Source of the DNA: a virus
Taxonomy: Duplodnaviria > Heunggongvirae > Uroviricota > Caudoviricetes
Length of the DNA stretch: 11,059 bases
Direction: 5' to 3' (one strand)
Virus record (IMG/VR): IMGVR_UViG_2645727680_000003
The notes under the pieces are model-generated. The model did no database searches, was not told where the DNA came from, and saw only the letters and a list, made by a program, of their open reading frames with translations. This document shows positions 1 through 11,059 of the stretch, piece by piece. A program made the position numbers and the translations under genes. How positions within the stretch are numbered: the stretch's first letter is position 1; each line of letters begins with the position of its first letter.

Positions 1-1
1 T

Positions 2-1495
2 GCTCATCCGGAAGAAATCGACAGCATCGTGGCCATCACCCGCGATATTGCCATTCAGGAAGACCGCCACGAGCTGGGCAATGATATTACTCCGCGCTTT
101 AAGGCGGAGTATGTCGACGGCTCAAAAGGCACACCAACCAGCTATATCGCGACCTACATCGGAAAGAACCTGGACAGCCGCGCCGTGGATGGCATCGACC
201 CGAAAACGGGCAAGCCACGCGTTGACCACGAAACCGGAAAATCAATGGTCGAGAGTGTGGAGCGCGCCATCGGCTGGGCGCGCCTTCATCGGGTCCGCCA
301 GTTCCAGTTCTTTGGCATCCCCTCCCGTCAGGTGTGGCGTGAACTGCGCCGCCTTGCCAGCCAGATGGCACGCAACCCGGAAGGCCCGCAACGACTGAAA
401 GATGACGCAATGGATGCGGTACTCGCTGCCGCCGATGCCGGGTGTTTTGCCACCTACATTGAAAAACAGGGCGGCGTACTTGTTCCACGCAAAGACTACC
501 TGATTCGCACCGCCTACGACCTCGCAGATGAGCTGAATGATTACGGCGAACAGAGCGTACAGATTTACGGGATCTGGTCACCACTCATCGGGGAATCCTC
601 CCGTGTGTGCACGCATCCGGATAACTGGAAACTGGTAAGACGTAAACCGGAAACGGAAGACAGCGCCCGCGAAAATGGTTTTGACCTTCAGGGCGGCCCT
701 GCCGCCCCTTGGACTCGTGGCAATAACTGTCCCCGTGTACAGGAAACGGACAACAACGGGACAGAACAGCCGGAAGAACGGCCAGCACCGTGGCCGCAGC
801 TCCCTGACGGCGTTGAAGTGAACGAATGGATGCGCTCACTGAAACGGCACGAACGCCGGGCGCTGATGCGTTCGCTTCGTGACAAACAGGCAAAAAACAG
901 CAGTGATGAAATGCAGAGCTGGACACAGAGCCGCAAACAGCAGCGGCCTTTGCCTGATAACCACGAATTACTCGCTAAAGAATGGCGGGAATCTGCCGAA
1001 TCTCTCGGCCTGCATATCGGTGAACAGCAGATGCAGCACCTGTTACGGGGCGGCAGCCTGTACGTTGACGGCAGCATCATTGCACCGCAGGGATTTGAAA
1101 TTGTACGCAAACCGGATACCCGCCCGGACAGCCGAATCACGCAGCTCTGGCAGCGCCTGAGCCGTAACCACGGCGTAAGCAGCACGGAGATCCGCCATAA
1201 CCCGGTCGCCAGCTATCTGGAACAGCTGGGGGCATCAGACCCCGAAGCCGCCGCACGCCTGGCATCCACACTTCAGCAAGACCAGAACACCATGAAAACA
1301 CCCGTTACCGTGCTTTCTGACATGCTGCGCGCCATCCGCGACGCAGAGCACGCACAGAGAATCAGTGAAACCACTGAACGCGCCCGCCGCAAAGCAGACC
1401 TGCTGCGGGGTGGCCTGACCAGTGGAAACAAAAAACAGACAGAAACGGGATTCACAAATCCCGTAAATGAGCAAAAAACGCGCCGCGATATATGA
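2..1495 (+). CDS. Replication initiation protein, rolling-circle endonuclease (P2 gpA-like), 5'-partial; C-terminal ~250 aa is a Q/R-rich extension
   Basis: Reading frame is open from base 2 to the TGA at 1493-1495, so the gene starts upstream of the window. Contains SYIATYIGKNLD, a Y-x-x-x-Y-x-x-K motif like the paired catalytic tyrosines of P2 gpA-type initiators. Position directly upstream of the cargo/cos region matches P2 synteny. Family assignment is from recollection, not a search. Confidence 0.6.
   Translation, partial: AHPEEIDSIVAITRDIAIQEDRHELGNDITPRFKAEYVDGSKGTPTSYIATYIGKNLDSRAVDGIDPKTGKPRVDHETGKSMVESVERAIGWARLHRVRQFQFFGIPSRQVWRELRRLASQMARNPEGPQRLKDDAMDAVLAAADAGCFATYIEKQGGVLVPRKDYLIRTAYDLADELNDYGEQSVQIYGIWSPLIGESSRVCTHPDNWKLVRRKPETEDSARENGFDLQGGPAAPWTRGNNCPRVQETDNNGTEQPEERPAPWPQLPDGVEVNEWMRSLKRHERRALMRSLRDKQAKNSSDEMQSWTQSRKQQRPLPDNHELLAKEWRESAESLGLHIGEQQMQHLLRGGSLYVDGSIIAPQGFEIVRKPDTRPDSRITQLWQRLSRNHGVSSTEIRHNPVASYLEQLGASDPEAAARLASTLQQDQNTMKTPVTVLSDMLRAIRDAEHAQRISETTERARRKADLLRGGLTSGNKKQTETGFTNPVNEQKTRRDI
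1445..1464. promoter_or_regulatory. Perfect 8-bp inverted repeat ACGGGATT-N4-AATCCCGT (copy 1), inside the 3' end of the replication gene; candidate ParR operator/centromere half
   Basis: Read directly: ACGGGATT 1445-1452, spacer CACA, AATCCCGT 1457-1464. A second near-identical copy lies 73 bp downstream. Confidence 0.4.
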
Positions 1496-1517
1496 AGCGC
1501 GCATAAAACAGGCAAAA

Positions 1518-1537
1518 ACGGGATTTCAGAATCCCGT
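1518..1537. promoter_or_regulatory. Perfect 8-bp inverted repeat ACGGGATT-N4-AATCCCGT (copy 2), 35 bp upstream of the parM-like start; candidate operator/parC-like site
   Basis: Read directly: ACGGGATT 1518-1525, spacer TCAG, AATCCCGT 1530-1537. Flanks AAACGGGATT / AATCCCGTAAA are shared with copy 1. AT-rich TTAATTAAT follows at 1544-1552, a possible -10 region. Confidence 0.4.
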
Positions 1538-1571
1538 AAACGATTAATTAATCAACATAAGGAAAAGCGAC

Positions 1572-2490
1572 ATGAAAATTTGTATCGATGACGGCTCCAC
1601 CAACATCAAGCTGGCATGGACTGAGAACGGCGAACGCCGCAACGCCATCAGCCCGAACAGCTTCAAGTCGGAATGGTCTGCGCCGTTCGGTGGCACGCAG
1701 CCCGCGAACTACATGCTTGATGGCGTGCGCTATGGTTTTGATCCGGTCAGCGATCGCTTTGTCCAGACGACCGACACGCAATACCAGTACAGCGATGTGA
1801 ATGTCATTGCCATTCATCACGCGCTGGTCAAATCAGGCATCACACCACAGGAAGTGGATGTGGTTGTCACCCTGCCACTGAGCGAATATTTCGACACAAA
1901 CGCACAGCCGGACATGGCCAACATCAACCGCAAAAAAGCAAACGTCATGCGCCCGGTGGCGTACCAGAACGGAAAAGCATTCACTATCCGTAACGTACGG
2001 GTTATGCCTGAATCCATTCCGGCTGGTTTTAAAGCACTGGCTGACATGAGTCCGTTTGAATCCCTGCTGATTGTGGATTTAGGCGGAACCACGCTGGATG
2101 TGGCAAAGGTTCAGGGACAACTGGCAGGTATCAGCCAGGTGTTTTGCGATCCACACGTAGGCGTTTCCCTGATGGCCGATGCCGTACTGTCGGTGATGGC
2201 CACTAACGGTATGCGTACCAGTCACCACATCGCCAATACCATTATCGAACATCGCCATAATGAAGCCTGGCTGCGCCAGCACATCCACAATGACGCGCAT
2301 TACGACAGCCTGATGGCGGTTATTCGTGAAAAGGAAGAAACACTGAAACAACGCGTGATCCGCGCGCTGGCGGGNNNNNNNNNNNNNNNNNNNNNNNNNN
2401 GAAGCCTGCGGAGTTAATGCGACTTTCATCGCGGACGGGGTGCCACAGTTTGCTCTGGTTAATGGGCTGTACGCAATGGACAAGGAGTAA
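1572..2490 (+). CDS. parM: ParM/StbA-like actin-family plasmid segregation ATPase; interrupted by an N-run at 2375-2400
   Basis: N-terminus MKICIDDGSTNIKLAW..ISPNSFK..QYSDVNVIAIHHAL..VMPESIPAG..LLIVDLGGTTLD matches plasmid R1 ParM (MLVFIDDGSTNIKLQW..ISPNSFK..QYSDVNVVAVHHAL..VMPESIPAG..LLIIDLGGTTLD) as I remember it. RBS AAGGA 1559-1563, ATG 1572. After the gap the frame starting at 2401 reads EACGVNATFIADGVPQFALVNGLYAMDKE and stops at TAA 2488-2490, resembling the ParM C-terminus DLVNGMYLIGN. The ORF track's stop at 2417 is an artefact of reading through the Ns. Confidence 0.85.
2375..2400. other. Run of 26 N (assembly gap or masked bases) inside the parM-like gene
   Basis: Read directly from the sequence. 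Confidence 0.97.
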
Positions 2491-2494
2491 ACCA

Positions 2495-2806
2495 ATGACG
2501 ACACCAACCAGACGGATAAGTTTCTATCTGAAGCCCGCCGCCGTCAAGAACGAAGGCGAAGCATGCGCCTGGCTGGACAGCCTTACACCAGAAGCCCGCA
2601 AAAGTGGTCAACGTGTGGCTTTTCTGGCCGGACTGGCACTTATGAAAATTAATCCGGCAGAGGCTTACCGACTGGCTGCATGGGCTGACGATGAAGCGTT
2701 ATCCCTGACACAAACCAGGACAGAACGCCCCGTGTCACAGCCAGCACCAACCGCACAGATAACCAGTCAGATGGCCGGAAATATCCGGGCGTTATTTCCT
2801 GAATAA
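2495..2806 (+). CDS. parR: ParR/StbB-like DNA-binding adaptor (small ribbon-helix-helix-type partition protein)
   Basis: MTTPTRRISFYLKP...LDSLTPEARKSGQRVAFLAGLAL...NIRALFPE parallels R1 ParR (..RRTIAFKLNP...LDSIPQGERSRLNRAALTAGLAL...ILRSLFP) as I remember it. RBS AAGGAG 2482-2487, ATG 2495, overlapping the parM stop, which implies translational coupling. The upstream extension to 2417 in the ORF track has no RBS and overlaps the parM 3' end. Confidence 0.75.
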   Translation: MTTPTRRISFYLKPAAVKNEGEACAWLDSLTPEARKSGQRVAFLAGLALMKINPAEAYRLAAWADDEALSLTQTRTERPVSQPAPTAQITSQMAGNIRALFPE

Positions 2807-2814
2807 CACAACGT

Positions 2815-2832
2815 CAGGGCGGGTTCGCCCTG
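2815..2832. other. Hairpin CAGGGCG-GGTT-CGCCCTG immediately downstream of parR-like; shares the CAGGGCG...CGCCCTGCT arms with the hairpin at 3408-3433
   Basis: Read directly: 7-bp stem, 4-nt loop, no T-run after it. Confidence 0.5.
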
Positions 2833-2869
2833 CTCTCCACCTCAGAACATAAACAAGGAGAACGACATA

Positions 2870-3394
2870 ATGAGCGAAATCAACTATCAGGCATTACGTG
2901 AGGCGGCACAAAACTATCAATCGACGCTGGCGTGGTATGAGGCCACCACGGATAACCCAAATGCTGAGCAGGATTGTAGCGAAGCAGTGGCGGCGTTTAA
3001 GCGTCAAATCCGTCATCAGGAAATGGACATTATCGCCGAGCTGCTGGAAGAGCTGGAAACCAAAGACAACAGGATCGCTGAACTGGAAAAAATCGCCACT
3101 GAGCATGCACTGAAATTCCAGAAAGCACAGGACGCATTAAAGTATGCCGCTTTGCTGCATAGCCGAACGGCGCAACAAACCAATAATTTTGCAGTATTGC
3201 TTCCGGACATAAGCGAATATTTCATTAATAACGTATTTCAGCCCTTGCGATACGAGCGGGATGTTGAAAGAGCCATCATAAAGGCTGGCGGAAAAGCATT
3301 GTGGCAGGAGAAGCACGAGGAAAGAACGCATCAGCTAAGTGATGTAAATAGTGGATGGTTATGCCCACTGACAGAAGGTAAAAAGAACACCTGA
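2870..3394 (+). CDS. Hypothetical 174-aa protein with a central coiled-coil (EELETKDNRIAELEKIATEHALKFQKAQDALKY); N-terminus YQALREAA loosely recalls ead/Ea22-like prophage proteins (tentative)
   Basis: Clean ORF with RBS AAGGAG 2855-2860 and ATG 2870. Heptad-like charged/hydrophobic pattern in the middle. The 3' half is visibly AT-richer than neighbouring genes. No confident family assignment. Confidence 0.6.
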   Translation: MSEINYQALREAAQNYQSTLAWYEATTDNPNAEQDCSEAVAAFKRQIRHQEMDIIAELLEELETKDNRIAELEKIATEHALKFQKAQDALKYAALLHSRTAQQTNNFAVLLPDISEYFINNVFQPLRYERDVERAIIKAGGKALWQEKHEERTHQLSDVNSGWLCPLTEGKKNT

Positions 3395-3407
3395 TTTCCT
3401 CTCAAAC

Positions 3408-3433
3408 CAGGGCGATAATCGCGCATCGCCCTG
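3408..3433. other. Hairpin CAGGGCGAT-N8-ATCGCCCTG, 14 bp downstream of the orf174 stop
   Basis: Read directly: 9-bp perfect stem, 8-nt loop. Same arm motif as the hairpin at 2815-2832. Not followed directly by a T-run. Confidence 0.5.
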
Positions 3434-3434
3434 C

Positions 3435-3461
3435 TGCACAATAGTGCACAAATTTGCACAA
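3435..3461. repeat. Three direct TGCACAA repeats phased at exactly 10 bp, followed by T7 (3462-3468); a fourth TGCACAA at 3527-3533
   Basis: Read directly: TGCACAA at 3435-3441, 3445-3451 and 3455-3461. Helical-turn phasing suggests a protein-binding array. Confidence 0.6.
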
Positions 3462-3504
3462 TTTTTTTGAACGACTTTTTGCCCTTCCGGCCCCCGTGGC
3501 GGCT

Positions 3505-3523
3505 GGATCCGTCAAGGATCCGT
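3505..3523. repeat. Tandem GGATCCGT repeats 11 bp apart, adjacent to the TGCATGCA palindrome
   Basis: Read directly: GGATCCGT at 3505-3512 and 3516-3523. Confidence 0.5.
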
Positions 3524-3834
3524 GCATGCACAAAAAAACGCGCTTTTTCTGCGCGCAGGTGACGGGGGAACAGCCCGCGTTTCAGGGGGTAAATAGCGTT
3601 CCCTTAACAATGTCGCAGCGACACGACAGAATGGCCGTATTTCTCACGCTGAGCGTGAAAAATACGTGAGGGATTCTGATTTGATGGGGTGAAAGGTAAG
3701 GCCGTCAAAATCGCACTGAGGCGGCGAGAACATGCAGTCAACGCGGTGGGATTGCGTAAGAGTCTGACCGTCGATGGTGGCGATAAATTGGAAGGCGTCG
3801 TGAAATTATCTGACTGATACAGGAGCTGGAGAGT

Positions 3835-3859
3835 CGGGGCATAAATTTTTTATGCCCCG
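3835..3859. other. Palindromic hairpin CGGGGCATA-AATTTTT-TATGCCCCG, 27 bp beyond the 3' end of portal gene Q; possible terminator or structural element at the end of the leftward P-Q operon
   Basis: Read directly: 9-bp stem, 7-nt loop. No U-run follows on either strand, so it is not a canonical intrinsic terminator. Confidence 0.3.
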
Positions 3860-3885
3860 GCGAAGCAGCAGACAAGCGAAGCGCG

Positions 3886-4932
3886 TCAGGATGTGGGCTG
3901 GGTGTCTAACAGTGCGTAAGGGTTAAAACGGATAACCTCTTCGCCAAGCCAGTCATTGATGTGCTTCATGGCCTCCATGACTGGCATCAGCTCGTTAATT
4001 GCGTAAACCCGCGCGGCCTTCTCCACATCACCAAACGCACTTTTTTCACCCGGCATCGCCCCCATCAGTTGCGGCGGAACGCGGTGCGCAGCCAGCACAT
4101 CATCACGGGATGCCGCCTTAACATTCATGAATTCATCCTTTGCGGTGATCTGCTGGAACGGCAAAATTTGCACCCCCTCTTTGCCCCCGTTGGGCGCATG
4201 AATGAGCACGTTTTTAAACGCACCACCACCACGTGCCCCCTGTAACGTTTCTTTCAGGGAGTCCATGCTTTCGCGGTTTACCTGCGCTGCACCGATGTAG
4301 ATGATGCACCCGGCGTGGGATCCGTTGTCGTAATACAGTTTTCTGAACATGTCCGCCGAATGAGACAGGCTGGCCGAGAGTAATGCGCCGAGATATTCCG
4401 GCATGCCGTAGATTTCCTGGTTAATATCTGGATTCATCAGGTGGCACACTTTGCCAGGGCGAAACTGAAACGCGTCCTTACCATCCTGCACATACCACCA
4501 TGATTCAAGATCGCTTCCGCGTCGCATGTATTTCGCCAGGGCGTGCCGTAATTTAAGCGGTTCGCCGAGCATATTGCTTCGAAGCTCAAGGAATGCGTTA
4601 CCGAACACAAACCAGTCCAGCGCCAGCGCCGAGAAATCCTGCCGGGAAAGCAGCGGGTGTGGAATATAGCAACCGAGCAATACATTGCGCTTAAAGTAAA
4701 GCGCAGACTGATGCCAGGACGTTTGCCGGGCAGCTCTTGCCAGACCGTACCAGTCCACCGGGGTTTCATACCACCGCCCGTTATCAGCACAGTACATATT
4801 GTCCAGCAGGTCATGCCCGGTCAGGCGATAAGGACCATCAAATGTGAATGCACTGAGCGATGATTCTTTCCTGAGCGCATCAGCGAGATCAATGCGTGAA
4901 CTCATGCGCACTTTTTTATTTTTTCTGCTCAT
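3886..4932 (-). CDS. Q: Portal protein (P2 gpQ-like)
   Basis: 348-aa ORF, similar in size to P2 gpQ and in the expected place: downstream of and coupled to the large terminase gene (ATGA overlap at 4930-4934), adjacent to the predicted cos region. Family assignment by synteny and recollection. Confidence 0.8.
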   Translation of the reverse strand: MSRKNKKVRMSSRIDLADALRKESSLSAFTFDGPYRLTGHDLLDNMYCADNGRWYETPVDWYGLARAARQTSWHQSALYFKRNVLLGCYIPHPLLSRQDFSALALDWFVFGNAFLELRSNMLGEPLKLRHALAKYMRRGSDLESWWYVQDGKDAFQFRPGKVCHLMNPDINQEIYGMPEYLGALLSASLSHSADMFRKLYYDNGSHAGCIIYIGAAQVNRESMDSLKETLQGARGGGAFKNVLIHAPNGGKEGVQILPFQQITAKDEFMNVKAASRDDVLAAHRVPPQLMGAMPGEKSAFGDVEKAARVYAINELMPVMEAMKHINDWLGEEVIRFNPYALLDTQPTS

Positions 4933-6683
4933 CAGAACTCCATAACCGTGAAACGCTCGTTTTCTCCTTCGCCGCCAATTGGTTCGTTAATGACAGCAAG
5001 CATGGTTGCCCACGCAAGGTCGCCGTGGCTGATCCCCCTCGCGCGGTCCGTTTCGTAAGTGATAAAGCCGCCCGGTGTTTTCACCTTACGCACGGCGTTA
5101 AAGGCCGCGACCAGCTCGCGTTCGGCGCGATCGTATTCCCACCGCCCGGCACGCATTATTTGCAGCATTTTCAGTACCAGCGACCGTTTTGATGACAGCG
5201 TGAAGGTGTACGGAATAGCGGCAGGGAAAAACCGTTTCACTATCTGATAAACAGCCTCCCCGTTCCCGCCCGTCACATCAATGCCGATGTGTTCCACGTT
5301 GTAGCGACACGTGAACTCTTCAATGACTCTGGCCTGTTCTTCAAACTCCAGCCCCTGAACGCGTCGCGTCTCCACCGTTCGAAAACGGCCACCAGGAACA
5401 GACGGAGGAACCACCACGGACACAGCGCCGCTGTCGCCGTTGCCACTGCTGCCGTTTGCGTCATACCCAATCCATACCGGACGATTCCCCATCGGGCGGG
5501 GAGCAAAAGGTTTCCAGTCTTTCCAGTCGTCGTATCCGTCAACACCGCAGCCAATCAGGATATTCAGGTTAAATGCCGATTCCCCTTCGCGGACAAACTC
5601 ACACATATAGAGATTGAGGAACTCGTCTTCGGTGTTTTCATCACGAATTTCGTCGATATCGGTGTGTTTCCAGCCGTGATTAACCACATCTTCCAGCGTG
5701 ACAATTTGCCGCCACGTCCGGTCAGGGCAGATAAGCCCGTTATGCAGCGTTTTCCAGTCCACAGAAAAACGCTGGCGTTTATGCGTGGCCTTTTTCTCGT
5801 TCCAGCGGTCGCCGTTCCAGTAGGCGTATGCCTCGTGCGTTTCGGTGGATGGCGTGGAGAAGTAGGTGCGCCGCCGTCCGCTGAGGGTTGCCATAGCGCC
5901 AGCCACCTTGCGCAGTTCAGCAAAGCGACTGACCCAGAAAAATTCATCAAAATAAAAATTGCCCGTATAGGACTGTGCCGACGCAGCAGAAGTGCCGAGA
6001 AAATGCAGCTCTGCGCCGTTGGAGAGGATGATTTTATCGCCCCCTTTCAACTCCACATCAACTTCAGCCGCGGCCTTCTGAATAATGCTTTTAAACTGGA
6101 ACGCCTGACGACGCGACGCAGACAAAAAAATCTGGTTACGCTGGTAAGGTTGCGCCACATCGTCACGCAGCGCCATCAGCAGCGCTTCCTGTGCAAAATA
6201 CCAGGTCGCCCCAATCTGTCGGGATTTCAGGATCATCCTGTTACGTATCCCTGCTTCCCTGCAAAGGGTCAGGGAGTCAAACCAGCCCCGCTGATGCCAC
6301 TCCAGCCTGCTGATGATTTTTTCCCGCAGTGCGGCAATCTGTTCCGGCGTGAAATGATTTTTAAGCTTTTTCGCCCGGCCTTTCTTTCCTGTGGCCGTCG
6401 CATCCGGCTGGCCATCATGCAGTTTTTTAAGCTGCCGGGTCAGCAGGTCTATTTCCTTGAAGTCACCACCTGTTTTATTCTGTTTTTCAGTGAGCTGGAT
6501 GAGGCGCGCATCGATGGACTGCGTGACACGCTGCACGGGTGGCGTTTCATCCCACTGGTCGCGTTTTTTCCACGCATAAATCGTGTTCGGGTTTATTCCC
6601 ATCAGACGTGATATTTCTGCGGGCGGATAACCCTGCCAGTAAAGTTGCCGCGCACGCTGGCGCACAAAAGCGTCCTGAATCAT
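4932..6683 (-). CDS. P: Terminase large (ATPase) subunit (P2 gpP-like)
   Basis: 583-aa ORF, similar in size to P2 gpP. Divergent from the O-N-M-L block, as in P2. RBS GGGGGAG upstream of the ATG at 6683 on the minus strand. Confidence 0.85.
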   Translation of the reverse strand: MIQDAFVRQRARQLYWQGYPPAEISRLMGINPNTIYAWKKRDQWDETPPVQRVTQSIDARLIQLTEKQNKTGGDFKEIDLLTRQLKKLHDGQPDATATGKKGRAKKLKNHFTPEQIAALREKIISRLEWHQRGWFDSLTLCREAGIRNRMILKSRQIGATWYFAQEALLMALRDDVAQPYQRNQIFLSASRRQAFQFKSIIQKAAAEVDVELKGGDKIILSNGAELHFLGTSAASAQSYTGNFYFDEFFWVSRFAELRKVAGAMATLSGRRRTYFSTPSTETHEAYAYWNGDRWNEKKATHKRQRFSVDWKTLHNGLICPDRTWRQIVTLEDVVNHGWKHTDIDEIRDENTEDEFLNLYMCEFVREGESAFNLNILIGCGVDGYDDWKDWKPFAPRPMGNRPVWIGYDANGSSGNGDSGAVSVVVPPSVPGGRFRTVETRRVQGLEFEEQARVIEEFTCRYNVEHIGIDVTGGNGEAVYQIVKRFFPAAIPYTFTLSSKRSLVLKMLQIMRAGRWEYDRAERELVAAFNAVRKVKTPGGFITYETDRARGISHGDLAWATMLAVINEPIGGEGENERFTVMEF

Positions 6684-6837
6684 TGCTCCCCCTGAGTAAT
6701 TACAGGAAGATTACCCGCGCGCGAAACTGTTCTCCTTAACCCCCTGTTCTGGCCGTTTTCTTACAACAAAAGCCCTTTGTATCAGCCTGTTACGCTTTGC
6801 CATCATGACTGAAGAACCAGTCAGAGGGGCAAAAACT
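6684..6837. promoter_or_regulatory. Divergent intergenic region between P (leftward) and O (rightward); expected site of the P2-type late promoters
   Basis: 154 bp of non-coding sequence between divergent late operons. Contains an imperfect dyad, TGT 6745-6747 and ACA 6763-6765, with 15-bp spacing. The P2 Ogr-type site is TGT-N12-ACA, so this is not an exact match. Confidence 0.35.
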
Positions 6838-7674
6838 ATGGCTAATGAAAAAAAGACATCCCGCAAAAAGTTTCGCGTGGCTGTCTCCGGTGTAACGGCA
6901 GACGGGCGCGAAATCAACGGCGACATGCTGAAAGCTGCCGCCACCAGTTATAACCCGTCCGTTTATGGTGCACGTGTGAATATTGAGCACATCCTGTCAC
7001 CACTCCCCGGTAGCGAGTTTTCCGCTATGGGCGATGTTGTGGGGTTGAGCGCCGAAGACATAACCGATGGCCCGCTGGCAGGCCGCACGGCACTGTATGC
7101 CGAAATTGAGCCGACCGCTCGCATGATGTCCCTGCTTAACGATGGTAAAAAAATTTACTCCAGTATTGAGCTGGAACCACAGTCAACCATCACGGGAGGC
7201 CCTTACCTGCGCGGGCTGGCAATGACCGACACCCCTGCCAGCCTGGGCACGGAACGTCTGGCCTTTGCGGCACAACAACGTATGCAACTGATGACATTCA
7301 ACTGTCAGCAGGGAGACGTGGCGATGTTTACCGCCGCTATGGAGTCAGAACTTATCGAACTCACCGAACAACGTCAGGAAGAAGGCACCCAGTGGTTTAA
7401 CCGCGTTATGGGGATTATTGGCCGTGGCCGCAAAGCGGATGACGCCAGTTTCTCCCGTATTCAGGAAGCGGTGGAAGGTGTCGCAACGTCACAGGCCGAC
7501 ATTATCGACCGTTTTAATGCGCTGGAAACCCGCCATCAGCAGGACAGCCAGAAAATCACTTTACTGACCACAGAGCTGACAGCACTGAAGGAAAAACTGC
7601 GCACGCAGGACGGCGATCCGCAGAACCGGTTCACCGCAACGGGCGCAGCCTCCGATCAACTGGCTGACTTCTGA
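6838..7674 (+). CDS. O: Capsid scaffolding protein (P2 gpO-like)
   Basis: MANEKKTSRKKFRVAVSGVTADGREI...VYGARVNIEH...GLAMTDTPASLGTE parallels P2 gpO (MAKKVSKFFRIGVEGDTCDGR...VYGCRINLEH...GLAVTDDPASLGTE) as I remember it. RBS GAGGGG 6823-6828 favours ATG 6838 over the RBS-less ATG at 6805. Confidence 0.85.
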   Translation: MANEKKTSRKKFRVAVSGVTADGREINGDMLKAAATSYNPSVYGARVNIEHILSPLPGSEFSAMGDVVGLSAEDITDGPLAGRTALYAEIEPTARMMSLLNDGKKIYSSIELEPQSTITGGPYLRGLAMTDTPASLGTERLAFAAQQRMQLMTFNCQQGDVAMFTAAMESELIELTEQRQEEGTQWFNRVMGIIGRGRKADDASFSRIQEAVEGVATSQADIIDRFNALETRHQQDSQKITLLTTELTALKEKLRTQDGDPQNRFTATGAASDQLADF

Positions 7675-7697
7675 TAAGACAAAGGAGCAAATTTTTT

Positions 7698-8750
7698 ATG
7701 AATCTGGTGATGTCAGATATTACCCGCAACAAGCTGGGTTGCTATATGGCGCAGCAGGCGTCGCTTAACAACATCCCGGTATCTGCACTGGTATCGCGAT
7801 TTACCGTGGAACCCTCGGTGCAGCAGCGTTTTGAAAACGCAGTAAAGGAGAGCACTGAATTTACAAAAAAAATTAACGTGTTCGGTGTGACCGACCAGAA
7901 AGGCGAAAAAATCCTCCTGGACACCACCGGGCCGATTGCGCGCACGAATACCAGTTATGACGGCACAAAACGCCGTAACCCGAATAACGTGGTTGATCTG
8001 AAAAACCGCAAATATCAGTGCGAACAGGTGAACTACGACACGTTTATTTCGTATCCGCAGCTTGATGCCTGGGCGGCACACCCTGATTTTCAGTCACGCG
8101 TCAGCACACAGATTGCCCGGCAGGTGGCGCTTGACCGCATCATGATCGGTTTCAACGGCACGTCTCACGCAGATGAGTCCAACTTCAGCACCAACAAGCT
8201 GCTTCAGGACGTTAACGTGGGATGGCTGGAGCACATCAGAACCGACGCCAGCGAGCGCGTAATGAATGACGTGACGCTGACCTCCCGCAACATGGACAAC
8301 ACCGTGGCGCACGCGGGTAAGTATGCGAACGCTGATGCACTGGTACAGGACGCGCGCTCATCCCTGCTGGATGAATGGCACAAGGAAGCTGACGACCTCG
8401 TGGTGATTATGGGGCGCAACCTGTTTAACTCGCTGCGTCTGCCCGTGCTGAACAGCATCAGCGGCCAGAATCCCAATGCGGAATTACTTGCCGGACAGCT
8501 CATCCTGTCATCGCGCGCCATTGGCGGACTGGATGTATTCCTTGCGCCGTTCTTCCCGGATTCAACGATGCTGATCACCTCGTTCAACAACCTGTCGATT
8601 TACTGGCAGAAAGGAACAATGCGTCGCCTGATGAAAGACGAGCCGGAATACAACCGCATCGCCACCTACCAGTCCATCAATGACGCTTATGTCGTTGAAG
8701 ACTATGGCAAGTGCGCGATGGTCACTGGCCTGAAGTTCGCCGACAGCTAA
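7698..8750 (+). CDS. N: Major capsid protein (P2 gpN-like)
   Basis: Motifs FTVEPSV, GFNG, MPVMNS-like region, NLSIYW and YVVEDYG match P2 gpN as I remember it. 350 aa. RBS AGGAG 7683-7687, ATG 7698. Confidence 0.9.
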   Translation: MNLVMSDITRNKLGCYMAQQASLNNIPVSALVSRFTVEPSVQQRFENAVKESTEFTKKINVFGVTDQKGEKILLDTTGPIARTNTSYDGTKRRNPNNVVDLKNRKYQCEQVNYDTFISYPQLDAWAAHPDFQSRVSTQIARQVALDRIMIGFNGTSHADESNFSTNKLLQDVNVGWLEHIRTDASERVMNDVTLTSRNMDNTVAHAGKYANADALVQDARSSLLDEWHKEADDLVVIMGRNLFNSLRLPVLNSISGQNPNAELLAGQLILSSRAIGGLDVFLAPFFPDSTMLITSFNNLSIYWQKGTMRRLMKDEPEYNRIATYQSINDAYVVEDYGKCAMVTGLKFADS

Positions 8751-8760
8751 TCAACTCACG

Positions 8761-8779
8761 GCGGGCATCATGCCCGCCT
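8761..8779 (+). other. GC-rich hairpin GGCGGGCA-TCA-TGCCCGCC between capsid gene N and terminase gene M
   Basis: Read directly: 8-bp stem, 3-nt loop, no T-run. Possible RNA-stability or attenuation element. Confidence 0.3.
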
Positions 8780-8795
8780 GTAACGGAGAGAAAAA

Positions 8796-9596
8796 ATGAT
8801 TACTCCTGCACAGCAACACTGGCAGAACGTGATGGCACAGCGCGCAGGCCGGGCGAATGAAGGCGTGGACCACGCCGCGCGTACCGCGCATGAAGAGGTG
8901 CTGTATCGTCTGCGTCTGGCACAGGCCCGACTTAAGGGCGTACAGGCCAGAAGCGCGAAAGCCGCCATCAAAAAAGAGTTATTGCCGGACTTTTCCGGCT
9001 GGATTGAGGGAACGCTGGAGGCTGACGGCGGGCAGCAGGATGAAGTGATTGCCACGCTGATGGTGTGGGCGATTGACTGCGGCGATCTTCCGCTGGCGCT
9101 GCGTATTGGTGCATATGTGGTCCGTCACAACCTCATCATGCCGGATAACTTTGGACGTACTGCTGCCACGGTACTGACCGAAGAAATCTGCAACCCGGTA
9201 CTGACGCAGGCCGGGACGGATGCCGACGCGGATTTATCCGCCTTTATCGAACCACTGGACACACTTTGGGAAATTGTTGCCAACCAGGACATGCCGGACG
9301 AAGTGCGCGCCAAATTATGCAAGGCGTGTGCCTTTGCCCGTCGTGGCCTGACCGATGCAGACAGCATGGCCTCATCACTGAAGCTGCTGCGCGAAGCGAT
9401 GCACCTGAACCCGAACTCAGGTGTGAAACGCGAGATTGCAACCCTTTCCCGCGCCCTGAAAAAAGCCGATTCCGCAGCCGCACCAGAAGACGCCAGCACA
9501 CCGCAGGCGCAGGACGAAAGCAGCAAAAGTAAAAAGACAACGCGGAAGCCTGCAACACGAAAAACCACCGCGACGCAGAAGGCGAAGCGCGGTTAA
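8796..9596 (+). CDS. M: Terminase small (endonuclease) subunit (P2 gpM-like)
   Basis: MITPAQQHW...KKELLP...ADMPDEVRAKL...GVKREI parallels P2 gpM (MTSPAQRHM...KRELLP...ADMPDEVRAKL...GVKKEI) as I remember it. Basic, K/R/T-rich C-terminal tail. RBS GGAGAG 8785-8790. Confidence 0.85.
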   Translation: MITPAQQHWQNVMAQRAGRANEGVDHAARTAHEEVLYRLRLAQARLKGVQARSAKAAIKKELLPDFSGWIEGTLEADGGQQDEVIATLMVWAIDCGDLPLALRIGAYVVRHNLIMPDNFGRTAATVLTEEICNPVLTQAGTDADADLSAFIEPLDTLWEIVANQDMPDEVRAKLCKACAFARRGLTDADSMASSLKLLREAMHLNPNSGVKREIATLSRALKKADSAAAPEDASTPQAQDESSKSKKTTRKPATRKTTATQKAKRG

Positions 9597-9611
9597 CGAC
9601 TGACCCCGTCA

Positions 9612-9683
9612 GCGGGCGGCGTGCGCGGTGTTCCGGTTTGACTCCGTGACCGTTTACACCGCGCACCCACCGCCCGATTTTTT
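9612..9683 (+). terminator. Long imperfect GC-rich hairpin followed by T6; putative intrinsic (possibly partial) terminator or structured RNA element between M and L
   Basis: Left arm GCGGGCGG..GTGCGCGGTGT (9612-9631) pairs with ACACCGCGCAC..CCACCGCCCG (9656-9676) around a 24-nt central loop, then ATTTTTT (9677-9683). Confidence 0.4.
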
Positions 9684-9697
9684 CAGGAGTGAACCCC

Positions 9698-10192
9698 ATG
9701 AGTATGGTTGCCAGAACCAACCCCTGCCCCGCAGAGGACGACATCACCGATACCGATGATGGTGATACCCGTATTTCAGCGGGCGCATTCTGGCCGGATA
9801 TTGTGCTGCGTGAGCTGCGTCTGGCGATACGACTGCCGGGCCGTGTGACCACCTCCCGCCTGCTGCATACCGCCACCGGGGCCGTGGCACACGTTACCCG
9901 CGAGCTGGAAGCGTGGCAGCAGGAACAGCAGGCGGCTGGCCATCAGACGCTGGCCGATGTTCCGGCCCCCGTAATTAACGGAGAAAGCGTCAATCTCTGG
10001 CACTGGCGCAATGCCGTTTATACCGCCACACGCGCCCTGATTCTGGAGCGTTACCGCGATGCGGACACAACGGATAAGGGCGACCGCCGGGCGGACGCAC
10101 TGGATATACAGACATCGGATTTGTGGCGCGATGTGAGCTGGGCCATCTCTGACATTCTGCGCCGCCCGCGAATTTTTGCGGAGCTGTGCTGA
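9698..10192 (+). CDS. L: Head completion / stabilisation protein (P2 gpL-like)
   Basis: ...ISAGAFWPDIVLRELRLAIRLPGRVTTSRL... and C-terminal RYRD motif match gpL-like proteins. RBS AGGAG 9685-9689 supports ATG 9698 rather than the GTG at 9689 in the ORF track. Confidence 0.8.
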   Translation: MSMVARTNPCPAEDDITDTDDGDTRISAGAFWPDIVLRELRLAIRLPGRVTTSRLLHTATGAVAHVTRELEAWQQEQQAAGHQTLADVPAPVINGESVNLWHWRNAVYTATRALILERYRDADTTDKGDRRADALDIQTSDLWRDVSWAISDILRRPRIFAELC

Positions 10193-10392
10193 TGAAAGTG
10201 AAGGCACTGGAAGGCGACACCGTGGATTCGCTCTGTTTCCGGTACTACGGCACGACGCAGGGCGTCACCGAAAAGGTGCTGGATGCCAACCCCGGACTCT
10301 GTCAGCAGATATTTCTGGACGCCGGGCAGGACGTGGAGATGCCGGAGCCGGAGAAGAAGAAACGAGAAATGATTCAGTTGTGGGGGGAGTAG
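10192..10392 (+). CDS. X: Tail protein X (P2 gpX-like, small LysM-like protein)
   Basis: MKVKALEGDTVDSLCFRYYGTTQGVTEKVLDANPGL...LWGE parallels P2 gpX (MKTFALQGDTLDAICVRYYGRTEGVVETVLAANPGL...LWE) as I remember it. The ATG overlaps the L stop codon (TGATG). Confidence 0.85.
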   Translation: MKVKALEGDTVDSLCFRYYGTTQGVTEKVLDANPGLCQQIFLDAGQDVEMPEPEKKKREMIQLWGE

Positions 10393-10394
10393 CA

Positions 10395-10718
10395 GTGAGC
10401 ACCATTCAAACAGGGATCACAGAGCAGGTTATTGCGTGGCTCTTTGACCACCTGCCAACGGTGTATGCAGTAGGCGCGGCAGTCAGCATTTCCGCGCTGA
10501 TGAGTCTTTATGACGGACGAACACTGGTTCAGACCGTAACGGGATCGCTGGCGTGCGGCGTTCTTGCCATGGCCGTGGCCGGGTCGTTGCGCTTCTTCGG
10601 GTTTCCTGAAGATGCCGTGACGTTTATCGGCGCATCAATCGGTTTTATGGGCGCAGAGAAAGCACGCGACAAGGTTATTGCGGCCTTTAATCGCAGGGGG
10701 AAGGAGAAGGACGAATGA
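10395..10718 (+). CDS. Putative holin (P2 gpY position), GTG start
   Basis: Small protein with hydrophobic segments (AVGAAVSISALMSLY, LACGVLAMAVAGSL, FIGASIGFMGA) and a charged C-terminus (RRGKEKDE), sitting directly upstream of the endolysin. RBS GGGGGAG 10383-10389. The start codon is uncertain (GTG 10395 or an internal ATG). Confidence 0.6.
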   Translation: MSTIQTGITEQVIAWLFDHLPTVYAVGAAVSISALMSLYDGRTLVQTVTGSLACGVLAMAVAGSLRFFGFPEDAVTFIGASIGFMGAEKARDKVIAAFNRRGKEKDE

Positions 10719-11059
10719 GCAACACATTTAAATTCAGCAGCCGGAGCGAAAAGAATTTGCAGGGCGTAAATCCTGATCTGGTGAAAGTGACCCGACGGGC
10801 ACTGGAAATTTCGGAAGTGGATTTTGGTATCACCGAAGGGTTGCGCAGCCGTTACCGCCAGAAGCAACTTGTGGCCACAGGTAAGAGCCAGACCATGAAC
10901 AGCCGCCACCTTACGGGACATGCCGTGGATGTTGTGGCTTATATCGGCAGCCAGGTGTCATGGGAATGGCCGCTGTACGAAAAAATCGCAGCCGCATTCA
11001 GACAGGCCAGCCGGGAACTGAATATTCCGGTGGAATGGGGCGGCGACTGGAAGACCCTG
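10715..11059 (+). CDS. Endolysin, peptidase M15 (L-alanyl-D-glutamate peptidase / VanY-like) family, 3'-partial
   Basis: My own translation from ATG 10715 (RBS AAGGAG 10701-10706) gives MSNTFKFSSRSEKNLQGVNPDLVKVTRRALEISEVDFGITEGLRSRYRQKQLVATGKSQTMNSRHLTGHAVDVVAYIG..., which carries the SRHLTGHAVD zinc-binding signature of M15 peptidase endolysins. It is open to the end of the window, and the ATG overlaps the holin stop. Not in the ORF track because it has no stop within the window. Confidence 0.75.
   Translation, partial: MSNTFKFSSRSEKNLQGVNPDLVKVTRRALEISEVDFGITEGLRSRYRQKQLVATGKSQTMNSRHLTGHAVDVVAYIGSQVSWEWPLYEKIAAAFRQASRELNIPVEWGGDWKTL

Follow-up and report, generated by a model that had tools for sequence, protein, structure and literature searches.

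The window, an 11,059-nucleotide stretch of DNA, belongs to a P88-like (Xuanwuvirus, P2-like) phage, a prophage type of E. coli. Its gene order runs from the 3′ end of gene A through parM and parR to the Q/P/O/N/M/L head genes. Gene A, the P2-type replication gene, is represented by its 3′ part (29..1495, plus strand) in a frame that is open from the start of the window; its TGA stop codon occupies 1493-1495, and the annotated 'replication endonuclease' of P88 stops at the homologous position. The actin-like segregation ATPase gene parM (1572..2490, plus strand) starts with an ATG at 1572, preceded by the SD sequence AAGGAA at 1559-1564, and parR (2495..2806, plus strand, 103 aa) begins 5 nt past the parM stop. 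A GC-rich hairpin, CAGGGCGGGTTCGCCCTG (2815..2832), follows on the 3′ side of parR. Close homology to P88 stops there, so the hairpin marks the right edge of the parMR cassette. At the other side, the last ~22 codons of gene A are encoded by cassette DNA.

ParMRC is the textbook plasmid-segregation machine. Rousset et al. 2022 (PMC9122126) reported a 'putative plasmid partitioning system' at the gpA-gpQ locus, a known cassette-exchange hotspot, in roughly one in four P2-like phages, and the parMR described here is the identical cassette in the identical hotspot. That study devotes a single sentence to the parMR genes, with no description of a cis-acting site or of a function, and our literature search turned up nothing published on a P2-like parMR cis site. 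Of 5426 complete E. coli genomes, 1304 carry the cassette, and more than 99% of its E. coli occurrences are chromosomal. PADLOC returned no defence-system match for either ParM or ParR.

Both partition genes are intact and highly conserved across hundreds of loci. ORF callers split parM in the window because a run of 26 Ns (2375-2400) interrupts the gene; the apparent truncation is this N run, and the region is 96.8% identical to P88 at the DNA level. P88 has an intact counterpart of 1420-2835 at 8700-10160 (NC_026014). The ParM protein is full length and matches the Pfam domains StbA_N (5e-82) and ParM_N (2.9e-45). ParR carries a ribbon-helix-helix strand, RRISFYLKP, near its N-terminus, matches PF10784 (3.5e-25), and ends in a conserved tail, NIRALFPE, which by homology would be the ParM-binding tail. 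A search of the PDB with the single ParR sequence gave no match; a profile was needed, and one built from 10 ParRs matches the pB171 ParR structure 2JD3 with E=1.7e-11. Judged by these matches, the protein is a true R1/pB171-type ribbon-helix-helix ParR. The AF2 model of the monomer is of low confidence (pLDDT 57.8) and contains only helices, with a disordered N-terminus, as expected of an obligate dimer.

The original prediction had drawn attention to two perfect palindromes upstream of parM, and these are present as described: ACGGGATT-N4-AATCCCGT matches the window exactly twice. Copy 1, ACGGGATT-CACA-AATCCCGT, lies at 1445..1464 and copy 2, ACGGGATT-TCAG-AATCCCGT, at 1518..1537 in intergenic DNA. 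Each is 20 bp long and is proposed here as a ParR site made of two inverted half-sites. The copies end 107 and 34 nt, respectively, before the parM ATG, and their predicted spacing of 73 bp holds from start to start. The 53-bp spacer between them (1465..1517, plus strand) is rich in A-tracts and contains the gene A stop. The motif was also correctly said not to recur: ACGGGATTNNNNAATCCCGT has no further match in the window even when three mismatches are allowed, and it does not recur in the 35.8-kb P88 genome, where neither the C/Cox control region nor the late promoters contain it. By chance 0.03 matches to ACGGGATTNNNNAATCCCGT are expected, and two were reached in one of 200 shuffles. One palindrome of 8+8 bp around a 4-nt gap would be unremarkable (~0.17 expected in 11 kb); the improbable feature is the repetition of the same arms.

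Both palindromes sit within a 42-nt direct repeat, which means that the two copies do not represent two independent events. Unit 1 (1429..1470, plus strand) consists of an A-rich leader, CAAAAAACAGACAGAA, the palindrome, and TAAATGA, and the left edge of the cassette coincides with the start of this unit; unit 2 (1502..1543, plus strand) consists of CATAAAACAGGCAAAA, the palindrome, and TAAACGA. The units are 81% identical, and their eight differences affect all four loop positions and four of the 22 flanking positions while sparing all 16 arm positions (P=0.013). The identity of the copies may be owed in part to a recent 42-nt duplication. Apart from the palindromes, no motif is repeated within 150 nt upstream of parM. 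The expected 'repeat array' is not borne out, the site being two palindromes (four half-sites) with no iteron array: a search of 1400-1575 for additional half-sites (AATCCCGT, up to two mismatches) found none, and autocorrelation over the same interval detected no 10-11-bp periodicity or iteron register, the 73-bp shift alone being significant.

Copy 1 does fall at the end of gene A, as originally stated. Its codons, ACG GGA TTC ACA AAT CCC GTA, start 16 codons before the TGA and thus occupy codons -16 to -10. The suggested overlap of centromere and replication gene is therefore true as a matter of position, but it is incidental, as copy 1 is coding, cut by a stop codon, or intergenic among relatives. 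In a Hafnia relative (L124) the gpA stop lies inside the copy 1 loop, and GGGATT-N4-AATCCC and the 73-bp spacing persist. At locus L045, where gpA is only 32% identical and an extra ORF is present, copy 1 is intergenic and homology to the window begins at ~1430, that is, at repeat unit 1. At locus L065 the upstream ORF is unrelated to gpA and ends just past copy 1; both palindromes are present, and the left edge of the cassette coincides with copy 1. These sequence comparisons show that the palindromes travel with the parMR cassette and not with gene A, and that what is conserved at copy 1 is the DNA, the tail of the gpA protein being different. A P2-type replication origin or gpA recognition site was likewise considered and rejected, since the palindromes persist beside the 32%-identical gpA and beside the non-gpA ORF.

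A search of other genomes with this parMR for the same palindrome was among the checks originally suggested, and the motif stays with parMR in every genomic context examined. Among 119 viral contigs with the exact motif, all but five adjoin parM, or gpA at the contig end; the five exceptions are chance matches, and the motif was otherwise not found without the cassette. No P2-like phage with a different hotspot cassette came up in the motif scan, and Klebsiella P2-like phages, whose only shared segment with the window is 411-738, lack the palindromes. One cassette (L020) has copy 2 only; judged by a minus-strand coding region and a displaced gpA, this is explained by insertion of a mobile element between the copies and not by a natural one-site form of the cassette.

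The perfection of the palindromes, exact in the window, does not extend to many natural variants, P88 included. Both copies are perfect in only 19 of 68 unique P88-like sequences, and 11 of the 68 are missing an intact 6-bp core palindrome; the 73-bp spacing is kept in 64. The arm changes are one-sided, with T1451C in ~20 and C1535T in ~13 of the 68 and A1518G also common. A test for purifying selection across these sequences does not clearly set the arms apart, their polymorphism being about that of the neighbouring intergenic DNA. P88 has copy 2 in perfect form, Hafnia and Salmonella relatives preserve its core GGGATT-N4-AATCC, and the core together with the 73-bp spacing is retained in Hafnia, Salmonella, and E. 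albertii. ParR alleles are only ~50% identical overall, with the β-strand MTTPTRRISFYLKP and the C-terminal tail (N-I-x-x-L-F-P) invariant, in step with the unchanged palindromes. Within the P88-like clade ParM varies little (at least 95% identity), and a search for intermediate ParMR clades in 55 genome-contig loci, viral contigs, and 80 metagenome-contig loci returned relatives that are either at least 95% or at most 62% identical. With so shallow a clade and no intermediates to the Serratia clade described below, covariation of ParR and DNA is putative.

Every other ParR clade examined has a repeated motif of its own directly upstream of parM. The R1-type clade carries AAACCCA iterons, and the TTCTC clade has iterons in two blocks flanking a TTGACA/TATAAT promoter. 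IncL loci have repeat blocks 73 bp apart, and IncI-type loci have palindromic TACATTGCATGTA units ~72 bp apart. The pB171-type loci carry two to three copies of an ACTCA-N3-TGAG palindrome that is conserved across ParM identities of 69-75%. The nearest clade comprises Serratia-type P2-like prophages, with ParM proteins 54-58% identical and a nearly identical ParR strand, NRKISFYLKP, and it shares the half-site AAAAACGGGA with the window palindromes. The Serratia-type half-site, CAAAAACGGGAAC, is conserved among four loci despite diverged flanks and is likewise preceded by an A-rich leader; at one of these loci (L269) it has an inverted partner, GTTCCC. The P88-type and Serratia-type upstream regions were compared by motif inspection, since their MAFFT alignment could not be trusted. 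Compared by eye, the window arm AAATCCCGTAA matches the R1 iteron AAAACCCAAAA at 8 of 11 positions; the R1 iterons are established ParR sites (PMC2241845).

An operator overlapping the parM promoter was also part of the original prediction, and this element is unsupported. No sigma-70 promoter rises above background in 1380-1575, where the best PWM score is 5.98 against a random-window median of 5.4, and a sigma-70 consensus scan of both strands yields no promoter-like sites near the palindromes. In this the site departs from a canonical parC, which overlaps or flanks the par promoter and so lets ParR regulate its own operon. The PWM recovers its positive controls, namely the R1-type promoter (9.07, TTGATT-16-TAAACT) and the parC promoter of locus L140 (14.0). 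An antisense-RNA idea was dropped because neither strand has a sigma-70 promoter above background. An unusual or activator-dependent promoter at parMR is possible. Given that no promoter is recognisable, parMR transcripts probably arise by read-through from the early/replication operon, and palindrome-bound ParR could serve as a roadblock-type autoregulator.

The palindromes are the sole upstream repeat, they stay with parMR, the parM and ParR beside them are real, and other clades have analogous repeats. For these reasons they are best read as a candidate parC. We consider it probable, though well short of certain, that they are the ParR sites of a type II ParMRC cassette in the gpA-gpQ accessory hotspot of a P88-like phage, in a minimal version with four half-sites. 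ParR dimers would insert their N-terminal β-ribbon (RRISFYLKP) into the major groove at the half-sites WWWACGGGATT, and two dimers would sit on each 20-bp palindrome, as on a 20-bp unit of pSK41 parC. Being 73 bp (~7 helical turns) apart, the two loaded palindromes would lie on the same face of A-tract-rich DNA and may form a single compact complex; cooperative filling of the 53-bp spacer is possible, with room for about five more dimers. The clustered ParR tails (NIRALFPE) could then capture the ends of growing ParM filaments, so that sister DNA copies would be pushed apart.

As to its role, this ParMRC could be a promoter-less, minimal-centromere system that is on only via read-through of the early/replication operon and acts on the phage genome in its circular form, after excision or just after injection, giving a facultative plasmid (carrier/pseudolysogenic) state or positioning replicating DNA, as opposed to a conventional always-on stability locus. 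We regard this proposal as conceivable but doubtful. Whenever ParMR is expressed, the host chromosome itself might also be subject to the system in cis through the two-palindrome centromere, which is thinkable because roughly one E. coli strain in four has the cassette in its chromosome.

Palindromes of this kind could instead function as RNA hairpins, either as minus-strand intrinsic terminators, each an 8-bp stem with a U-tract behind it, that stop leftward antisense transcription before gene A or as plus-strand stabilising or processing hairpins in the gpA-parM read-through transcript. A terminator scan does list both sites on the minus strand, with tails TTTTTGCCTGT and TTCTGTCTGT, and the hairpins have predicted free energies of -10 to -11 kcal/mol, with plus-strand z-scores of -4.4 and -3.5. 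The stems are kept while the loops are free to vary, and the common variants still permit a shortened or wobble-paired stem. These wobble-compatible changes fall on opposite strands, however, with 1451 T>C tolerated on the minus strand only and 1535 C>T on the plus strand only, and no compensatory changes are seen. There is no minus-strand gene to the right that needs termination, the nearest leftward genes, Q and P, ending at 3886, 2.3 kb off, and no minus-strand promoter was found in 1538-1800. The U-tracts on the minus strand are nothing more than the conserved A-rich leader read on the other strand, a leader that the Serratia clade also has, and the plus strand is without a U-tract. Moreover, two independent terminators would have no reason to share identical arms, and there is no Rfam family match. 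Hairpin function is thus unlikely. We also think it quite unlikely that the pair is a largely neutral by-product, in which a chance palindrome was copied by the 42-nt duplication and has no present function, the real ParR site being elsewhere or lost in a prophage that has no need of partition. Such an origin fits the commonness of single palindromes, the location of the copies inside a longer direct repeat, the surroundings-like polymorphism of the arms with the core lost in some relatives, and a chromosomal residence in which a centromere is not obviously needed. It does not account for arms that are 16/16 identical between units whose loops match at 0/4 positions, for a core and spacing retained in Hafnia, Salmonella, and E. 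albertii, or for a half-site common to the Serratia clade at 54-58% ParM identity. The conservation of intact parM and parR speaks for a functional system in need of a cis site, and there is no alternative repeat upstream of parM.

It strikes us as very unlikely that some protein besides ParR recognises the palindromes, be it a phage regulator (C, Cox, or Ogr), gpA, or a host factor, or that they are recombination or junction sequences at the cassette edge. That the left cassette edge falls at repeat unit 1 in L045 and at copy 1 in L065 speaks for this reading, as does the position in an exchange hotspot (PMC9122126), and with no promoter found, a purely ParR-operator role is not evident. Against these points, the motif occurs nowhere else in the P88 genome, and it persists with the diverged gpA and without an adjacent gpA, so it is not a gpA or origin site. 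The palindromes bear no resemblance to the Ogr dyad, TGT-N12-ACA, and direct reading of the sequence gives no good consensus match for the host factor IHF. At its right edge the cassette has a different hairpin (2815-2832) and no copy of the motif, and P2-like phages with other hotspot cassettes did not appear in the scan.

The P2-like prophage version of ParMRC is uncharacterised, and its candidate parC, although expected, was previously undescribed. Assignment of these palindromes as the likely parC gives a 93-bp candidate centromere (1445-1537) with defined half-sites, which makes P2-like ParMRC directly testable and opens the question of whether P2-like phages persist as plasmids to direct test. 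If the palindromes turn out not to be bound by ParR, the cassette would have no recognisable cis site, which would be informative in itself. On sequence grounds, the site would provide a further example suggesting that R1-family ParR proteins may use a few palindromic sites and not long iteron arrays.

The R1 parC (Dam & Gerdes 1994; PMC2241845) resembles the window site in lying immediately upstream of parM-parR, in being A-rich, and in placing a short spacer between two ParR-binding blocks (39 bp in R1 and 53 bp between the proposed blocks in the window). The R1 iteron core AAACCCA resembles the window arm AATCCCG, and the two ParR proteins, both PF10784 members, are 27% identical, with the strands RRTIAFKLNP in R1 and RRISFYLKP in the window. 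R1 has 5+5 direct 11-bp iterons, whereas the window site has 2+2 inverted half-sites without a periodic array, so that only four half-sites stand against ten iterons. The R1 spacer contains the par promoter, and none is detectable in the window spacer. Furthermore, R1 parC is on a plasmid, while the window site belongs to a P2-like phage that in E. coli is more than 99% chromosomally integrated.

Short half-sites, in inverted or direct orientation, are also used by ribbon-helix-helix operators and type Ib centromeres (Arc/Mnt, the omega heptads, and ParG parH); each half-site is read by one dimer, and dimers of dimers can bind cooperatively (PMC5016525). Those proteins either have ParA-type ATPase partners or are repressors only, whereas the partner in the window is an actin-like ParM. 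The pSK41 parC comprises four 20-bp units, compared with two 20-bp palindromes here, and the pSK41-type ring has ~12 dimers per turn (PMC5016525).

Similar in layout are the IncI-gamma/K and IncL/M parMR loci, whose ParM proteins are 51-52% identical to that of the window and in which two repeat blocks, ~72-73 bp apart, likewise precede parM. In the IncI loci the units form palindromes (TACATTGCATGTA) and 53-58 nt separate the inverted arms, compared with the 53-bp spacer in the window. These loci differ in having a strong TATAAT promoter between the blocks and more repeat units, and both their motifs and their ParR strands (RRCSFELFP and RKCSFYIYP) are unlike those of the window. The pB171-type par1 has two short palindromes upstream of parM, ACTCAAATTGAG at -70 and ACTCAGATTGAG at -29, which, judging by their sequence pattern, are putative ParR sites. 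Their motif is conserved in Morganella and Yersinia relatives. They differ from the window palindromes in sequence (ACTCA/TGAG), in gap (3 bp against 4), and in spacing (41 bp against 73), and the ParM proteins are only 39% identical, but the two sites are alike in consisting of a few palindromes in place of a long iteron array.

The window is ~96-97% identical to Escherichia phage P88 and relatives (Xuanwuvirus, Peduoviridae, P2-like). The 3' end of gpA (29-1495) is followed by parM (1572-2490), parR (2495-2806; 103-aa product, start MTTPTRRISFYLKP) and an Ead/Ea22-like gene (2870-3394), then by P2 head genes, of which Q and P are on the minus strand and O, N, M and L on the plus strand. P2 gene order would place the cos site at ~3400-3886, in the stretch from the accessory genes to the end of portal gene Q (3886). 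The ORF list splits parM solely because of 26 N at 2375-2400, a gap in the assembly or a mask, of undefined length, that corresponds to ~67 nt in P88. Owing to this run, ORF callers give a 281-aa "ParM" and a 129-aa "ParR" whose start is 26 codons too early. Outside the region covered by the window, at 34928-35068, P88 has in addition a toxin gene of the hok/gef type (MokW-like), a classic plasmid-maintenance module.

The ParM product matches StbA_N (5e-82) and ParM_N (2.9e-45), and ParR matches PF10784 (3.5e-25). A profile of ten ParRs, including that of the window, finds the pB171 ParR crystal structure 2JD3 (E=1.7e-11); a single ParR sequence used as query does not. Alignment with R1-type ParR reveals a common N-terminal strand (RRISFYLKP vs RRTIAFKLNP) and a conserved C-terminal N-x-x-x-L-F tail. 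The AF2 monomer model of ParR was of low confidence (pLDDT 57.8) and was left unused. Among P88-like phages, ParM is at least 97% identical, and ParR falls into several alleles whose middle parts share only ~50% identity. Their β-strand and tail are invariant, in step with palindromes that are likewise unchanged. We note that at least three or four ParR allele classes (window 2495-2806; loci L002-L120) sit beside ParM proteins that are 97-100% identical. Their helices differ moderately and the linker at about residues 65-95 drops to ~50% overall identity, a mosaic pattern that suggests recombination or diversifying selection on the middle region.

Two palindromes of the form ACGGGATT-N4-AATCCCGT are found upstream of parM as exact pattern matches, copy 1 at 1445-1464 (loop CACA) and copy 2 at 1518-1537 (loop TCAG), 73 bp apart. 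The gene A frame (29-1495; TGA stop at 1493-1495) runs through copy 1, so the original prediction described the pair, its spacing and its position within the replication gene accurately. It was also right that the motif does not recur, as no third match occurs in the window even at up to three mismatches (chance expectation 0.03). Both copies are embedded in a 42-nt direct repeat (1429-1470 and 1502-1543, 81% identity). Its eight differences fall at 4/4 loop positions, 4/22 flank positions and 0/16 arm positions; the chance probability of the arms being spared is 0.013. Within 1400-1575 there are no extra half-sites at up to two mismatches and no 10-11-bp periodicity, and the 73-bp shift alone stands out.

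An exact-motif scan of viral contigs yielded 119 loci. All but five have the palindrome adjoining parM, or adjoining gpA where the contig ends; the exceptions have unrelated surroundings with neither ParM nor ParR, and their number equals the chance expectation. The upstream gene is exchangeable, with four contexts observed. In locus L045, a replication gene only 32% identical is followed by a 159-aa ORF, homology to the window starts at ~1430, and copy 1 is intergenic. In L065, the TAA of an unrelated 145-aa upstream ORF lies just past copy 1. A Hafnia relative has a different gpA tail whose stop codon falls inside the copy 1 loop, and it retains both GGGATT-N4-AATCCC cores at the 73-bp spacing. 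The cores are likewise retained in Salmonella and E. albertii relatives, and the spacing in 64 of 68 unique sequences. The palindromes thus belong to the parMR cassette rather than to gene A. On the right side, close P88 homology stops at a GC-rich hairpin, CAGGGCGGGTTCGCCCTG (2815-2832), directly 3' of parR; the P88 hairpin has an identical stem with another loop (GGGCGCATCCGCCC). Just past it similarity collapses, the window carrying the Ead/Ea22-like gene and P88 a ClpX-zinc-finger-like gene. These two boundaries define a cassette of ~1430-2835 comprising the two palindromes, parM, parR and the hairpin. The overlap of the candidate centromere with the replication gene is real as a matter of position, but it is a by-product of the cassette joining point, for the palindromes persist beside other upstream genes.

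Two rearranged loci were also seen. A natural deletion in L113 (3990-4150, minus strand) leaves parM fused in frame, at about codon 20, to the 3' portion of parR, with both palindromes kept upstream. In L020 (~14150, minus strand), foreign DNA with a minus-strand coding region lies between the copies, leaving copy 2 alone next to parM; the arrangement resembles a mobile-element insertion.

Of 5426 complete E. coli genomes, 1304 contain region 1400-1640, which occurs at 1441 chromosomal sites vs two on plasmids. One complete P88-like genome of 34,461 bp (NZ_CP148288.1; integrase, C, Cox, gpA, parMR and all structural genes) is on record as a circular "plasmid" from an E. coli isolate; the entry may represent an episomal copy of the phage or assembled DNA of induced phage. 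About one quarter of P2-like phages have "a putative plasmid partitioning system" in the gpA-gpQ hotspot, mentioned in one sentence (Rousset et al. 2022, PMC9122126). Our literature search found no description of the cis site of a P2-like parMR.

Could the palindromes be something other than a ParR site? As RNA, they would fold into stable stems (-10 to -11 kcal/mol), with U-tracts after them on the minus strand, as in terminators. However, nothing is present to terminate, the U-tracts are the complement of a conserved A-rich half-site leader, one-sided arm variants are wobble-compatible on opposite strands, and Rfam gives no match. Binding by another protein, or an origin as junction sequences, is opposed by the uniqueness of the motif in the P88 genome and its independence of gpA type. 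A neutral duplication could produce such a pair, but the arm/loop contrast and retention across genera argue against it, and an intact, widely conserved parMR needs some cis site. We therefore consider it probable, with room for doubt, that the palindromes are the ParR-binding centromere of a prophage ParMRC cassette, whose parC would be minimal, palindromic and two-block. ParR binding, stoichiometry, regulation and the biological role in a mostly integrated prophage we infer. As an annotation the finding is sound and useful, and it opens the system to testing.

The proposed site departs from canonical parC in several respects. It has four half-sites vs ten iterons in R1 (PMC2241845); ParR rings use ~12 dimers (PMC5016525). 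The proposed operator overlapping its own promoter found no support: a consensus scan of 1300-2900 found no sigma-70 promoter, and the best PWM score was 5.98 against a random-window median of 5.4, with positive controls recovered (R1-type promoter 9.07, another parC promoter 14.0). Since no plus-strand terminator was found after gene A either, the simplest way to obtain parMR mRNA would be read-through from the early operon. Across the P88-like population, the arms show no visible excess of constraint over the DNA around them. Both palindromes are perfect in only 19 of 68 unique sequences, one-sided arm changes are frequent (T1451C, A1518G, C1535T), and compensation is never seen. P88 copy 1 itself reads ACGGGACTCACGAATCCCGC; the stable core is (C)GGGAT...ATCC.

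The comparison with other ParMR loci drew on plasmid examples and on 55 loci from contigs of a one-genome-per-species set, and every ParR clade collected carries its own repeat directly upstream of parM. In R1-type loci, two blocks of AAACCCA iterons flank the known promoter, and a large clade with an RRKITFYLNP strand has TTCTC iterons in two blocks flanking TTGACA/TATAAT. The promoter-flanking blocks of IncL/M plasmids (10-bp TTTTTCTATA repeats; L128, 876-978) are 73 bp apart and the palindromic TACATTGCATGTA units of IncI-type plasmids (around TATAAT; L129, 861-951) ~72 bp apart, like the window palindromes, perhaps because ParR-parC complexes share a constraint on their geometry. pB171-type loci have ACTCA-N3-TGAG palindromes in two or three copies, near -29, -65 and -101, and these are conserved between the E. 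coli, Morganella and Yersinia loci (ParM identity 69-75%). Given the IncI- and pB171-type units, a few palindromes in two blocks is an existing layout in the family. There is also a resemblance between the P88 arm AAATCCCGTAA and the R1 iteron AAAACCCAAAA. A Serratia-type clade, likewise in P2-like prophages, is the nearest outgroup (ParM 54-58% identical, ParR strand NRKISFYLKP). Its loci (L134, 2355-2480; L267-L269, ~1355-1480) carry a long inverted repeat, GGGAACGAnAnAGAAAAAT ... ATTTTTCTnTTTC(G/A)T(T/G)(C/A)CC, ~50 bp apart, upstream of parMR, and a TTTAAACGGC element between TTTCATGACC direct repeats; L134 has a DNA methylase gene between gpA and parM. Four loci retain CAAAAACGGGAACGAnATAGAAAAA despite diverged flanks, and it has an inverted partner, which in L269 extends to GTTCCC. 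The AAAAACGGGA half-site, common to P88-type and Serratia-type loci with a near-identical reading strand, is the closest approach to covariation evidence that was obtained. As parC, the palindromes would be a part to be expected in a system of this known kind.

What the first reader, a model, noticed from the sequence alone, without database searches (positions are those of the whole stretch)
1572..3394. Plasmid-type ParM/ParR partition module plus an orphan gene in the gpA-cos cargo hotspot of a P2-like phage
The slot between replication gene A and cos is where P2 carries tin and old, and it has been reported as a hotspot for anti-phage cargo in P2-like prophages. Here it holds a type II (actin-like) partition pair and an unknown coiled-coil protein. 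A parMR module is not part of the canonical P2 gene set, as far as I recall. Three readings are possible: (a) the element can be maintained or positioned extrachromosomally, i.e. phage-plasmid-like behaviour or phage DNA positioning during replication; (b) the actin-like filament system has been co-opted for superinfection exclusion or defence; (c) a passively acquired plasmid fragment. The module looks functional: both genes are intact apart from the N-gap, have good ribosome-binding sites and are translationally coupled.
Basis: partly seen in the sequence, partly recalled or inferred. Interest (0 to 1): 0.8.

Follow-up and report, generated by a model that had tools for sequence, protein, structure and literature searches.

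The report
ParMR partition module in P88-like phage
A P2-like E. coli phage carries a real, well-conserved actin-type plasmid-partition gene pair next to its replication gene, but this was already reported in 2022 and is annotated in over a thousand genomes, so only its untested function is still of interest.

Summary
Window 1572-2490 encodes ParM (E 1e-91 to plasmid R1 ParM). Window 2495-2806 encodes ParR/StbB (Pfam PF10784, E 2e-25). Both lie between replication gene A and cos/portal of a P2-like phage of the P88/Xuanwuvirus type. The N-run (2375-2400) replaces 67 nt inside parM. It is not a misjoin, because both flanks are colinear with over 1,300 complete E. coli chromosomes.

The interpretation needs three corrections:
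- parMR is not variable cargo. It travels with the P88-type gene A (about 1,307 versus 1,354 genomes). It holds the same position in P2-like prophages of Plesiomonas, Hafnia, Serratia and Enterobacter, where ParM is 53-62% identical. It is under strong purifying selection (dN/dS about 0.08).
- No plasmid ParM is more than 53% identical, so it is not a recent plasmid fragment. The variable slot starts after parR.
- orf174 is an Ead/Ea22-like protein, not an orphan.

A candidate two-site centromere (GGG-N10-CCC, 73 bp apart) lies just upstream of parM.

Rousset et al. 2022 already reported that about a quarter of E. coli P2-like phages carry this putative partition system. I rate it already known, function untested, most likely segregation or positioning of the extrachromosomal phage circles.

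The parts
29..1495 (+). 3' part of replication gene A (gpA, rolling-circle replication endonuclease, P88 type). This is context, and its last codons contain the distal centromere-like element.
   Evidence: Pfam Phage_GPA matches residues 2-51 of the ORF. Annotated 'replication endonuclease' in relatives 96-99% identical.
1445..1464 (.). Distal 20-bp palindrome ACGGGATTCACAAATCCCGT (GGG-N10-CCC core), a candidate ParR-binding site (parC, distal).
   Evidence: One of only two matches in the window, against 0.03 expected. Part of a 42-nt direct repeat. Orthologous GGG-N10-CCC elements sit at the same distance from parM in Plesiomonas and Hafnia.
1518..1537 (.). Proximal 20-bp palindrome ACGGGATTTCAGAATCCCGT, 73 bp from the distal one, a candidate ParR-binding site (parC, proximal).
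   Evidence: The RNA hairpin is stable only in the E. coli version, while the GGG/CCC arms and the spacing are conserved.
1547..1555 (+). Conserved ATTAATCAA box 25 nt upstream of the parM ATG. Its role is unknown; it may be part of a promoter or leader.
   Evidence: Present at -25/-29 in E. coli, Plesiomonas and Hafnia. The consensus sigma-70 scan finds no promoter here.
1572..2490 (+). parM, actin-like partition ATPase (319 aa when the gap is filled). Interrupted by the N-run 2375-2400, which stands for 67 nt.
2375..2400 (.). Run of 26 N inside parM (assembly gap or mask). The real sequence is 67 nt and encodes the GGGA adenosine-binding motif.
   Evidence: Flanks are colinear with complete genomes.
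2495..2806 (+). parR/stbB, the ParR adaptor (103 aa). N-terminal TRRISFYLKP strand region and C-terminal NIRALFPE tail.
   Evidence: Pfam PF10784 E 1.9e-25, PHROG 2515 'partition protein' E 1.5e-57, alignment with plasmid and phage ParRs.
2870..3394 (+). orf174, Ead/Ea22-like protein. It is the occupant of the truly variable slot between parR and cos.
   Evidence: PF13935 E 1.2e-14. The same gene is at this position in only 226 of about 1,300 genomes. Other genes fill the slot in P88, pZ1323PEC0009-2, O157, Plesiomonas, Hafnia, Serratia and Enterobacter.
3395..3885 (.). Non-coding cos-proximal spacer between the variable slot and the portal gene. Contains phased TGCACAA repeats and hairpins.
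   Evidence: The position of cos between gpA and gpQ is as described for P2-like phages in PMC9122126. The exact cos cut site was not mapped.
3886..4932 (-). Portal gene Q (context; right border of the gpA-gpQ interval).

Best explanation
This is a genuine type II (ParMRC-type) DNA segregation module. It is a vertically inherited, fixed part of the early/replication gene block in one sub-lineage of P2-like phages: P88/Xuanwuvirus in E. coli, with relatives in Plesiomonas, Hafnia, Serratia and Enterobacter.

Proposed mechanism:
1. ParR, a ribbon-helix-helix adaptor, binds the paired GGG-N10-CCC sites just upstream of parM. These would form a minimal two-site centromere.
2. The conserved C-terminal tail of ParR captures the ends of ATP-ParM filaments.
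3. Filament growth pushes apart copies of the circular phage genome.

The module acts on the extrachromosomal form only. That form exists after infection or excision, when gpA-driven rolling-circle replication makes monomeric circles. The module would distribute or position these copies. This could ensure that both daughter cells inherit the element before integration or during transient excision, or it could organise replication and packaging. It has nothing to segregate while the prophage is integrated.

Shown: protein identities, synteny, conservation, purifying selection, and the conserved cis-elements.
Inferred: ParR binding to those elements, the timing of expression (no terminator or consensus promoter was found between gene A and parM, so read-through from the early operon is assumed), and the biological benefit.
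For: - ParM matches R1 ParM over its full length at E 1e-91. The phosphate-1 (DDGSTN), catalytic Glu (MPESIPAG) and phosphate-2 (DLGGTT) motifs are intact. The GGGA motif is present in relatives 98% identical.
- ParR matches PF10784 and shares the C-terminal N-[IA]-x-x-[LM]-F-[PG]-[DE] tail with plasmid ParRs.
- The order gpA - parM - parR - variable genes - portal is conserved in five genera, with ParM identity falling to 53-62%.
- In complete E. coli genomes, parM occurs in about 1,307 genomes and the P88-type gpA in 1,354.
- dN/dS for parM is 0.08-0.10, equal to that of the essential gene A at 0.079.
- Phage ParMs cluster apart from plasmid ParMs. The E. coli + Plesiomonas + Hafnia clade has 100% bootstrap support.
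- Two GGG-N10-CCC elements lie 72-73 bp apart at -52 and -125 from the parM start in three lineages. They occur nowhere else in the window or in the 42.5-kb locus L001, which holds most of the prophage and its chromosomal flank. In Hafnia the distal copy lies in a different upstream gene.
- A second lineage has different conserved arms together with a different ParR N-terminus.
- Precedents exist. SrpMRC stabilises the excised SXT/R391 ICE (PMC4489591). AlpAC of prophage CGP3 is needed for efficient phage replication (PMC4446434).
- One complete P88-like genome is deposited as a 34.5-kb circular plasmid.
Against: - No experiment exists for this module.
- The putative centromere has only two sites, whereas R1 parC has ten iterons. 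ParR binding to them is untested.
- In E. coli the palindromes could instead act as hairpins or as minus-strand terminators.
- No consensus promoter was found, so the timing of expression is a guess.
- The element is integrated in 1,453 of 1,455 places, so any extrachromosomal phase must be transient.
- A degraded O157 prophage keeps parMR intact. This could mean selection in the lysogen for something other than phage DNA segregation.
Confidence: 0.6

Rival explanations
1. Phage-plasmid lifestyle: the module lets these phages persist stably as low-copy plasmid prophages, as suggested in Rousset et al. 2022.
For: The suggestion is in PMC9122126. One full-length circular 34.5-kb 'plasmid' record, NZ_CP148288.1, is a whole P88-like phage. 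The P1-like phage-plasmid D6 uses a StbA/StbB pair that is 47.5% identical.
Against: 1,453 of 1,455 places in complete E. coli genomes are chromosomal. The integrase, repressor and Cox genes are retained, also in the 'plasmid' record. No plasmid-type replicon is annotated next to the module, and the plasmid record carries no replicon type. A 99.9% identical copy of that 'plasmid' phage is chromosomal in another strain. The circular contig may simply be induced phage DNA.
Confidence: 0.12
2. Defence or superinfection exclusion: the actin-like pair has been co-opted as anti-phage or anti-plasmid cargo of the gpA-gpQ hotspot.
For: It lies in the interval that holds tin/old in P2 and many defence systems (PMC9122126). 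It stays intact in a decayed O157 prophage. Defence-like genes (KAP NTPase, HicAB) sit right beside it.
Against: PADLOC finds no match for ParM or ParR. The pair is fixed in the lineage rather than variable. It keeps all the hallmarks of a working partition system, including a cis-element that co-varies with ParR. ParR is only 17-27% identical to the plasmid ParRs compared, so interference with resident plasmids is unlikely.
Confidence: 0.07
3. Passively acquired, functionless plasmid fragment, or an assembly chimera at the N-gap.
For: The proteins belong to families known from plasmids. There is an N-run inside parM.
Against: Both sides of the gap are colinear with over 1,300 complete chromosomes, and the gap fills in frame. 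The closest plasmid ParM that is not the phage itself is 52.6% identical. The position is conserved across genera. dN/dS is about 0.08.
Confidence: 0.02
4. The two palindromes upstream of parM are RNA hairpins (transcript-stability elements or terminators), not a centromere. The real ParR site is elsewhere or absent.
For: The terminator scan flags them on the minus strand. The E. coli hairpins fold at -11 kcal/mol with z about -4.
Against: The orthologous elements in Plesiomonas and Hafnia fold weakly (z between 0 and -1.7), yet they keep GGG-N10-CCC and the 72-73 bp spacing. There is no T-run on the + strand. The portal gene already has its own hairpin at 3835-3859.
Confidence: 0.15

Closest known systems
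ParMRC (parA/stb locus) of plasmid R1/NR1
   Same: Same gene order, parM then parR, with cis repeats upstream of parM. ParM aligns end to end (E 1e-91, about 50% identity) with all nucleotide-binding motifs. ParR is in the same Pfam family (PF10784) and has the same kind of C-terminal tail.
   Different: It sits on an integrating P2-like phage directly after replication gene A. ParR is shorter (103 aa against 138-140 aa in the two plasmid ParRs compared), lacking about 30 aa of linker. The candidate centromere has two palindromic sites 73 bp apart instead of ten 11-bp iterons (the R1 figure is from my own knowledge). No consensus promoter was found between the sites.
Putative partition system of E. 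coli P2-like prophages noted by Rousset et al. 2022 (PMC9122126)
   Same: This is the same thing. That paper states that about a quarter of E. coli P2-like phages carry it between gpA and gpQ. I find it in 1,307 of 5,426 complete genomes.
   Different: The paper lists it among the contents of the hotspot and does not analyse it. The present work shows three things: it is lineage-fixed and also present outside E. coli, it has a candidate centromere, and it has no close plasmid donor.
SrpMRC of SXT/R391 integrative conjugative elements (PMC4489591)
   Same: A type II partition system on an element that normally sits integrated in the chromosome. It is shown to stabilise the transient excised, rolling-circle-replicating form. 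This is the best functional analogy.
   Different: SrpM is only distantly related to R1 ParM and SrpR has no ParR homology, according to the paper. The element is an ICE, not a phage, and the module is in one operon with int rather than after the replication gene.
AlpAC (alpS) of Corynebacterium glutamicum prophage CGP3 (PMC4446434)
   Same: [quoted passage not shown] It is induced early after excision and is needed for efficient replication of the circular phage DNA.
   Different: A different actin-like family in a Gram-positive host. The gene order is adaptor first. There is no detectable sequence relation to this ParM/ParR pair.
StbA/StbB of P1-like phage-plasmid D6
   Same: The only other phage in the 50,697-record collection with a ParM of this family (47.5% identical). 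Its annotators noted the similarity to P88 StbA.
   Different: D6 is a 91-kb P1-like phage, a type that persists as a plasmid prophage (from my own knowledge), so there the module is an ordinary plasmid-maintenance function.

Membership tests
Type II (ParMRC) partition system | Actin-fold ATPase ParM with StbA_N and ParM C-terminal domains | tested here: met
   Pfam E 4e-82 and 6e-45. R1 ParM PDB 1mwk E 1e-91, residues 2-316 against 2-318.
Type II (ParMRC) partition system | Intact nucleotide-binding and catalytic motifs (phosphate 1, catalytic Glu, phosphate 2, adenosine GGGA) | tested here: met
   D6 D7 G8 S9 T10, E147, D169 G171 G172 T173 T174 are invariant across 25 ParMs, including this one. 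G279-A282 lies under the N-run in the window but is present in relatives 98-99% identical.
Type II (ParMRC) partition system | Small ParR adaptor gene immediately downstream of parM, from the ParR/StbB family (RHH DNA binder) | tested here: met
   PF10784 E 1.9e-25, 88.9 bits against a cut-off of 25. PHROG 2515. The RHH fold itself was not confirmed, because the single-sequence AlphaFold model has pLDDT 50.6.
Type II (ParMRC) partition system | ParR C-terminal tail that binds ParM | tested here: inconclusive
   A C-terminal motif N-[IA]-x-x-[LM]-F-[PG]-[DE] is shared by the phage and plasmid ParRs. Binding cannot be tested here.
Type II (ParMRC) partition system | Cis-acting centromere parC: repeated ParR-binding sites upstream of parM | tested here: inconclusive
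   Two unique palindromes at 1445-1464 and 1518-1537. Their position and spacing are conserved in three lineages. A different conserved pair occurs in a lineage with a different ParR N-terminus. There are only two sites and binding is untested.
Type II (ParMRC) partition system | Filament formation and stabilisation of an unstable replicon | not testable with these tools
   Needs experiments. No published test was found.
Variable anti-phage cargo of the P2 gpA-gpQ hotspot | Located between gpA and gpQ/cos | tested here: met
   Hotspot definition in PMC9122126.
Variable anti-phage cargo of the P2 gpA-gpQ hotspot | Presence or absence varies among otherwise closely related phages | tested here: not met
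   parM is in about 1,307 genomes and the P88-type gpA in 1,354. The same position is kept in five genera. The criterion is met only for the slot after parR: the orf174 type occurs in 226 genomes.
Variable anti-phage cargo of the P2 gpA-gpQ hotspot | Similarity to a known or candidate defence protein | tested here: not met
   PADLOC finds no family for ParM or ParR. orf174 has only a weak hit at E 0.0022.
Phage-plasmids (P1/N15/SSU5-like) | Prophage maintained extrachromosomally | tested here: not met
   1,453 of 1,455 places are on chromosomes. There is one phage-sized circular record in PLSDB. The integrase is present.
Ead/Ea22-like family (orf174) | Match to Pfam PF13935 above the gathering score | tested here: met
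   55.5 bits against 27, E 1.2e-14, residues 2-116. Mosaic similarity to EaA, Ea22 and Sb32 of lambdoid and P22-like phages.

The most novel reading that the evidence does not exclude
The ParMRC module is an ancestral, core part of the replication block of a whole sub-lineage of P2-like phages. It works with a minimal two-site centromere to segregate or position the gpA-generated monomeric phage circles during establishment, transient excision or lytic growth, and not to maintain a plasmid prophage. If so, it would be an actin-filament DNA-positioning system in an ordinary integrating E. coli phage, and I found no published example of that. It would also be a natural minimal parC for studying how few ParR sites suffice to cap a ParM filament.
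Probability: 0.4. Interest if true: 0.55.

Novelty: already known. Interest (0 to 1): 0.3.

Why it matters
About a quarter of complete E. coli genomes carry this module, including O157:H7, O104:H4, O26, O103, O111, O145 and ST131 strains. Nobody has tested what an actin-type segregation machine does for a phage that integrates.

If it acts on the transient circular form, it would link phage, ICE and plasmid strategies for avoiding loss of an excised element. It would also offer a compact, genetically tractable ParMRC with only two candidate centromere sites.

Practically, analyses of the P2 gpA-gpQ defence hotspot should place the left border of the variable region after parR in this lineage. 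Otherwise parMR inflates counts of 'cargo'.

Tried and rejected
- Misjoin at the N-gap: rejected.
- Recent plasmid origin: rejected. A tblastn search of 72,556 plasmids gives 52.6% identity at most, apart from six records that carry the phage itself.
- Defence family membership: PADLOC finds nothing.
- ParR against solved structures: only chance antibody hits at E above 0.7.
- orf174 against solved structures: nothing.
- ParR fold by AlphaFold. The single-sequence model has pLDDT 50.6 and is uninformative.
- My first degenerate pattern for the palindrome had the wrong spacer length and returned only chance hits.
- The search for related loci on one genome per species returned only three near-identical loci. 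Divergent loci came instead from the protein search plus contig look-ups.
- I tried to find out whether the strain with the 34.5-kb circular copy also carries an integrated copy. Its assembly is not in the E. coli collection, so this stays undecided.
- Literature searches for functional or expression data found only annotation-level mentions. I searched on P2-like + ParM, Xuanwuvirus, phage P88, Peduoviridae + ParM, and CP-933T + partition.
- I looked for a citable source for P2 replication and packaging of monomeric circles and did not find one in the library. That statement rests on my own knowledge.
- The sigma-70 consensus scan found no promoter upstream of parM.
Full report
**1. What is in the window.**
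The window is a piece of a P2-like phage. The 3' part of replication gene A lies at 29-1495 (+). Three + strand ORFs follow at 1572-3394, then a non-coding stretch of about 490 bp. After that come the portal (3886-4932, -), large terminase (4932-6683, -), scaffold, major capsid, small terminase and head-completion genes. At DNA level it is 94-97% identical over the aligned parts to Escherichia phage P88 and other members of the genus Xuanwuvirus (Peduoviridae). It is 96-98% identical over the whole 1400-3900 interval to prophages in complete E. coli chromosomes.

**2. Check of the observation.**
- ORF 1 is ParM. Pfam gives StbA_N at E 4e-82 and the ParM C-terminal domain at E 6e-45. It aligns end to end with plasmid R1 ParM (PDB 1mwk) at E 1e-91.
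- As written, the N-run 2375-2400 shifts the frame. The mechanical ORF ends at 2417, and the true C-terminus is read in the frame of 2401-2490.
- In the closest complete genome (E. coli U90) the 26 N correspond to 67 nt. These restore the frame and give a 319-aa protein containing the VVGGGA adenosine motif.
- Both flanks of the gap are colinear with more than 1,300 complete chromosomes. The gap is therefore an ordinary intragenic gap and not a plasmid/phage misjoin.
- ORF 2 (2495-2806, 103 aa) is ParR/StbB. Pfam Plasmid_stab_B gives E 1.9e-25 and PHROG 2515 'partition protein' gives E 1.5e-57. It starts 4 nt after the parM stop, behind an AGGAG.
- ORF 3 (2870-3394) is not an orphan. It matches Ead/Ea22-like PF13935 at E 1.2e-14. 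It shows mosaic similarity to EaA, Ea22 and Sb32 proteins of lambdoid and P22-like phages, and a 60% identical homologue sits in the same slot of Xuanwuvirus P884B11.

**3. parMR is lineage core, not hotspot cargo.**
- In 5,426 complete E. coli genomes, parM(R) DNA is found in 1,307 genomes, with 1,453 of 1,455 places on chromosomes. The P88-type gene A is found at 80% coverage or more in 1,354 genomes.
- The whole interval including orf174 is found in only 226 genomes.
- The slot after parR holds different genes in different elements:
  - phage P88: two small ORFs;
  - pZ1323PEC0009-2: a 135-aa ORF;
  - O157:H7: IS1203.
- The large protein database has ParM relatives at 53-62% identity. Every one I looked up lies in a P2-like prophage in the same place:
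  - Plesiomonas: gpA-parM-parR-orf-ogr-portal;
  - Hafnia: gpA-orf167-parM-parR-2 orfs-ogr-portal;
  - Serratia: gpA-parM-parR-HicAB-orf-transposase-portal;
  - Enterobacter ludwigii: gpA-2 orfs-parM-parR-KAP NTPase-orf-portal.
- In a neighbour-joining tree these phage ParMs group apart from plasmid ParMs. E. coli + Plesiomonas + Hafnia has 100% bootstrap support. The wider clade that includes Serratia and Enterobacter has only 55%.
- dN/dS for parM between E. coli alleles is 0.08-0.10, the same as for the essential gene A at 0.079.

**4. Not a recent plasmid fragment.**
A tblastn search of ParM against 72,556 plasmids hits more than 5,000 records. Only six are 95-99% identical, and at least three of those also carry the adjacent phage genes. 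The next best is 52.6%. Among 50,697 phage records the family occurs only in P88-like phages and, at 47.5%, in the P1-like phage-plasmid D6.

**5. A candidate centromere.**
- Upstream of parM there is a 42-nt direct repeat (1429-1470 and 1502-1543). Each copy contains a 20-bp palindrome, ACGGGATT-N4-AATCCCGT. The two copies are 73 bp apart, and the first lies inside the last codons of gene A.
- The pattern occurs nowhere else in the window (0.03 expected by chance). It also occurs nowhere else in the 42.5-kb locus L001, which holds most of the prophage and its chromosomal flank.
- Plesiomonas and Hafnia have diverged strongly in this region. Each still has exactly two GGG-N10-CCC elements, 72-73 bp apart. 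They lie at -59/-131 and -55/-128 from the parM ATG, against -52/-125 in E. coli. A conserved ATTAATCAA box lies at -25/-29.
- In Hafnia the distal element lies inside a different upstream gene. The elements therefore belong to the parMR module and not to gene A.
- Their RNA hairpins are stable only in E. coli (-11 kcal/mol, z about -4). They are not stable in the other two genera. This argues for a DNA-protein site rather than an RNA structure.
- Serratia, Enterobacter and a metagenomic relative share a different pair of conserved arms, GGGAAC..ATAGAAAAAT and ATTTTTCT..GTTCCC, around a variable 26-28-bp spacer. In Serratia, the one member of this group whose ParR I aligned, the ParR N-terminus is NRKISFYLKP instead of TRR[IV]SFYL[KN]P.
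- This co-variation is what one expects of a ParR/parC pair, but binding is untested.
- Two sites is far fewer than the ten iterons of R1 parC (from my own knowledge of R1).

**6. ParR features.**
Phage and plasmid ParRs share the N-terminal region and a C-terminal N-[IA]-x-x-[LM]-F-[PG]-[DE] tail. The phage protein lacks about 30 residues of linker. E. coli prophages carry two parR alleles that are 52% identical overall. Their first 18 residues and their C-terminal tail are identical, and the upstream palindromes are the same for both alleles.

**7. Mechanism.**
The best-supported reading is a working ParMRC machine that acts on the circular, extrachromosomal phage genome.
- P2-type phages replicate by gpA-initiated rolling circle replication into monomeric circles, which are also the packaging substrate. 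This is my own knowledge of P2 biology; I could not find a citable text in the library.
- No + strand terminator and no consensus promoter separate gene A from parM. Co-expression with the early/replication operon is therefore plausible but is an inference.
- Two experimentally studied analogues exist. SrpMRC stabilises the excised, replicating form of SXT/R391 ICEs (PMC4489591). AlpAC of prophage CGP3 tethers circular phage DNA to actin-like filaments and is needed for efficient replication (PMC4446434).
- Stable plasmid-prophage maintenance is not what the genome data show. Nearly all copies are integrated and the integrase is retained. One 34.5-kb circular record exists. An almost identical phage is chromosomal in another strain, and I could not check the same strain.
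- Defence has no positive support.

**8. Comparison with what is known, and novelty.**
The genes are annotated 'plasmid segregation protein ParM' and 'plasmid partitioning/stability family protein' throughout RefSeq. The D6 annotators cite 'phage P88 StbA'. The Citrobacter rodentium phiSM paper lists the gene as a fitness factor (PMC6456863).

This analysis adds the following:
- the fixed position and deep conservation of the module;
- the absence of a close plasmid donor;
- strong purifying selection;
- a two-site candidate centromere that co-varies with ParR;
- the placing of the real variable slot after parR.

No functional study was found.

**9. Verdict.**
The feature is real and ordinary in the sense of being known and abundant. 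Its function is an open but modest question. Interest 0.3; novelty 'already known'.

Noticed in passing
window 2495-2806; L003 4465-4779: E. coli P88-like prophages carry two parR alleles that are only 52% identical. Both share the first 18 residues and the C-terminal NIxxLFPE, and both have the same upstream palindromes. In about half of the genomes, DNA similarity to the window stops at about 2549. This looks like allelic replacement of the ParR core, perhaps to avoid cross-talk between co-resident prophages (up to 3 copies per genome).
   Followed up: partly
window 29-1495: Only residues 2-51 of this gene A fragment match the end of Pfam Phage_GPA. The remaining roughly 437 C-terminal residues have no family match. 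P88-type gpA is about 940 aa, against 785-907 aa in the other P2-like loci examined.
   Followed up: no
L002 (NZ_CP148288.1, 1-34461): A complete P88-like phage genome, with integrase, repressor and cox, is deposited as a circular non-mobilizable 'plasmid' pZ1323PEC0009-2. A 99.9% identical copy is chromosomal in strain Z1323HEC0067. I could not determine whether the first strain also has an integrated copy.
   Followed up: partly
L003 (E. coli O157:H7 strain 2149, 3501-6075): This prophage is truncated by IS1203 directly after parR and has lost its head genes. Even so, gene A, parM and parR remain intact.
   Followed up: no
window 3435-3461 and 3527-3533: Three TGCACAA repeats phased exactly 10 bp apart, plus a fourth 72 bp further on. 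All lie in the cos-proximal spacer, and they are the only four copies in the window. They may be a protein-binding array (terminase or a host factor).
   Followed up: partly
window 3835-3859: A perfect 11-bp inverted repeat (CGGGGCATAAA/TTTATGCCCCG) lies 27 bp past the portal gene stop. It is probably the terminator of the leftward late operon.
   Followed up: no
L006 (Vagococcus sp. WN89Y contig NZ_JBQPOM010000071.1): A genome labelled Vagococcus (Firmicutes) holds a 226-kb contig encoding a ParM 97% identical to the E. coli phage protein. The assembly is almost certainly contaminated with Enterobacterales DNA.
   Followed up: no
L013 9450-10084; L014 9411-10757: The slot right after parR holds a HicAB toxin-antitoxin pair in the Serratia prophage and a KAP-family NTPase in the Enterobacter prophage. 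This fits the idea that the defence/cargo hotspot begins after parR.
   Followed up: no
window 2815-2832 and 3408-3433: GC-rich hairpins sharing the arm CAGGGCG...CGCCCTG flank orf174 on both sides. They may mark the borders of the exchangeable cassette.
   Followed up: no

Follow-up and report, generated by a model that had tools for sequence, protein, structure and literature searches.

The stretch of DNA analysed here (the window) is 11,059 nucleotides long and belongs to a P2-like E. coli prophage of the P88 group (Xuanwuvirus). This assignment comes from the relatives of the window in a phage database and from the identification of its gpA, ParM, ParR, portal, and terminase genes. The end of gpA is followed by the segregation genes parM and parR, and orf174 lies directly 3' of them on the same strand, next to cos (Table 1). 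Downstream of orf174, the cos region occupies ~450 nt and separates the gene from the portal gene Q and the terminase gene, both of which are on the opposite strand. Pfam agrees with the original prediction in placing parMR upstream and the portal gene downstream of orf174. In the window, parM is broken by a run of 26 N (2375-2400). In relatives it is annotated as a 960-nt gene whose stop codon lies 4 nt upstream of parR.

Table 1. Genes and other features surrounding orf174 in the window
Feature	Position (nt)	Strand	Support
gpA C-terminus	29-1495		Pfam
parM, actin-like segregation ATPase	1572-2490 (end ~2490 placed by homology to relatives)	+	Pfam StbA_N 5e-82, ParM_N 2.9e-45
parR, 103 aa, Plasmid_stab_B	2495-2806	+	Pfam PF10784 3.5e-25; phrog_2515 3.2e-57
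Left hairpin	2815-2832	+	dG -13.5 kcal/mol
Shine-Dalgarno AAGGAG, 9 nt 5' of the ATG	2855-2860	+	
orf174, 174 aa, Ead/Ea22-like family	2870-3394	+	Pfam PF13935
Right hairpin	3408-3433	+	dG -15.6 kcal/mol
Invariant right border of the slot, TGCACAA array	3435-3468	+	Homology border; array 0.00 expected by chance
Portal Q	3886-4932	-	Pfam
Terminase	4932-6683	-	Pfam

The best matches in the phage database were the Xuanwuvirus phages P88, P884B11, 520873, 503458, and Shae_phiSM, and phage Chuche was also a relative. In each of them the flanks match the window at 92-97% identity and the middle is absent. The variable slot defined in this way starts at the parR stop codon. Its right border consists of three TGCACAA heptamers with 10-bp phasing, which overlap a weak hairpin (3444-3459) followed by T7. 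In other words, the terminator-like element formed by 3444-3459 and AATTTTTTTG sits in the right border of the phage backbone. The array is located ~45 nt from the presumed cos end, and the end of the P884B11 record maps to position ~3479 of the window. Further toward the portal gene, a search of positions 1400-4000 against Rfam returned one sub-threshold match to gyrA-RNA at 3827-3880.

The product of orf174 was originally taken for an orphan with no confident family, a claim that profile searches overturned. The protein matches the Pfam family PF13935 (Ead_Ea22) with 55.5 bits, where the gathering cutoff is 27 (E 1.2e-14), and the alignment spans amino acids 2-116 on profile positions 1-133 of 139. 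Likewise, the RefSeq annotation pipeline PGAP labels the gene 'ead/Ea22-like family protein' in 165 genomes, and three PHROGs of unknown function match it at E < 1e-13. A total of 326 homologs were retrieved; among the matches listed (120), nearly all carry PF13935 and the closest is 97% identical. NCBIfam contributed no family for orf174. The profile matches place orf174 in the Ead/Ea22 family and show that it is not an orphan.

The Ea22 protein of phage lambda is a tetramer whose chains have a short N-terminal region, a long coiled coil in the centre, and a C-terminal domain that folds separately (PMC10834534). An AlphaFold2 (AF2) model of orf174, built from an alignment of 31 sequences and of low confidence (mean pLDDT 62, pTM 0.27), shows two helices (residues 6-25 and, without a break, 32-101), after which come a small alpha/beta unit (108-145) and a disordered tail. 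The predicted arrangement follows the three-part Ea22 plan at the level of secondary structure only. Structure prediction had been proposed as a check on the gene, and it delivered the long coiled-coil helix, at low confidence, but no fold match: a Foldseek search of the model against the PDB returned only noise (best E 1.1), and searching the PDB with the orf174 sequence and with the family profile gave no relevant match.

Sequence comparison resolved orf174 as a mosaic of an N-terminal module (amino acids 1-73), the coiled coil, a small C-terminal module (amino acids ~103-148), and the disordered tail. In BLASTP searches, amino acids 1-73 were 70-90% identical to Ead proteins bearing other C-termini, and amino acids 53-174 were 81-92% identical to Ead proteins bearing other N-termini. 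The most conserved stretch in the orf174 subfamily is EYFINxVFQPLRYERDVERAIIKAGG, and the core of the C-terminal module is almost invariant over 31 diverse homologs. This module is rare. On its own it matched nothing in Pfam (best XTBD, E 0.13), and a word-indexed search recovered only three Ead fragments. An exhaustive search of representatives found it in 16 clusters at 50% identity among 1.84 billion proteins, always at the extreme C-terminus of proteins of 68-322 amino acids, and several of the 16 clusters were Ead_Ea22. One protein carrying the module (P0132) touches DUF551 at threshold, a lead too weak for use.

Rousset et al. 2022 (PMC9122126) describe the interval between gpA and gpQ of P2-like phages as a cos-proximal hotspot and count 1,650 arrangements over 18,150 occurrences. 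The slot that holds orf174 was compared across 83 loci that contain both flanks; the sources were reference phages and E. coli genomes together with 80 IMG/VR contigs retrieved via ParR. From the parR stop codon to the invariant TGCACAATAGTGCACAAATTTGCACAA, the slot measured 535-2,327 nt and had at least 28 configurations. Unrelated cargo was found between flanks that were 97-99.8% identical to those of the window. For example, one locus (L014) has flanks 98.2%, 99.8%, and 98.4% identical to the window and a wholly different cargo of 1,777 nt. Among 5,426 complete E. coli genomes, 165 hold at least 80% of the segment 2400-3900. A flank is shared by 1,462 E. coli genomes, but the full segment by only 165 of them. 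A plasmid collection yielded a handful of prophage-like matches only.

The cargo itself is diverse. Ead-type slots carry genes of 174, 179, or 196 amino acids, a tandem Ead pair, or a hypothetical gene together with an Ead gene, and P88-type slots carry a gene with a ClpX-type zinc finger along with small genes. Other loci contain a reverse-strand DUF3800 gene (PADLOC PDC-M04A, E 2.6e-35), an AbiL-like pair, an RmrA-like pair, or an IS insertion, and one cargo is, in our reading, a putative Fic/Doc-like pair. Because at least 28 configurations occupy backbones that are 97-99.8% identical, sequence comparison identifies orf174 as swappable cargo of the cos-proximal slot. The number of configurations and the description of this interval by Rousset et al. 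2022 both bear out the original view of orf174 as independently acquired cargo in a known cos-proximal hotspot.

Homology to the window breaks off at four places, namely the parR stop (2801-2809), the ATG (2872), a stretch within ead (amino acids 53-73), and 3434/3435. Four of five phages lose homology at 2801-2809. In P88 it continues to 2872, taking in the 63-nt leader with its Shine-Dalgarno (SD) region as far as the ATG with which another gene starts. The intergenic distance between parR and the first gene is 63 nt, the same as in P88. One model consistent with these breakpoints is that cargo turnover occurs by homologous recombination in the conserved flanks, with parR and the 63-nt leader on one side and the TGCACAA array on the other. 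A further crossover would take place inside the coiled-coil region of ead, and the hairpins would not serve as recombination sites.

Two hairpins flank orf174, and both were found where the original prediction had placed them, with the CAGGGCG/CGCCCTG arms that it had described. The left hairpin (CAGGGCG-GGTT-CGCCCTG) has a 7-bp stem and a folding z-score of -2.35. It lies 3' of the parR stop in 60 of the 83 loci regardless of cargo, a count based on a strict pattern that leaves out two G.U stem variants. The gene downstream of it is of the ClpX-zinc-finger type in ~33 loci, an Ead gene in 17 loci (two of which have the G.U stem variant), and an unrelated 124-aa ORF in two; in eight loci a reverse-strand gene or no called gene follows. 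The loop drifts among CATC, AGTT, GGTT, TATT, TATC, AACT, and GAAAC. The stem has undergone two double compensatory changes (CAGGGCA/TGCCCTG and CCAGGGCG/CGCCCTGG) in addition to one G.U variant. This distribution marks the left hairpin and the ribosome-binding region as fixtures of the parMR backbone and not as cargo.

The right hairpin (CAGGGCGAT-AATCGCGC-ATCGCCCTG) has a 9-bp stem and a z-score of -2.79. The extra 'CT' of CGCCCTGCT is polymorphic, and most relatives have CGCCCTGA. Of 20 loci in which the Ead C-terminal module closes the last + strand gene, 19 have this hairpin, and none of the 63 others does. It is also found after Ead genes whose C-terminal tails differ (L032), in Salmonella, and in an E. 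albertii P2-like phage (L098) from which parMR and the left hairpin are both absent. Beside the DUF3800 cargo of phage Chuche, ~24 nt of homology mark what is left of a decayed copy. Such an association indicates a stem-loop at the 3' end that moves together with the Ead C-terminal module. In other words, the two look-alike hairpins have separate histories.

Are the identical arms a coincidence? The window contains exactly two copies of the pattern CAGGGCG-N3-12-CGCCCTG, where 200 shuffles lead one to expect 0.01, and distinct perfect hairpins whose stems reach 7 bp or more number only ~11 in the 11 kb. A common arm by chance is unlikely on these numbers. The bare heptamer is also enriched, with 12 copies against 2.4 expected. 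Terminators of other cargos in the slot use AGGGCG/CGCCCT stems as well (P88-type AACGCCCTCTTCCAGGGCGTT). The identical arms could descend from an old duplication or have arisen by convergence of GC-rich RNA stems. They are statistically unexpected, and the account favoured here does not explain them.

The arms, together with the variable presence of orf174 among relatives and the deviant composition of its 3' half, invite an explanation in which same-arm stem-loops form the recombination borders of a mobile cassette, with the DNA from hairpin to hairpin gained and lost as a unit. As had been noted at the outset, the 3' half of orf174 is AT-rich: positions 3132-3394 have a GC content of 0.445 against a window mean of 0.548 (sd 0.039) and form the lowest-GC 263-nt stretch of the window (fraction at or below 0.001), and GC3 is 0.38 in the 3' half vs 0.56 in the 5' half. 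The borders, however, do not behave as such. The left hairpin stays with the parMR backbone under any cargo, the right one is confined to the Ead 3' module and appears without the left in L098 and in the 'hyp+Ead' loci, and both are found together in only 11 of the 83 loci. None of the homology breakpoints falls at a hairpin. Not one of the 83 loci was an empty site with a single hybrid hairpin, and when a synthetic empty junction was searched against E. coli genomes, the 25 best matches (of 1,118 genomes) were all occupied, two-piece matches. Furthermore, neither the slot nor its neighbourhood contains a recombinase gene. The comparison of related prophages, which had been suggested as the way to recognise a hairpin-to-hairpin unit, thus revealed hairpins that sort independently. 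A hairpin-bounded cassette is very improbable and, judged by these junctions, essentially refuted.

A moron is an independently acquired phage gene with its own promoter and terminator and a deviant composition, as described for HK97 and lambda. Variable presence, deviant composition, and a downstream stem-loop are features that orf174 shares with morons. It differs from them in that its downstream stem-loop has no U tract and its upstream hairpin and SD belong to the phage backbone. A crude consensus scan, which was also blank for parM and from which weak or non-canonical promoters could escape, found no sigma-70-like site in 2700-2870. A classic moron is not supported because no promoter-like site lies upstream. 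Of the initial proposal of a moron or cassette, the exchangeable gene of deviant composition survives and the hairpin-bounded unit does not.

How might orf174 be expressed? The strong ribosome-binding site noted originally is present, and its AAGGAG is conserved and serves a different first gene in P88. Because a promoter-like site is missing, the SD is strong and conserved, and the leader belongs to the backbone, orf174 is proposed to lack its own promoter and to be translated as the third cistron of parMR read-through transcripts that extend across the first stem-loop. Both stem-loops would act in the + strand RNA by 3'-end protection, partial termination, or attenuation of read-through. A role at the RNA level fits the observation that wobble variants pair only in the + strand RNA (G.U in L013 and U.G in CTAGGGCG variants).

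A Rho-independent terminator has a GC-rich stem followed by a U tract. The stems of both hairpins are GC-rich, but a U tract is missing on the + strand 3' of the left hairpin and of the right one, where the stems are followed by CTCTCCACC and CTGCACAAT. A terminator scan flagged only the - strand of the left hairpin, and weakly. The absence of U tracts is the reason why a protective or partially terminating action is proposed for the two stem-loops. The likeliest true terminator is the backbone hairpin with T7 at 3444-3468, where transcription would finally end.

Two other roles for these elements were considered and dropped. A palindromic protein operator was rejected on the grounds that the arm spacing differs (4 vs 12 nt) and the loops drift freely. 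Sequestration of the SD by CUCUCC (2833-2838), seen in one fold, was set aside with a z-score of -1.56 and a pairing that is not conserved in P88.

Intercistronic and 3' stem-loops, such as the REP-type stabilisers, protect the mRNA of polycistronic operons. The hairpins described here are likewise GC-rich, lack a U tract, and lie just 3' of stop codons, and their stems are kept by compensatory or wobble changes while their loops drift. They resemble no curated Rfam family (the search of 1400-4000 returned none for either hairpin), and their function at the RNA level is putative.

What does the orf174 protein do? The closest guide is Ea22 of lambda and of the Stx phages Phi24B, 933W, and P27. 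In addition to membership of PF13935 and the three-part plan, orf174 shares with Ea22 its mosaicism, a conserved start of the coil, exchangeable C-termini, and the status of an accessory gene that a temperate phage can do without. [quoted passage not shown] They also differ at the C-terminus. The C-terminal module of orf174 has no detectable similarity to the solved C-terminal domain of lambda Ea22. All lambda and Stx-phage Ea22 proteins compared in PMC7093339 are reported to end in a K/R-G-E tripeptide, and orf174, which ends in ...TEGKKNT, has no such end. The more distant homologs P0047 and P0087 end in ...IKGGE or ...IKGE. The tripeptide is a trait of a subgroup and lies outside the definition of the Pfam family.

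Deletion of ea22 in lambda or Phi24B lowers host survival and makes induction faster (PMC10834534, PMC7093339). By analogy, the orf174 protein may form a coiled-coil oligomer, comparable to the lambda Ea22 tetramer, that presents the small alpha/beta module at its C-terminus to a partner from the host or a phage. It could tune the lysis-lysogeny balance or the survival and physiology of the host as a non-enzymatic adaptor, in the manner of Ea22 of lambda and Phi24B. Transfer of a pro-lysogenic function to orf174 is a weak analogy because the C-terminal domain is different and the K/R-G-E end is absent. As a whole, the reading that we consider probable is that orf174 is an accessory gene of the Ead/Ea22 family, situated in the hypervariable gpA-gpQ slot of a P88-like prophage directly 3' of parMR, expressed by read-through, and proposed to have an Ea22-like role.

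Other functions have to be weighed against this. The defence or anti-defence role that had been suggested draws support only from position. The slot is a validated defence hotspot (PMC9122126), and orf174 has the same location and the same rapid swapping as the gpA-gpQ cargo treated there and as old/tin of P2. In relatives the slot holds the AbiL-like, RmrA-like, and DUF3800/PDC-M04A proteins, the fast shuffling of Ead N- and C-termini resembles arms-race diversification, and most of the 165 genomes carry an intact copy of the gene, so a single-gene factor acting against phages, satellites, or host defences, like old/tin, is conceivable. However, orf174 is not a recognised defence protein and is not among the systems tested in the accessible text of PMC9122126. 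Its best PADLOC match was a nuclease model with E 0.0022 (15.6 bits) over the coiled coil, which is not significant, and a literature search found no reported defence phenotype for Ead/Ea22 proteins. Furthermore, the native home of Ead/Ea22 genes is the early exo-xis/ea part of lambdoid phage genomes, their sole tested phenotype there is pro-lysogenic, and the hotspot also holds non-defence genes such as parMR. These points make a defence-related factor unlikely. orf174 is co-oriented with parMR, lies directly 3' of it, and has no detected promoter, a setting that would also suit an accessory of the partition system, for example an adaptor or regulator of ParR or ParM. Such a role is exceedingly improbable: parMR occurs with many other cargos in which Ead is absent, the Ead C-terminal module and right hairpin are found in the P2-like L098 without parMR, and the Ead family is widespread in lambdoid phages without ParMR.

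Alternatively, orf174 might be a decaying passenger that occupied the slot ancestrally, is by now almost neutral, and is giving way to other cargo. Its dN/dS is 0.46 (measured against the ortholog of O103:H2 12009), with changes concentrated in the tail, and frameshifted or truncated copies exist in strains Q5 and PEC41 and in nine truncated loci. The decayed Ead 3' end and hairpin remnant under the DUF3800 cargo point in the same direction, and the substitution pattern indicates that selective constraint on orf174 is only moderate. Against decay stand the many intact copies across three genera (the full-length ORF is also present in Salmonella and E. albertii relatives, in addition to E. coli), the near-invariant core of the C-terminal module, and the strong, conserved SD. 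Mere decay has very little probability. Returning to orf174 as an Ead/Ea22-family accessory, a broader proposal is that Ead/Ea22-like proteins located last before cos in P2-like prophages act as exclusion or anti-satellite factors whose shuffled modules track different invaders, and that hairpins with CAGGGCG stems provide a shared post-transcriptional control of hotspot cargo. This extension is speculative and quite unlikely.

Public annotation and a published supplementary table already contain the gene family, the hotspot, and the arrangement of orf174. New here are the base-level map of the junctions and the separate histories of the look-alike hairpins. The locus is no basis for claiming a new type of cassette or an orphan gene; the finding is ordinary, and its value is mostly negative. 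The junction map points to swapping through fixed homology arms (the end of parR with the 63-nt leader and its hairpin on one side, the TGCACAA array on the other) plus intragenic crossovers. The Ead/Ea22 family is also frequent in the P2-like defence hotspot, always as the last gene before cos, and its members there are cheap candidates for the plating and induction assays that have already been applied to the hotspot.

The right border of the cargo slot, the variable interval that begins at the parR stop codon, is formed by an array of phased TGCACAA heptamers that is unchanged in every relative. None would be expected by chance, as the expectation for three phased heptamers in shuffled sequences was 0.00. 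The array is also retained in P2-like prophages that lack parMR. It lies about 45 nt from the position to which the record end of the related phage P884B11, presumably its cos end, maps. Probably it serves as an array of protein-binding sites in the packaging (cos) region, or as a terminator or an operator.

Several defence-type cargos occupy this same parR-to-TGCACAA slot in related prophages (L068, L022, L011/L003, and L017). In the P88-type cargo, the second gene encodes a protein whose C-terminus reads ...IKGE, that is, a K/R-G-E tripeptide. The same tripeptide has been reported as the C-terminal end of the Ea22 proteins of lambda and Stx phages (PMC7093339). This ending hints that the P88-type cargo, too, comes from lambdoid exo-xis/ea-region genes.

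Features of the window and alternative cargos of the slot in related prophages
Feature	Location	Details
TGCACAA array	window 3435-3468	3 exact heptamers, 10-bp phasing, TGCACAAtagTGCACAAattTGCACAA, then T7
26-N run	window 2375-2400	inside parM
Palindrome AAACGGGATT..AATCCCGTAAA, 2 copies	window 1445-1464 and 1518-1537	spacing 73 bp
AbiLi/AbiLii-like pair	slot of related prophage	E 2.4e-27 and 7e-5
RmrA-like protease-HTH protein and partner	slot of related prophage	E 3e-35
DUF3800 protein	slot of related prophage	PADLOC candidate PDC-M04A, E 2.6e-35
Fic/Doc-like pair	slot of related prophage	reverse strand; our reading of the sequence
Second gene of P88-type cargo	L001 (P88) 2299-2637; equivalents in L047, L055, L046	about 104-112 aa

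The slot segment also appears on a small Shigella boydii record labelled 'non-mobilizable plasmid' (NZ_CP049283.1, 26,762 bp), where positions 2505-3200 match 76% of the segment at 92% identity. Since the phage encodes ParMR, this record may represent a P88-like element in an episomal or phage-plasmid state, or it may be an assembly artefact. In the mechanical ORF list, parM is split by the window's run of 26 Ns, which also gives parR a falsely extended start (129 aa). The true parR spans 2495-2806 and encodes 103 aa, matching all relatives.

The heptamer CAGGGCG, which forms the arms of the two hairpins flanking orf174 (2815-2832 and 3408-3433), is in excess across the window, with 12 copies against 2.4 expected, a count reached in 0 of 200 shuffles. 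Eight of the 12 copies lie outside these hairpins, and the excess is possibly due to codon usage. Directly 3' of the left hairpin, UCUCC (2833-2838 region) base-pairs with the Shine-Dalgarno GGAGA (2856-2860) in a 121-nt fold whose z score is only -1.56. This predicted pairing, which the P88-type leader does not preserve, could be a weak form of Shine-Dalgarno sequestration.

The window has a second pair of hairpins with common arms, the two copies of AAACGGGATT..AATCCCGTAAA. The gpA 3' end contains one copy, and the intergenic stretch between gpA and parM contains the other. Candidate roles for the two are ParR binding, as parC-like sites, or termination of transcription.

Follow-up and report, generated by a model that had tools for sequence, protein, structure and literature searches.

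A phased array of three TGCACAA heptamers, lying upstream of a predicted cohesive-end sequence in the phage DNA studied here, very likely forms the distal part of the cos packaging signal, in which the heptamers would act as terminase recognition sites with a cosB-like role. The DNA (11,059 nt, hereafter ‘the window’) comes, as judged from its sequence, from a P2-family phage that is a member of the P88-like group (Xuanwuvirus), whose phages were the nearest to it in a database search. A first-pass annotation of the window had named terminase recognition near cos among the possible functions of the heptamers, and comparison strongly supports this, the position of the array being conserved in P2, 186, P4, P88-like phages and a satellite. 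It had also placed the array next to the predicted cos; the connection with cos holds, but ‘next to’ understates it, in that the array forms part of the cos region. A function of this kind is the one expected at such a position.

The array and core (3435–3576) sit between the gpA/cargo hotspot and the 3′ end of the portal gene Q (Table 1). Both P2 and 186 have the same layout, with cos between gpA-side cargo and Q, and the arrangement matches the described location of P2-family cos beside a cargo hotspot (Rousset et al., 2022, PMC9122126). The cargo genes of the window are all transcribed towards cos.

Table 1. Coordinates of genes and sequence features in the window (nt).
Feature	Position	Strand	Remarks
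gpA replication protein, C-terminus	29–1495		
Two 42-nt direct repeats	1429–1543		Upstream of the parM start (1572); 81% identical, 73 bp apart
20-bp palindrome ACGGGATTnnnnAATCCCGT	1445–1464 and 1518–1537		One per 42-nt repeat
Cargo region	1572–3394		
ParM	1572–2417		
ParR, StbB-type	2417–2806		
Ead/Ea22-like protein (orf174)	2870–3394		
Non-coding stretch	Between the Ead/Ea22-like gene and portal Q		490 bp
Distal heptamer 1, TGCACAA	3435–3441	+	Outer edge of the conserved cos region
Distal heptamer 2, TGCACAA	3445–3451	+	Exact match
Distal heptamer 3, TGCACAA	3455–3461	+	Exact match
T7 tract	3462–3468	+	Directly 3′ of heptamer 3
Spacer	3469–3526	.	58 bp; constant length, variable sequence
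GGATCCGT pair	3503–3510 and 3515–3522		In spacer; lineage-specific; GGATCC palindromic
Proximal heptamer TGCACAA (3527–3533) running into A7 (3532–3538)	3527–3538	+	
Short GC-rich inverted repeat, CGCGC / 7 nt / GCGCG	3539–3555	.	Between proximal heptamer and cohesive-end sequence
Predicted cohesive-end 19-mer (cosN equivalent), GGTGACGGGGGAACAGCCC	3558–3576	+	
Portal Q	3886–4932	-	
gpP, large terminase	4932–6683	-	Pfam Terminase_5, HTH_23, Terminase_6N, Terminase_6C
Scaffold O, capsid N			Between the gpP and gpM genes in gene order
gpM, small terminase	8796–9596	+	Pfam PF05944; 36% identical to P2 gpM
L			Last gene in the listed order, after gpM

An exact search of the whole window, on both strands, found TGCACAA at four places and nowhere else. 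This confirmed the description in the first-pass annotation of three heptamers at 10-bp spacing (starting at 3435, 3445 and 3455) that run directly into a T7 tract, of a fourth copy about 70 bp further on (at 3527, its start 72 bp from that of the third) and of tandem repeats near that fourth copy (GGATCCGT, present twice). Four copies alone are not an unusual count, as at least four were found in 72 of 200 shuffles. It is the clustering and phasing of the heptamers that are unusual: the array is the one case in the window of an exact 7-mer occurring three times at spacings of 9–12 bp, and any such 7-mer was seen in five of 1000 dinucleotide shuffles.

The T7 tract probably bends the DNA intrinsically or belongs to the recognition site. 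A tract of T5–T8 is kept across the lineages with the TGCACAA motif, and comparison with P2 and 186 showed no conserved T run after their arrays; in the spacer region of other lineages there is a GC-rich palindrome, such as GCCAGnnCTGGCG. As a separate observation on the spacer, the GGATCCGT pair (3503–3522) puts two GATC (Dam) sites into it, and in 79 P2-like cos arms GATC shows an enrichment of about 1.8-fold (1.18 per 180 nt vs 0.64 expected) and occurs at lineage-specific fixed positions, at -96/-85 and at -42/-41 from the cos core.

A coding explanation of the region was considered and rejected: the two open reading frames that overlap it (3454–3669 on the plus strand and 3331–3531 on the minus strand) have no Pfam match and cross the cos core, and conservation in the alignment takes the form of islands at the repeats and is not codon-like. 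A consensus scan found no sigma-70-like promoter at the array. Elsewhere in this part of the genome, a perfect hairpin with an 11-bp stem (3835–3859) lies just past the portal gene stop and probably corresponds to the tQ terminator of P2. The sole match in an Rfam scan of 3000–4200, to gyrA RNA at 3827–3880, was sub-threshold (22 bits vs a gathering score of 45) and is probably due to chance. A 15-bp inverted repeat at 3636–3666 (CGTATTTCTCACGCT / AGCGTGAAAAATACG, 93% complementary, 1-nt gap), some 60–90 bp past the predicted cohesive end, is also present in P88 and is not found in phiT5282H or in the satellite island described below.

The predicted cohesive-end 19-mer, GGTGACGGGGGAACAGCCC, begins 31 bp after the start of the fourth heptamer and agrees with the cohesive end of P2, GGCGAGGCGGGGAAAGCAC, in 13 of 19 positions (manual count) within the same flanking context. 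The conserved core lies on the right-end side of the cohesive end; read towards the 19-mer, that of the window runs TGCACAAAAAAAC, then CGCGCtttttctGCGCG, which is the short GC inverted repeat, and then the 19-mer; the P2 core runs TGCATTAAAAC, then CGCCCcgtgaaGGGCG, then its own 19-mer. The proximal heptamer with its A7 is thus the counterpart of TGCATTAAAAC, which is found in P2, 186 and P4, and the GC inverted repeat that of CGCCCcgtgaaGGGCG in P2. In 75 P88-like sequences the 19-mer is the least variable block, with one of its 19 columns varying, and the cohesive-end sequence is kept in the satellite island as well. The nick positions are predicted by similarity only, with an uncertainty of about 3 nt. 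In its location, its GC-rich 19-mer, its core of TGCAY, A run and GC inverted repeat, and its sharing with satellites, the region has the features of a P2-family cos, and on these resemblances we take it to be the packaging signal of the P2 family in a P88-type form, distinct in both motif and cohesive-end sequence. A single hint speaks against the predicted position of cos: the record of P88_4B11 (LR595891) starts at the equivalent of position 3480 of the window, between the array and the proximal heptamer; this start within the spacer may be an arbitrary linearisation.

Two database records show irregularities within the cos core. In that of the Yersinia phage vB_YenM_06.16-2, GGCGTGGCG is joined directly to TGCGCGC, without 10 nt (GGGATAGCAT) inside the cohesive-end sequence that are present in two of its relatives, and the gap probably arose in assembly, at the physical ends. 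The record of E. coli phage 500465-1 has 1 nt missing at the same place.

The first-pass annotation had suggested aligning related P2-like phages to see whether the heptamers are conserved relative to cos, and in that comparison they are. Counted from the first base of the annotated cohesive end, P2, 186 and P4 carry copies of TGCAT at -123/-124, -111, -101 and -29; counted from the cos-like 19-mer, the TGCACAA copies of the window lie at -123, -113, -103 and -31. Cos arms from 80 portal-gene loci in different bacterial species, together with a dozen phage records, yielded 77 non-identical arms, in which positions were measured from the copy nearest the cos core. The motif [TC]GCA[CT] stands at -72 from the proximal copy in 55 of the 77 arms (68 with a relaxed motif), at -82 in 56, and at -92 in 28, with the P2 type having its copy at -94/-95 instead, against a background of about 0.02 per position. 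Conservation is weaker at the first distal copy than at the second and third. These arms span Escherichia, Salmonella, Klebsiella, Serratia, Brenneria, Xenorhabdus, Photorhabdus, Morganella, Yersinia, Erwinia and Pantoea, and also include Aeromonas and Iodobacter; in most of them nothing else in the region can be aligned. On a finer scale, an alignment of the window with P88, phiT5282H, the satellite and a prophage of E. coli 23CRST028 has invariant heptamers, T run, proximal copy and cos core, and a spacer with few conserved columns that is 58 bp long in all five, with no indels. Within the P88-like population, where the sequences are very similar, the mean minor-allele fraction is 0.026 in the array vs 0.047 in the spacer. 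The sequence comparisons thus identify the array as a family-wide feature of P2-type cos sites.

The array also marks an edge. In P88-like phages, similarity to the window starts at the first heptamer (3435), and the cargo upstream of it differs from phage to phage; at 63 of 82 P88-like loci the similarity begins at 3434/3435. Positions 3425–3600 of the window were found in 1148 of 5426 complete E. coli genomes, about a fifth, with most matches starting at query position 10–11. Since similarity starts at the first heptamer despite the varied cargo, the repeats belong to the conserved backbone and not to the cargo. Placing them within cos explains why the P88-like backbone begins where it does, and defines the outer limit of the cos-side cargo/defence hotspot.

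Cargo junctions that fall exactly on the first heptamer would also fit if the array were a recombination site or anchor for cargo exchange at the hotspot, and not a packaging element. Cos directly borders the hotspots of P2 and P4, and recombination there has been speculated upon (Rousset et al., 2022, PMC9122126). However, no dedicated site of recombination is needed for junctions to fall where an essential element begins, the array keeps fixed distances both to the cohesive-end sequence and to the proximal copy, which indicates a function in cos cleavage, and no recombinase is consistently associated with the array; we consider an exchange site very improbable.

Three observations concern the genomes in which these sequences occur. 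All but one of the 1323 matches to 3425–3600 in E. coli are chromosomal. Yet the plasmid-partition pair ParM/ParR (StbA/StbB; 1572–2806) is carried by a P2-like phage, and P88 and P88_4B11 have it too, which is surprising in an integrating prophage. A contig labelled Vagococcus sp. WN89Y (NZ_JBQPOM010000071) has a portal gene 100% identical to that of the window and the same cos region; as Vagococcus is Gram-positive, this is probably contamination or a mislabelled assembly.

Satellites provide a further view of which sequences are retained. P4 has little in common with P2 apart from cos (PMC9122126, PMC9594776), and it carries the full TGCAT array. Among E. coli genomes we also identified a 12.7-kb island between gcd and hpt (NZ_CM132655), which encodes two integrases, an Icd-like protein, a toprim primase, an Ogr/Delta activator, a capsid protein and MazEF, and in which no terminase, portal or tail genes were found. 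Its capsid protein is a divergent P2-family major capsid protein of 423 aa, 35% identical to gpN and with an N-terminal extension. DNA similarity between island and window is confined to about 165 bp, from the first heptamer to some 20 bp past the cos core GGTGACGGGGGAACAGCAC, and includes three TGCACAA copies at 10-bp spacing; this cos region is present in at least 53 E. coli genomes. From its gene content and this similarity the island appears to be a satellite-like element that needs the terminase of a helper and has kept just the stretch from array to core.

Might the array and T7 tract serve mainly as an intrinsic terminator or insulator that keeps cargo transcription out of cos? TGCA is palindromic, so that heptamers 2 and 3 can form a hairpin (GUGCA..UGCAC) followed by U7, and a consensus scan reports a terminator-like site at 3444–3459 followed by the T run; the cargo genes all point to cos, and the T run is kept in TGCACAA lineages. 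Yet the hairpin has a stem of 5 bp and reaches only -6.1 kcal/mol, and stronger terminators come with the cargo just upstream, for example in P88 and phiT5282H, that of the window being a hairpin at 3408–3433 of -15.6 kcal/mol. Moreover, no T run accompanies the repeats of P2 and 186, and termination does not account for the first copy, for the fixed distance of 72 bp to the proximal copy or for the retention of the array in satellites. Termination could be a secondary function of the array, but as its main one we find it very unlikely.

The first-pass annotation had also raised the possibility of an operator for a cargo-encoded regulator. On this account the repeats would be a centromere (parC) or operator for the ParR/StbB-like cargo protein or for the Ead/Ea22-like orf174 protein. 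ParR centromeres are arrays of phased short repeats, as in parC of plasmid R1, a form that the array resembles, and ParM and the StbB-type ParR are encoded some 0.6–1.9 kb upstream of it. But the array is found beyond orf174, with about 1.9 kb between it and the start of parM, and stands in the same place without ParM/ParR in phiT5282H, in the 23CRST028 prophage and in the satellite island, as well as, in its TGCAT form, in P2, 186 and P4. The cargo beside it in phiT5282H is an AAA ATPase and an S8 peptidase, and P88-like phages with different cargo share similarity from the array onward. A better candidate for parC is found directly upstream of parM, where the direct repeats with their palindromes (1429–1543) are the likely parC or ParR operator. 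We therefore reject the operator for ParR or orf174, the array occurring without those genes and a separate palindromic pair preceding parM; the chance that it is correct seems to us negligible.

If the array is part of the packaging signal, the sequence of its repeats bears on the identity of the protein that reads them. Two motif types are apparent across the cos arms: TGCAC(A/G)A in the window, P88, phiT5282H and relatives in Klebsiella, Serratia, Brenneria and Xenorhabdus, and TGCAT(G/T)A in P2, 186, P4, Fels-2-like phages and phages of Yersinia, Erwinia and Pantoea. Within each genome the distal copies match the proximal one in type, and both types are found in phages of E. coli. Because the type is matched within a genome and differs between phages of one host, these sequences point to a phage-encoded reader and not to a host protein.

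This bears directly on whether a host architectural protein (IHF, Fis or H-NS) binds at the repeats, or whether they form a plain intrinsic bend that aids packaging while terminase does not read it. In favour are the need of lambda cosB for IHF, the helical phasing of the repeats and the T7 tract beside them. A search of 3420–3600 for the IHF consensus WATCAANNNNTTR, with one mismatch or fewer, found no match, however; P88-like phages with TGCACAA and P2 and 186 with TGCAT are all E. coli phages; and the agreement between distal and proximal copies within a genome fits a phage-specific reader. The suggestion in the first-pass annotation of a dedicated bending protein from the host thus found no support, and we hold host-protein sites or a plain bend to be unlikely, with a small chance of being right.

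Among phage proteins, we infer that terminase is the binder. The N-terminus of gpP, where Pfam assigns Terminase_5, also matches HTH_23 and HTH_28 (aa 6–63), and a single-sequence AF2 model of medium confidence shows a three-helix bundle there. A Foldseek search with the gpP(1–110) model returned nothing significant (best E-value 0.55), with several helix-turn-helix DNA-binding proteins near the top. The gpM model (AF2, 35-sequence alignment, pLDDT 82) is all-alpha and TPR-like with a disordered basic tail (230–266); although gpM is the classical candidate, the model has no helix-turn-helix or other recognisable DNA-binding fold, and its best structure matches include nothing resembling solved small terminases. 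Sequence searches of gpM and gpP against PDB chains gave nothing useful. From these models gpP is a candidate reader of the heptamers through its helix-turn-helix, with gpM a candidate as alternative or partner. The first-pass annotation had singled out the gpM-like protein as the binder, a choice that the predicted folds do not support. Such a division of domains, with a helix-turn-helix on the large gpP and a TPR-like small gpM, would be unusual. In 11 complete loci, both gpP and gpM differ between the motif classes; since motif class follows one deep phylogenetic split, this covariation is inseparable from shared descent.

We propose that a multimeric terminase of gpP and gpM would bind the three phased distal sites together with the proximal site, all four of which would lie roughly on one face of the DNA, with the 58-bp spacer bent or looped. 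The gpP nuclease would thereby be placed on the 19-nt cohesive-end sequence (3558–3576). P2 packages monomeric circles, and a role of the array at the initiation of packaging is therefore indistinguishable from one at its termination.

A 55-bp core has been assigned to the cos of P2 and P4 (Ziermann and Calendar, 1990, Gene 96:9, as cited in PMC9122126, PMC3931495 and PMC5694545). By our comparison such a core would hold the proximal copy and not the distal array. Flanks beyond the 55-bp P2/P4 core raise cosmid transduction more than 1000-fold, an effect for which no explanation was given (PMC9594776). We found no description of the phased repeats, or of the P88-type cos sequence, in the literature searched, to which the 1990 study of P2/P4 cos did not belong; its papers on P2/P4 hotspots and cosmids refer just to cos as such or to the 55-bp core. 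With the array, the P2-family packaging signal can be given a testable definition that reaches past the 55-bp core, and this bears on the design of P2/P4 cosmids and transducing particles. The two motif classes, along with a satellite of the TGCACAA class, suggest a simple specificity code for packaging between helper and satellite. A more sweeping proposal, which we offer tentatively and think rather doubtful as a whole, is that the phased TGCAY array, with copies 72, 82 and about 92–95 bp upstream of the proximal one, serves cos sites across the P2 family as a general and undescribed recognition module, that its reader is gpP, through the N-terminal helix-turn-helix, and not gpM, and that its class (TGCACAA vs TGCATNA) determines which satellites a given helper can package.

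Comparison with known systems brings out both what is shared and what is particular to this site. The parC of plasmid R1 likewise has phased short direct repeats, and the window does encode a ParM/ParR pair, but its array lies downstream of the operon, beyond another gene, and does not co-occur with parMR. In P1 pac, hexamer repeats flank the cleavage region and are under the control of Dam methylation. The window resembles it in that short repeats are clustered to both sides of a spacer close to where cleavage occurs, and in the GATC pair that this spacer holds; it differs in that the heptamers contain no GATC, the GATC positions are lineage-specific and cos is not a headful system.

The lambda cosB comprises the gpNu1 sites R3, R2 and R1 and the IHF site I1, beside cosN. 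Here too several short repeats lie on one side of the nicking site, with presumably bent DNA between and a function in positioning terminase. The R sites, however, are 16 bp, whereas the repeats of the window are 7 bp at one-turn spacing; lambda has an IHF site between its repeats, for which the window shows no WATCAANNNNTTR match in 3420–3600; and gpNu1 is a winged-helix protein, whereas gpM of the window is predicted to be TPR-like, with the helix-turn-helix on gpP.

In comparison with the cos sites of P2, 186 and P4, the window has TGCACAA repeats spaced by 10 + 10 bp instead of TGCAT(G/T)N spaced by 12–13 + 10 bp, a distance from proximal copy to core of 31 bp instead of 29 bp, a cohesive-end sequence that differs from that of P2 at six of 19 positions, and, unlike the P2-type cos, a T7 tract after the array. 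What they share is the same order of proximal TGCAY, A run, GC hairpin and cohesive end, three distal TGCAY copies at nearly identical distances, and a GC-rich 19-mer similar to the P2 end.
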